Below are positions 1 to 64,000 of a DNA stretch of 64,000 nt, one piece after another. Where the stretch lies: assembly GCA_964252035.1 (NCBI GenBank), contig OZ176201.1; one strand, 5' to 3'. Position 1 is the first letter of the stretch; the number at the start of each line of letters is the position of its first letter. The position numbers and the translations under genes were made by a program. This DNA is from Podarcis erhardii. Its lineage: Eukaryota. The notes beneath the pieces were generated by a model. That model ran no database searches. It was not told the DNA's origin and worked only from the letters and a program-made list of their open reading frames with translations.

Positions 1-1369
1 TATCGATTAGCTAAAGCACAGGAATTCATTAGACTATATCATACTTGAAATGCAGAAGTAAATCTTTGTATCTAGTGCTTAAACGCTTTCAGAGACTAGT
101 CTGGCATTACTAAAACCAAGAGAGTATGACCATAATAGACGATATTAAGGAAAGATGTCGGAACAGCAGCTAATGATAACTGAAGCGCTTGTGCCAACTA
201 AACTAATTAGGGGATGTTAATTGAAATAGTAAAACTTCTATAAGTGGCCTCAAGTCTTTATGTTTTTCATAATGAATGATCCTACATTACAGGAGACTAA
301 GAGTGTAGTCCTAAGCACACTTACAAGGAAGTAAGTGCCATTTAGCCCAGTGGGACTTCTGCCATGAGAACAGTAGTGCCCAAATTGTGAAATATCATAT
401 TTCAACACACTAAGTTTTGTAGTTGTGCAGTTGATTTTTGTAGATGTGGTTCTGGCACCCCCGGCAATGATTCCTTAAGCTGTCCCAACGTCACCAGGCA
501 GAGGGTCACTGGCTACCCTTTGGCTGAACTGCTCAGATTCTAGGAAGGGGCTTCCAGAGGTTAATTGATTTGTCCAGTTTTCCTCTTTTTTTGGCAGGGA
601 TTGTTATAAGTTGTTTTTAAATTGACATCTGTGTCACCTTTTAATAAACGTCCATTTATTACTGCCTAGAAATCAATTAGGCACTAATTAAATCATAGCC
701 ACTTAACACTAATTGTGTTGCCAGACCTTTTTTCCCTCTTTTTCCTTCCTTTCCTATTCCTTTCCCCAGATAATAACTTTATTGTAGTGGTAATGAAAAG
801 AGAGTGGAATGGTGAATCAAGGCTTTATTATTTTCACTGTCCTATTTATGAGGACCAGGTCAACCGAAATAGCTGAAGTGAAAGCAGAAGCAAGACAAAT
901 CATATAACTGGAGGACATCCTTATGATTCTAAATTAGTAAACTTACACAATTTCAATATAAGTTGGGTACTTCAATATTCTGAATGTGGTACAGTAATCT
1001 TGGTATGGCCATGAAAATGTTGCATTGTGAAACTGAATCTCATTCATTTGTATGAAATATATATTGTGATGTTAGCTGTCTGCTTTCCCACCCACAGTAT
1101 CGCCATCTTTGTCCAGCTTTTAGAAACTTCTCTCTCTCACTGTCCCTCTCTTCCCTCTCTCTTTCCCTCTCTCTCAAGAATAGCCTACTATTTCTCAGAG
1201 GAGCAACATTTAAAGCAACCTTTTTGCAGATACAGAATTCATAGCTTCTTATTTATTACATCTTTATTATCTTGTTGCCAAGGCAGCATTCACAAGCAAA
1301 CAATAAAATGCAGAAAAATAACAATCGAAAACATTAAAGCCACAGACAAAATTCTAAACCTAGTAAAGT

Positions 1370-1836
1370 CATATCCTGTTCCAAAACCAAAACATTCCAA
1401 AACCAATGTGCGCTTCCCATAGAAAGTAATGCAAAATGGATAAATCTGTTCCAGACTTTTAAAAACAACACCTAAAACAGCCATTTAACATGAATTTTAC
1501 TATCTAACAAGACCATTGATCCATAAAATGAAAGCAATAAACAATGTACTGCAGTCACACAATCAATCAGTAGCTGAACTGGGTTCCACACAGTCACAAA
1601 AACAAAACAAAAGAGCTGCAAAAACAAAAATGCAAAATAAATAGCAAAACCAAACAGATCTCAGCATAACACTCAAAACAGAAGCGTGGCACTCAAACTG
1701 GAAGCGTAACACTCAAAACAGAGCATGTTCAGCTTCCGAAAATAGTTCGCAAACTGGAACACTTACTTCCGGGTTTGCAGTGGTTGGGTTCCAAGCTGTT
1801 TGAGTACCAAGGCATTTTAGAACCAAGGTACCACTG
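1370..1836. mobile_element. Tc1/mariner (pogo/Tigger-like) non-autonomous element; left end degraded
   Basis: Ends in gaaccaaggtaccactg followed by TA, the reverse complement of the cagtggtacct terminus of the MITEs at 39104 and 42351. The left boundary is approximate. Confidence 0.6.
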
Positions 1837-2208
1837 TATCTGAAAGACATCCCCTCCAATCATTTCAACTGTTAAGATCCACAGAGGGCACTCTCTTGGT
1901 AGGTTCACCAGCTGCAGAAGTGCATATTAACATTTGTATTTTGTATTGTTGTAACCCACTCTGGGACCTTATGGTGAAAAGTTGGTAAGAAAACTTGTAA
2001 ATAAATAAATAAAAATCGCTAATAAGGTTCCTGTGTTGTCTTTAGTTACATCCTTTTGTATTCTTTTTCTTTTAGTGCTGTCATTTAGACCTAGCACATG
2101 GTAAGCATTGATTCAATATGAATAATCATTTATCCTTCTCAAATACAGTCCTCCTCAGTATCTCCCCGAGAGAGAAATATTCCCTTCACCCTCAAATTTC
2201 AAAATGTA

Positions 2209-2468
2209 CTGTATTTTTCGCTCTATAAGATGCACCAGACCACAAGACACACCTAGTTTTTGGAGGAGGAAAACAAGAAAAAAAAAATTCTGAATCTCAG
2301 ATGCCAGAACAGCAAGAGGGATCACTGCGCAGTGAAAGCAGCAATCCCTCTTGCTGTTCTGGCTTCTGGGATAGCTGCGCAGCCTGCATTCGCTCCATAA
2401 CACACACACACATTTCCCCTTAATTTTTTAGGAGGGAAAAAGTGAGTCTTATAGAGCAAAAAATACGG
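2209..2468. mobile_element. Tc1/mariner-type MITE (c[ct]gtattttt...aaaaatacgg)
   Basis: TIRs ctgtatttttcgctctataaga / tcttatagagcaaaaaatacgg, TA on both sides, and a central palindrome. Homologous to 3591-3840 and 46000-46258. Confidence 0.85.
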
Positions 2469-3590
2469 TAACTAGAAATCCAGCAGCAGTAAACTCGACA
2501 TAGAACATTATTTGCAAGAAAACGTTATTGGCAATCAGAATGAAGGTCTAATGAGAGTGGCGGCTTACATTTTAATCAAATATTTTAAATTCAATTTCTA
2601 TAGTATGACAGATGTTAGACATAATGAATGGATCTCCCCTAAAAGAATACTGGAAAGCAAGTCTTTTGCAAGGATTTTTGTTTGTTTGTTTGTTTACTCC
2701 ATGAGAATTCTTATTTCTTTTCATTGGATTTATTGACTTGAACAGAGGGTCCTTTCTTACATGAATTGTAGGAGTCATCATTTCTGTTTTATGCATATTC
2801 TGAACTGTGCCTTCATCTTCACTTCTTAGAACCCCTACACATTGTGGATCATTTATTTTATATGTTGGACAAGTGCACCTCAAGTAATGTGCAATGCTGA
2901 TATATTGAAATTGATGGGACAATCTAAAGGGTACTGTAATGAGGAAGTGCTTAAATATCAGTAGGCAATTGCCTTGTCATGAGTAAGTCCATTTTAAAGA
3001 TGTGAAACTGTATATTGTTTACAATATGCATCATTTTATATGCTCACTTGGAAGTCAGATATGGGAGATCATTAATCATATAAAAAAGTGACTAGCTCCT
3101 TATTCTCCTTTTCTATATAGCAGTTAATATTTGAATCACAAATAAAGGGAAACGATCATTTTGACATATAATTACAATTCATTCCAACCTTGGTCTTAAG
3201 GGAAGCAATTGGCAATGTATTTGTGAAACGAAAGTTGACCAGGAGAGAGAAAGAATGCTGAACTTGGAAACTGGTAAGTTCCTGGAAATTCTGTTCAAAT
3301 ATTGATTGGATTATTCTACTTGGATGAAGTCTGAAGCTTCAGAAGTGGAGATATATTTTTAGATAGCAGTGTGATAACATGCAAAACACCAGGGAGCAGA
3401 AGTTTATGGAATGCAGACACATTCACTGCCCCCCCCAATTATTTTCTTAAGCATTTCTGATTATTGTGTGTTTCACTCCATAAATATAATTTTACTTAAG
3501 ACAAAGAAGTGTGTGTGAGTCTGGGAGTGTGGGCCATGCTTTTTGTACACTCTCTGTTTGTGATGTAAGCTCATTTTAAAATATTATTTA

Positions 3591-3840
3591 CCGTATTTTT
3601 TGCTCTATAAGACTCACCTTTTCCCTCCTAAAAGTAAGGGGAAATGTGTGTGCGTCTTATGGAGCGAATGCAGGCTGCGCAGCTATCCCAGAAGCCAGAA
3701 CAGCAAGAGGGATCGCTGCACAGCGATCCCTCTTGTTGTTCTGGCTTCTGAGATTCAGAATATTTTTTTTCCTTGTTTTCCTCCTCCAAAAACTAGGTGC
3801 GTCTTGTGGTCTGGTGCGTCTTATAGAGCAAAAAATGCGC
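3591..3840. mobile_element. Tc1/mariner-type MITE, same family as 2209-2468, opposite orientation
   Basis: TIRs ccgtattttttgctctataaga / tcttatagagcaaaaaatgcgc, TA flanks and shared internal sequence. Confidence 0.85.
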
Positions 3841-3859
3841 TACTTCATTTCTGTACCAA

Positions 3860-4032
3860 TTTTCCTCCAAAGAGCTCAAAGTATGGTATGGCTCTCCCCC
3901 TCCCCTGTGAGCAAGGTTAGGTTGAGAGACAGTGATGGTCACCCAGTGAGCTCCATGGCCAGCTGGGGATTTGAACCTTGACATCTCATGCCCAAGTTCA
4001 ATTCTCTAACCTCTACACCACACTGGCTCTCT
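3860..4032 (-). mobile_element. MIR/Ther1-like tRNA-derived SINE fragment
   Basis: Minus strand reads gagagccagtgtggtgtagaggttagag...ggttcaaatcccc...ctgggtgacc, i.e. A and B boxes plus the CORE start. Similar to the head of 16437-16710. Confidence 0.6.
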
Positions 4033-4449
4033 CATTGGCTATATCTGGCCAATCTCAGGAACATAGGGTGTCAACAGTGGCATGTCGTCTGCGATCCCTT
4101 ATACTAGGAAACTGAGTGGAGAGAGATAAGTCTTTACTAGATTAACATCAGACCACGTGTGTATGTATCTTACAAATGTTCACATGATTAGTTTGTAGCA
4201 GACATTATCAATAATAACAGCTGAATTATTCATCCCTTGAGTTTTAATTTTCTACAGTACTGGTCGACAAATTGGTTTACAGATATTACGACTGCTCAGG
4301 TACTCAAGGGGCAGCCTATGAGGAAATACTTTATCTCTAATCACAGAATATGAAGCGGTGTTAAATTGCTTACACAATGTCACATATAATCTGATCTTGA
4401 ACAGTTCAGTTTGCATACGGTCAGTTTGCATACGGTCCAGGCACTACAG

Positions 4450-4698
4450 GTTACTGAATTCCAGTTGTGAATGCTTGGGGATGTTGAAAAGAGGTTTGAA
4501 CATCTGTAGCTCACCATAGGCTTCCTTGCCCCTCTTGGATCATTACACCAAGTGGGGGAGGAACTTATCAGCTGTGTCAAGGAAGTTGTGAAGGTTTCCA
4601 TTCAAGAGGGACCAGTCCCAGCTGCCTTAGAGGAGGTGGTTGTATGACTGCTCCTGGAGAAACTTGCCTTGGACCCAGAAAACCAAAATGATTACCAG
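4450..4698 (+). mobile_element. L2 LINE ORF2 fragment, decayed
   Basis: Translates with stops to ...EEVVV*LLLEKLALDPENQNDYQ, matching the L2 motif KEAVVxPLLKKPxLDPxxxxNYRP. Confidence 0.65.
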
Positions 4699-4699
4699 C

Positions 4700-4870
4700 T
4701 TGTTGTTTAGTCATTTAGTCGTGTCCGACTCTTTGTGACACCATGGACCAGAGCATGCCAGGTACTCCTGTCTTCCACTGCCTCCCGCAGTTTGGTCAAA
4801 CTCATGCTGGTAGCTTTGAGAACACTGTCCAACCATCTCGTCCTCTGTCATCTCCTTCTCCTTGTGCCCT
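4700..4870 (-). mobile_element. BovB (RTE) LINE 3' end, 5'-truncated
   Basis: ttgttgtttagtcatttagtcgtgtccgactc...catggaccagagcatgccagg, the reverse complement of the BovB 3' end with its short-repeat tail. Near-identical to 15282-15396. Confidence 0.8.
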
Positions 4871-6724
4871 TCTAGTACCAGATACCAGGAGGCTATTGCT
4901 GGAGCTCTGCTCTCCCCGGGTGAAGTACTTCTGTCAATACGAAGGAAGTGTTGCTAATGGCAGAGGACAGAGATGAAGGCTGTGACTGAATGTTGCAGGT
5001 GCTGTAACACAACACATGGGAAGTCTTCAGCCTGTCCAGTGATGCCAGTGACATTATTGGCCTCTGCACTTTGGAGAGCTTCCTTCATTCCACATTGTGG
5101 CATTGGACTATGCAGCCCATGCATTTCCTCCTCTGCTTCTGAGTAAACATACCCCATGGTTGCTGCCCAAGGCAAAGACCAGAAATGGTCAAAGGACATA
5201 CTGTGTGCAGATGTGCTTAGCCTATTGCACAGGATTCATTGTTCTGGATAGCAAAGATGGGTGTAATACTGCAAGTCCACAACTTAAGGTTTCTAAGAAA
5301 AGGGTGGGGAGGAAGCAAGTAGCTTTCAGTTAGCATGGTATGAAATTGTCTTATTGAAGCACACTGTCCTAAGCCATTGTATAGGATTAGCAGTAAGAAG
5401 AAGCTTTGCTTCTGGGTTCTCCAACTCCCATTTCACACCCTTAACACACCACTACATACGTCTTGTCACAATTAGTGCAATTACCTAGCAAGTGCATATT
5501 TCAGTATGAATACTGCCGAAGGTTCTTTTCGTATTTCATTTTTATTTGTTTGTCCTAAAGAGCAATGCATATCCAAGCAAGGGATTAAATCTCTTTCTTG
5601 AAGTGCAGCAATAAAATTGTAGTTGTAATGAAATTCAGCTGATATATAGGGTGGTATTTTATTTAGCCTTTTGAATAAAAAAGCAGTTTCCATTCCTGAT
5701 CAGAATAATTCATGGCTGTGCAGCTGAATCCAAGTTTTAATTGTCCTTGTTTTTCATATATAAGTTAAATATGGTTTGGATTAATTGTCACCATATACAA
5801 TCAGGTTTGTATATGCCTCTGTGAATCTCTATGGAAGATGCATTCAGGTTGAAGAGCAATTCATTTCTTTAGTAGTATTAACAAAACAAGAATCCTATTT
5901 CCATATTTTTGCAATTATACACTGAGACTTATCATCAGCAAAGAAAGAAGTAATTTGGGTTTTATAAAAAGGAACAGTTCAGTCCTGATTTTCTTTAAAC
6001 CATTTTTCCAATATTCGTACAAACAGGCAGATACATGTTTACTTTAAAGAAATATGCCAGTCACGGGATACACAATTTGGTTATCTGTCCCATCGTATTC
6101 TGAACCTAAATTCACTTCTTCACTAAAAGGCACAACTTACTCATTTCATGGACCATTACCTTCCCAGGCCAGATTTTCAGGTGGAGGCTCTGTGTGCTAC
6201 CAGCGGGCCACGATTTCCAGTTCATAATTGTAGTTCCCCACAAACACTGTAATTATGTGGATAAACTCATCAGCCTTAAGAAAATGCTCCACTGGCACAA
6301 GTACTCTCTGCCTTACAGCTGGCTTGTCAAGCACACACAGCAGCGTAAATGGGCTCTGGAAAGTGTTTAAGGCTCAAAAAGACTGGAAGGGCATCTTGCC
6401 CAAGTAATGGCAGGAAGTAGAGGATGAGGGAGAAATTGAGGTCAGTAAGGTTTTAATGTGAACCTATCTAATTGGCAGTTCCCCAAGCAATACACAAACT
6501 GAAACACAGTTATCCTTCAGAATTCACACTTATCCAAATTGTGCAATGTTCACCAGCCTAAAAGTGTGTACAAAATCCATCTATTGGGGCATGTGTGGAT
6601 AAAAATGCAAATATCAGTGAAAATAGCATACAAAATGCATTTAATTCACTTTCCAAAAACTGCACACCCTCCAACATTTTCTGATGAAAATAGCGTACGA
6701 CCCATTCCATAATGATAATTTTAC

Positions 6725-6860
6725 TATTTATACCCCACATATCTTCCTGGGTTGCCCCAGCCACTCTGGGCAGCTTCTAACATATATAAAAGCATAATAA
6801 AACATTAAACATTTTTTTAAAAAAACCCTTCCATATACAGGATTGCCTTCAGACACCTCA
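6725..6860 (-). mobile_element. L2 LINE 3' end
   Basis: Reverse complement of gaagctgcccagagtggctggggcaaccc...ggggtataaata, the same terminus as the L2 at 21080-21465. Confidence 0.65.
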
Positions 6861-6984
6861 GGAGTTGGATAACTCCATTCCCTCCAACATTTCTCCAATG
6901 AAATTACAGATGTTCTAAGGAAAAGTGGGACTTTCCAGAATCAAATCAGAAACCAAGATGGTTTCTCTAAATCAGGGACATCCC

Positions 6985-8946
6985 AGACTTCCGGGTTAGC
7001 GCCATCGCCTTATGGCGGATTCCCTCCGAGCTCCGGAGGGAATCGGCTCAGTAGGAGACGGGTCCTGCCGCCACGGCGACACGGGGATCCTCAGAAACCA
7101 CAGGCGCTGAAGCCTGTGGACCTGGTGACTCGGCGGGCACCATCTGCGCCCTCCCCGACCCGAGAAGGAGCCTTTTTAAAGGCTTTGGAACGGGGGACGG
7201 GGAGAGGCGCGGTGCTGAGAGTCGACTGCTACTCCTACTGAGGGAAGCCGCATGCCATGGTCGGAGAGCCCTGACTTCTTCCTTTGAACATTTGGACCCA
7301 AAGTAAAAGCCCGTGAGTAATATGGCAATTGGATTTATAAAAGAAAGATTTTTTTTTTGTCTGAATTCGGCACGATCGGGGAAGGCGCAAAGAGGAAGTC
7401 CATCTCCCCGCCTTGTAAACAATTTGAAGCAAGGACTAAATAACTAAGGTCGAGAGAACATCTCTTTTTTATTGGATAAAGCTATTAATTGCACAGATTG
7501 ATAGGATAAGTAATTGTGCTGGAGGACAAGAGCTAACTTTGAGAGCTAAAGTGCCACCCCCCCCCGGGACCCGGGAGTGATCCGCGAGAGGAGCCTGTTG
7601 AGGAGACACAGAAGATTTTGACAGTTGTCAAATTAGCTGTCAAAGTTGGAAAAAATAGAGAACTTTGTTTCTGATGTTCTTGCTGGTTACATTAGTTACA
7701 ATATAATTATAAATTGTTGAAAATAAAGAAGAACTGAAACAAGTTAACTTGACTTTTGGGCTGGAAGTGGAAGGAATACTGAATAACCAGAATCCCTCTA
7801 GAGGGGGTTCAGGGACATTACAAGAATGGATATAGGTCGAAAAATACTAGCTGATCTGGATGAGGTTTTTTTTCTCTTGGGAAAGTTGCAAGAGCAAAGT
7901 CATGTTTTGTCTACAAGTGTCACAACTTTGAAGTCAACAGTAAATAAATCTACTGAGTTGGATAAGGACTTGATGTACAAAGTCCAGGCAGCTGAACAAG
8001 AAAAGAAATTTGAGAAATTTGAGGAAGTGGAGAAAGAGATATATGCTGAACAGGAGGAGCAGGAAGGAGGGGCTGTAATGCTGCAGAAGGCAAAGGAGAG
8101 CCGGAGGCCTGTCAAGATGGATATAAAAGAAAATAAGGACTGGATGATGAAAATTTGGTTTGAATTGAAGAATGAGGAATGGAAAGATCTCCTTCTGTGG
8201 AGATCTGAAGATCTATGGACTATAAATCTGATTAAGGTGGAAGTTGGAGATTTTGGGACATTTGGACTTAAAAGGATTAAGAAACAATATTTGAGCTCCA
8301 CCTTTAAATATGGAGGTCTGGCTGGAAGGAACATGGACATTATCGGGACAGAGCCCCTCCGAGATTTGGTGTTTAATACAAAGGACTATAAAAAAAACCG
8401 GCAGAGAGGAACTGAGAGAGATTTAAGAGCCTCAGACATGAGGTCTCCAGGCTGATAGCAGATGGACTAATGGACAATGGTTCAGGGATCGAAACCGGGA
8501 AAGGGAGGGTGGGGTTTGGGAATCCAAAGGGTGTACAAATATATTCTGATTCTTTCTATTTTTTCATTTTTTGCTTTGTGATTAGTATAAAAATGGGGAA
8601 TTCGTGGAAGGGAAATTGGGTCAATCTTAGAAAAAGTCTTTAAGTATGACGATTGATGTATATAAGTTAAAATTTGATATATAAATTGAATTAAATATAA
8701 TAATAAATTAAGGTTAAAAATTAGGGATAAGAACTTGTTGAACAAATATTTGGACATGGAATACAAGAAGGCGAGGCGAGGGGAAGTTGCGGAAAAAAGT
8801 TATTGAAAATAAGGACTGTAAATGTTGAATGTCTTTTAATTCTGCTTTTTCTTTCTTTATTTTATCTTTTCTGGAAAATTGTTTTGTCGTTTTTTGCTTT
8901 TGTGTATTATTTGAAACTCTAATAAATATCATTTTAAAAAAATAAA
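6985..8946 (+). mobile_element. Full-length non-autonomous L1/Tx1-type retroelement (~1.96 kb, no RT)
   Basis: 17-bp TSD taaatcagggacatccc at 6968-6984 and 8947-8963. CpG-rich 5' end starting agacttccggg, one ORF, and an L1-like 3' UTR with aataaa and an A-rich tail. Confidence 0.85.
7826..8455 (+). CDS. 209-aa E/K-rich coiled-coil ORF of the non-autonomous element (ORF1-like)
   Basis: Uninterrupted ATG-to-stop ORF inside the TSD-bounded element. The N-terminal half is E/K/Q/L-rich with a heptad-like pattern; no RT or endonuclease motifs. Confidence 0.55.
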   Translation: MDIGRKILADLDEVFFLLGKLQEQSHVLSTSVTTLKSTVNKSTELDKDLMYKVQAAEQEKKFEKFEEVEKEIYAEQEEQEGGAVMLQKAKESRRPVKMDIKENKDWMMKIWFELKNEEWKDLLLWRSEDLWTINLIKVEVGDFGTFGLKRIKKQYLSSTFKYGGLAGRNMDIIGTEPLRDLVFNTKDYKKNRQRGTERDLRASDMRSPG

Positions 8947-9494
8947 TAAATCAGGGACATCCCTGGAATATAGGGACACTTGGGGGATCTGAAACTATTT
9001 ATTTGACAAAATTGCATATGGAAATGTGTATATTGAGAGAAATGCACACAAAAATACTGATGAATTTTCATGAAGACTTTTAAAGAAGAAACTAACGCAT
9101 CTAAAGCAGAAATATAATAAAGGAAGTTGGTAAAGGAGCAGCTAAGAGATACCAAAACTGACTGACTTGTCCTTCCCAAGCAACAAGGCAACCCTTGAAA
9201 CCTGACAAGACAATCATATCTATAGCTTGTAATTCAGGATTCCAACTAAGTTGCTGTTGCTTTGCTTTTATATGCCTGTGATCTGGGATGCAGTGTACAC
9301 TTATTGAACATGATAACATAAGGAATCTAGAATATACTGCAGATTCCTATGAATTATATAGTTCCTAAGTTTGGTGTCCTACTACCATTTCTCCAAGAGT
9401 GATGTTTCATTGTGTGAAGACATCTAAGTTGAGAGATGGTGAGTCACCCAGTGAGCTTTATAAGCATAGGGAAAAATTGAAACTTGGGCTGAAA

Positions 9495-9830
9495 TCGTAA
9501 GAAAAGTCTGCTGGATCAGGCCAATGGCCCATCTAGTCCAGCACCCTGTTCTCACTGTGGATAGCCAGATTCCTGTGGGAAGCCTGCAAGCAGGACCTGA
9601 GCACACGGACACTCTCACCTCCTCCAGTTTTTATTAACTAGCATTCAGAATGATACTGCCTTCAAGCATGAAAGCAGAGCCGAGCCACTATGCCTTGTAG
9701 CTACTGATAATCATATTGTCCACGAATTGGTCAAATCTTCTTTCAAAGCCATCCAAGTTGATGTCCATGCCTGCCTGTGGGATCAAGTCCCATAGTTTAA
9801 CTATGCACTGTCCTGAACTTCCTTTTATCT
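9495..9830 (-). mobile_element. CR1-type LINE 3' region (or CR1-tailed SINE)
   Basis: Starts aagaaaagtctgctggatcaggccaatggcccatctagtccagca, the reverse complement of a typical squamate CR1 3' end. Confidence 0.55.
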
Positions 9831-9849
9831 GTCGCGAGTTATTGCATCC

Positions 9850-10610
9850 AAGTCTAGTTTTCTTTTCTTTTCTTTTCTTTTTCTTTTCTTTTACTTTACT
9901 TTATTTTCAAAAATTACAACATAAAATATAAACAAAATAATACATTAATAAAAAAAATCAAAGAAATAAAAAAAGAAAAAAAGAAAAACAACCACAAAAC
10001 TTAAACAAACATACACTTTGACTCCCTTCCATCCTTTTGAGACTGCAACTTTTCATTTTATCTTAATTGTTGTGTTATATATATGTATATATATGTTAAA
10101 GGTAAAGGTACCCCTGACCATTAGGTCCAATCGTGAACGACTCTGGGGTTGCGGCGCTCATCTTGCTCTATAGGCTGAGGGAGCTGGCGTTTGTCCACAG
10201 ACAGCTTCCGGGTCATGTGGCCAGCATGACTAAGTCGCTTCTGGCAAACCAGAGCAGTGCATGGAAATGCCGTTTACCTTCCTGCCAGAGTGGTACCTAT
10301 TTATCTACTTGCACTTGATATGCTTTAGAACTGCTAGGTGAGCAGGAGCTGGGACCGAGCAACGGGAGCTCACCCTGTTGCAGGGATTCGAACCACTGAC
10401 CTAGCTTTATACCTTTTATAACAATTTCTTCATTCCCTTGACCTTGCAAACTTCATTCATTACATACCGATATGTTTATTCCAGAGCAATGTTTTTTTTC
10501 ATATACTCTTTAACACAGTCCCATTCTTTTATTAATTGTTTATCTGATTGTCTAGTTTTCTAGGCCGGAGTCATACTGGCTCATTCTAGATTTGTTATAA
10601 AATGCAGGAA
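9850..10610 (-). mobile_element. L1-type LINE 3' fragment, interrupted by a Sauria SINE
   Basis: Minus strand encodes IKEWDCVKEYMKKN, comparable to EEEWKKFKDYLNKN at the C-terminus of ORF 59284-60024. It continues into a T-rich 3' UTR and (ttttc)n tail. Confidence 0.55.
10098..10402 (-). mobile_element. Sauria SINE (Squam1), 5' end missing
   Basis: aaaggtaaaggtacccctgaccattaggtcc...ggattcgaacc; homologous to 37737-38094, 42657-43021 and 56179-56523. Confidence 0.9.
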
Positions 10611-10800
10611 GCTATTGGGCTCATATCCTGCTTGTGGGCTTCTCATAGGCTTTAGGTTGGGCCATTGTGAGAAAGCCACTTCCGGGCCTGCCCCAGGAGG
10701 TGGGGTTGCGGGCTTCACGCCCACCCCACGTGAGCGGGGGCTGGCTCCAGCCCCCGCGAGAGCAAGGGATTCCCCGTCGGGCCGGCCCCCCCCCAGCCAG

Positions 10801-10875
10801 CCAATCAGCTGGGCGGCTGGGGGGCGTGGCTTGCCCTATTTAGGGCCAGCGCGGAGGGGGCTCGCTCTCTTTTCG
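10801..10875 (+). promoter_or_regulatory. Pol II promoter-like cluster in the mini-element
   Basis: CCAAT at 10801, GC boxes gggcgg (10811) and ggggcgtggc (10821), TATA-like tattta (10837), and a pyrimidine-rich Inr/TCT-like ctctcttttc about 30 bp downstream. Confidence 0.55.
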
Positions 10876-11058
10876 CCGGCTCGCCCCCACGTTTTCCCAC
10901 CCTCCCTCCCTTTCAGTAGGTTAGGCTTAGTCAGGCCTTTGACATTGCTATGGACTTCGGTCTGTCGCCGCAAGGGGCATGGTAGGAATTTTTCCCAATT
11001 GGCAACTTCGGGCCTTTTGGTTTTTCGCCTACTTCGTAGCAACTCGTCACAACTTCTC

Positions 11059-11355
11059 GGCATTGGCGGTAGGCATTGGTAAGAAGGGGTTAAGACGATG
11101 TGGGGGGGGGGAGGAACGCCATCACTTCCCCCCAGCGAGCGAAGGGTGGTCCGTTAAAGGACCCCGGGGGTGTGGCCCTGTCCGAAGCCTATGGAGGTGT
11201 GGGCCAAAGGCACGCCCCAGAGCGGTGACCCGGGGGAGCTCCTAGCCGACGTGCCTCGCGGGAGTCTCCCCCGATATAAGGTTAACCCTTCCCCGTGTCT
11301 CCAGCAAATGGGCTGGAGCCGGATAGCCGTTAGGACCAATGCCTATGCCAATGCC
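11059..11355 (+). ncRNA. Candidate structured RNA cassette, copy A
   Basis: Closing inverted repeat ggcattggcggtaggcattggt (11059-11080) / accaatgcctatgccaatgcc (11335-11355). Internal hairpins ggtcc-gttaaa-ggacc, ggggtgt/acgcccc, ggccc/gggcc and ctccagc/gctggag. Homologous to copies B and C. Confidence 0.55.
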
Positions 11356-11361
11356 TCTCAT

Positions 11362-11376
11362 TCCTGAATTCAATAA
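11362..11376 (+). terminator. Poly(A) signal with conserved downstream motif (aataaagttgtggcc)
   Basis: The identical 15-mer follows cassette B on the minus strand (58281-58295), and a GT-rich tract lies downstream. Confidence 0.55.
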
Positions 11377-14373
11377 AGTTGTGGCCTAATTCGCCCAATT
11401 AACCTTACATACGGTGTCTTGTGTCTTTATTTATCCTGGTGGGGGCGGGAACTCGCCACGCAAGAAATGCTGGCCCAGAAAGGCCTTTGGTCTGATTCTA
11501 CAAGGCTCTTACATACTTATGATGAAAGAAAAGTGTCAAGTAGTGAGACCAGTGTTTGCTAAAGGATATAAAACTATGGCCAGTAAAAAAGGACTTCATT
11601 CCTGATTACTTCTTGTTTCACGCCTAGAAACCACATCCTGCTCTGCTGCCCCATTACTGTAGCTTACATCCTCTCCTCTGCTTCTCAGAATCCTCTTTGG
11701 TAGGTGACAAATGCTAATGGGGAGGGTTGCTCTTCATTATCACAAAGATAAATGTTCAATTCCCCCACTGCAAATCTCAAGTCCATTACCATGTGCTCAG
11801 TAAACATCTGTTGCCCCCCCCCCAATCCAAGGAAGTGTTGATTTCATTATAGAGCTGACAAAGATGTGGGCAATACAAACTGCAGAAGTAGAAAAAGTAA
11901 ATCTGAGCACCGCAGAAAATTGCTGATGGCACGAATTTATCTGTATATCCGCTTGTCCTTTTAGACAGCTCATCTGCAGCTGGGATCTCAGCATAGGATG
12001 CAACTCATCATAAAAAAACCCCTAAGAAGAGCACAGCTTTCATGTTGTGATTAGAGTATATATACTTTTCATTACACCATGCCATTCAAATTGCTTCCTG
12101 CTGTTGGCTGATCATCTGATGGGCTATTGTTCGCAAAGCAATTGCTGTATCTGAGCAAGTCTATAGGAAAAGAAAGCTTAGGAAGAGCTCACAATAGGAT
12201 GAGGCATTTGTCCCTTCTCAGGAATCAAATCAGATGACACAACAGGGAAGCTAAAACAAATATCTGCATGACTGAGCTCAAGCTCTGATCATCTGGGAAA
12301 GAGAGGGGCAAAAAGGCATCTGTTTTTTTATGAATATGAAATGGGACTCGTTGTGCCTGAGCAAAGAACTGGTGCATCTCTGCAAAATGAAAAGGAAGGA
12401 TGCAGATTAGAGTAGTGAAAGCAGGTTAGTAGCAGTTGCTAGAAAAAGGAAGAAATTGATCCTCCAATGTCTGAGGATAAGATTTTTTAAATGCAGAAGA
12501 TTTTAATATACAGCGTTTGGGGCGGCTGTAATCTAGAGATATATTTAAAGTTTCCAGCTCTCAGGAGAGGGTCAGTGCTTTTAACAACACTCCTCTAGGC
12601 ATACATTCAGTAGGATGCGTTTTATTACATTTTGATCCCACTCTTACTGCTGTTCTACACTGTGGTTAATATTTTGATAAATGATGTATCTCTTTTCCAG
12701 GCTTTTGGCTTACCATGATCATGGTTATTGCTGTTTCTCCATGTTTTGGGGGGTGTTATATTATTTGAAGCTTGAAGATTGATTTTACTTGTGTTTGTAA
12801 GTCGTCTAGAGATATTTTGTATTAGGTGACAAATAATTACAGTGCCCATGCTGCTTTTATGCAGCTCATATAATCCAGAATGCCCTTATTTTTCTCTCTC
12901 GTACACTGCATCATTACAGCATCATCAGTGCAGCAGACCCAGATCCTACCACTGGGAGTAGCGATGGGACCTTCAAACCTAAGATGTGAACATTGGTTAC
13001 CGGATGTTGTGCCTTACCAACAAAATGCTTTGCAAACAGATAGATTATGGCTTTTATTTTTTGCAATAAACCGCAAACTCTGGAAGCATTTGCATTTATT
13101 ATTTAGATGTAACTTTATTTTTTATTCTGATGCCCAGGTAACCACATTTGTTATAACAGCTAACACAATGTTATGTTATGGTTTATTTATATGCACCACT
13201 TCTGGGCCCAGAGTCCCCAAAGCAGTGAACAGTTTATTAATAGAAAATAAACATACAATAAAAGTACAATAAATGCCATCCATCAATCAACACACTATGA
13301 GTTCTGTCAAACCCATTTCCTCCCTACTTTTAAACTGTGTCTGTCAGAGGTGATTACCTAGAAACCCTCTAAGCAAAACAAATGGAATGGAGGAAGGAAT
13401 GAGAAATTGAGGAAGGGAGGGAAGGAGGAGGAGAATGAAGAAACACAACCACATTGCTCTGTGACCTCCATGATGGAGCAGGGTTCAAAGAAAATGGACA
13501 TCTATCTTGATAAACCCATTTTATATATCCTGATTTAAGTAGAAAACAGAGAGGTAATGAAATTGAAACAATAAAGTAGATATATTCCTGGTGGGGCAGT
13601 AGATATATTCCTGTTTACGTTAGGCAGCACTAAACAGTTGAAATGATTCCCAAGAAGTAATTTATCAAACTGCACAAAGTACTAATAAGACTGGACCAAG
13701 CAAGAAACCAAACACCTGTTGTATAGTATGATACAAGAATAGTTATTCCTGGAACACTGAGGAGTCTTGAGACTGTGCACAACCTCCACCTGCCTCAATT
13801 TCATCCCTCTGAACTTGGGTTTGCAGCAAGCCACAGTTTACTGTTGCATCGCAAACATGGCTTGCCATTACTACTTGTGTTCTGAGCACAGCAGAACCCA
13901 GATGACTGCATGTGGTAAACCAAGGATTTATGAATTACAAAACTCTCTGAAAGGAGTTAAATCAGAAGCATATACTGGCACAAGATAAATAACTTACAAT
14001 GTCTTTCAACTTATCCTTTGGGTCTAGCTCAAACTCTTGTGTCGCTGACATGATGATGTAGCAGCTGATTACCAGCAAGGAGTAGGTATATAAATTGAAT
14101 TCTGGTGCCACAAACCTGCATTCCAATCTGCTCCATCTTAACTGTGTCGGTATAAGGCATTTTGCCATGAAACATGACTGCCTAAGAAATGCCGTAAGGT
14201 GCAACAATAAATAAAACAATTGCATTGGAAAAGGGGACTGCTGTACTAAGAGACAATCTCCTAGTTGTTAAATTTGAGATATGAATTCTGCGTGAGTGCT
14301 ACCGTTAGCAGAGGACTGCAGGACTGATTTGTTGTTTAGCGTTGTCCATTTGGATGTTTTTCTTGTTTTACAG

Positions 14374-14394
14374 AGTCCTTCATCTCCAAATAAA
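14374..14394 (+). other. Candidate 21-nt microexon (SPSSPNK in frame 0)
   Basis: Strong acceptor tttttcttgttttacag and a GTTAGT donor, frame-preserving length. Host gene not identified. Confidence 0.3.
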
Positions 14395-15281
14395 GTTAGT
14401 TGGAGACTTCAAGTATTATTTATTATGTGAATATTATGCCTGAGGAATTGGATCACATCAGTCAGCTTTACTGGTCTGTTGGTGTCAGCAAATTGAGTTT
14501 CCTTTCTGAGCACATATTCCTGCTCCCAAACTCCTGATCAGGTTAAGCATTTGTGGTGGTGCTGCCTCTGCAGTCCCAGTAACTGCTCTGTTCTGTGTAC
14601 TTCATCGTACTGGTCTGAATTAGTAGAAGATAGGGGAAGAGTTTGTTTACAGTTCTGTGAGAAGCTTGTGGGTACGTTTCAGCCTCTGGAAATTCCTAAC
14701 ATTGCAAATTAATAAGATCAGATAATATAAAAGAAAAACACCTGGTATTGTTTTGAGTCCAATAAATGCTATTTTAGGAAATGAAACTGTGCCTTTTTCT
14801 GGATTATACCGCTTTTCCTTCTCGAATTTATTTAAGCTAAAAAAAGATAGCTATCAGCTATAAATTTAAATCACTAGGGCTACTGCTCATATTATAAACT
14901 ATATACCACCTACCCAGCTACTAGGGTAATCCATTTTCACCAAAGCATCATATAAGAGTGTCCTATAGGAATCCAGAAGTATAAGGAATTGAGCAAACTG
15001 TGAGGAAAAGTTAGCTGTGTATGTATGTGTTCTAGACAATGTGTGGGCATATCCATCCCTCCTTATTCCCATTGCAAGCTTTAGCTCATTATTGAGAGGA
15101 TGAGGTCTAGCACCAGTGGAAAAAATACAAGATTGTGGAAGCATCAATGAAGAAACAACTTAAAGAGTATGAGATATAGAAGATCCATTAAAAGGATCTC
15201 CAAGGTTTTGGGCAGGTCAGTTTTTTATTTTTAAAACTGAGGTGGGTTAGGAATATAGATGCATTACTCTTTCAGTTTCTC

Positions 15282-15396
15282 TTGTTGTTTAGTCATTTAG
15301 TCGTGTCCGACTCTTCGTGACCCCATGGACCAGAGCACGCCAGGCACTCCTGTCTTCCACTGCCTCCCGCAGTTTGGTCAAACTCATGCTGGTAGC
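15282..15396 (-). mobile_element. BovB (RTE) LINE 3' end, 5'-truncated
   Basis: Same sequence as 4700-4815. Confidence 0.8.
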
Positions 15397-16369
15397 ATGA
15401 ATTTCTCTTAGTTCTCCATATTAAATCCCCCACATTTCTGCAGCAATCTCATGAAACTCCATCAGCCTTTTACTGCAAAATTTCCCAGATGAACATTTTC
15501 ATATTCTGTTTTGGATATTATACACATTTTGCTTGCAAGAAATTTCTCCCTACCATAATGCATTTTGATCTCATTTTCACTAATAGGTGCATTTTTTGTA
15601 AATACTGCTCGGTTGAAGAACTGTGAATTTTGAATGATAATTGCTTTGATTCATCTATTGGTTTGAGAAATGTTAATTACTGTGTTTTCCTGTGTATAAG
15701 ACTAGGGTTTTCCCCCTTTAAAATAATATCAAATATTAGGGGGCGTCATACATGGATACATCTCCCCCATTTGCTTAAATCTGAGTTCCCAAGAATTGGG
15801 TTGTCTTATACATGGGGGCATCTTATAAGCAAAAAAATATGGTAGCTTATTTCTCATTAAAATGCAAACAAAATTGAATTTCTCCCCTATCCCTCATTGG
15901 GTATTAGATTAAAGCAGCTGCCCTGGTGGTTCCCTAATTGAAATTGCCTCCAAAACCTAGCGTTTCTTATTGTGGCAGAAGACATACAGGCACCATATGG
16001 TATGGGTCTGAATACCTGTATATCCTCCCACAGAACAAAACAACAACTGGACAGGGGAGTGCATATAAACCCGGGAAATGGCACAGACAAAGAAGTTAGC
16101 CCTCCTCCTGCAGGAGGGAGATACAGGACTGTTGCTGAACTCTTCATGAGTGTCCTGTTACTGGAGGGAGAGGCCTTCATTAGCAGCACCTATACAGATA
16201 TTGTGTGCATATTGCACCTGAGCTCTAAGCACATATGGGCTTGCCACACAATCTGGAAACCATGCCATACAGAGTGCAAATGTGCATAGACACTCCTTTC
16301 AGAAATTCTGGCTAATGCATGGAAATTGCATTTGGGACACAACTGTGTTAAGGGTAATGTGATTTATTA

Positions 16370-16810
16370 GCAACATAGGAAACTGCCATATACTGAGTCA
16401 CAACAATGGTCCATACAGCTCATTATTACCTACACTGGAGAGCCAGTGTGGTGTGGAGAGCCAGTGTGGTGTAGTGGTTAAGAGCGGTAGTCACATAATC
16501 TGGGGAACCGGGTTCGCGTATCCACTCCTCCGCATGCAGCTGCTGGGTGACCTTGGGCCAGTCACACTTCTTTGAAGTCTCTCAGCCCCACTCACCTCAC
16601 AGAGTGTTTGTTGTGGGGGAGGAAGGGAAAGGAGAATGTTAGCCGCTTTGAGACTCCTTAAACTAGGGAGTGAAAGGTGGGATATCAAATCCAAACTCTT
16701 CTTCTTCTTCACTGACTGGCAGTGGCTCTCCAGAGGTCTTTCCCAGCTGGGGATTGAACCTAGGAACTTCTGCATGCAAAGCAGATAGTCTACTGCTGAG
16801 TCATGGCCCT
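16370..16810 (-). mobile_element. Older tRNA-derived SINE split by the Squam3 insertion
   Basis: 16711-16810 contains ggattgaacctagg (B box on the minus strand). The flanks join across the insertion at a short duplicated cactg. Confidence 0.5.
16437..16710 (+). mobile_element. Squam3 (MIR/Ther1-derived) SINE with duplicated 5' 18-mer
   Basis: ggagagccagtgtggtgtagtggttaag head, ctgggtgaccttggg CORE, and a (ctt)n tail. Confidence 0.88.
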
Positions 16811-17203
16811 CTGCTATGGCTTTTTCATATTCTGTGTGTGAAAGGAGTGGCTGAATGTGGTTCTTGTCAGATCCCCAGTCTTCTGCAGTCCAAAGTGTGC
16901 AAAGGAAGGCAGAGTGAAATTTGAGGCAAATTCAGAGAGCCCAGCCCAGCTAAAATCATTGGTAAGCGTTTCAAGGGAAGCCTGAAAGTCCAAACCGTTT
17001 TCCTTCTTTACATTTCAAAACCCGCAAACTACGAGGGATATATTTAATACACCTAAGGCCCTATTAAATGTTTTCTACATCAAACGGGCCCTTGGCAACT
17101 ACTGAGTGGGAAAACTACTGCCCCAGATATTTAATTGGAGAGACGAACACTTAAAGTACCGAGAGAGGGGGAAGGGAGCTACCAGGAGCCACTGATACGA
17201 GAG

Positions 17204-17207
17204 CTTT

Positions 17208-17259
<52 letters not shown>

Positions 17260-17260
17260 T
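17204..17260. repeat. (cttt)n microsatellite
   Basis: Directly visible. Confidence 0.95.
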
Positions 17261-18752
17261 CACAATAGAACTGAATCTAATGCGTCAGGAAAGGCCATCT
17301 TGAAGAGCAGAGCAAACTCAGTCTCCTTGTTAAGATACGGGTGATTAGGAAAGATATTTCCCATGAGTGGTTCTTGAAGTGACGCTGTCAGCAGTTTCCC
17401 ATCCTTTTGGTCACAGCAAATACGCAAGAGTCATAGGGACTTTTAGAAAAGTAATTCCAGATCTCCCTGTTAGGCTCTGCTTCTCAAGATTATGGATATA
17501 GGTTTCTTTTTTTCTGTAGCAGCAGACACAATCTAGAGGATATTAGATAAAGAGACCTGGAGGACCCTAAAGGTAATGCTGATGTTTGCCACACTTGTTT
17601 TGCTCAGACTACTTACTTCTACAGATATTGTGGTCATGGTGAAAACTAGCAAGAATCCAGTGAATTCTGAGATATTGAGGACAACTGGGGAGGATGCTTA
17701 CCAGAATCTGCCACAAGTCCAGGAAGTGTTTAGTCACAAGACTGTGTGTACACACACAAACACACCTGTTGGTCCTCACATTCTGGCACACAGACCTGGG
17801 CTGCCTATGCGAATCTCAAAGCTTGGCCTGCCTTATGTCAAAATAAAAAAAATCAAAGAGAGTTAATGTTATATTTCACTACAGAAGACTTTAAGAACAC
17901 CTGCTTCATTAAATGCAGTAAGCTAAGTTGGCACAAATTAGGTATGACTACAGGTAAAGAAATTAAAAGGATGCAGCTGGAGTTGATTGGAAATGACAGC
18001 GGAAAGGAAAGGGGAAGAGCTTGGGAGAAGAGCAGGCTTCTAAAGCCAGCCTTTTAAGCTCCTTCCCAATTGGCCAGCAGGTCACACATGTTCCACCTTT
18101 CAACCACTGCTCTCTGGGAACTGTTCTCCCAAGTCCTCTTTGAGGAAGGAGGATGCAGGTAAATACACCCCTGCTGAAGAGTGGCAACAACATTGACTCA
18201 GTCATATTTTGGGCTAGATGGAATAAATGTTGCTGTTCCTTAGGACTGTGATGAAACTATGGACTCATGCTTTCTCCTTTCTCACACCCTTTCTCTCACA
18301 TGACCAGAGATTTTCATGATGTTTCAATTAACACACTACGGTTGGCAGTTTCTAGCCAAAGCAGAAACAGAAATCTAGCTCAGAACATGGTTTTCTGTCT
18401 CTGGTTTGGGTGGTAGGTGATAACAAGCAAGAAACAGAAATGGAAGATGTACACATGAGGTAGGAGGAAAGAAAGAAGAGCATGGGAATGAGAAAAAGGG
18501 TCCACAGCATGTTTCCTGTCCTTCAGACCATGAATTGGAGAATTATTTTTGGATCCCTGGAGTTGTAGTTCCTTTCCAGCTTGTTTTCCCTAGAACCTTG
18601 TCCTTAGAGGGTCCTGAAAAGAAGCAGAAAGAGGAAGAGAGGAAAGGTAGGAGAAAGGGCATGGAGACAAAACTTGTGATAAAACTATAGCCACTTCCAC
18701 TTGCCCAAGCCTCAAAAACATGGGTCCAAGCAGTTTTTCGTTTGTCCCGCTG

Positions 18753-18869
18753 CTTTCCCTGGGAAAACACACTGTTTACCGCTGAACAGGAGGAAGCATC
18801 AATCAGCAGAAAAACAGAGTGATGTTTGCTCCGATTCAGTGGTAAACAGTGAGTTTTCCAGAGGGAAAG
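18753..18869. mobile_element. Short palindromic MITE-like element
   Basis: ~34-bp imperfect inverted arms ctttccctgggaaaacacactgtttaccgctgaa / ttcagtggtaaacagtgagttttccagagggaaag. Confidence 0.55.
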
Positions 18870-20289
18870 TGGTGGAACAAGTGGGAGGGTGGACAAGCCC
18901 TAAGCCAAGCCTGAGTTGTAAACCATTGGGCAAGCCTCTGGTGAGAGCCAAACCAGAAGCATGGTTTCAGATAAGCCAAGCCATGGCTTAGCTCAGAGCA
19001 GCAGAACCAAACATGAAAAGCAGGTCTATTGGTTTTTTTAAAAAAAAGCACTTCTATGTGCCCAAGCCTTGCCCTCTGTCTTTCTTAACATAAACAAATA
19101 CAAACATGTCTGAACTGAGCCATAATATCTAGAAAGTTGGTGAAGCCATTATTCTGCAATAGATATCATGCTGGGTGTTTTGAAGCTCAGATGGTCTCAA
19201 ATTGATTTTGAGCCTGCTACAGCTGTTTATATTGGGAACTTTAAAAGAATGGTTAGTTGGCTTAAAATGGTGGATTTCATTAAATTTTGAAATCTGTTTT
19301 TCATATTTCAGAGGTTCTACCACCAGCTTCCTTGGAAGGCCCAAGCTGAGTGCATAATAAACAAAATATTTTTTTTAAAAAATCAATGAACAGTCCTTAC
19401 CCACCGCCTGCACACTCAATATTCAAAGAAGCTCAGAAGGAACTTTCCCTCCCTCTTAAATCCTATCTCTCTGCACAGTACACTGCCTAGCATTATATCA
19501 TACAACACAACCAAAAATGAATGCTTCTCTAAAGTGCTTCACACAATTGGGAATGAATCACATATGTAAAATAGATGCCTTGGTTTAAAGGCTAACTGAT
19601 TATTTTTCCCTGGGCCTTCTCGGTTCTGTTTATTTCACACCTGCAAAATCACAAAGCTATTTCTTTTGCCCAGTGAAAGGACTGGGCTCTACTCCTTAGG
19701 GGAGATAGCAAAAAATTCCCAGACTTGTCTGCCATGCAATTTAGAAGAAACTCTCTCTTGCCAGCTGCTTCCTACTAAAGTCAGAATCTCTGGAAAGGGA
19801 TTAAAAGGAGATTATTTCTTTTTTCTCACACTATTTTGTACATTATTTGCATCTCTGAGAGTGGGTGACACAGTCTGTCCACTTTCTTCATGCCAAGCAA
19901 CTGCAATCCCTTTCCTTCCCTTTCCCTCATTTTTTTTTAAAACGTCAGACTAATTTCTTTTGCCACATCCTTTTCCCCTTTATGCTGATTTCTTTCAAGT
20001 GCCAATTTATTTCAGCTTTCATATTTATCTCACCTTTTTATTTGCTTTTGAAGCAATGTCTGCCTTTGATGGACAAGGTAGAGCAAATGATTTGCAGCGT
20101 TTATGGTTTCCCCATCCCAACATTTCAAGCTCTCCACTCACAGGACAGAATTAAATAAGCACAGAGAGGATTTATATCATGTTCCAGCACATTAATGCAC
20201 CCCTCCGCATAGGATAGTCCTTCAAAGTTTGATCCTAAGTAGAGTTAAAACCAAATTTTGTCTAATGTAACATTTGAAGTGAATCTGGA

Positions 20290-20510
20290 AGTTAAGAAGA
20301 ACACAAGAGCTCTGCTGGATCAGAAGAAGGCCCCATCCAGTTCTTACAAGATGCCCTTGGAAGGTGATCAAAGAGGGCATGACCACAACAGCACTCCCCC
20401 AGTTGTGATCCATAGCAACTCATATTCAAAAGTATACTACTTCTGATATTGGAGGTACTATACAGCTTTATGGCTACTAATAATATAAGAAGAGGCACCA
20501 GCAAGAAATA
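20290..20510 (-). mobile_element. CR1-type 3' fragment, old
   Basis: aagagctctgctggatcagaagaaggccccatccag resembles the start of 9495-9830. Confidence 0.45.
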
Positions 20511-20582
20511 ATTTTGTCCATTTTATGCAGTGAACTGACTCAACCCAAGGTTCCCAGACCTGCCTGTAGATTCAAATGCAAG

Positions 20583-21030
20583 TCGCAGTCAGATTGGCTT
20601 AGTCATGTTCACAGAATGGAAGACGGCAGGATCACCAAGGATGCGCTCTGTGGGGAGCTGGCTTCAGGCACCAGGCCCATTGGCAGACCAACCTTGTGCT
20701 ACAAAGATGTCTGCAAACATGGCGTTAAGGCTGGCAGCAGCCACCCTGCCATGTGGAAATCCCTTGCAGACGACGGGCAGTCAAGTCGTGTATCCATAGC
20801 AATGGCCAGAGGAGGAATGACTGCTGGGAGCAGCACAGAGAGAAGAAGCACCATGGTGCATCTGCAATAGCACAACTAGACACCTTCATCTGCCCCAGCT
20901 GCAACAAAACATGTCTCTCCTGCCTTGCTCCCTGCAGCCACAGCAGGCACTCCAACTGTCCAACAGTTTGACCTGACCTCCAAGGGCTCACTCCTCCATT
21001 GTTTCTCAATACAAATGGATTCCAACCACA
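20583..21030 (+). mobile_element. RTE-clade LINE 3' end, decayed ORF2
   Basis: WLSHVHRMEDGRITKDALCGELASGTRPIGRPTLCYKDVCK, followed by a CPSC..C..H zinc-finger remnant. Both are typical of RTE C-termini. Confidence 0.8.
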
Positions 21031-21079
21031 GTGAGATTATGCACTTCTCTAAATTTTGCAGAGCATTTTTGCTGCACTT

Positions 21080-21465
21080 TTCAAAGTGTTGGTGCTGACC
21101 TTTAAAGCCCTAAACGGCCTCGGTCCATTATACCTGAAGGAGCGTTTCCACCTCCATCATTCTGCCTGGAAACTGAGGAGGTCCAGCGCCAAGGGCCTTC
21201 TGGCGGTTCCCTCACTGCGAGAAGCCAAGTTACAGGGAACCAGGCAGAGGGCCTTATCGGTAGTGGCACCCACCCTGTGGAACGCCCTCCCACCAGATGT
21301 CAAAGAGAAAAATAACTACCAAACATTTAGAAGACATCTAAAGGCAGCCCTGTTTAGGGAAGCATTTAATGTTTAATAGGTTATTTTATTTTAGTGTTTT
21401 GTTGGAAGCTGCCCAGAGTGGCTGGGGGGGTCCAGCCAGATGGGTGGGGTATAAATAAATTATTG
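21080..21465 (+). mobile_element. L2 LINE 3' end
   Basis: FKVLVLTFKALNGLGPLYL...RALSVVAPTLWNALP...FRRHLKAALFREAF, then the L2 3' UTR gctgcccagagtggctgg...ggggtataaat. Confidence 0.9.
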
Positions 21466-21480
21466 TTGTTGTTGTTGTTG

Positions 21481-21523
<43 letters not shown>
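21461..21523. repeat. (ttg)n/(tta)n microsatellite tail of the L2
   Basis: Directly visible. Confidence 0.95.
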
Positions 21524-21525
<2 letters not shown>

Positions 21526-22536
21526 CTCTCACTCCCATCTCCCCTGCACCTACGCCCCTCCCCCCCCCATTCTTTCTATGTCATGGCCTTTTTAGCTTAA
21601 TTCAGACTAACTCTGGCTTGTCAGCATGTGATCAAGACACGGCCTGCATATGCTGTTCATTTCTGTATTCCTGTTAGCTTTGAGCTCTAACAAATGCAAT
21701 GCTCATGTCTGACCAGCTCGTGTCTGACCAGCTTGACCAGGTCTTCAAAATCAGCGGTGGTTCTCATTCTACCTGTTCATGTATCTCACCTGCCACAGAA
21801 CATCTACTTCTGCCAATTAGCCCGACACACTGCAGACAATCCTGGGGTGAACACTTTAAGCAGAACATTGTCCACACCACTGGACCACACCATTATACCA
21901 CGTGAATAAAAAACACCTCTCACAAATGAACTCTGCAGGGGAAATTTGGTCTTGGTTGGTAAATGATCTTTTATGAAACATTGTCTGCCAGTATTGCTCT
22001 TCTCGTTGAAGAGTCCCAGAATGCTCCACAAAACAGCATGAAAACTGTTCCAAATGAATCAGTGGTTTAACACAAGGCTTTTAAAAACACAAATTTAGCA
22101 TATTCTGCTGCAATAGATTTTAAGAATCTATGCAAAATCAACTCTTTCACCCTAATCACTGATGCAGTAAATTTCCAGCTATCCAAGAGCCTTTAAGAAA
22201 GCCACTTCAATTAAATTCCATGTTAAGAACAAGAACCTAAGGTCATCCATAGTCAGCAGTTTTGTCCAGAAATGTGCTCTCATTTATACAGATTAGGAAA
22301 TACTGAAAACACACTGAGATGGCTAGACAAAACATTACTAAATTTAACCTGATGACTTGGTCTCCAGCTGAAGGCGAAACATGGAATGATTTTGTTGAAC
22401 TAAATTTCACTGAAATACTTTAGTTGTGACAAATCTGTCCCATTCGCTCAATGCAGCAGAAGTGCCACTAAAGTAGTCTGGATTGGAAATACAGGCTCCT
22501 TGAATGTTAAAAGGGAACTGTTAGGACAGACTGTTA

Positions 22537-22662
22537 CAGCAGGATGGGGAACCTCTGCTTTGCCATCCATTGCTTGGCTACAACTTTTGTCATCATGCTG
22601 GCCGGGGCTGCTGGGAGCCTGAGTCCAGTGACATATGGAGTGCCAAAGGTTGTCTACCTCTG
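22537..22662. mobile_element. hAT-type MITE, old
   Basis: caggatggggaacc start and ggttgtctacctctg end, with the internal ctacaact...gagtcca motif of common squamate MITEs. Confidence 0.5.
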
Positions 22663-22974
22663 AATTAAGGAAGACTGGCTTCACCAGAGGAAGATTTAGG
22701 GGAGCATGACCACTAGGCATGGGCCTCGGGGGCACTCCAGGGACCACCACAACTATGAGGTAGAATGGAATGTGAGAGTCGGCAGAGGGCACTGAATTTT
22801 GGCATCACACAGGGCGCCACTGAAATTTGAGATCCTAAGGTCTGCTACTGGCCTTGCGCCCTTTGTGCTGCCAGAAAACACAAGGCTCAAGCTTGGAAGT
22901 GGATGCCATCTAGGCTTCAGGGACTGACCAACACATACCTGGACATCCCTCCTACTCCTTTCTAGGTATGGGTG

Positions 22975-23315
22975 AATATGCCAACTTTGATTTCTCCCAC
23001 TCAGCTTCAGTTCTTTTATTTAAAAAACTCTTCGCATGAAACTTGCTCAGCATTTTGTGTGGGGTTTCCTCCTAATATGCACATTTTTGTCTAGTAAACA
23101 CATTTTCGTAAAGCAGTCCCCCCTGATATAATGAATTTTAAAGCTGATTAACTAATATATATGCATTCTATATTACTAATTATATTAGTTTTCCAACATA
23201 GGCATTTTTAGGCACACTTTACCCTAGTATATGCAATTTTGTATGCATTAGTTGGCTGGAAAGCTGCATTGCAAAATTCAGAGAAGTATGCCCATTGTTT
23301 TAGAAAGTGTGAATT
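22975..23315. mobile_element. AT-rich squamate interspersed repeat; related pieces at ~6500-6700, 8985-9090, 15440-15640 and 49080-49250
   Basis: Recurring cctaatatgcacattttt / aatgtgtatatt motifs. Class not determined. Confidence 0.4.
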
Positions 23316-25095
23316 AGGTAACTTCACCATAAAATGTGAACTGAATGCATTTGTCCACCATGGCTGCTCCTCTGCCAAATTGCTTTCTCCATAAAAAGTC
23401 GCAGCTTGCTTGCCTGAAACTGTTTTCCTGCAGGATGGCAGTTAATACTTTCAGAATTTCTTCTGAAGTGTAACCGCTAATAGTGTTGCAGTGTCGAAAG
23501 CTCACACAATTATGGCTGGGTGTTTTTGTTTTTGTTTACTAAATCCATTCTCTTTTCGTTGTGTAAAAAATATGTGACAGTCCCAATAACCATTTGAGGT
23601 GTGAAACATATGGCTGATCTACACCCAGGTTTACAAAGAAACAAGTGGGAACATGAGATTTCCATGTTACAGTCTGGATTTACATTCATCTAACTCTACC
23701 GGTAAACTGTGAATGAAAATAGCAGATACTGAGAATTGGACAACTATTCACCACTGTTTGGAGAATCTCACTGATAGTTCTTCAATATTCCATTCAATAT
23801 TTCATGCCCATAATATAATGTGGGCCTTCTCATCTGTACATTTTTGTCACCAGCTATTATGTAAAGGGAGAGACCAGTGAAAGTCTTCTCTGTAATGAGT
23901 TTCCCTTCTTCTCCATCAAAAATTTGCATGGGACATTCACTTACCAATATAGATGTGTTGGTTTTAGCACTCTAGCACAGGAGTGGCTAACCAACCTTCT
24001 GTCACCCCATGGCTGCATACTTCATGCACACACAATCACACACATGTATGTAGTACACACACAGTCACACTCACCCCATATACATATGGAACACACATCG
24101 CACAGGCACATATGCAGAAACACATTCAGACAGCCACATGCTCACATGTTTCCTGCTCTTCTGCCAATCAGTGGGTGGGGGAGGGCTCCCCTTCCCCAGG
24201 GCCAGCACCTACTATTAGGTGAGTGAGCAACTGCTTCAGGCAGTAGATACTGAAAAATCGTAACAGAAGTGAGATGTTGGGAGGACAGAGCTCTGTGTGC
24301 TTCATCAGCACATCTTGCTCTCCGTAATCCAGCCTGCTGCCCTCAGGTGAAGTCATTCTGTTTGGTCATCAGCAGTGAAGTGAGGTTCAACTGCAGTTCC
24401 TGTACACAGAATGGATGTTTGTGTGTGTGATCTTTGCTTCAGGCAGCAAATTCTTTTTTGTACGTGGAGAGGAAGCAGTACTGCAACAGGATTGAAAAAC
24501 AGGATTTAGCAGCCCTTTTCTCTGTTTGGGATGCCACCATTAAAAGATCTTGGAACAGGCTAGCAGTATGCTTTTGGTCGATCAATATAAATTGTCTAAT
24601 ACATTTTATGGCACATTATGTTCCACAATTATGTGCAAAATCCAAGCATACGACTGAACTTCTTTAATTTATTTATTTGTTGTTTTTGCATGTGGCATCT
24701 TGAAATTTATTTTAGTACATAGTAATAATGAGCGGATTTCTCCTTAGAATGTAGAATTTGCAGTAATATCATTTCATAAAAAATAAATTAAAAAAATATA
24801 TTTTTAAAGGTCATAGCCCTTTATGAAGTTTCTGTGTACTGAAGTCTCAATGTTTTAATGACTGATTCATTGATTTACAAGTATAACGAAACAAAGAAAA
24901 CAACAATAACACCGAACTTCTTTTATTGTTCAGGAAATGTGCAGTTTCACTGATGATCCACAAAGTTACAAAGTCAAGTCACTTTGGTCCTCCCAAACTA
25001 ACCCTTTATGAATCCAGATCCTGACGGAATAGGCAACTCCTCCTCCCCCAACTTTTCTCAGCTTTGCTAGCTGCATAAACACTGTGAATCACATC

Positions 25096-25233
25096 GAGGG
25101 CTTTTTTCCAGGGGGAACTCACTGGAACTCAGTTTCAGCACCTCTCAGGTGGGTGCCATTACCATTCTAAGAGAAAGAGGGAGGCATTCATGGTGAATTC
25201 TGGTACTCCCCCCACCCTAGAAAAATAGCATTG
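25096..25233. mobile_element. hAT-type MITE
   Basis: Imperfect termini agggcttttttcca / gaaaaatagcattg, with internal ggaactc repeats. Confidence 0.45.
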
Positions 25234-26781
25234 CTCATATCCAAGTAACGAGGTGCATTCTGCATCTAGAAATTTGTTCTTTCTCAGAGCAAGGACAGGA
25301 AATGGCATTTAATATATACAATTGATCAAGTAAATGTTTGGTATTGAAAGTGGAACAAAACTGCTCCATTTCAGAGATGGGAGTGATACTGGATGACAGC
25401 GTAATAATCACATTTCTTTGTTGGATTTAAATATGGTGTTCTCATCAAATAATACTTGTCCCATTTGTGAGCTCTCATACAATGTGTGCCATTGGGATGA
25501 GAGGCGAGCTCAAGTTTTGTGTCATTTATCACAGAATCTGAATCCATCTACAGAATGTGCTGCTATCCATCTCTCATCCCAGATGCAGCAGTTCTACTCT
25601 GTTAATTACTTGCACCATTGATATGTCAGAAAGCCCATCCTTTAACCATAAGGTTATTCAAAAGCATTGAAGCAGATAAGCTGCAGACAAAAGGAAGAAC
25701 AGACAAAAAATTTCAGATATATTAAATGTAAAAAAATGCCCTTTAGATTTCAAGTACCCACCACCCCTTTGGTTATTGAGCTGATACATTTAGGTTGCTT
25801 GATACACCTAGTCACCTGAGTAAGTCCATTGAGCTTAATAGGGCCTACTTCTGAGTAGACATGTATAGGATTGCATGGATACATCTGGCTGGTGCAGTTT
25901 TATTTTTAACAGTGAATTTTAAAAACCTACTGAACAACAGGAAAATGGCATTCCAGTCACACCTTCATAGAAAATTCTCCCTTTCAGACCTGCTTCTGCT
26001 ATTAAAGCCAGGCTTATCCAAGTCTCTCTAGATAGGCCAGGACTGCTTGACAATGCTGAGGGCAGGTGGCAACCCTCACCCAACACACCTCTCCCACTAC
26101 TTACTCAGCCTCCCTCTCAGTTCCCCCGGTTCAGAATGAATTGTCATTTGAAACCCCTAAGAAAGGGAAACTCACAAAGGTCGCATCCATACCAATCACT
26201 CTTGCACCACTTTAACAACCATGGCTTCCTTCAAAGAACCTGAGTGCCCAGACTCCCACTCCGAACACAACAACAGAGGCTCCTACCCGCACATAAAACA
26301 GAGGTCATAGAATTGTAGAGTTGGAAGAGATCCCAGGGATCATCTTGTCCAATCCTCTGCAGTGCAGGAGATTTATTCAGGCAAGCAATGGTACAGGTTC
26401 AGAAGCAGGCATAGCAGTAGAAGTCAAGAGTCAGAAGTTCAAGAACTCAGCAGAAGCAATAAAGATGTCCCAACAAGTTCCCATGCTGCTCCTGCCAAGC
26501 TTTTAAAGATGAGGTATGGGAAGTTTACATGAAAGACTCTCTTGCCTTCCGAAATTGCTGAGTTTGTAAATCTGCACTCCTAGTGGGCATGTAAGTCTGT
26601 TTCTACAGTGGGTGGTCATTGCCCTCCTCAGTCTCCAATGAAGATTTCTGTAGCACTGGAAGGGTGGAAAGGGGAGAGCCTAAAGGCTCCATCCCTGATT
26701 CCCATGAGTCACCCACCTTCTACTTCCACCTTATCAGTCTGAGTCTGCTAATTCATGTCTGGTCCCAGTGGGGCAGTGTGG

Positions 26782-26786
<5 letters not shown>

Positions 26787-26824
<38 letters not shown>
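26787..26824. repeat. (tc)n microsatellite
   Basis: Directly visible. Confidence 0.95.
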
Positions 26825-26830
<6 letters not shown>

Positions 26831-26943
26831 TCTTTACAGTATTTGGAAGAGAAGCCAACATTTTGTTTGTTTGGAATGTCACTAAATCCTATGAAACACC
26901 TGAAAATATGGCATTTGCTATGTAATTAAAGCTATGGAATGCA

Positions 26944-26946
<3 letters not shown>

Positions 26947-26988
<42 letters not shown>
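26947..26988. repeat. (ta)n microsatellite
   Basis: Directly visible. Confidence 0.95.
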
Positions 26989-26990
<2 letters not shown>

Positions 26991-29900
26991 GTTTATAACC
27001 CAAATATATATAACCCAAGCTTTGGGGCATGTTTGGCTGGTTGTTCATTCTGTTGTTAGTGATTTTATATCAGTTACAATGGAACAATTTTAGCTGCTTT
27101 GACTACATATTTCATTGCTTTATTCGTGTGTTACCCAGAGCAGGTAATAAATACGCCAAATAAATAAATTCTCAGAGTCAATTATCTGACAAGGGGAGGT
27201 GTGTGATTTGGTCTGATGAGAAATAGAGAGTGGTTCTTGATCATTTCCCCAGCAACTGGAATTTAATAGCTTCTTGATCAGTTGGCATCACCCCAAGTTT
27301 GTTTTTGTTTTTTTACTCCCCTGCCCACTTGCCATTTCTTTCCCTCTTTTCTAGAGTCTTACTCTCTGTTCTTCTCTCCCTTTCTGTCTCCTCCTTCTAT
27401 GCCTTCCCCATTACCACTATCGCCTTCTTACTGCCAAAGCACAAATCTTTTTCTGAGGTCTTGCCTTCCCAGTCATTTGTGATAGACAGACTCGTGTGCA
27501 GAATGGCTCTCTGGTGCTTTGGGGAGTGTAAAGGAATAGTGGTTCCTTAAAAAGGCATCAGCAAAGCTTAATCAGAGCGAATGAGCCTCAGAGGAGCTGT
27601 CTTAAGACTGAATTTTTATTTCTTTTGTTCTAGCTAGACTTTGACAGGATTAACTCATGTTACCCGTAATAGAACAAGAGAGAGTAATAATACAATAGAG
27701 CCTGCTTCAACTAAGTTCAAGAAAGAAATATATGCATAAGAGCACAGCTTTCTGTGTTGAATCAAGTGATGGATTATTTCTGTGTTGAATCAAGTGATGG
27801 ATTATTAGTTTGAGAGAATCTTATCTCCTGGGGCCATACATGTTACACAACCACATTCCTTGATGTGCAGTCAATTTTATTGCTATCATAGTCCACAAGG
27901 CTATATTATGACCAGCAAAATGTGGTTATTAAATGTATATCCCAGATCTATCGTAAGCAGAAAGCAGATGCAAATTGCAAAACCACCAGAGCCTTCCCTT
28001 TTCAGCAAGTGGAGAATTTCATCTGAGTCTGTAGTACCTGTATTACACGTGAAATTTTTATGTTATCTATAAATCATCTTCAGATGTTTTATGGAGCAGT
28101 TGATAAACGGTAGCAGACAACATGGTGCGGCAGTCATGTTGCAGTCATGTCAATGCTGCTAACTGAGAGGTAGAGAGGGAGGAGCCAGGTGGCAATGAGG
28201 TCAGGGCTGTGCAAACACATCAGCAGACTTCCTCCAGTGTGTTTGCTCCATGCCAGCTCACCACTGTCATGGATGCGGCCTATGAGGGAGTGCAGCCCTC
28301 AGACTGAAAAATAACTGCTAGCCCTCATGGAAGAAGGGTACGTAGAGTCACAGCAAAAGCTCATTCAAATGAGTAGACTGTCTAGAATTTATGGCAGTTT
28401 GCCTTCTGACATTTCATTGTGAGTTGCATCTTCATCATCTCAGAGAAAGCATTCTTGATTATGCCATACCTGTTTGATTTCTATAAAAATAACTAAGCAG
28501 CAGCTGTCTGTTCCATAGCTATGCAGAGAAAATGCAAGTTTGTCAAACAGATTGGCCTTCCTGTCTATACGCTGACAAAAAATCACAGCCGTATGTTTTT
28601 AGCAGCTGTCTGACTAGGACAGCCAAAATGTTGCCAGGCCATGGCCAATTACTATTTCCCTCCCATAGCTTCACCTCTCTAATTATCTCAGAGAGCAATA
28701 GTTAAAGCAGACAGTAAAAATTAATTAATTTCCTTCATGCCAATTTAGCACTTGCTTCTATGGGACAGGAGGAAAGTGTTGGTTGTGTTGGTCTGTGTCT
28801 TCATTTTGCTTTTGCTTTTTTCCGATGTCCTGTCCTGTCTGTGAGACTGGTTATAGAATTTAGCTACATTAATGAAACGATTTAATGTGAAACTTGAGAG
28901 TAATAGTTGTGTTGAAATGATTTTAATCAGTGCGGCTGGAAGCCCAAAGGAATGCAATGGCACAACTCCCATTGAGGTTGATGGGACTAGCATCTGTGGA
29001 CCATAATGAAGACTGGAACCAGAATTAGCTTTTATTGTACCGCTAATGGCTCTCTGAATAAGAATATAATGAATCACACTCATAAAGTTTGTGCTGTGAT
29101 CTAGAGCCATGGTTCCTCATCTTTTCTTCTCCCCATTGACCATGTGAAAATTGCTGAGCATCTTTGTGGAAGACTAAATGATTTTTCTGTCATAGAAATT
29201 TTCATGTGCTGTGCTAATTGCTGCGTGAGTTTTCAAATTGCATTTCATCACTTCTTTTATTTCTTAAATATTGTATTTTATTGCATTACAATTTGAATTC
29301 CACATAATTAAATATTAAATTATATCCCTGTGCTTTGGGGATTAATGGCAGAACATAAAAAGTGGATTTTGCAAAGCCATTATGGTCACTAAGAGACTTA
29401 AATACCCACTGTCTATCATACAATGGTCTGAGGACCTCACTGCCCTGGCTATATTAGAACATATTTCATATGGACATCAATTTTGTGCAGATTCTGACTT
29501 GGACATCTGGGGAGCTTAAATTATTTTACATATTTAACTTAATATGAATGTAGTGGCGGTTATTGTATTCTTAATGATGGTGATGATTACACACACACAC
29601 ACACACACACATGAGTGTTGTTTTTTATGGGGGGGAAGCAGGGGTTCATTTTGTGAATCTTTGTACTTTTGTCCATGTATTTATTTTCCCCAATCTGAAC
29701 TATAAAATGGTGATTTTCTTGAGTCAAAATGAGAGTACCCCTAAACATTTTAAAGAAAAAATGCACTGTCTATATATAATTCTTTTAAAAGTAAATTAAT
29801 TTTTAATTTACTTTTTTTGTTAAATTTGCAAATAAAAAATTAATAAAAAAGAATGGGAAGAGTTATAACTCATGGAGAGCAGGAAACAAACAAACACAAA

Positions 29901-32799
29901 CACAGTGATTTTTCCTGACATGTGTTGCTACATTTGGATAAGCCCTCAATATAAACATGTCAAACAAAGGGGGGAAACATACTGCTGGGAAAATGCAAAA
30001 CCTCAGCTTCATTCAACTTTGAAAGGACCTGCCAAGACACATAAAATATTGGTTGGAGCAAGGCAATGGCCCTATGGACATGTCTTAACAGAAGCCAGCC
30101 CTCTTTAGGAAGGAGCACTTATTACCTGGGTTGTTTTTAAGTGAACAAAATAACCTTGCTGAGTTGGGACCTCATTGTTCCATTTTATAGCTTCTACAGA
30201 GGTCATAAGTAACACTTCCACATAGACAGAATCCCATACTTCCACTTCCTAGTGGTTTGGAGCCACAGCAATAGTTTCACAACAGCAGCACTTACTGCAA
30301 GGAGGGTGGATGAGATGGCGGTGAGATTGGAGCTGCACTTGTGGGTCTACCTGCTGGTGCCCTTGGCAGCCTCAGCTGTACGGGCGAGCTTCTCCTGACC
30401 ACTTTTGATGTAATGCAGTATGCTGTGGACTTTTAGAGGAAGCATTTCTCAAGAGGGTGATTTTTAGCACCACGTAGTACTGCCTCTTCTCGCACACTTC
30501 ATTCAAATCTGTTTGATTTCATGGGTCATTGCTTGCTGCTTCTGGCTCAGTTAGAATCCTAAGTGTTTCCTGGTGAGGCACTGTGAGGAGAGGGAAAGGA
30601 TTTCTCATTGTTTCATGAAACAATTACCCACTGGAGTATGAATTAATGGTCGGGCTAAGCATGGGCTGTGGACACCCTAGGGACGAACAGTAGACCAATG
30701 ATTCATATATCAGCTACTTAAAGCCACAGAAAAGTGTGCCAAGGGCTCTGAATTATTTAGGCCAGCTAACGCTATGCAACATTCTGGCCAAGGGGAGTAT
30801 TTGTCCAGCACTGTTGCACATTTCTGGGATCTGGAAGAATTATTAAATTTAAACTGAGGGGGTGCAATGTTTATTAGGATTATTAAACTCATCCCTAAGT
30901 AGGTAGCCTATGTGCTTTAGGGAGGAAAGATTCCATTCATATTTTTACACTCCCTTTGTCCTCCGCACAACTACTGTAGGAAGTAGAGGTGAATGGCCAT
31001 TTTGAGATAGCGCGAAACTTGGGTTTTGTTTCACTTAACCAATAACTCTGTAGGGGGTTCATGAAGGAATTTTCCTGTCAGAGATTTTGATGGAGGAAGG
31101 TTTATTGGCAAAATGTAATAGCAAAAGCACTGTGCCAGGTTAAGTCCCTACTACTTTACCTGTACAGCCCAAATTCTTGTAATTTGCTTGCTAAACCAGT
31201 GACTGTTTTATTAGTGGTAAATATGAAATTAAGGTGGAATCATGTAAGGTGATATGGGAAGGCCACTGAAAACAGCATTCCTTTGCTGAATTCTCCCTCT
31301 CTCCCCTCACAGATTAAGGCCACACACTAAGTGACATCAACATATTGTGAATTTCCTTGTCTCCTCCCCATTTTATTGGCTGCTGCTGGTGGAGGTGGAA
31401 AAATACATAATGCTATTATATGTGCAAGTATCCCTACCTATTACAAGGAAGAGATGAAGCACTCGACACAGGGATGCCACTATTGGTAGCACTCCACCTG
31501 TCACCTGTAATATGTTAGAATTTCCCTTTTAACTTTTTAAATTCTTTACTTATTGAGCAGTTCAAGTGTTTGACACACGTCACACATAAGGCTCTGCCAA
31601 ATGTTATCTCATTTTCCACTTTTAGTTTGAAAAGCATGATTTTCTGGGTTGCAAATTTCCCAAACCTGTAAATTAGGGGTGTGCCCCCCTCAGCTAAAGT
31701 GTCAGGGATTATGGGAGATGCAGTCCAGTAAATCTGGAGGATGTTAAATTCTCCAACCTTGGTATAAGCTTTCCCATGAATCCCCATCGCTTCCCATTTC
31801 TGAAAATGGGGTCCTGTTTGCTGCTATTGTTTTCCCAGTCTATATGCTACCTTGGCTGCTCTTCTTATTCTTCTGAAGCCAGGCAGCCTATTTGATTTTA
31901 TGATCTCACAACATCATTGAAGGTCAATTTGCTGGGATCAGCACTTCCTGAATACATGGATACTTTTGACCCCTTTCAAAAACATTACCTTTAAATTTCA
32001 TTTATTTATTTTACTACATTTATATCCCACTCATACTCAAAGGAGCTCAAGAAAGCATAATATATGACTCTCCTCTCTCCTTCATTTGTCTCCACAACAA
32101 CTCTGTGAGGGAGGCTAAGATGGGAGAGATAGAGAGCGACTTGCCCAAGGCTGAGGCGGATTTGAACTCAGGTCTCTCAATTATCACACTTTTCAAAACC
32201 AATGAAAATACCCAGGAATATTATCCTTCTTTCAGCTCAACAGTATATTTATGTCCTGCTCTGACAACCATGTGGGGGTGTCTTCTATAAATAAAGAAAA
32301 TACAATATTAATGGAAGCAAATTCTGAACAAAACTAAGCAGAGGAAAGGAGCCTGCTTCATTTTGTCTACCCCTTTCATAAGGGTTTTTATGTTGTACAA
32401 TTATGCCATAATATATACCCTTAATAACAACACCAAGGAAGAGCAGCAATGCCTCTTTTTTATATAGTACGCTTATGCCACTGACATTTTAGGAGCTTCA
32501 TGAGTAGACAACTAAGCAAGCACATTTGTAAAAGACCAATTTAATCTCGTAAGATTAAAACTGGAGAGACGATTAAAACTAATTCAGGACACAAATAAAA
32601 TCAGTGCTGTGCTACTAATAGGTTCTTGGAATTAAGATATAAAATCATCTTCAGACGCACCAAACGGCACACACAAAATGCGTGAATGGCACAAAGGGAC
32701 CAGATCAACCTATTTCTTATGCACTCACCATCTGATGGCTTGGAAATCCTTTTGTGTTGTTTGGAAGTTGTGACTTGTGACATTAAGATCTGAGGAGAA

Positions 32800-32975
32800 G
32801 ACAGTTTCAAAAGTGGAATGGTCTCCCTCGGGAAGTTGTGGACTCTCCTTCATTGGAGGTTTTTAAGCAGAGGTTGGATGGCTATGTGTCATGGATGCTG
32901 TAGCTAAGATTCCAGCATTGCAGGGGGTTGGACTAGATGGCCCTCGCAGTCCCTTCCAACTCTATGATTCTATGG
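32800..32975 (+). mobile_element. CR1 LINE 3' end
   Basis: WNGLPREVVDSPSLEVFKQRLD followed by ggttggactagatggcc...cccttccaactctatgattctatg. Confidence 0.85.
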
Positions 32976-32994
32976 TTCCTGCTGAGTGCTGATG

Positions 32995-33065
32995 ACCATG
33001 GCTCAGTGGAAGAGCACATGCTTTGCTTGCAAAAGGTTCATTTCAATTCCCAGCCTCCCCAGCCA
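32995..33065 (+). mobile_element. tRNA-derived SINE head
   Basis: gctcagtggaagagcacatgctttgc...tcaattcccagc, with A/B-box-like motifs. Confidence 0.45.
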
Positions 33066-33524
33066 GTATAGACCATGAGTGAGGAATCTTCTTACACATA
33101 TATATTGAGGACCGCATTTCCTTCTGGGGGCTGCAGGCAGGGCCAGCCCACCCATGAGACAGGGTGAGGTGACCACCTCAGGCTGCAGGATCCATGGGGC
33201 AACAGATCCATCTTCCAAGGTAGCCACAACGGCTACGATGCGCTCCTATGAGGTCAGACCTCCTATTTCCCCAGGAGCCCCACCACTGCCTCCACAGCAC
33301 CCTTTTGATGAATAGGAGGCACTGCTGGTCTCCTCCCTCTAGGGAGGAAATGGGCTAGGCTGCCCTCTGGGGTCTCCTGGGGTCTGTACCCACCTGGTAT
33401 GATTCAGAGCATGCCACATTCCCCCTTGTGATGGCCTTGGATTCCTACTTCAACCATGGTGTCAGGAGTCTAGTGCCCAGCTTGATCACACAGTAAGTGT
33501 AGTTAATTAAAAAGGATGATTTGT

Positions 33525-33917
33525 TGTCAAAACAACAGATAGCTCCAGCCAGCTCTAACACAGCCTCCCAGCATCATCAATCACGATGACCGTTATGAAG
33601 ACCCCTTCCGGATACAGAAGATACAGAAGATTTGTACCTTTTGCTTTGTTTCCGGTCTAACAGCCCTTCCCTCAGCTCCAATCTCTTCCCCTTCTGACAA
33701 AGTGCTTCCTTCTTTGTTCGTGCCAGTTTGCACTTCTCGAGAGCGTTGGCTGGGTTCCGGCCCACTCTCAGCCATTCCCTTATCAACTGGCATTCCAAGG
33801 GGCGAGGCAGTTGGTACTAGCTGATGCTCATCCTGCCTGACAGTAAACCCACTCTGTTCCTGGCTGCTTTCTTCAGCTGGTTGCAAACCTTCACTGGGAG
33901 CTGGCTCATTCATGACA
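33525..33917 (-). mobile_element. Possible solo LTR or LTR-like element
   Basis: Termini tgtca...tgaca and a purine-rich low-complexity ORF-like interior on the minus strand. No matching TSD. Confidence 0.3.
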
Positions 33918-36900
33918 CATGGGCTACGGTTGATTTGATTCCCCCCTTGTTTCCAATGTTTCCAATGCTTCTTCCCTGCTGGTTTGCCTCAGGTGCCGAA
34001 ATGTCTGGCGCCAGCCCCGACTGCATGCCAGAAATGGGAAGGACTCAGAGGCAAAAGTGCCAAAGCAACTGATGTGGGTGCTATCTTTGCACCGTAGATT
34101 ACATTACGGCAACACAAAGTCAGAGTTTCTTTTACCACCACCTTCCTGACACCTCACTATCAGGAAGCCAGGTGCTCCCACTTCACTGACCGCTACTGGT
34201 AAGAAAACAGTAGGCCAAGGGACAGTTTTGTCTTGTCACATCTGGAGTTGCGGAAACACAGGGCTGACTGTGCTGTACACCCCCCAAAAAAAAACCTAAT
34301 GAGGGAATGAGTTCTGTTGGTGTGTTGGCACTGTGAACCCTTCCATCTGGTGCTCAGCCCAAATATGTGTCCAAATAAAAGCTCATATCAAAAAGACACC
34401 ATGGTCTCCAGTTACTTTTACTCCAAGAAGACTGAAACCAAGGTGAATGCTGGCATAGCACTCTGAAGTCTCTCAGCCACTCAGAGATTGGGGTGCATGT
34501 AACAATCCTATTCATCAACATTAAAATAAAGTGCACTTTCCTAATGAGTTTAATGAGTTGTGGATTTGTGTGTGCGTGCACACACAGCACTGAAAAAAGC
34601 AGTGATAGCTTTTGAAAAGAAAAGAATCACCCAGAATTAAAAAGAAGGGGTTGGGGTTCTCATTGTCTCTTTGATTTTCAAAAAAGATCTGGCACTTTCT
34701 TGCTTATGGAAGAACAAAGGGAAAGAAATGATTTCTCTCACACATTATCTTATTATAATCCTTCTCTTTATAATTATGTTTCCATGGATGAAATTAGTAG
34801 TTGTGCTGACTGCCTCTTAGATAATGGGGTCAGGAGGCTTAGATGTATTTAAAAGTTGCTCCCAAAAGTTGCTGAAGGTGACAAAGAAACTTTAGTCTGA
34901 GTCTTCAAAGAAGAACCCTTACAAGATTTTTTAAATATATATATGCAGTTATTTAATTACTAAAAAGCCTGGTTTAACCATGCAATATTCTGTGGCAACT
35001 GGGACCCACAACAATCTGGGAAAGCTATCATCCTTGTGGCTCTTGAAGACCAAAAAAACAATAACCATGCAATATATTGATTGCATAATTTGAAACCTAA
35101 GCTTTTGGTACCCTGATTTGACCCTTTTCCAGAGATACCATTTCCTGTTGCTCTACCTTCAAGTTCTGTTACCTTGTTCCAGCTTGAGCCACACACAAGT
35201 GGAAGCAGGATCCTATGCATATGATTGCTGTGTGTGTCTGTTCCCCTGGCTCCTTTGGGAAGAAGGTGTATAAATCAAAACAGTAATGGCAACATTCTCC
35301 TTGTTGGATGAAGAACAGCAAGTGCATGTATGGATTTTCACCCAATTTGGAACATGCATAACCTCACTTATCAGCTGTTCAGCTGGTGGTGCAGAGGGCT
35401 CACACATACCCAACTGCTTCATGCTATTATCATGAAATGTTCCTTGCTTTCTGAACAAAACTATGCAACTCCTAGACTGCAGGGAATTCTGCTTTCAGGT
35501 TTTGAACCTAGAGGGTGAATTTCATCCCCTGGGAAACTGATGTGGGATTGCAGTGGCATAGAAACATTTCTAGAATGCAACCAGTGACCACTGCTTTCTG
35601 GCAAATACTGACTGGAAATACTTTCTCTGATAGGAAGTATTTCTGCGGTCCCTCCTTGCCATGGAGGGTTGGAACATGGGAGGAATTTTTGTTGTTGTTG
35701 TTAAAAACACAACAACAACACTTCTCCTAATGGCGTTACTTCTGAGAAGTAGAAAAAGGTTCCAGTAATTGACATTTAAGATACAGGATGGAGTGATTGT
35801 TCTGGAGTAAATTATGAGACATTCTAGATTACAAATCTACTTCAGAAGGTCTCCTGAGACAGACAGATGCCAACCTGAAACAAAGTTTGGTGGAATGGGA
35901 CATCCAATGATGTCCATCTAGGTATACAACAGAAATCCATTTCTTCAACAGGACTTCTGGTTACTCTACTCCTTCCTATTGCTCCCGCAATATCTGCCCT
36001 ACAGATTTTGGATGTGTTGGGGCTAGAGTATGTCTGTATGTCTGCTTGCTCTACATTAGATCTTTCCAAGTGTTAGATTTATTTCCCCATTATCTAATTA
36101 TCCTATCCTATCTGCCTATTTATCACACTTTCATCCCTCCAAGGATCCCAGGATGTTAATCATGGGGTTGTCTCCTTTTATCCCCCTTGAGAATGCTCTT
36201 TGAGCCCCATCTCTGCATTAGAAGTCCATTGTGAATATAAGGAGGTGGCTCTTTGAAGCCACCAAATATTTCCTTTCTTCTTTTCTTTTGTCAATTCATC
36301 CCCTGCTGCCTCCAGGCCCACAGCATATTCTTTGTCTTATCCAATTCAGTTAGCCTTAATAAGATGGGTACCACATATTTATTTGATGTCAATTGATTGT
36401 AGATGGAGCATTCAGTGGCGGTTTAATTAGCATGTAAGTGATAAGCCCAATTACCTTGTAATGATTCAGAAATTACATCAGCTACACACTAGTGATTGTG
36501 TTCTTATAGAAAACGCACACAACATGTAGGGGGAATGTTGCTATTTATTGAACAGCTTTTTCTTTTTCTTTTTTAAAAAATGCTTATGTGGGGGTTTAAT
36601 CAGATTTCAGTTAGATGGTGAAATAAAAAACTTAGATTAGCATTTATTAACCATGCTAATTGGCACCAGCTTCTGCATCTTGCAGACTGCTTTCAGAAGC
36701 GCATTTTCACAGTGATGAGAAATATGATCGGAGGACATGAGCAAATCCAAGAGTCCTGGAAGTTCCTTCATCCTATATTTGATGTGCTTAATATAATCTT
36801 GACTATGCAGAGATGTCTTAAATGAGTTGTAACTGATACCTATCCAATTTTCACCACTTCTTGCATGCATTTGAAGCCTAATGACTTTTGAAATCTACTC

Positions 36901-37449
36901 TTGTCGCTTAATTAACGGATAAGTTGCATTATTGATTCTGAGATGGATTCATTGTCTAGCAATTTAAAATAATATTTTAACCATTTGCCCAAGTTCTCAG
37001 GATATTAATGTCTGTAGGCTCTTACTGGTGAAATGACAAAGGTGGTGAGAAGTATTTTTTTCAGGAATGACAGTTGTCAGTTATGCTGGGTTGGACCCAG
37101 GATTGTACATGAAAAAGGCTTGTGCTATCCCTCCTTCCTATTTCAGCCCCCAAAAGCTGTTCTTGAGGGCTGGGAGGCCATATGAAACCATGGTGGATGC
37201 CAGACCCCTGATTTTATCCACAGTTGCCATCTGAGACCCATTTCACACTGTTCTGGTGTGTGAGAAGTGATGAGGGTAGAGTCTCCTGACCCTTGGGAAC
37301 TTGGGAACGGGAATCTCACTCTTCAAAATTAAGGAACAAAATGGAATTTTTTAAAAAAATACATGTGGACAAGCTCGATAGCAAGATTTGCTGAAAATTC
37401 CATCTCTATTAGTGGACAGTTTGCCCATGCTGGAACATGGCTATTGGTC

Positions 37450-37640
37450 TTCTTTGGGCTATACTTGCAGTCTGGGGGTGTTGCTAGATCTGGCCCTGTC
37501 TTTGGAGGCTCAAGTGGCCATGAGCATCTCCTACAGTCTCTCTCCTGGACTGGCATGGGTTGTCCACAGTTACTTATATTCTGGTAAGATCTTGTTTGGA
37601 TTACAATTATATGTTGCACATCAGGTTGCCCATGGTCTGT
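37450..37640 (+). mobile_element. L2 LINE ORF2 fragment, decayed
   Basis: SLGVLLDLALSLEAQV matches the L2 motif SLGVLLDPxLSLEAQV. Confidence 0.55.
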
Positions 37641-37736
37641 CAGTTATAAGTATACCATAAGATTACAGAGCCATTTTTATTATTATTTAATAATAATATT
37701 AAATATTGGATTTGCCTCCCTGTCAGAACTGAATAA

Positions 37737-38094
37737 GGGACACGGGTGGCGCTGTGGGTTAAACCACAGAGCCTAGGGCTTGCCGATCAGAAGGTCAGTG
37801 GTTTGAATCCCCACAACAGGGTGAGCTCCCGTTGCTCGGTCCCTGCTCCTGCCCACCTAGCAGTTCGAAAGCACGTCAAAGTGCAAGTAGATAAATAGGT
37901 ACCACTCCGGCAGGAAGGTAAACGGTGTTTCCGTGCGCTGCTCTGGTTCACCAGAAGCAGCTTAGCCATGCTGGCCACATGACCCGGAAGCTGTATGCCA
38001 ACTCCCTTGGCCAATAAAGCAAGATGAGTGCTGCAACCCCAGAGTCATCTGCGAGTGGACCTAATGGTCAGGGGTCCCTTTACTTTTACCTTTA
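37737..38094 (+). mobile_element. Sauria SINE (Squam1), full length
   Basis: gggacacgggtggcgctgtgg head and (acttt)n-type tail; TSD cagaactgaat at 37724-37734 and 38095-38105. Confidence 0.95.
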
Positions 38095-39039
38095 CAGAAC
38101 TGAATGCCCAGTGGTCATGATTCATAATACTCTCTTAATATTCAGAGAATTGTTTAGGGAAAGATTCCCCCCCCCTTTGTGGTGAAAAGTCTGCTTTGGA
38201 ATAAGAATGCCTTGAAAAGCTCAGGAGTATATTATATTTCTCTTTATTTCTATCAGTGGAAACAAGAAGAAAATGTCAGGGGATTCTGGAGATTCTCTTT
38301 AATGAGCTGTAAACATAGCAGAAGGATTGAATATGGAACAGCAATTAACCAGAGTGTGGCAGGATGATGCTTTAACAACAACAACAACAAAACACAAAGC
38401 GATCTTGTAGAATTACTGATCAATTTCTATTGATTGTGGCCTCTTTTCCTTGCTTTGGCCATCAAAATGCCAATTACACTTTCACAGCAACCATTAAAAT
38501 AAAGGATTTGAAATGTACCCATCAAAAGGGCACTTCTCTTTTTCTTATCAGAAACAGTGTGAAATAATGGTTTTATATTTTGAACTACCTCTCTTTTTAA
38601 GAAGCCCCCCTCTTTTTCTTTTTTAAAAACTATCCTCTGCATTGGTACTCACAAAGATGACGTGAATATAAAGAAACAGGATCATAATAAAATGCTCATA
38701 TAAATGACTGTAAGTTAGTCCTACGTATATTTGCTAGATCACCAGATAGCAGATGAAAGACATGACTAATGCTGGCTGTGATACATTGAATGCCTAGATG
38801 CACAATTATAATGTGAGGAACAATCAATATAAAAAAGAAAGAAAACTGGATGTTCTCAAGAGGATGCTATTGACATGGGATGAATACTAAACAAACCCAG
38901 CTTCACCCAAGGCATGATGGATAACAGCAACAACCAGGAAAAGACAGACATAACATTTTACAAGGACAGGAAGAAACACCACGGACAGAATAATTGCCAC
39001 ACACAGGAAGAACAAAGATATAGTTTGAGTGCCTTGCTT

Positions 39040-39575
39040 GTAGTTTTATGAATAATTTAATGTGTCAACACGAATAGAAGTTATTAATATTGCAGTTGTT
39101 GTACAGTGGTACCTCGGGTTAAGTACTTAATTCGTTCCGGAGGTCCGTTCTTAACCTGAAACTGTTCTTAACCTGAAGCACCACTTTAGCTAATGGGGCC
39201 TCCTGCTGCTTCCACGCCGCCAGAACATGATTTCTGTTCTCATCCTGAAGCAACGTTCTTAACCCGAGGTACTATTTCTGGGTTAGTGTAGTCTGTAACC
39301 TGAAGCGTATGTAACCTGAAGCGTATGTAACCCGAGGTACCACTGTATAAGGGATTGTTATTATGACCAGAATGTAATTGAAATTAATAAGATTTTGGAA
39401 TGCAGAAATAAAGAAAATCATTGTACAATCAATTATAGCATGCGGGTGGGGGCACCTAAATTATGTAATTCGGTATTTGAATGATTGGTATTAGCAACTG
39501 CATTAGAAATTGGTATTGTTATAATGAAGTTATTATTGGATTGTAATTGAAAACTAATAAAAATTATTATAACCC
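39040..39575 (+). mobile_element. Probable L1-type 3' UTR interrupted by a MITE
   Basis: AT-rich tract ending gaaaactaataaaaattatt, similar to the other L1 3' ends in the window. Confidence 0.35.
39104..39345. mobile_element. Tc1/mariner (Tigger-like) MITE, cagtggtacctc family
   Basis: TIRs cagtggtacctcgggtta / taacccgaggtaccactg with TA TSD. Confidence 0.9.
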
Positions 39576-40561
39576 CCAAAAAACTAAACAAATCCATATT
39601 CTTTAAGAAGAAATAAAAGTATTAAAAGCTGGTGGTTTGTGTGTGTGTGTGTGTGCTTTCCCAGTTGTTAATTAATCGGGATGCTTTATTTACCTGATTT
39701 GTGAACGATTTAACTGTTCAGGTGCATCATCACCAGTCTATGCAGAGGCATAAAGAAGACTAGATATTCACCTAGTCTCTGCCATGCCATGCCCTTTCTT
39801 CTGTGCACCAGTATGAAGATCTAGCAGCAAAATATTGTGGCAGCCAGCAAGAAGACAGTCTGGTTTTTAACATGTCCAAACTCCATTTGAGTAATCCATG
39901 ATAATCCACTCACTTGGGAGCTTGTTCACATTGTCATATCTGATTTGAATAATTTCTTCTGAGTTTTCCAAATCTTTCTCAATATTTAGGTGAATGGTTT
40001 GTTCACATATTACCGGTACTTGGGACATCTGTATCACTGTATTCCATCACCAGCTCCCTATATCTGAATAGAAATAGACACTGCATCTTCTGCTTAGTGG
40101 AAAAGGTTATATATATTTTTTTCCAGAATTCATTGAACCTGGCTGACTAGACACATTTTCTGATCCTGAGCCACATGGAACTCTCCCCTTCACCCTATTA
40201 TTATGACAGAATATTACATTCAAGAGATACTCACAAATAAACCCAACTGCTGCATCCAAGAAAAATAAAATAAAAGTATGGTTTTAGTCAACTTTACACA
40301 AACTCACTAGGCTTATGTGGGTCTGTGTCCCCACAGTAGCTGCCCAGATGCCATCTCAATGGGGCATCTCATCTACAGGGCTGGTTTTGTGAGAATGAAA
40401 TACTGTCTCATGCATTTCATTCACCAATCCATTTTTTTCAGGCTGTTGGACTTGGGGTTTTTTTTGGGGGGGGGGAGGATACCTTATTCTGAAGAGAAGA
40501 GAATGACTTTAAAAAGACTTGGTTATCACTCGTTTCCTTGAAAGAAAAACCCTCTCTAGAG

Positions 40562-40900
40562 CAATGGCGGAGGAAGCCTCTCGGGCAACTGGTGTGGCGT
40601 GCTGAGGCATGGGGCAAACCGCCCATAGCGGGGCAAACCTTCCTGGTGACGCACAATACGGATGCACAGATGGCGCATGCAGCACCCAATACAGACGGTG
40701 CATGCCACTGGGCCTCAGCCGCCCTACAGCTGTGGGGGAGGGTTGGCAGTGGGCGGATAGAGTGGAGCCTGCAGGCACCTGAGACGTGTGGCTCAGGTGC
40801 GCTGCAGGCCCTGCGATGAGTGCAGCCAGCCATTTTGTCAACTCCCCTCAGGGTGACACCCAGGGCGGATGCACCCCCCACCCCCCTTCCTCCACCCCTG
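40562..40900. mobile_element. hAT (Charlie-type target) MITE
   Basis: TIRs caatggcggaggaag / cttcctccacccctg; 8-bp TSD ctctagag at 40554-40561 and 40901-40908. Confidence 0.85.
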
Positions 40901-42350
40901 CTCTAGAGCAAATTAGAATATGCAATTCCTATTGTTGTCAGCTGTGGCCATTTTGTCCGCCTCTTCCATGTGACTGTTTGGACCATCCAGTTATCATCTA
41001 CACTTCCCTGCTCAAAAAGTCAAATCTGTTAGACCCAGGTGTAGAAAATTATTTGCAGTTTGATGAAAGATGCACAGATCCAAATAATGCATTGGCTTTA
41101 TATTGCTTAGGATCTGATGACGGAGACCAGTTGGAATAGTTTCTCACACACCCTTGCCAGCTTTCAAATGATACAAACCGTGAAAGGCAAATGCCTTGAC
41201 TGATGAGTAATATCTTCTGTGACTTCCTAATCTGACCTTTTGTGCAATTATTTCAAATCACCATGTCTATATTTGACAAGCCGTAATTTCTGCTAACAGT
41301 CTGACAGTGTTCCAGGGAAATACCACCTCCGTTCTAAGAATCCTGCGCAGAAGTCATTTTCTTCCTGCACCCACTTCAAAGAAAAGATGCTGCAACTTTG
41401 CATAAAAGGGCAGTTTGATATTGGTTTGCTTCTGTTTCGAAGCTCAGAGACTATAATGCATGAGTGTGGGCGCAGAGTGCCCAGAGGATTTCCAGGGTTC
41501 ACTGCCTACCTGGTACGCTCAATAATCAAACAGGATTTTGAACCTAGAGATTCATATCTGAATCCCAAACTCTAGCTACCGTACCAGAACGATGACACTT
41601 ATTTCCAATAAAAGTTTCTTTAGGCACCGGATATGAATGACCTTCATGCCCCTTTTCATCTGTTCAGTGAATCATCCTGAAATATCTATTGAATTAGAGC
41701 TTGCTCAAACCTCTCACTCACTTCTTCATGTGTGCTAATGAATCATTTGTGATTATTTTCATTTTGGGTATGGAAGAGGATGTCTAATTGGAATGACTGC
41801 ACATTAATTTTACAGTGCAGTCCTCTGTGTGTCTGCTCAGAAATAGGCCCTACTGAGCTCAGTGGGGTTTACTTCCAGGTAGAATTGCAGCCTTAGTTAT
41901 TTACTGGTTTGACTTTCTGATATTTGCATTTAAGTACTTTGTTTTCTTCTCTTCTCCATATTTATTTATTCTTAAATGAATTGCTTCATTCATTTTTTAA
42001 AGTGGTTTTGTCTTCAAACTCCTTGAGTGTTGATTTCTTTTTTTCTTTTTAATCTATGTATATCAATTTCATTTGCTGTTCTGATAGAATCATTAAAATT
42101 GTATTCATCACACTTCAGGAAAAACTGTGTCTTAAGGAAAAAATTGTTGAGTGACTTTGTTAAACTCATCCCCATAGTAGGTTACAATATAGAAAAGGGG
42201 GTAGGGACCTCTTAATCCAAAACTCTTATTTAAGATAATAAATATAATTCTTTCTGCATTTTTTTTTTTTTTACAAAAGAAGAACAGTATCAGAATGTAT
42301 ATCACAGTCAGTTCCAATTTTATATTGTGTGTTGGACATGGGACAATGTA

Positions 42351-42592
42351 CAGTGGTACCTCAGGTTAAGAATTTAATTCGTTCTGGAGGTCCGTTGTTA
42401 ACCTGAAACTGTTCTCAACCTGAGGTACCACATTAGCTAATGGGGCCTCCCGTTGCCACCACACTGCTGCCGCATGATTTCTGTTCTCATTCTGAAGCAA
42501 AGTTCTTAACCTGAGGTACTATTTCTGGGTTAGCAGAGACTGTAACCTGAAGTGTCTGTAACCAGAAGCATCTATAACCCGAGGTACCACTG
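42351..42592. mobile_element. Tc1/mariner (Tigger-like) MITE, same family as 39104-39345
   Basis: TIRs cagtggtacctc / gaggtaccactg with TA TSD; colinear with 39104-39345. Confidence 0.9.
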
Positions 42593-42656
42593 TAGTTTAC
42601 ATACCATTGCACCTTAAACACCAGTCTTATACATATTCACTACTTTGTAATATGTT

Positions 42657-43021
42657 AAAAAGGTAAAGGTACCCCTGCCCGTACAGGCCAGTCGTGTCCG
42701 ACTCTTGGGTTGTGTGCCCATCTCACTTAAGAGGCCGGGGGCCAGCGCTGTCCGGAGACACTTCCGGGTCACGTGGCCAGCGTGACAAAGCTGCTCTGGT
42801 GAGCCAGCACCAGCGCAGCACACGTAAACGCCGTTTACCTTCCCGCTATAAAGCGGTACCTATTTATCTACTTGCACTTAAGGGTGCTTTCGAACTGCTA
42901 GGTGGGCAGGAGCTGGGACCGAAAGATGGGAGCTCACCCAGCCGCAGGGATTTGAACCGCCGACCATGCGATCGGCAAGCCCTAGGTGCTGAGGTTTTAC
43001 CCACAGCACCACCCGCGTCCC
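42657..43021 (-). mobile_element. Sauria SINE (Squam1), full length, variant subfamily
   Basis: Homologous to the other copies; TSD ttgtaatatgtta at 42645-42657 and 43022-43034. Confidence 0.95.
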
Positions 43022-45999
43022 TTGTAATATGTTACTAGGAGAATATTTTCAGAATGGGAGGGAGGGTGTTCTGGATTCTTGTCTGGTTGGTCACCATTGG
43101 CTTTCATGTTTGTTTTATTACTTATTTGTTACATTCCTATCCTTTCCACCAAGAAGCATAAGATGGTATATATGGCTCATCCTCTTTTTATCTTCACAAA
43201 AGCTCTGTGGACTAGACTAAGACAGAATGACTCGCCCAAAAGCGAGTGGGATCTTGAACCTGTGACTCCTCAGTCCCACTCCAATAATATAACCACTGTA
43301 CTACACTATAATGATCGCCTGTGTCTGCAGAAACATACTCTGACATAGCACTCACAATCCTAATGACTACATCTGCAAAGATCATTCTGTATTTATGGGG
43401 GTTGTTTTTTGACTCAATTAGTCCTCACCATGTACTCCATATCCAAACTCCATATCCAAACTTACGTTTATTGTCATTTCCCCCCCACAGAGAATCGGGG
43501 GGGGGGGGGGGCTATGACTGCTAAATCTACTTCAGTCTGTAATGTAGATTTGTCCTATCTAAGGACACCGGGTTCAAACTGCAGGCCTAATTCTTGCTAT
43601 CTCCATTTCTCAAAGCACATTTTCATCATTTACAGTTCTGAAGGAGATACTGCTGTCATCTGCCCTATCTGTCTCAGTTATGGACCTCTATGGATTACGG
43701 CTACTGAATCCAGCATTTTTGGTCAGAATGACACAAAAGGCTTTCTTGGTTTCTCAATTGGTACATTGCACCTATGGGAGAGGTGTTAAGGAATGTGATC
43801 GCAAGCTGTCCACAGTTAGTCCCTAATAACAACAAAGAAGTAAAGCCACAAGACTAGAGGAAACATGATTCAGTATGCGCTGTCTAATCAATCCACTGTA
43901 AATTCAAAATACTATGCACCAGTAACATTATTTTGTATTGACTACTATTAAATTTAATAGGGATGTGCAAGAAAAAAATGCTGGTTATTTAATGAAAAGT
44001 TTCACTATTCATTTGTTTGCTTTCCATTCACTTTCACAACTGATTTGGAACAAATTTTCATTTTTATTAAAGTCTCAACAGGAGACCAAACCAATCTTTT
44101 GCTGCCTGTTACTTTGGTGTTTTCCATCCAGTTGGTATGATTCTGTCATGAAATCTACTAACCCTAAAAGGGACTGGACTTGCCAAATTCCAGATAGATT
44201 GGATAAAGTTTAGCCATTTTAAAGGCAATTTAAACAGAAACACTAACAGCCTCCCTTCCTCCCTTCCAGTAATCTTTATGTGACCTGTACAAGCTGTTCT
44301 AGTGGGACTCTAATTGAAGTGAATTAAACAAATGAGAAAGAAATGAGAGAGAATAGGTTTTCATTTGGAACTCATTTGTTTGAATGCCCATTCACTTATA
44401 TGACTGAAATCAATAAAACAAAGTGCATTTGTTTTATTTTTATTTTTAAAATTAATGCACATTTTTAAAAGTAATGACTTCTGAGTAGACACTGCACTCT
44501 TACCTCATGTATACACACATGAAATGTGTGTGCATCCATTATGCCCACAATCTGATTTTAAAAGGGCATGAATGCCTTACTTTGTCTCACCTGCTACATT
44601 CCAAAGGTTCTCAGCAAAATAATCTGTGGCTTAACGGATCAATCATGTCTGTTCATTTGGATGTATTGTTGCTCAGCTACACACTGTGCAGTATTTGCTA
44701 TCAGTCTAGAATGCTGTAATAAATTAGCTCCAGGAACTTGTTTGCAATCCACATATAGATTTAAGGTATTGATTCCTGGGATCTAAGGAGTTGAAAGCTG
44801 CACTGCTTTGGGGGGAAAGGTTGGGCTTAAGTTCACCCACGACATATCCCTTAATCCCAAAACCCCAATAATTAAAGACTTGGCTGTGGTGATGCTGAAA
44901 CATTGTGGATTTCTCCCAAAACAGACAATAGAACTTGAGTACTTTCACTAGTTCAGTCAGTCAGTCATTTATTTATTTATTTATTACCTCTACTGAACAT
45001 CCCTAGAGATGCAATTGCATGGAGGAAGCAAATTCTGGTCCAGAATTTCCCTTGGTCTAGCCACTGCTGATTAAAAATATATATGCTGCCATCACATTGA
45101 TGCTAAAGGGCTACCAGGGAGTGGCTGCTAAAAGCAGGTGACTGCCACCATATGCCTGCATTCCTGAGCTGACTAGAGCCCCAAAGCTCTGCACCTGGAG
45201 TGGCTCACCCAATGGGATAGGAATAACCTCCTTGAGGCAGTATTGCTGCTACTTACTGGGAGGGTGGAGGAGCAAGGCCAGGGCTCCATGGGTGCACCAG
45301 TGGAGCCAATCTGATGCCTCAACCCCTCATCGCCTGGTCCCTCCTGTTCTCAGTAAGTGGCAGAGGAACCACTGTCAGAAGGCTATTGCTGTGGCTCCAT
45401 CCCACTGGGCAAACCATTCCTGCTCTGTGCATAAGGATTTTGTAAAGGATGCATTAATGCTGTTTGAGGAAATTAGTTGCTAGGGATATTTAACATCCAT
45501 GTTAGGGGCTGGAGAATCTGAAAATATTATCTGAACTCTTGCCACATCAAGATGTAAATCCATAAAGCAGATTCGTACGTCAGGTACTTTATGCTAATGC
45601 GGGTGATGTGCCACTGCAAGAGCATTACCAGCAGAAGCTGCTGTGCTTCTTGACAAATCCAGCATCAAGTCTGCAACGCCATTTTTTCATACCGTCAGTT
45701 TCTCCTGGAAATTACTCTAGAGTTGATTGCACTTAATATGTCTGGCTGGCACTGCATTCATTCGCTGATCACTGTGTGTATATTAAAAGCAGCATTCTTA
45801 AGTGTTATTTACTGTGCTCTGGTGCAGTAAACACTTAGCTGTGTGAATACTCAAAAATCATGTATCATAGGAGATTTAGGGTTCCGCTTGAAAAATGGAA
45901 ATAAATATTTTGGTTAAAGGATAATTTGTTTTTGCTAATCAAGTAGTGTAAATAGTTTGAGTTATTTGAAGATTTTGTATGTATAACGTGGAGTAAATA

Positions 46000-46258
46000 C
46001 CATATTTTTTGTTCTATAAGACTCACTTTTTCCCTCCTAAAAAGTAAGGGGAAATGTCTGTACGTCTTATGGAGCGAATGCAGGCTGCACAGCTATCCCA
46101 GAAGCCAGAACAGCAAGAGGGATTGCTGCTTTCACTGCGCAGCGATCCCTCTTGCTGTTCTGGCTTCTGAGATTCTGAATATTTTTTTTCTTGTTTTCCT
46201 CCTCCAAAAACTAGGTGCGTCTTGTGGTCTGGTGCATCTTATAGAGCGAAAAATACGG
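46000..46258. mobile_element. Tc1/mariner-type MITE, same family as 2209-2468
   Basis: TIRs, TA flanks and shared internal sequence. Confidence 0.85.
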
Positions 46259-46283
46259 TACTTTGGATGGTGGGAAGCAGAAC

Positions 46284-46410
46284 AGAACTTAAGAAAACAA
46301 GAGCATATGAGAAGCAGAACCCAAATAAACCTTGTATTGTGCACCTCTGAGATTTAATCTTCTCTGGGAAAGGGTGACAGTTGCCTCAGGCATCAGATGC
46401 TCTGAGGCAA
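46284..46410 (+). repeat. Left arm of a perfect 127-bp inverted repeat
   Basis: Base-by-base reverse complement of 48284-48410. Confidence 0.95.
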
Positions 46411-46429
46411 ATAGGTGGGGTATAAATAA

Positions 46430-46487
<58 letters not shown>
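46411..46487 (+). mobile_element. Detached L2 terminal segment with (att)n tail
   Basis: ggtggggtataaataaatt(att)n, as at 21445-21523. Confidence 0.75.
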
Positions 46488-46489
<2 letters not shown>

Positions 46490-46741
46490 TTTATTGTAAA
46501 AATCATCTACTGCTGTGTTTTAACAAAAACTAACAAATAAATCAGAGCTCCACGGGCACCTTCCATGGGCCATATTTGAAAAGTGAGTGGTGCTGTTCAT
46601 CTGTCAATCATCTGACATTACAAAAAATGGTATGGCTACATGTCATATGGCAACAGAAAGAAGAGGAGCCAGGATTGAATACAGGCCTCAGCACTATATT
46701 TCTTACATGTTCTACTAGCCTACTGCTTGAAAATGGGATTA

Positions 46742-47179
46742 CCGTATTTTTCGCCCTATAGGACGCATTTTTCCCCTCCAAAAATGAAGGGGAAATGTGT
46801 GTGCGTCCTATGGGGCAAATGCAGGCTTTCGCTGAAGCCTGGAGAGCGAGAGGGGTCGGTGCGCACTGACCCCTCTCGCTCTCCAGGCTTCACGGACCTC
46901 TCCGCAAGCAGCAGGAGCGCTCCCGCTGCTTGCGGAGAGTTGCCTGCATGCTGAAGCCTGCCCTCGCTGAGCTCAGCACGTCCAGGCTTCGCGGACCTCT
47001 CAGCAAGCAGCGGGAGCCAGCGCTGGGCTCCTACGGCTTGCAGAGAGCTGCCTGTTTGGGAGCTGGGGTCGGGGGAAGCTCGGGCCTTGGGGGGGAAAAT
47101 ATTTTTCCCCCTTTATTTCCCCCCAAAAAAACTAGGTGCGCCTTATGGGACGGTGCGTCCTATAGGGCGAAAAATACGG
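46742..47179. mobile_element. Tc1/mariner-type MITE, long variant
   Basis: TIRs ccgtatttttcgccctata / tatagggcgaaaaatacgg, TA TSD, and a GC-rich hairpin interior. Confidence 0.88.
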
Positions 47180-48283
47180 TAGATCTGTTACGATAACAAT
47201 ATTCGCCTCCTACTGGCCATGAGGAAGACCTAACAATTAGAGCTTTCCTTTTGCTACATCAGCTTCCAGTGCCAAAGAGGCAAGTCACTCATCATTTTTT
47301 TAAGTGGCTTGCCTCTTCAGAAATGGAAGCTGCTGCAAAGGAATATGCAAAGAAATCTCCAGCTTGTATGAATGGCTTCTGCATAAATGACTTCTTTGGA
47401 TCACAGTCCTGGCTTGCAGTTTACAAATACAGCTTGGCTTTCATTTGTCCCCTGAGAGGCCTAAATCATGTTACTTTTCTGCAGGGAAAGAACTGCCTGC
47501 AGTGACTGAGTGGGAAGGCGTTCCTCTGCACTTGCTTAAAGATTACTTGAGTGGGAAAGAACAGACCTATCACCCCCTCAGAAAAAGGAGGGCGCTCATT
47601 TCTTTTCAGAACTCAACTTTTGCATTTGTTATCTGTCTTTTCTTTTCTCCAAGTGTGCTTCAGCCTTTGAGTGGTCTTTACTGAAGACAAATAACACTGT
47701 GCTTCTGAGGAGGAAAGGGAAAAGAAATAAGAGTTATATGCATAATGTAAGAATTTTGTTGTCTGCATTAAAAAGACTCCTACAAATCAATCTACCACTA
47801 AATGAAAACAAAGCTAAAAAGAGAATATAACAAATACATTGCGTTTATATAACATCTTTTTTTTGGGGGGGTGGTAATTTTGTTGCCAGAGGTACAGTAG
47901 CGAATGATACACACAAGTGCATAGTACACCTAAATATTCACCAAATTTGCATTAAAAGAGCTTTTTTTTCCCCTGATCAGTATCTATACCAAACATCATC
48001 TACACAATTTTTGTGCTGGCCTACTCTACTTATGTGGCCAAAGATTTGTTGTTGTTGTTTGATTGTTTTTGCAGTGGGACAAACCCAAAGAACTGAAGTG
48101 AGGTCAGAACTGAATAAATCTGCTATAAGGCACAGAATAGCCTATGGGATTGTTCATTCTCCTCCATCCCATTTTCTCACACTGTATTTACCTATGAGGA
48201 ATTAGTTGTGCAGCCTGATCCTATCTCTATGTGGGAGGCTCAGGAGGAATGGCCAGGAAGAGAAGATTGAGGAGCTGCCATCC

Positions 48284-48410
48284 TTGCCTCAGAGCATCTG
48301 ATGCCTGAGGCAACTGTCACCCTTTCCCAGAGAAGATTAAATCTCAGAGGTGCACAATACAAGGTTTATTTGGGTTCTGCTTCTCATATGCTCTTGTTTT
48401 CTTAAGTTCT
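48284..48410 (-). repeat. Right arm of a perfect 127-bp inverted repeat
   Basis: Reverse complement of 46284-46410. Confidence 0.95.
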
Positions 48411-48545
48411 CTGGGTGGCTTCCAACAAAAGATTAAAAATACATTTAAACATCAGCCATTAAAAACTTCCCTAAACAGGGCTGCCTTCAGATGTCTTCTA
48501 AACGTCAGACAGTTGTTGATTTCTTTGACATCTGATGGGAGGGCT
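48411..48545 (-). mobile_element. L2 3' body lacking its terminal segment
   Basis: Minus strand gccctcccatcagatgtcaaag...gaagacatctgaaggcagccctgtttagggaag...gaagccacccag is homologous to 21286-21418. Confidence 0.8.
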
Positions 48546-49994
48546 TCAAGTTAGAAGCTTCATCTAAGTTTTAAAAATAATAATCCTACTTTAAACAACT
48601 CCACAAGTCATTTTGGACAACTTCACATTGTAAAACCTATCAAAGGCCTGTAAGGCCTATTGGAGGATGCAAACTCCCAAATGAAGCTAGGGAGCTTGGT
48701 GAGTATGAAGCTGCAGTTTTTAAAAAATGTACAGAGAAGAATACACGCCCTTCAGAAGCGATATGTGAATCCCTTTTATTTGTTGCACCAAAACAAAACA
48801 ACATCTTGCACCTACTTGTCTGCAATTTGAAAGAAAGTCAAGGGACTTTCTCAGCCTTTAGGGTGAGAGGGGCTCCTCAGCCTTTAAATGTCACCCAATT
48901 TGGCCAAGTGGAGGAAATGTTTTAGCTCTTTTTAGATTCCCCCCCCATTACTGTGAATGGAGAACTTTGTCGTATACAGAGCAGCTTGCTACCCAAAAAA
49001 CAAAACAGGGAGACCAACTTGGAAACCAATCAGAAAAAAAATAATAACCTCAAAGAAACACATTTAAGATAATACTTGGAGTCTATGCATTTCCCTGATA
49101 TATAAAATGAAAAGTGTACACTAAAATAACTGCAAAATTTAATGCAGATTTTTAAAAAATGCAATCTGGTGCAGAAATTGGGTGAACTGAATTTAAGCCC
49201 AGAAACTGAGAGAACCTAAGACACTTGTCCATCCCTAAATTCCTACCACAAATACCTGTATCCTGAAATGGCTTATTATTTAATTAATTTAGATTTACTA
49301 TTTATATGCCAAGAGTGTCTTTTCTTTATGTCTGCATTAAGTTTTCCTGATTTTTAAACCTTAGTCCACATTTGCTCCTTGATTCAGTTTACATGCCTTC
49401 ATATGTTTTATGTAGGCTTGGACGATTTTTGCTTAGCTTGTAAGATTCAAGCTGAATCTTACACTGGAAAGCAACAAATCTGGCTTGCGTCCAGGCTGGG
49501 CAAATGCACAAGTGCGTCTTCTGCAAACCTACAGTAAGTAACTGTGTTCATTGCAGTTACTGATTAACGTAAACCTGGGTGTTGTTTGTCTAGCGTTGAT
49601 TGCCACATGGTTCTCAGTTCATTTAAAAATTTACTCAGTCCCAAAAGAAGCTAAAAGCTAAAGCAGAGCTTTGAAATTTTTTTGTCACCTCATCAAATCT
49701 GGACAGAGTTTAATGGCTTCTTGTTAAAGTTCCATTTTTTCCATTTACATGGCTTATTGACATTCTAGGTCACTTCGAAAGCAAGATTGCCTGGGTCAAC
49801 AATTTGTATGGAAAAGAACTCCCTTCTGTGTTGGTAACAGAAAGAACAAGAATAACTCAGATCCCCATTAATGTGTTGGAATGAAGAATTAACTCTAGGC
49901 TTTTTTATTATTTGTAGCAATTTCCACAAAAATAAATTAGGTAGCAACACGTACAGTATCTCATCATGAATAAAACCCCTTTCTCATGACGGAT

Positions 49995-50165
49995 AGTCAG
50001 TCATCCTCTGCTCAAAAACCTCCAACGTAGGAGAATCCGTCACCTTTTGAGGGAGTCCATTTTACTGTCAAAAACTCTTACCACCAGAAAATTCTTCCTG
50101 ATTTTTAGTTGGAATCTCCTTTCTTGCAACTTGAAGCCATTGGTTTGGGTCCTACCCGCTGGAGA
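49995..50165 (-). mobile_element. CR1 LINE ORF2 3' fragment
   Basis: Minus strand encodes NGLPQKVTDSPTLEVFEQR. Confidence 0.75.
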
Positions 50166-50908
50166 AAACAAGTGTGTCCCACTATAACACTTGGCAACTT
50201 CTCAGTCAGACTGTGAACCTTTGCACCTGGAAAACAAGCACAACTCCCAGGACATTACAGCACAAAGCTACCATGATTTTCTAGGTTAGCGGTGCTGCAA
50301 ACAGATTTTCTCTAGAAGCAAATAATACAAAAATCAGCACTAAATTTCCACAACATTTCACTATCTTTCCAGCAGTTAATTTATTGTGTGAAAGATCACA
50401 TAAAATGTGGAAATTATTGGGTAAGGAAACATCAAGAAAACAGAATAAAATGCTGTCTAGATGCAGTCAAAGTCTGACAATTCAACAGTAAATGTTCTCT
50501 GTGTAAGCTGTCTACATTGACAAAATTGCATTTGTTTCATTTTTTTACCGTGTACTTAATAAACATGTGAGTTGTCAACTTGGTGGAAGAGAGGTGATTA
50601 TGTCTGTTCCATAAATGCCTGGAATATTATTACTATTTTTCATTATTTATACAGCACACTGTGTCGTTGACATTTTACAGGGTAACATAACCAGACAAGA
50701 AAGGTGCCCTGCCCTAGGAATCTTACAACACAAATGAAAATGTAAACGAAGCCTTGAATATGTTTTGAGAATTGCAAAGTTATGGTATTTAGGGAGAAAG
50801 GTGAAGAAAGAGAAAGGCAGTGCCATTTACTAAGGGTCTCAACTAGGGTAGGAACTGCTGTGCAGGACTGACAGGAGAAGGTAACCCACCCTCGCTTACA
50901 CCTTAGAG

Positions 50909-51727
50909 TAGGGTTACCAGCTTTTTTCCAAAGAATCTGGGGACACTTTAAAAAAAAAAAGAAAAGAGAGAGAGAGAAAGGTTATTTTTTAAAAATCATT
51001 TTTTTAAAAAAATTAAGAAGCAATATCTTCTCTTCTGGGTCTCCTCTGTCACACGGCCTTCCTCTGGGCCCCGGCCTGATCTCCTGGAGTGCTAGCTGCC
51101 GTGGAGTAGGCTCGGGTCGGGCCTGGGCTTGGCCACATGTCCTTGCCCTGCCGGTGCTTTCCTACCTCTCTTCCTTAGCGGTGGTGGTGGCGGCAGCAGC
51201 AGCATGGCAAGGTCGGGGCTCCACTCTTTTTTCTCCTTCCTCTTTCTTTCTCTTCATTCTCCTTCCCTTCTTCTCCCTGTGTTGGCTCCGGGGGTTTTAC
51301 TAGCCCTGGAGCACCTCTGGACAGTCAGCCAAGTGGCCGGGCGCTCTCACTCCCGGCTCGATCTGGGTTATGGGGGGGTATCAACGGTTCCCCCAGTTGA
51401 CATGCCAGGCATCCCCAGTTCCCCCTCAGCAGTAGCAGTGGCAGTCTCAGCAGCCCGGAGCCAGCCTGGTAGTGCAGTTGGCTCTGGCTTGCTTCAGGCT
51501 GTGGCACCCGCCATTTTGCCTCGCCGGAAGTCCCTATATGTTGTGTCTTGTGCCGTTGAACCAATCATGCAACATTCATTCCCTACTAATAAATCTACAA
51601 CACTTAAAATATAAATCCGGGGACATTAAATGAAATCTGGGGACATTCCGGGGACGGATTTTGTCTGGGGGGCAGATTTGTAAATCCAGGGACTGTCCCC
51701 GGGAAACGGAGACGTCTGGTAACCATA
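50909..51727. mobile_element. Non-autonomous hAT element
   Basis: TIRs tagggttaccag / ctggtaaccata; 8-bp TSD ccttagag at 50901-50908 and 51728-51735; subterminal gggaca repeats. Confidence 0.9.
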
Positions 51728-51932
51728 CCTTAGAGATGGAGACACCCTCATTGTAAGAGGAGATTGAGAAGTTACTTCCTTGCAGATCTAGCAAGTTAAT
51801 TAATAATGTAGCTATTATTCAATGTGTATTTGGTGTCATATGCATTTATTTCATTGTTGGGGCAATGAAAGCAGTCATTCTGACAAGCAGGCATAAGGTT
51901 GGTGACTTTCAACTTTTGGTTAACTATTTAAG

Positions 51933-52191
51933 ATGATCATCAGGAAGTATGGTCAGATGAGAGCCAACATAAAGTTTCAAGTGAAGTGAGGACAAGTAGT
52001 GGATATTGCTCAGTACAGCTGTACTAGAAACTTCAATCGTGTGATATCATCAGTCAGCGATATCACATGGCGGATGATATTACATGATCTAAGCTACTAG
52101 TACAGCTGCACTGAGCAATATCCATTGCTTGTCCTTACTTCACCTGAAACTTTATGTCATCTCTCACCTGACCATACTTCCTGATGATCAT
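51933..52191. repeat. ~260-bp foldback palindrome (MITE-like)
   Basis: ~95-bp imperfect inverted arms (atgatcatcaggaagtatggtcag... / ...ctgaccatacttcctgatgatcat) plus an inner gtgatatc/gatatcac hairpin. Confidence 0.8.
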
Positions 52192-53390
52192 ATCAAAGTT
52201 CTAGATGCTGCACAAGAAATGACTGTTTTGCACTAAAATGCACTAGCTCACACTCAAAATAGAACTACTGGCTGAAGGACCCAAATGAAGATAGCTTCTT
52301 TTAGAAGTTCATCCATCACTTTGCTTTTGGCAATCCACAAATTTGTCATTGAAATGTCTGACACAGAAGCCACAAAGCAAGATTACCTTGATAATGTCTT
52401 TCAAGTTTGGCGATAATGTTATGAAAGAACAGGACATGGCAACTCCAGTTAGCACCCTTTTTCTTTCAAGGACACTTACTTTTTCTAGCTTACACATTCC
52501 TTCATTTCACAGTAAAGGCAATGTTGTGGGCGAAAAAAATCATAATTCTTTCCCGAGAGAAAATGGTCTAAATATTAATTTGTTTTGAGGTTAATACCCA
52601 CCATCTTTCCAGGCACAGTTTCTTAAACTTCATAATAGCTATTGTCTTTCAGGTGACATAAAAGTGTTGTCTCTCTGCAAAACAAATATTTTGAATTGGC
52701 AGTAAAAAGACACTTTTGTGCCAGTATAATTTATTTCCTGGCTAAAGAGTGCAGCTGATGACATTAAGACATAGCTATGCACAAAATAGACAGCAAGAAA
52801 GGAAATTATGACAGTACAGCTGTTTACATCAAATAATTTTCTTACGCATGGCCAATATCTGCTGATATTACCAAATACCAATGAGAATTATGCTTCCTGG
52901 TGGATAAACTTCTTATGGATGTACAGAAACAAATCAACACTCCAGGAATCTGACCTCTTAACTTCTTTGGTCTCTTTTCAGTGAGAATGATGGCCATCAA
53001 CTATGACTCATCATATCAAAAGTTACTGGAGGTCTAAGAGAACCAACTCTGGCTGCCAGCACATGCTTTTGAGACATTGTGCTCTTGTCCCCAGGTAAAA
53101 TAATTAGATATTTTATAAAGTATGTCAACCTGTGTCTCATAAGCATATGGTGATGACTAGAGTTCCTATGCATTCAGCCTGTAAGTGTGGGGCATGGGAT
53201 TTCTAGGAGAGTGAGCAAGGGAACCTAAAACCTAAAACCTTGAAACTTTTTCCCCTCAATGTTCAAAGCTGATAATTAACATTTTCTGATGAGGTGTATG
53301 ATTCCAATTTGGCCCTTCCAGGTGTCAGAAAGTTCTATACCAAGAGAATAGAGTCATTGCTATACAGCTCCATGAAGAGAAAGTGACACC

Positions 53391-53391
<1 letters not shown>

Positions 53392-53442
<51 letters not shown>
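53392..53442. repeat. (att)n microsatellite
   Basis: Directly visible. Confidence 0.95.
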
Positions 53443-53447
<5 letters not shown>

Positions 53448-53950
53448 TTGCCCTTTTTGCTTTAACCCATGTAAATATTTTCTTTTCTCCGTTTTATGGA
53501 ACATCTGTCCTTCCTCATTGTTCTGAGAAAAAACAGAGTATTGGCCCATGATTTGTAAGAAAAGTCATTTCAGTGGTGACATTATGGATTATTTGCTTTT
53601 TTGTGATAATATTATTCAATATTTTGGGGAAACATTCTGTAAATAACAGAAATGGAAAGGCATCTGTCTTCTTTGTCTCAACCTTTATGGTGGGGGGGGA
53701 GGGAGGGAGAAGGAAAAAAACCCACATTAGTTTGTACACCCTCTTTCAAAACAGTTCTGCTTCCATCCTTGCTCATTTTAATGCCAGAAATAAATATTGA
53801 TGCACTTGCTCTATTCTCCAGTGTAACACACAGAGAAAAACATGGGGGAATATTCTCTCAGGGCTCAAAACAAGGGCACAAGCAAAGTTCACACACTGGA
53901 AAAGAATTCTTTGTAGGGGTAGCCACAGAAATTACATAACAAAGTGGCAT

Positions 53951-53986
<36 letters not shown>

Positions 53987-56178
53987 TAAATTGAGCAGTT
54001 AATGTGCATAATGACTGGCAATTATGCACATTCACCTGGCTGCGTGGGGGATGTGCCCATAATCTGTCTATGAAGAGGATAATTCCCCATCGATATACAT
54101 AATCTCCAACAGGCCTTGTGGAACAAGCATATCTCAACATGCATAATGACTGGGAAGTGTGGTGAACAGCCAGTTGTTATGTTTATTAACCACTCAGCTA
54201 ACATTACCCCATGCCTCTTCATTTTACAGTTGATGTGCATCAACTTCCAAATGTGGATTTTTAGTACATACAGTGGTCATGCTGTCTTATTCCTGACTAA
54301 TTATGTGCAGGAATTGTTCAGGAAATATTGATGGATACATTTGTCACATCTCGCTGATGCATAGAGTTCTCCCTGCTATCATTGGAAAATAGATTCCCAG
54401 TATGGCTCCACATTATACTGACACTGGAGTGTCAAGATCATCTGCCAAAAAAATTGAATGCTAGAAGAGACAAAGAACTGAGAGCCTGCAAACTCTGCTC
54501 CTGACACCCTCCTGCTGAGTAATTTAAGGCCGTTTGGCATCTCCTTTGTATTGCTGTTTTTCTTTCCCTCTAGTACCGCAGTTAGTCTTTTTCCAGAAGT
54601 GCGGCGAGATTTTGAAAACATAGCAGGAAGATTGTGCTGTCTCAGTTAGCTATATCCTGGATGAACAAATGTGGGAAGGGTAGGTTGGTTCATAGAAATG
54701 TAATCTGATATGGAATTCCAAAGAGGAAGAAGTGGGCTGCATAAACAAGGGAGAGAACTGAACTGAAAACTGTAGGCTTCCCCGAGACCTCCTGCAGAAA
54801 GGGAAGAAGCAAAGACTCGCAGGAGACCAAGTGCAACTATTATGTGCGTTTCTATTGCCAAAGCAAACAGAGCCCTTAATAGCTATTGGATATACTATTG
54901 ACTGGATGTGAGTTGGGAAGCAAGCATCTTCCTTCCTTTCCTTTTGGATTGCCTCAGTATGTTACATTTTAAAAGATGGATAACTCAGGTGCATTTTTTT
55001 TTTAAAATGTAAAGCATGAATGCAACAAACACACATTTGCCAAGAGTGGTGAATAGCAGCAGGTTGTTTGTGCATTGGGTGGCCTGATCCAGCAGGCTCT
55101 TCTTGATGTTCTGATAGTTGAATTCCATTAGAATCAATGGAGATGGGAGATAATATGTCAGTGATGCATGTACAGAAGAAGAAACTCTTGATTATTACGG
55201 GCTGTCAGGCAGAGCCATGTAATCCATTAAATGGTTTGCTTTGGCAGGCACTATGGAACTCTCAGACAGGACCAATTTACTACGTCACTGGGTCTTATTT
55301 GTGGCACTCACATTGTCCTTGCCACGACTTCCCAAATACCCCATTCTTCCAAAACAGCTATAGCAGCTGCCACTACTCCCCTGCAGAATGGAAAATACAT
55401 TTTTCATCTGCACAGCTTTTCAGAGGTTCTGGATGTATTACTAGTATTAGTATCATTTTCATTAATAGACCACTTACTATCAATCTATCTGTCTACCCAC
55501 CAATATAGATATATTACAATAAAAACAATGTCAAATGATTTTCGTATAAACAATATCCATGTACACCGACACAATATCATAAATAAAGCCAGAGGCAGCA
55601 CAATGTAAAATTCTGACCAACAGAAATTACACTATTAATGCATCCACTCACCTAGTCTCATTCACCATCGGTTCCACCCAACCACTACAATCATACATCA
55701 TCTCTGTGAACCAACCACTGTACATAAAGCACTCATACTCAACAATAGTATAACCCACATACAAATGTTCACTGCAAAACATACACATATAAGATACCCT
55801 CCCTGTTTCTGAAGCACAAATGGGCTCATCCTCACATCCACTGGATCACTTGTTAATTCCACCGTGTTTCACCTGAGGGAGTCCACTTCGATTCCAGAGT
55901 AGGTTGTCACCCAGGTGGGGAGTGTAAAACAACTTCTGCCTATTCACTCCCAGCTACATTATCGTAGTACCTATGGTACTATACAACCTCAACTGATAAA
56001 TAGCTAGTTGGCACTAGTAGCAGACAGAAACATCAGGCTCACACTCAAGATGGCCCTGAAGGTCACCATAAACTGAAATTGTTGTAGCCAACCAAAATAC
56101 AGAAGGTTCAGGATTATATTTGTAAGCTCTTCTGTCTTAAGAATATGAACTGCATGTGTATTTTCATATATATATAAT

Positions 56179-56523
56179 GGTAAAGGGATCCCTGAATGTT
56201 ACGTCCAGTCGCGGATGACTCTGGGGTTGCGGCGCTCATCTCGCTTTACTGGCTGAGGGAGCCGGCGTGCAGCTTCCAGGTCATGTGACCAGCATGACTA
56301 AGCCGCTTCTGGCAAACCAGAGCAGCGCACGGAAATGCCATTTACCTTCCCGCCGGAGCGGTACCTATTTATCTACTTGCACTTTGACGTGCTTTTGAAT
56401 TGCTAGGTTGGCAGGAGCAGGGACCGAGCAATGGGAGCTCACCCCATCACGGGGATTCGAACTGCCAACCTTCTGATCAGCAAGCCCTAGGCTCTGTGGT
56501 TTAGACCACAGCGCCACCCACGC
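56179..56523 (-). mobile_element. Sauria SINE (Squam1)
   Basis: ggtaaagggatccctg...gcgccaccca; homologous to 37737-38094. Confidence 0.93.
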
Positions 56524-58322
56524 ATATATGTATACACGTATATAAATGAATTACATATATATCTTCATGCATATATATCTTCATGCATGTGCCTGTGTAT
56601 GAGCATGAGTATGTTTCAACCAACAGATGTTGGAAGAGAGTAAGTGGGCACAAGGTTTAGTTAAAGCAAAATTCACAAAATATTACTTTATTTGGTCATT
56701 GGTAGAGTTCCTTGCTTTGAATGTTTACACTGACCCAAATTCAGCTACAATTAAAAGTTCTTAGCAAGACTGGGGTAGTGTTCTTCTTGAGACACTGGAC
56801 ATCTGCTTCCAAGCAGTATTAAGCTGAATTGGGGCTGGAGAGCCTTTTTGATCCATGTATCCAGTTTTTTATCTGTCCCCACATGCATGGGTCAAGTTTG
56901 ACAGGTGGGCAGAATAACCCACAGATCAAAGTTCTTTGCACTGTACAGTGTTTCCAGCCCTATGCTCAGTATTTGTGAACCAGTGGGCCAATGGTCTGGA
57001 ACTCAGGCCCCTTCCAGACCTATTTGCTTATCTAGAATTTTGGCGTAGTAACTTAAGAATGAGAGAAAGCAGTGGATGAACATCATACTGTATGATAGGG
57101 TGATGCAATGAGAAGAGAAACTGCAGATATCACAGAATCATGCAACTCCCACTCATTTTAATGTGATTGAGCTAGGACAACTGCCGACATCCCCAAAGAA
57201 AAGTAAGAAATGATGTTCCTGCATGCTATTTAAATGATGTCCCTACATGCTATTTAAGGAAGAATGCAAGATTTTGGATATCACAAGAACACAGAATGCC
57301 TTCTGCATAGGTCACATCTCATAAAAATGGAATTTACGACTGAATCAGAAGACAAAATGATTTCAATAGGCCTTTCTAACTGCTAAGCAAGCTGGATTGC
57401 CTTATGAAAACAGGCAGATTCCAGAGCTTCAGAGCTGCACAATGTAGAAAGGGGTCTTTAAAAAAAAAAAAAATCAACACAAGTTGCCATAAGATAAGGG
57501 AAGGGACATAGATCACACACATAGTAAATCCTCAGGTTATGCTGCCAAACCAAGGTAAAATTAGAGTTTCAAGAAGAAAGCATGAATCAGACGCAAAACA
57601 TGTTTTGAAAAGTCATTCTGTTTTTGAACATTTCTGAGGAAGAAAAAGTACTTTAAAGTAGACATGGTTTATGTGTAATCACTCTGGGAAGGCTTCGTTT
57701 TTCATTGGTAAATGTCAGCAAATATCAGTTTCTTTGTATATATACAGCAACAGAAGAAAAACGAACTTCCAGTAATATACCGATATTATAGACCAGTAAA
57801 ATATGCCGACAGGAAAGTAATGAAAGCTCCATAAACCATGTGTATATCAACTGGAAAATACAGAATTATTTTGAAAGCTATTACTTCTTGACTGATCCTG
57901 AGACCTGCCTCATGAACATTTAAATTAGCAGTTTTCAACTTTCAGCCTATAGGGAACATTTTCCATAGTGACTTATAGAATTGCAACCATTTGTATTATG
58001 GGCCATATTTTAGGATTAGGACAAACAATGCAGGGCACCGGCCAGACCTCATCAACTAACTGAGAATCTGACATATGCTGCAATCCTATATTCACTTATC
58101 TGCAAGTAAAGACTTATATTTGAGTCAACCCTATACACATCTATGTTGAAGTAAGCTCCACCTCCATGGGACTTGCTCACGGGTAAGCAGTTGTGTGTTG
58201 AGGTCCCCAAGACACCCCCCCCCCCCGAAGAAAAACACAATTGACACTTAATTTTTGTTTAAGGTTTTTGGCATAATTTTGGCCACAACTTTATTCAAAT
58301 ACAGCTATGTGAATGGTTGTTT

Positions 58323-58670
58323 AGGCATTGGTAGCACTAACTGCCCCCACACGGGGACAGCTCTGACATTTGCACCCCCCACGAGGTCAGGAAGGGTAAG
58401 TCACCTGGGGAGAGAGACGGGACTGGGAACCATGCCTCACCTCTCCCCAGCATGCTCCCAGGGGCTTGCGTGGCCCTAGCCCCTTGCCAGGGGGTTTCGG
58501 ACAAAAGCATGGGGGAGCCCCTGGGTTCCTTTAACGGTAAAACCCTTCAGCAGCAGCATTTTGGAGGGGCAGGCACAGCCGAATCCATACCCCTCCACCA
58601 GCAGCAGCATTTGGGGGGGCAGGCACAGCCGAATCCATACCCCCCAGCAACCAATTCCAGACCAATGCCT
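58323..58670 (-). ncRNA. Candidate structured RNA cassette, copy B (normal 3' position)
   Basis: Inverted repeat at 58323-58332 / 58661-58670 and the same internal motifs as copy A. It lies between the hydrolase stop (58709-58711) and the poly(A) signal (58290-58295). Confidence 0.55.
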
Positions 58671-58708
58671 AACCGCCAACTGAGCACTGAAGCTCACCGC
58701 CAAACCAC

Positions 58709-58949
58709 TCACAAATGCAACCCTTCCTTCAATCCCAAAGCAACCGCATCCAGCCAGGTGTCGTTCCCCATAGGGGAAAGATGCACCCCATCTGCAAGGT
58801 AACAGCAGGGTGCAATATCACAGATCCACTGTTATTTTATTTTATTTTATTTTATTTTATTTTATTTTATTTTATTTTTTAATTTTTTTTAATTTATTGT
58901 ATTTTATTTTATTTTCCACCGCCTTATTAACATGCTTTCTGGCCTGCTC
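58709..58949 (-). pseudogene. SGNH hydrolase ORF, C-terminal half
   Basis: EQARKHVNKAVEN [AT-rich expansion] SGSVILHP / YLADGVHLSPMGNDTWLDAVALGLKEGLHL*. DGVH at 58781-58792 is the SGNH block V DxxH motif. Confidence 0.75.
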
Positions 58950-58960
58950 GGTGGCAGTTT

Positions 58961-60311
58961 TTTTTTTTTAAATATATATAAAATATTTATTAAAGTTTTC
59001 AAAAAGTTATCTAAAATAGAAAAAACAAGAGAAAGGTAAAAAGAAAAAATACATACAAAACATAAAACCCACATACAATAACAAGTATAGTTTCAGTCCC
59101 TTATGTTCATAAGCCTTACTTTCCCGACCTCCTCATACCTCCCCTTCCTGTATCCCAATCTCTAATAATTCAATTCCGCAAATCCTTCCCCTTATCTCAA
59201 TTAGTTTTTTTTTAATCTTCCTTTTTTTGATACCTAATCATTACAGCTGAAAACCCCTTACTTTCTAGATCCATATAGTTCTATCATTCAATAATTTTAC
59301 AATTTTTATTAAGGTAGTCCTTAAATTTCTTCCATTCTTCTTCCGCCGTCTCTTTTCCCTGGTCTCGGATTCTGCCAGTCATTTCTGCCAGTCCCATATA
59401 GTCTATTACTTTCATCTGCCATTCTTCAACGGTGGGTAGATCTTCTGTCTTCCAATACTTTGCGATGAGTATTCTTGCTGCTGTTGTGGCGTACATAAAG
59501 AATGTTCTGTCCTTCTTTGGCACCAATTGGCCGACCATGCCCAGGAGACAGGCCTCTGGTTTCTTCAAAAAGGTAAACTTAAATACCTTTTTCATTTCAT
59601 TATAGATCATCTCCCAGAAAGCCTTAATCCTTGGGCACGTCCACCAAAGGTGAAAGAATGTACCTTCAGTTTCTTTACATTTCCAACATTTATTATCAGA
59701 CAAGTGGTAAATTTTTGCAAGCTTGACTGGGGTCATGTACCACCTATAAATCATTTTCATAATATTCTCTCTTAAGGCATTACATGCCGTAAACTTCATA
59801 CCGGTGGTCCACAACTGTTCCCAGTCAGCAAACATAATGTTATGACCTATATCTTGAGCCCACTTGACCATAGCTGATTTAACCGTTTCGTCCTGGGTAT
59901 TCCATTTCAACAGCAAGTTATACATTCTTGATAATATTTTAGCATTGGGTTCTAACAGTTCTGTCTCCAGTTTTGATTTTTCCACCTGAAAACCGATTTT
60001 CCTATCTAACTTATAAACCTCCATTATCTGATAGTAATGAAGCCAATCTCACACTTTATTTTTCAGTTTCTCATAACTCTGCAATTTCCATTTGTCCCCT
60101 TCTTGGTCCAGAATCTCCCCATATTTCGGCCATTTGGATTCCATATTAAGTTTTTTTTACTGCCTTTGCCTCCAATGGAGACAGCCACCTTGGAGTTTTA
60201 TTTTCCAGCAAATCTTTGTACTTGACCCAAACATTATATAATGCTTTCCTAACAACATGATTTTTAAAAGCTTTATGGACTTTCACCTTGTCATACCACA
60301 AATATGCATGC
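58961..60311 (-). mobile_element. 5'-truncated L1/Tx1-type LINE
   Basis: ORF2 C-terminus, 3' UTR and poly(A); TSD cggtgg(c/t)agttt at 58949-58960 and 60312-60323. Confidence 0.9.
59284..60024 (-). CDS. L1-type ORF2 C-terminal region (zf-RVT)
   Basis: RWYMTPVKLAKIY...CWKCKETEGTFFHLWWTC zinc-knuckle motif. Confidence 0.8.
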   Translation of the reverse strand: MEVYKLDRKIGFQVEKSKLETELLEPNAKILSRMYNLLLKWNTQDETVKSAMVKWAQDIGHNIMFADWEQLWTTGMKFTACNALRENIMKMIYRWYMTPVKLAKIYHLSDNKCWKCKETEGTFFHLWWTCPRIKAFWEMIYNEMKKVFKFTFLKKPEACLLGMVGQLVPKKDRTFFMYATTAARILIAKYWKTEDLPTVEEWQMKVIDYMGLAEMTGRIRDQGKETAEEEWKKFKDYLNKNCKIIE

Positions 60312-60327
60312 CGGTGGTAGTTTGTCT

Positions 60328-60607
60328 AGGCATTGGTTCCGACGATCTGCACCCGACCTCAACAGGGCAGCACTGACGACTGGGCCCCACCATATCGTCA
60401 GTACAAGCAAACATCGTGGGGGAGCAATGAACCAGGATCAGACTCAAGCACACCCCAAATGCTCCAGGGACCCTTGCGTGGCCCTACCCCTCGAAAGGGG
60501 TCGACAAAAGCATGGCGAATCCTTGGATTCCTTTAAAGGATTACCTTTGCGCATTGGAGGGGACAGGTGCTCCGACCCCCCCTCCAGACTACCTTGAACC
60601 AATGCCT
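60328..60607 (-). ncRNA. Candidate structured RNA cassette, copy C (inside the hydrolase ORF)
   Basis: 12-bp perfect inverted repeat aggcattggttc (60328-60339) / gaaccaatgcct (60596-60607); cc-tttaaa-gg loop and acccct-ttcg-aggggt hairpin on the minus strand. Confidence 0.55.
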
Positions 60608-60609
60608 TA

Positions 60610-60897
60610 AATTATTTTGAGTCCAGGGAGAGCTGCCATCAACTCATCCAAGTCCTCCTGCATGCAGGAACGCAAACTTATGCTGTAAGAAGACGGCAAG
60701 TGATTCTTGTCCAGCTGCACCACTAGCACTGCGGGAGGACCTGCACAGGTCACACTCAACCGCACCAAAGGAAGGAACTCCTCCCAAAGCATTCCCCATC
60801 TGGACACCCAGTATATGTTCACATGGGCAGGAAGACTGAGATGGTGCCCCAGTCCAGACTCGTCAGTGCGCTTGCCAGCCCAGTGTACAATGCTTTA

Positions 60898-60928
<31 letters not shown>

Positions 60929-61009
60929 ATTTTATTTTATATTTTCCACCGCCTTATTAACATGCTTTCTGGCCTGCTCAACTGCCAATCTAAATGTGCA
61001 CAGCTGCTC
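60610..61009 (-). pseudogene. SGNH hydrolase ORF, N-terminal half
   Basis: VHI*IG [insert] SIVHWAGKRTDESGLGHHLSLPAHVNIYWVSRWGMLWEEFLP...GPPAVLVVQLDKNHL...MQEDLDELMAALPGLKII. These are degenerate G(H)S and G(G)ND blocks. Confidence 0.75.
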
Positions 61010-61050
61010 CTATGAAAAAAGGAAATAACAGACAGGCATCAGCACAGACA

Positions 61051-62051
61051 TCATTGGTGACACTTCCTGATGTAACCCTTGTCAGCATCAGACTTCCAAT
61101 GACCAGTATTCACAATCCTGTCTACTGACAGGCCCCCAGTGTGCAGCCTTTGCAGCAGCCCTATTCGGAAGGAATGAGGCGTGTTCAGCGGTAGGCAAGC
61201 CGCAGGCCATAATAACTGGTGCACGACGTAAGCACATTGATGCCTGGCTAACGGGAACCCATTTTCATGCACTAGGAGCGGGCCAGCCCCCAGGGGAATG
61301 AAAAGCCAAATATTTCTGGTATCCATAACTAGGCAAGGGCGCTCCTCACCTGTGAGGGGAAGCCTGATGGTGGCACTCCTGCCCACTAGGTCTGTTTTAG
61401 AGTTCCCCACTCTAATGCCCAGCTCCAAAGCAGATAAGGAAAAGTCCTGAAGCATTAAGCCTCCAGACTCAGCCCCGTGCTGGCTCCAACACAATTTCCC
61501 CAACCGTCAGTGCACCAAAAATGCAATGGAATACTGAAAGGAGTCTCACCTTGATCTTTAACCAGCAGACAAGTTATAACTTGTTGCAGATACTGCATAG
61601 GTAAAAATTGACCGACTTCCTGCCCACTGTCCTATGAGGTTGGAGCCTATTCCAACCTTCCAAGGCCCTGCGCACGACAGACTTTATACAAGGGTATCTG
61701 CAAATTAAAGCTTTACTATAACAGACATTGCAGAGGACTGAATACTGATAGTTTTAACAGCACATCCAATCTGCAGCAGGTGGACCAAATATTGCAGGAA
61801 CTGCTAGAGGATGGGGGCCAGTTCTTCTGAATGGCCGAGGACTGCCAGCTTAAGGCTAAGAATTCCATCCAGGCCTTCCCATAAGAGCTAAAAGCAGAAG
61901 GGGAAATGGAAGCTGTTGCTATCTGTAATTGACAACTAATTATGTCAAAGTGCCACAGGTGGTCTGGAAAAGTCTGGCAGTAGCTGAGTGTCTGGAGCCC
62001 AGGATCTGAAGCGCTCCATCTGAAAATGGGATAGAGTGTCAGCAACATCAT
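61051..62051 (-). pseudogene. Tyrosine recombinase, frameshifted
   Basis: N-terminal SISPSAFSSYGKAWMEF and C-terminal HSFRIG...GHWKSDADKGYIR, matching the DIRS-type HSFRIG / GRWxS / YIR motifs. Confidence 0.85.
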
Positions 62052-62210
62052 TAGAGGATCCCGTAATCAGGAGAGCATAAAGCACAATATTAAACCTTAA
62101 GCAGCGCAGCTCGAAGCGTGAGCGGAGGGGCAGAGACTCTGCTGGAGCATGAGGACTGTCTTGCCAAGACGCTCACCACTGCCTGGTTATCAGACCAAAA
62201 GCAGTTTGAT
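61960..62210 (-). pseudogene. RT-associated RNase H C-terminal remnant
   Basis: FWSDNQAVVSVLARQSS and CLRFNIVLYALLITGSSNDVADTLSHFQMERFRSWAP, matching DIRS-type DN..VV and N..AD.LSR motifs. Confidence 0.8.
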
Positions 62211-62345
62211 TGAAGAGAGCAGCATCACAAGAACCTCTCTTTTCTCTCCACAGCAAGATAGTTGTTGAGCAGTCTGTGGTGAAAGGTAGATGAAGGAGGC
62301 ACCAGTTATTCTGAAACCATCTTAATTGTGGACAACTCACTAGAC

Positions 62346-62843
62346 CAGGGCTCACTAACATAGCACCTATGGGCACCAGCGTGCCTGCCAGTTCTTCAAA
62401 TGACCTCCATGTTAGGTCTCAGTAAACGTCCCCTCAAAAATCCACAATGCATGAGAGACTATGTGCTCTTCTTGCTTGGTTCCTGTTCTCACTAGCTCAG
62501 CCTCTCTTATGTTGAGCAAATTCCCTTAAATATGCACACATTTCATTAGATGCTTCTAGGATTAGACATCCAACTTTGCTTCCTTTCTGAACAGCAAGCA
62601 CAGTGGTAGCTTATGTAGGTGCTTCCCTCCCCCCCCCCCCAGATTTGGGAGAGGGGAGGAACGCCAACACCATTTTCTGATCCTGTCCCTTGATGTAGCA
62701 TCCATTTTCTGTTATGCCACAGCCCACAGACAGCCATTTTGTGTTATGCCACACATTCACAGCAGCCATCTTGTGAATGATCCCAATGACACTTCTTCAG
62801 AATTCCAGATGTTTGCCCTGGCCCCCAAAGTTGGCAACCCCTG
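62346..62843. mobile_element. hAT-type MITE
   Basis: Termini cagggctcactaac / gttggcaacccctg; aged 8-bp TSD cactagac / caccaggc; internal cagccattttgtg repeats. Confidence 0.65.
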
Positions 62844-64000
62844 CACCAGGCTGTTGTTTATCAACTACGAACACCAAACACAAAATATCAGACATCAAAT
62901 GTCAACAATGACTGTAGAATATTCAGAGTAGATGGGTATTCAGAAAGGCTTTGGAGAATACATCCAATATCAACATTTGCAAAAGAGAACTTCTGGGAGC
63001 AAATTCCTTTCAGTTTCATATCAGGGAAAGCTACATATTCAGAGGATGTTAGGCTGCAAATAAAACAATTTACGTGAACAAATTATGCATTCTTCCCTCA
63101 AACATGATTGCTTGTTGCTACAAATCCTAATAACCTTTAGCTGCACAGTGGGTAAGAGAGGATAGAGAGTAAGTCTGGTCTTGCAAATTGTGGCTCTTGT
63201 TTTCCTCCGCTCTTTGCTTTGGTTATTTATATCTCTGTCATGATCAATGTGGTAAGCCTCTCATAAAAGGTCTTTTTTATTAAAAGGTCCCTAAGTATTT
63301 AATCAAAGCTGCATTGATCATAGCTCAGCTAGTGTTTATAGTGTTTATGTACCTTGAAGACACTTGACGGTGGGAGCAGAGTGACAGAATGCAAAATTAA
63401 TTACAGCTGTAGCCTGTTCTGGCATGCAGTTTATCCTTCAACAAAAGAAGTGTCAAGCTATAGGAATATTTTAGATTGTTGTGCTGCCTCCTTGGACTTC
63501 TAATCCGTCTTTCCTCACTGCCTTTTTGCAAAGTAACAAAATCAATGGGATGCATTTACCAACCATAGCAGAAGAAAATTCACCCTTGGTCTGCTTGCAA
63601 TTTTCAGCTCAGGATAATAGTCTGGACTGAAAGTTTGCTCATGTTGAAGAGACCACAGGGACAACACATCAGTCTCAAACAGCAATACAACATGTGCATC
63701 ACACTAGGGTTTGGCTTGGTTTTGCTGATGGTGGAGCACTGTATACAGTTTTGTGGATGTGACAGGGCATTCATATTATTGCTTTGTCACCCTAACCTCT
63801 TTCTGCTACCCCTTTCTGAGTCAAATCAACTGGCTGTGATCCCCAAACTTCACTTTGTAAAGCACTTTGCTTCTCTCTATCTGGTGAAGCTTCATCTGCA
63901 TGCTCACAGCAGCATAGATTTGGGTCACTTTTGCATGCTCTTTTCTAAATTCCCCCCATTTATTTATTTCTGCTATTGTGGAAACCCTCTTGGTTTATAT

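What the first reader, a model, noticed from the sequence alone, without database searches (positions are those of the whole stretch)
11059..11376. Conserved structured RNA cassette in tyrosine-recombinase retroelements: three divergent copies with one fold (A here; B 58323-58670; C 60328-60607)
Seen in sequence: three segments with 254-328 nt between arms share little primary sequence but are each closed by the same inverted repeat AGGCATTGGT...ACCAATGCCT (about 21 bp with a bulge in A, 12 bp in B and C). Read in the element's sense, all three keep the same ordered modules. These are (i) a G-rich/C-rich hairpin, (ii) a CC-[G/T]TTAAA-GG hairpin with a conserved loop, (iii) a stem whose sequence covaries (A ggggtgt/acgcccc, B aggggct/agcccct, C ggattc/gggtcc) and encloses TGTC(C)GA-variable hairpin-GGGCCA, and (iv) variable 3' hairpins. 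A and B are followed by aataaagttgtggcc. Established: Ngaro/DIRS elements encode RT, RNase H and a tyrosine recombinase, integrate via DNA circles, and lack a tRNA primer site. Inference: conserved structure with divergent sequence points to a functional RNA (or ssDNA) module. The long closing stem around a structured core recalls retron msr-msd architecture, so it may prime RT, signal packaging, or define the recombination substrate. I do not know of a description of this module.
Basis: partly seen in the sequence, partly recalled or inferred. Interest (0 to 1): 0.85.

Follow-up and report, generated by a model that had tools for sequence, protein, structure and literature searches.

The report
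Folded RNA domain in lizard Ngaro repeat
The three look-alike segments are real: they are the folded first three quarters of the "B" terminal repeat (the 3' untranslated end) of Ngaro-type jumping genes in lizards, a conserved RNA shape that has not been described and may help explain how these elements copy themselves.

Summary
Observation confirmed. A (11071-11344 +), B (58323-58670 -) and C (60328-60607 -) are homologous and closed by AGGCATTGG/CCAATGCCT. I found 15 more copies in Podarcis muralis and Zootoca vivipara loci.

The cassette always sits between the stop codon of the last ORF (an SGNH hydrolase) and AATAAAGTTGTGGCC in Ngaro-like elements (gag, RT/RNase H, tyrosine recombinase, SGNH). 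It is the first ~280 nt of the Ngaro "B" split direct repeat. Window copy A is an ORF-less A-X-B unit. B and C probably belong to one composite element split by a LINE.

Independent folds of the 17 complete copies give the same helices. A covariance-model alignment pairs 70.7% of cells (37-53% when partners are slid), with compensatory changes in H2, P3, H4 and next to the invariant 9-bp stem core. G-U outnumbers A-C 40:16, which favours the sense strand. RNA-seq covers the cassette in sense. A gecko element has a closing stem of unrelated sequence at the same place. The frog's equivalent region is not significantly structured. Rfam and two full-text searches gave nothing.

Best reading: a cis-acting RNA domain at the 3' end of the genomic RNA. 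The retron analogy is unsupported and the function is inferred.

The scan noted related elements elsewhere in this genome (s1-229703, s1-268850, s1-232458).

The parts
10672..11463 (+). Copy A as a whole: an ORF-less A-X-B unit of a Ngaro-like family. It is flanked by AAAG / AAG at the crossover.
   Evidence: 10668-10895 matches the first 224 nt of the intact element in L002 at 86%. 11064-11463 matches its last 400 nt at 93%. The termini CCACTTCCGGG and AACTCGCCACGC are shared with other copies. The unit aligns end to end with the A2-X stretch that lies between B1 and B2 in L011.
10672..10895 (+). 'A' repeat: a CpG-rich promoter-like region with an ETS-like CACTTCCGG, a palindromic CCAAT box, a GC box and CCTATTTAGGG.
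   Evidence: Read directly from the sequence. In L011, A2 is 100% identical to A1 over 207 nt. Promoter activity itself was not tested.
10896..11063 (+). 'X' spacer between A and B. It ends with GTCACAACTT (11046-11055), which is complementary to AAGTTGTGGC just after the poly(A) hexamer.
   Evidence: Conserved blocks are shared with L011 A2-X, L010b and L011a. The duplex is predicted. The frog has GTCACAGCTT / AAGCTGTGGC, a compensatory change.
11059..11080 (+). 5' arm of closing stem P1 in copy A. The invariant core AGGCATTGG is at 11071-11079.
   Evidence: The core is invariant in 15 of the 17 complete copies. The next pair inward is U-A, A-U, G-C or C-G depending on the family.
11101..11134 (+). 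H1: the G-run / C-run hairpin.
   Evidence: Predicted independently at the same alignment columns in nearly all copies.
11141..11291 (+). Four-way-junction core closed by P2 (GAAGGGT 11141-11147 with ACCCTTC 11285-11291). It holds H2, the P3 domain and H4.
   Evidence: Core-only folds of the 17 copies. Model R1 scores the copies 73-142 bits.
11148..11163 (+). H2: a 5-bp stem with the conserved loop GTTAAA.
   Evidence: 92.9% of cells are paired. Pair 11/24 reads UA:9 GC:4 CG:2 GU:1, and pair 12/23 reads UA:13 CG:2 UG:1.
11166..11218 (+). P3 domain: an outer covarying stem, an inner stem formed by TGTCC (11179-11183) with GGGCC (11201-11205) that includes a conserved U-G wobble, and a variable apical hairpin.
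   Evidence: The outer helix is 89.7% paired, with GC/AU/UA/UG/CG variants at three pairs. The U-G (or G-U) wobble at pair 54/80 is present in 17 of 17 rows.
11226..11284 (+). H4: a long hairpin (GGGGGAGCTCC... with ...GGAGTCTCCCCC) on a short base helix (TGACC with GGTTA).
   Evidence: Six of its nine main pairs change on both sides, and 75% of cells are paired. It is found in the independent folds.
11293..11323 (+). H5: a variable 3' hairpin (CTCCAGC with GCTGGAG). Families B and C carry a further hairpin, H6.
   Evidence: Hairpins of unrelated sequence occupy the same alignment columns in all families.
11335..11356 (+). 3' arm of closing stem P1 in copy A. The invariant core CCAATGCCT is at 11336-11344.
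11372..11386 (+). AATAAAGTTGTGGCC: the poly(A) signal plus a conserved box.
   Evidence: Present after nearly every copy. The gecko and frog variants carry GCTGTGGCC. In stranded RNA-seq, sense depth falls from about 12 to about 2 just after it.
11387..11463 (+). 3' tail of the B repeat, ending in ...CGCCACGC at the element terminus.
   Evidence: RNA reads join 11461 back to 10672.
58191..58676 (-). Copy B: a B repeat of a second family. The cassette is 58323-58670, AATAAA starts at 58295 on the - strand, and the tail runs to about 58191.
   Evidence: It is 70% identical to L011 B1 and B2 over 58191-58576. R1 scores it 95 bits.
60328..60607 (-). Copy C: a cassette of a third family, about 450 nt downstream of a decayed tyrosine-recombinase ORF. 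Its poly(A) box is degenerate.
   Evidence: R1 scores it 86 bits. Window 62204-60312 is collinear with L011 102305-104375 at 91-92% identity.
61054..61503 (-). Remnant of the tyrosine-recombinase ORF of the element that carries copy C (HSFRIG ... GHWKS ... Y).
   Evidence: Translation. There were 335 homologues at E<=0.001, and the best full-length ones are Podarcis proteins matched at their C-terminus.
59037..60312 (-). LINE fragment inserted between cassettes C and B. It is not part of the feature.
   Evidence: 80-85% identical to LINE copies in L001. The 246-aa ORF has an L1-type C-terminal CWKC motif (the motif reading is my own knowledge).

Best explanation
The cassette is the structured 5' three quarters of the 'B' terminal repeat of squamate Ngaro-like retrotransposons. 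These elements carry gag, RT/RNase H, a tyrosine recombinase and an SGNH hydrolase.

In the sense RNA it forms the 3' UTR. A long closing stem (9-bp invariant core, 12-45 bp in all) joins the stop-codon region of the last ORF to the base of the AAUAAA signal. The stem encloses a G/C hairpin (H1) and a four-way junction. The junction holds H2 with its GUUAAA loop, the P3 domain with a conserved U-G wobble, and the long hairpin H4. One or two variable hairpins follow.

Shown:
- the position of the cassette;
- its membership of the B repeat;
- a shared fold with compensatory changes;
- a sense-strand wobble bias;
- presence in sense transcripts.

Inferred: it acts in cis on the RNA. Most likely the element's own RT or Gag recognises it, to select the template and to start or guide minus-strand cDNA synthesis or strand transfer between B copies. 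My odds are about 0.7 that it is a selected RNA-level element, and about 0.35 for the RT-recognition or priming role specifically.
For: Position. In the intact 7.4-kb element of L002 the cassette starts about 35 nt after the SGNH ORF stop codon and ends 27 nt before AATAAA. All 18 detected copies share this context.

B repeat. In L011, B1 and B2 are 99.5% identical over 424 nt, and each begins just upstream of the 5' arm. The frog element has the textbook A1...B1-A2-(X)-B2 layout, and its B starts at the same GGCGGT motif.

Fold.
- Independent minimum-free-energy folds of the 17 complete copies (about 8-10 families, about 50% mean identity) place the same helices at the same alignment columns.
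- On the model alignment 70.7% of cells pair, against 37-53% for slid partners. The covariation score is 0.240 against 0.08-0.158, and 0 of 500 shuffles reach it.
- The pair next to the invariant stem core takes all four Watson-Crick forms.
- The gecko element has an 11-bp closing stem of unrelated sequence at the same place, 279 nt apart, with fold z = -5.6.

Strand. Among pairs chosen by a strand-neutral rule, G-U outnumbers A-C 40 to 16 (p = 0.002). One U-G wobble is kept in 17 of 17 rows.

Expression. Four RNA data sets cover the cassette, mostly in sense. Depth drops after AATAAA, and reads from full-length elements cross the ORF/cassette border.

Open question it bears on. The primer for DIRS-order reverse transcription is unknown, and a 3' hairpin has been suggested for DIRS-1 (PMC7192593).
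Against: - No experiment links the fold to any step of replication.
- The alignment used for pair counts was fitted to a structure taken from copy A. The sequences are related, so the shuffle control overstates significance. Several modelled helices fit families B and C poorly (52-67% paired).
- Both strands fold about equally well by z-score, so a DNA-level role is not excluded.
- The 9-bp stem core is invariant across lacertid families whose other stems covary. This points to a sequence-specific constraint that pure RNA pairing does not explain.
- The frog's equivalent region is not significantly structured (z = -0.4), so the fold is not a general Ngaro feature.
- ORF-less A-X-B units can arise by A1 x A2 recombination, so their keeping the cassette does not prove a cis requirement.
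- The RNA reads were mostly 90-95% alike, meaning they came from paralogues. The depth drop after AATAAA is therefore suggestive only.
Confidence: 0.5

Rival explanations
1. It is a post-transcriptional element that serves host machinery rather than the RT. It would act like a retroviral CTE or hepadnaviral PRE for export or stability, as a device that tunes use of the adjacent poly(A) signal (B1 versus B2), or as a fold that brings the stop codon next to the poly(A) tail.
For: It lies exactly between the last stop codon and AAUAAA, where CTE and PRE elements lie (my own knowledge). The closing stem ends within a few nucleotides of the hexamer. In the X context the box right after the hexamer pairs with GTCACAACTT, but not in the ORF context. 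The two B copies are therefore presented differently. Sense coverage drops just after AATAAA.
Against: There is no similarity to any Rfam family. Intronless multi-ORF transcripts do not obviously need an export element. The conserved loops and internal loop suggest a specific binding partner, but nothing identifies it.
Confidence: 0.2
2. The selection is on DNA, not RNA. The inverted repeat and its hairpins would act in the double-stranded or single-stranded cDNA, for instance as a binding site for the recombinase, as a cruciform, or as CCAAT-box enhancer elements upstream of the A promoter in the circle or in B1-A2.
For: The 9-bp core is invariant and contains CCAAT/ATTGG, giving four such boxes with the outer arm. 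B lies directly upstream of the A promoter in B1-A2 and in the junction reads. The minus strand folds as well as the plus strand by z-score. DIRS-1 uses single-stranded cDNA intermediates (PMC7192593).
Against: The crossover (AAAG) is at the B|A junction, about 120 nt from the cassette. The gecko closing stem has no CCAAT. G-U outnumbers A-C 40:16 and one wobble is fully conserved, which favours the sense strand. The A promoter has its own CCAAT box at a normal distance.
Confidence: 0.12
3. There is no selected function. A GC-rich, hairpin-prone terminal repeat simply keeps inherited palindromes, and the apparent covariation comes from relatedness and model-fitted alignment.
For: Most copies are decaying. 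The shuffle control is known to be exceeded by related sequences (tool note). The frog region is unstructured.
Against: Helices recur at the same columns in folds made without any alignment-derived constraint, in families only about 50% identical. Hairpins of unrelated sequence occupy the same positions. The slid controls are far lower. The gecko has a new stem at the same place. The wobble bias is strand-specific.
Confidence: 0.1
4. It is a retron-like self-priming unit. The closing stem and inner hairpins would present a 2'-OH or 3'-OH from which the RT makes a short cDNA.
For: Only the architecture supports this: inverted repeats closing a structured core, next to an RT-encoding element whose primer is unknown.
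Against: The RT is a eukaryotic RVT_1 type with RNase H, not a retron RT. It lies about 1.5 kb away, with two ORFs between. The RNA data gave no sign of a discrete ~300-nt RNA or of short cDNA. The cassette is duplicated as a terminal repeat, which retrons are not.
Confidence: 0.04
5. It is a foldback or MITE-type DNA element that inserted into the 3' UTR.
For: It has terminal inverted repeats of 9-21 bp around about 260-330 bp.
Against: All 18 copies found in 373 kb sit at the same place in Ngaro elements, preceded by GGCGGT and followed by the poly(A) box. None stands alone. There are no target-site duplications at the arms. It is duplicated as part of B1 and B2.
Confidence: 0.02

Closest known systems
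Ngaro split direct repeats (A1-[ORFs]-B1-A2-B2; Goodwin & Poulter 2004, as described in PMC9210276 and PMC8547959)
   Same: The cassette lies inside the B repeat. B1 and B2 are near-identical in L011 and in the frog. A is the 5' repeat. The element has RT/RNase H, a tyrosine recombinase and the amphibian-type SGNH ORF.
   Different: The papers I could read describe B only as a repeat. I found no report of a fold in it. The lizard B is about 400-425 nt, against 152 nt in Xenopus DIRS-53_XT (PMC9210276). Both lizard and frog have an unrepeated spacer X between A2 and B2.
3' UTR RNA structures recognised by non-LTR RTs (R2 3' UTR, stringent-type LINE 3' stem-loops; own knowledge)
   Same: Both are structured domains of a few hundred nucleotides at the 3' end of the element's RNA, with the fold kept and the sequence free to drift.
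   Different: Those elements use target-primed reverse transcription, and RT binding has been shown for them. Here the RT is LTR-like, integration is by a tyrosine recombinase, and binding is untested.
DIRS-1 internal complementary region and the 3' hairpin proposed as primer (PMC7192593, citing Poulter & Goodwin)
   Same: Both are in the same order of retroelements, both are non-coding sequences near the 3' end needed or proposed for replication, and in both the primer is unknown.
   Different: The ICR works by complementarity to the element's ends, downstream of first-strand synthesis. It is a junction template, not a folded domain. The DIRS-1 hairpin is 14 nt. I found no sequence similarity.
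Retroviral CTE and hepadnaviral PRE (own knowledge)
   Same: Both sit between the last ORF and the poly(A) signal, and both have a long stem with conserved internal loops.
   Different: There was no Rfam match of any kind, and binding to export factors is untested.
Bacterial retron msr-msd
   Same: Both have inverted repeats closing a structured non-coding core near an RT gene.
   Different: The RT clade, the kingdom, the distance to the RT and the duplication as a terminal repeat all differ. There is no evidence of msDNA.

Membership tests
Ngaro-like tyrosine-recombinase retrotransposon (order DIRS) | ORF with reverse transcriptase (and RNase H) | tested here: met
   The 640-aa ORF2 of L002 hits RVT_1 at 48.3 bits, above the cut-off of 29.6. 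RNase H was not separately detected by Pfam.
Ngaro-like tyrosine-recombinase retrotransposon (order DIRS) | Tyrosine recombinase ORF instead of a DDE integrase | tested here: met
   ORF3 of L002 ends with HSFRIGAATTA...GRWKSDAYKRY. It gives a weak Phage_int_SAM_4 hit. The window ORF 61054-61503 has 335 homologues.
Ngaro-like tyrosine-recombinase retrotransposon (order DIRS) | Split direct repeats A1 ... B1-A2-B2 | tested here: met
   In L011, A1 (99949-100155) equals A2 at 100%, and B1 equals B2 at 99.5%. The frog L013 shows the same layout. RNA reads hold the B-to-A junction. None of the three window copies has the full set: A is a single A-X-B unit.
Ngaro-like tyrosine-recombinase retrotransposon (order DIRS) | SGNH hydrolase ORF after the recombinase (amphibian-type Ngaro), and no methyltransferase domain | tested here: met
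   ORF4 of L002 hits Lipase_GDSL_2 weakly (23.5 bits), and several homologues carry PF13472. No methyltransferase hit was found in any of the four ORFs.
Any described RNA family (Rfam 15) | Score at or above a family's gathering threshold | tested here: not met
   Zero hits for the whole window. Only chance-level hits turned up at E up to 5 around A, B and C.
Retron msr-msd | Retron-clade RT encoded immediately next to the non-coding RNA | tested here: not met
   The RT is a eukaryotic RVT_1 ORF inside a four-ORF retrotransposon. The recombinase and hydrolase ORFs lie between it and the cassette.
Retron msr-msd | Branched RNA-DNA (msDNA) primed from a conserved G next to the closing stem | not testable with these tools
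   This needs nucleic-acid biochemistry. The RNA-seq laid here shows no discrete short species, but that does not settle the question.
MITE / foldback DNA element | Independent copies with target-site duplications outside the host element | tested here: not met
   All 18 model hits in 373 kb are in the same Ngaro context.
RT-binding 3' UTR domain (works-like class, not a sequence family) | Specific binding by the element's RT, and dependence of cDNA initiation on the fold | not testable with these tools
   Only the position at the RNA 3' end and the fold conservation could be shown.

The most novel reading that the evidence does not exclude
The cassette is the long-sought start site of reverse transcription in Ngaro-type elements. 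The element's RT or Gag would bind the GUUAAA hairpin and the P3 internal loop. The closing stem would place the RNA 3' end for priming. The two B copies would mediate a strand transfer that builds the circle junction. That would give the DIRS order a defined origin of cDNA synthesis.
Probability: 0.2. Interest if true: 0.8.

Novelty: new member of a known kind. Interest (0 to 1): 0.5.

Why it matters
How tyrosine-recombinase retrotransposons start and complete reverse transcription is unresolved. The DIRS-1 paper read here states that no primer has been determined (PMC7192593). A defined, conserved RNA fold of about 300 nt at the 3' end of the Ngaro genomic RNA, duplicated in the terminal repeats, gives a concrete object to probe, bind and mutate.

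It is also of practical use for annotation. The core model finds Ngaro 3' ends and ORF-less units in lacertid genomes with high scores.

The claim is bounded. The fold was seen in lacertids, with an analogue in one gecko, and not in the one frog element examined. Its function is inferred.

Tried and rejected
- Rfam at gathering and at permissive thresholds gave nothing.
- Pfam on the decayed window ORFs gave nothing useful. The recombinase was identified through the representative search instead.
- Three Logan contigs (L003-L005) were too short to reach the whole cassette.
- I looked for split or inverted terminal repeats inside L002 and found none. L002 is a plain A-int-B copy.
- Inverted matches between the promoter region and the cassette of copy A are not collinear, so I treated them as chance.
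- RNAalifold on plain MAFFT alignments loses most helices once all families are included, because the registers differ. mafft-qinsi and mafft-xinsi are not installed. I therefore used a covariance-model realignment and independent folds.
- My first G-U/A-C count chose pairs by a rule that favoured G-U. I redid it with a strand-neutral rule.
- Model R1 found no hit in the gecko locus. The gecko analogue was found by position and inverted repeat.
- A tRNA-primer-site reading of TGGCGGT... was considered and dropped. Its complement lacks a T-arm-like sequence (my own inspection).
- The weak R1 hits (L007 9427-9601 at E = 0.044, window 15173-15302, L012 -, L006) were not followed up and were left out of the pair counts.

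Full report
**Observation**

The exact 10-mer AGGCATTGGT occurs six times in the window. All six form three inverted pairs, at 11071/11344, 58323/58670 and 60328/60607. The arms are 254, 328 and 256 nt apart. Each folds better than its shuffles, with z-scores of -4.9, -2.8 and -3.3. The window has no N runs.

**What the segments belong to**

The decayed ORF at 61054-61503 (-), upstream of copy C, is the C-terminal half of a tyrosine recombinase. Its best full-length relatives are uncharacterised Podarcis muralis proteins. Fetching the loci that encode them, and the homologues of the downstream ORF, gave 13 loci:
- Podarcis muralis: L001, L002, L006-L008, L011, L012;
- Zootoca vivipara: L010;
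- the gecko Paroedura picta: L009;
- the frog Eleutherodactylus coqui: L013;
- three short Logan contigs: L003-L005.

L002 holds an intact 7.4-kb element (5838-13242) with four ORFs:
- a gag-like ORF;
- an RT ORF (RVT_1, 48 bits);
- a tyrosine recombinase ending HSFRIG...GRWKSDAYKRY;
- a GDSL/SGNH hydrolase.

It interrupts another repeat whose uninterrupted copy is in L001. This fixes its ends at CCACTTCC... and ...CGCCACGC, with AAAG on both sides. The cassette (12850-13125) starts about 35 nt after the hydrolase stop codon. AATAAAGTTGTGGCC follows 27 nt after it, and the element ends about 90 nt further on.

A pattern scan and a covariance-model search found 18 cassettes in 373 kb, one of them cut by a contig end. 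All are in this context.

**The cassette is part of the Ngaro B repeat**

In L011 two near-identical cassettes lie 808 nt apart. The 425-nt blocks that contain them are 99.5% identical (B1, B2). Of the 387 nt between them, the first ~210 nt are 100% identical to a block 5.9 kb upstream (A1, A2). The remaining 177 nt (X) are unique.

The frog element shows the same A1...B1-A2-X-B2 layout, and its B begins at the same GGCGGT motif. RNA reads laid on copy A include a joint from 11461 back to 10672, which is the B-to-A junction CACGC-AAAG-CCACTTCC.

Window copy A (10672-11463) aligns end to end with A2-X plus B. It is therefore an ORF-less A-X-B unit, and the same kind of unit occurs in L010 and L011. 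It may be a recombination remnant (A1 x A2), or a unit able to move on its own. I could not tell which. I did not check that note.

Window 62204-60312 (-) is collinear with L011 102305-104375 at 91-92% identity. The stretch with copy B matches the following L011 B1 at 70%. Copies C and B therefore probably sit in one composite element that carries two cassettes, split in the window by a LINE fragment (59037-60312).

**The fold**

Minimum-free-energy folds were made separately for each of the 17 complete copies. These fall into roughly 8-10 families at 50% mean column identity. The folds put the same helices at the same alignment columns:
- closing stem P1;
- hairpin H1 (G run with C run);
- P2, which closes a four-way junction;
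- H2, with the loop GTTAAA;
- the P3 domain, in which the conserved TGTCC and GGGCC pair with each other around a variable hairpin;
- the long hairpin H4;
- one or two variable hairpins, H5 and H6.

In the ORF context, P1 extends to about 40-45 bp. It takes in the last codons and the stop codon of the hydrolase ORF on one side and the bases up to the poly(A) hexamer on the other, with a small hairpin as a side branch.

A covariance model of the junction core (R1, 159 positions) scores all copies at 73-142 bits. Results on its alignment:

| Measure | Observed | Controls |
|---|---|---|
| Cells forming a standard pair | 70.7% | 63.7% in shuffles (0 of 500 reach it); 37-53% with partners slid by 1-3 columns |
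| Covariation score | 0.240 | 0.08-0.158 with slid partners |

The clearest helices are H2 (92.9% paired; UA/GC/CG at one pair), outer P3 (89.7%) and H4 (six of nine pairs changed on both sides). The base pair next to the invariant 9-bp core of P1 is U-A, A-U, C-G or G-C depending on the family.

Caveats:
- The structure was taken from copy A.
- The alignment is fitted to that structure.
- The sequences are related.
- Some helices fit families B and C poorly.

The independent folds are the less biased evidence.

**Beyond lacertids**

The gecko element has the same four ORFs. After the stop codon comes an 11-bp perfect inverted repeat of unrelated sequence (TGAAGGAGCCT) with 279 nt between the arms, then AATAAATAAAAGCTGTGGCC. 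That segment folds with z = -5.6, but R1 does not detect it.

The frog's equivalent region has only a 9-bp stem around 97 nt and is not significantly structured (z = -0.4). The elaborate fold therefore looks like a squamate feature rather than a general Ngaro one.

**Strand and expression**

Both strands fold well by z-score. Among pairs chosen by a strand-neutral rule (Watson-Crick in at least 60% of rows), G-U outnumbers A-C 40 to 16 (p = 0.002). One U-G wobble is kept in all 17 rows. This favours the sense strand.

Two stranded RNA-seq runs, one single-cell run and one contig set cover the cassette, and the flanks are empty. In the stranded runs most depth is in the orientation expected for sense RNA. 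It falls from about 12 to about 2 in the bin after AATAAA. Thirteen reads carry the ORF-side sequence of full-length elements into the cassette. Most reads were 90-95% alike, so they come from paralogues. The poly(A) inference is suggestive only.

**Known or new**

Rfam has no match. Two full-text searches and the Ngaro/DIRS papers I read describe the repeats but no fold. The original Ngaro paper is not in the library, so an older description cannot be ruled out. The DIRS-1 study states that the primer for reverse transcription is unknown. It also mentions a small 3' hairpin proposed as primer.

**Reading**

The best-supported statement is that this is a selected, sense-strand RNA domain forming the 3' UTR within the B repeat. 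Its role is inferred. I rank the possibilities as follows:
1. recognition by the element's own proteins, for template choice, priming or B-to-B strand transfer;
2. a post-transcriptional role in export, stability or poly(A) choice;
3. a DNA-level role, suggested by the invariant CCAAT-containing core;
4. no function.

The retron analogy and a MITE origin fail their tests.

**Limits of this work**

The covariance model covers only the non-coding junction core. The direct mobilisation test of an altered element is listed under referred steps.

Noticed in passing
window 11461 joined to 10672 (RNA runs X23, X21; contig set X15): Reads join the 3' end of the unit to its 5' end (CACGC-AAAG-CCACTTCC). 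This is the B-to-A junction expected from B1-A2 in split-repeat copies, from tandem copies or from circles. The data cannot tell these apart.
   Followed up: partly
window 11046-11055 and 11376-11385; L013 about 14915-14925 and 14583-14592: The end of spacer X (GTCACAACTT) is complementary to AAGTTGTGGC, which overlaps the poly(A) hexamer. The frog has GTCACAGCTT with AAGCTGTGGC, a compensatory change. The pairing is possible only in the A2-X-B2 context, not after the ORF, so it might make the two B copies behave differently.
   Followed up: partly
window 58191-62204 (-) compared with L011 102305-105863: Copies C and B look like two cassettes of one composite element (recombinase, cassette C, spacer, lost hydrolase ORF, cassette B). 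The 5' part is 91% identical to L011 and the 3' part 70%, which suggests recombination between families. A LINE fragment (59037-60312) is inserted between them.
   Followed up: partly
window 11071-11079 / 11336-11344 and all lacertid copies: The 9-bp core of the closing stem is invariant across families whose other stems covary freely. With the outer arm it gives four CCAAT/ATTGG motifs. No explanation so far accounts for this sequence constraint.
   Followed up: no
L002 5834-5841 and 13243-13246; L001 22028; window 10672-10675 and 11462-11464: Insertions sit at AAAG or AAG, which is present on both sides. An empty site for the L002 insertion exists in L001. The termini (C/A)CACTTCCGGG and AACTCnnCACGC are conserved across families and partly in the gecko (...ACACGC).
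   Followed up: partly
window 10676-10860; L002 5838-6030: The A repeat reads like a compact RNA polymerase II promoter, with CACTTCCGG, CACGTG, a palindromic GCCAGCCAATCGGCTGGC, a GC box and CCTATTTAGGG. If the start site is about 30 nt after the TATA-like box, almost all of A is untranscribed. The RNA would then have to read through B1 into A2 to carry a copy of A.
   Followed up: no
window 10979 and 11329 (run X21): The loose ends ATTGCGCAATG + 8 nt + GGG look like a template-switch oligo with a UMI. They would mark RNA 5' ends at these two places. Each probably stems from one molecule.
   Followed up: no
window 10611-10668 and 11464-11496: The flanks of copy A belong to another expressed repeat. 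Reads show its uninterrupted form running across the insertion point.
   Followed up: no
L007 9427-9601 (+): A weak hit of the core model (16 bits, E = 0.044) lies inside another element. It may be a very diverged cassette or chance.
   Followed up: no
L001 21047-22100 and 26403-27456: Two 1054-bp direct repeats, 100% identical and 5.3 kb apart, are probably LTRs of a young LTR element. The same repeat is the one interrupted by the Ngaro insertion in L002.
   Followed up: no
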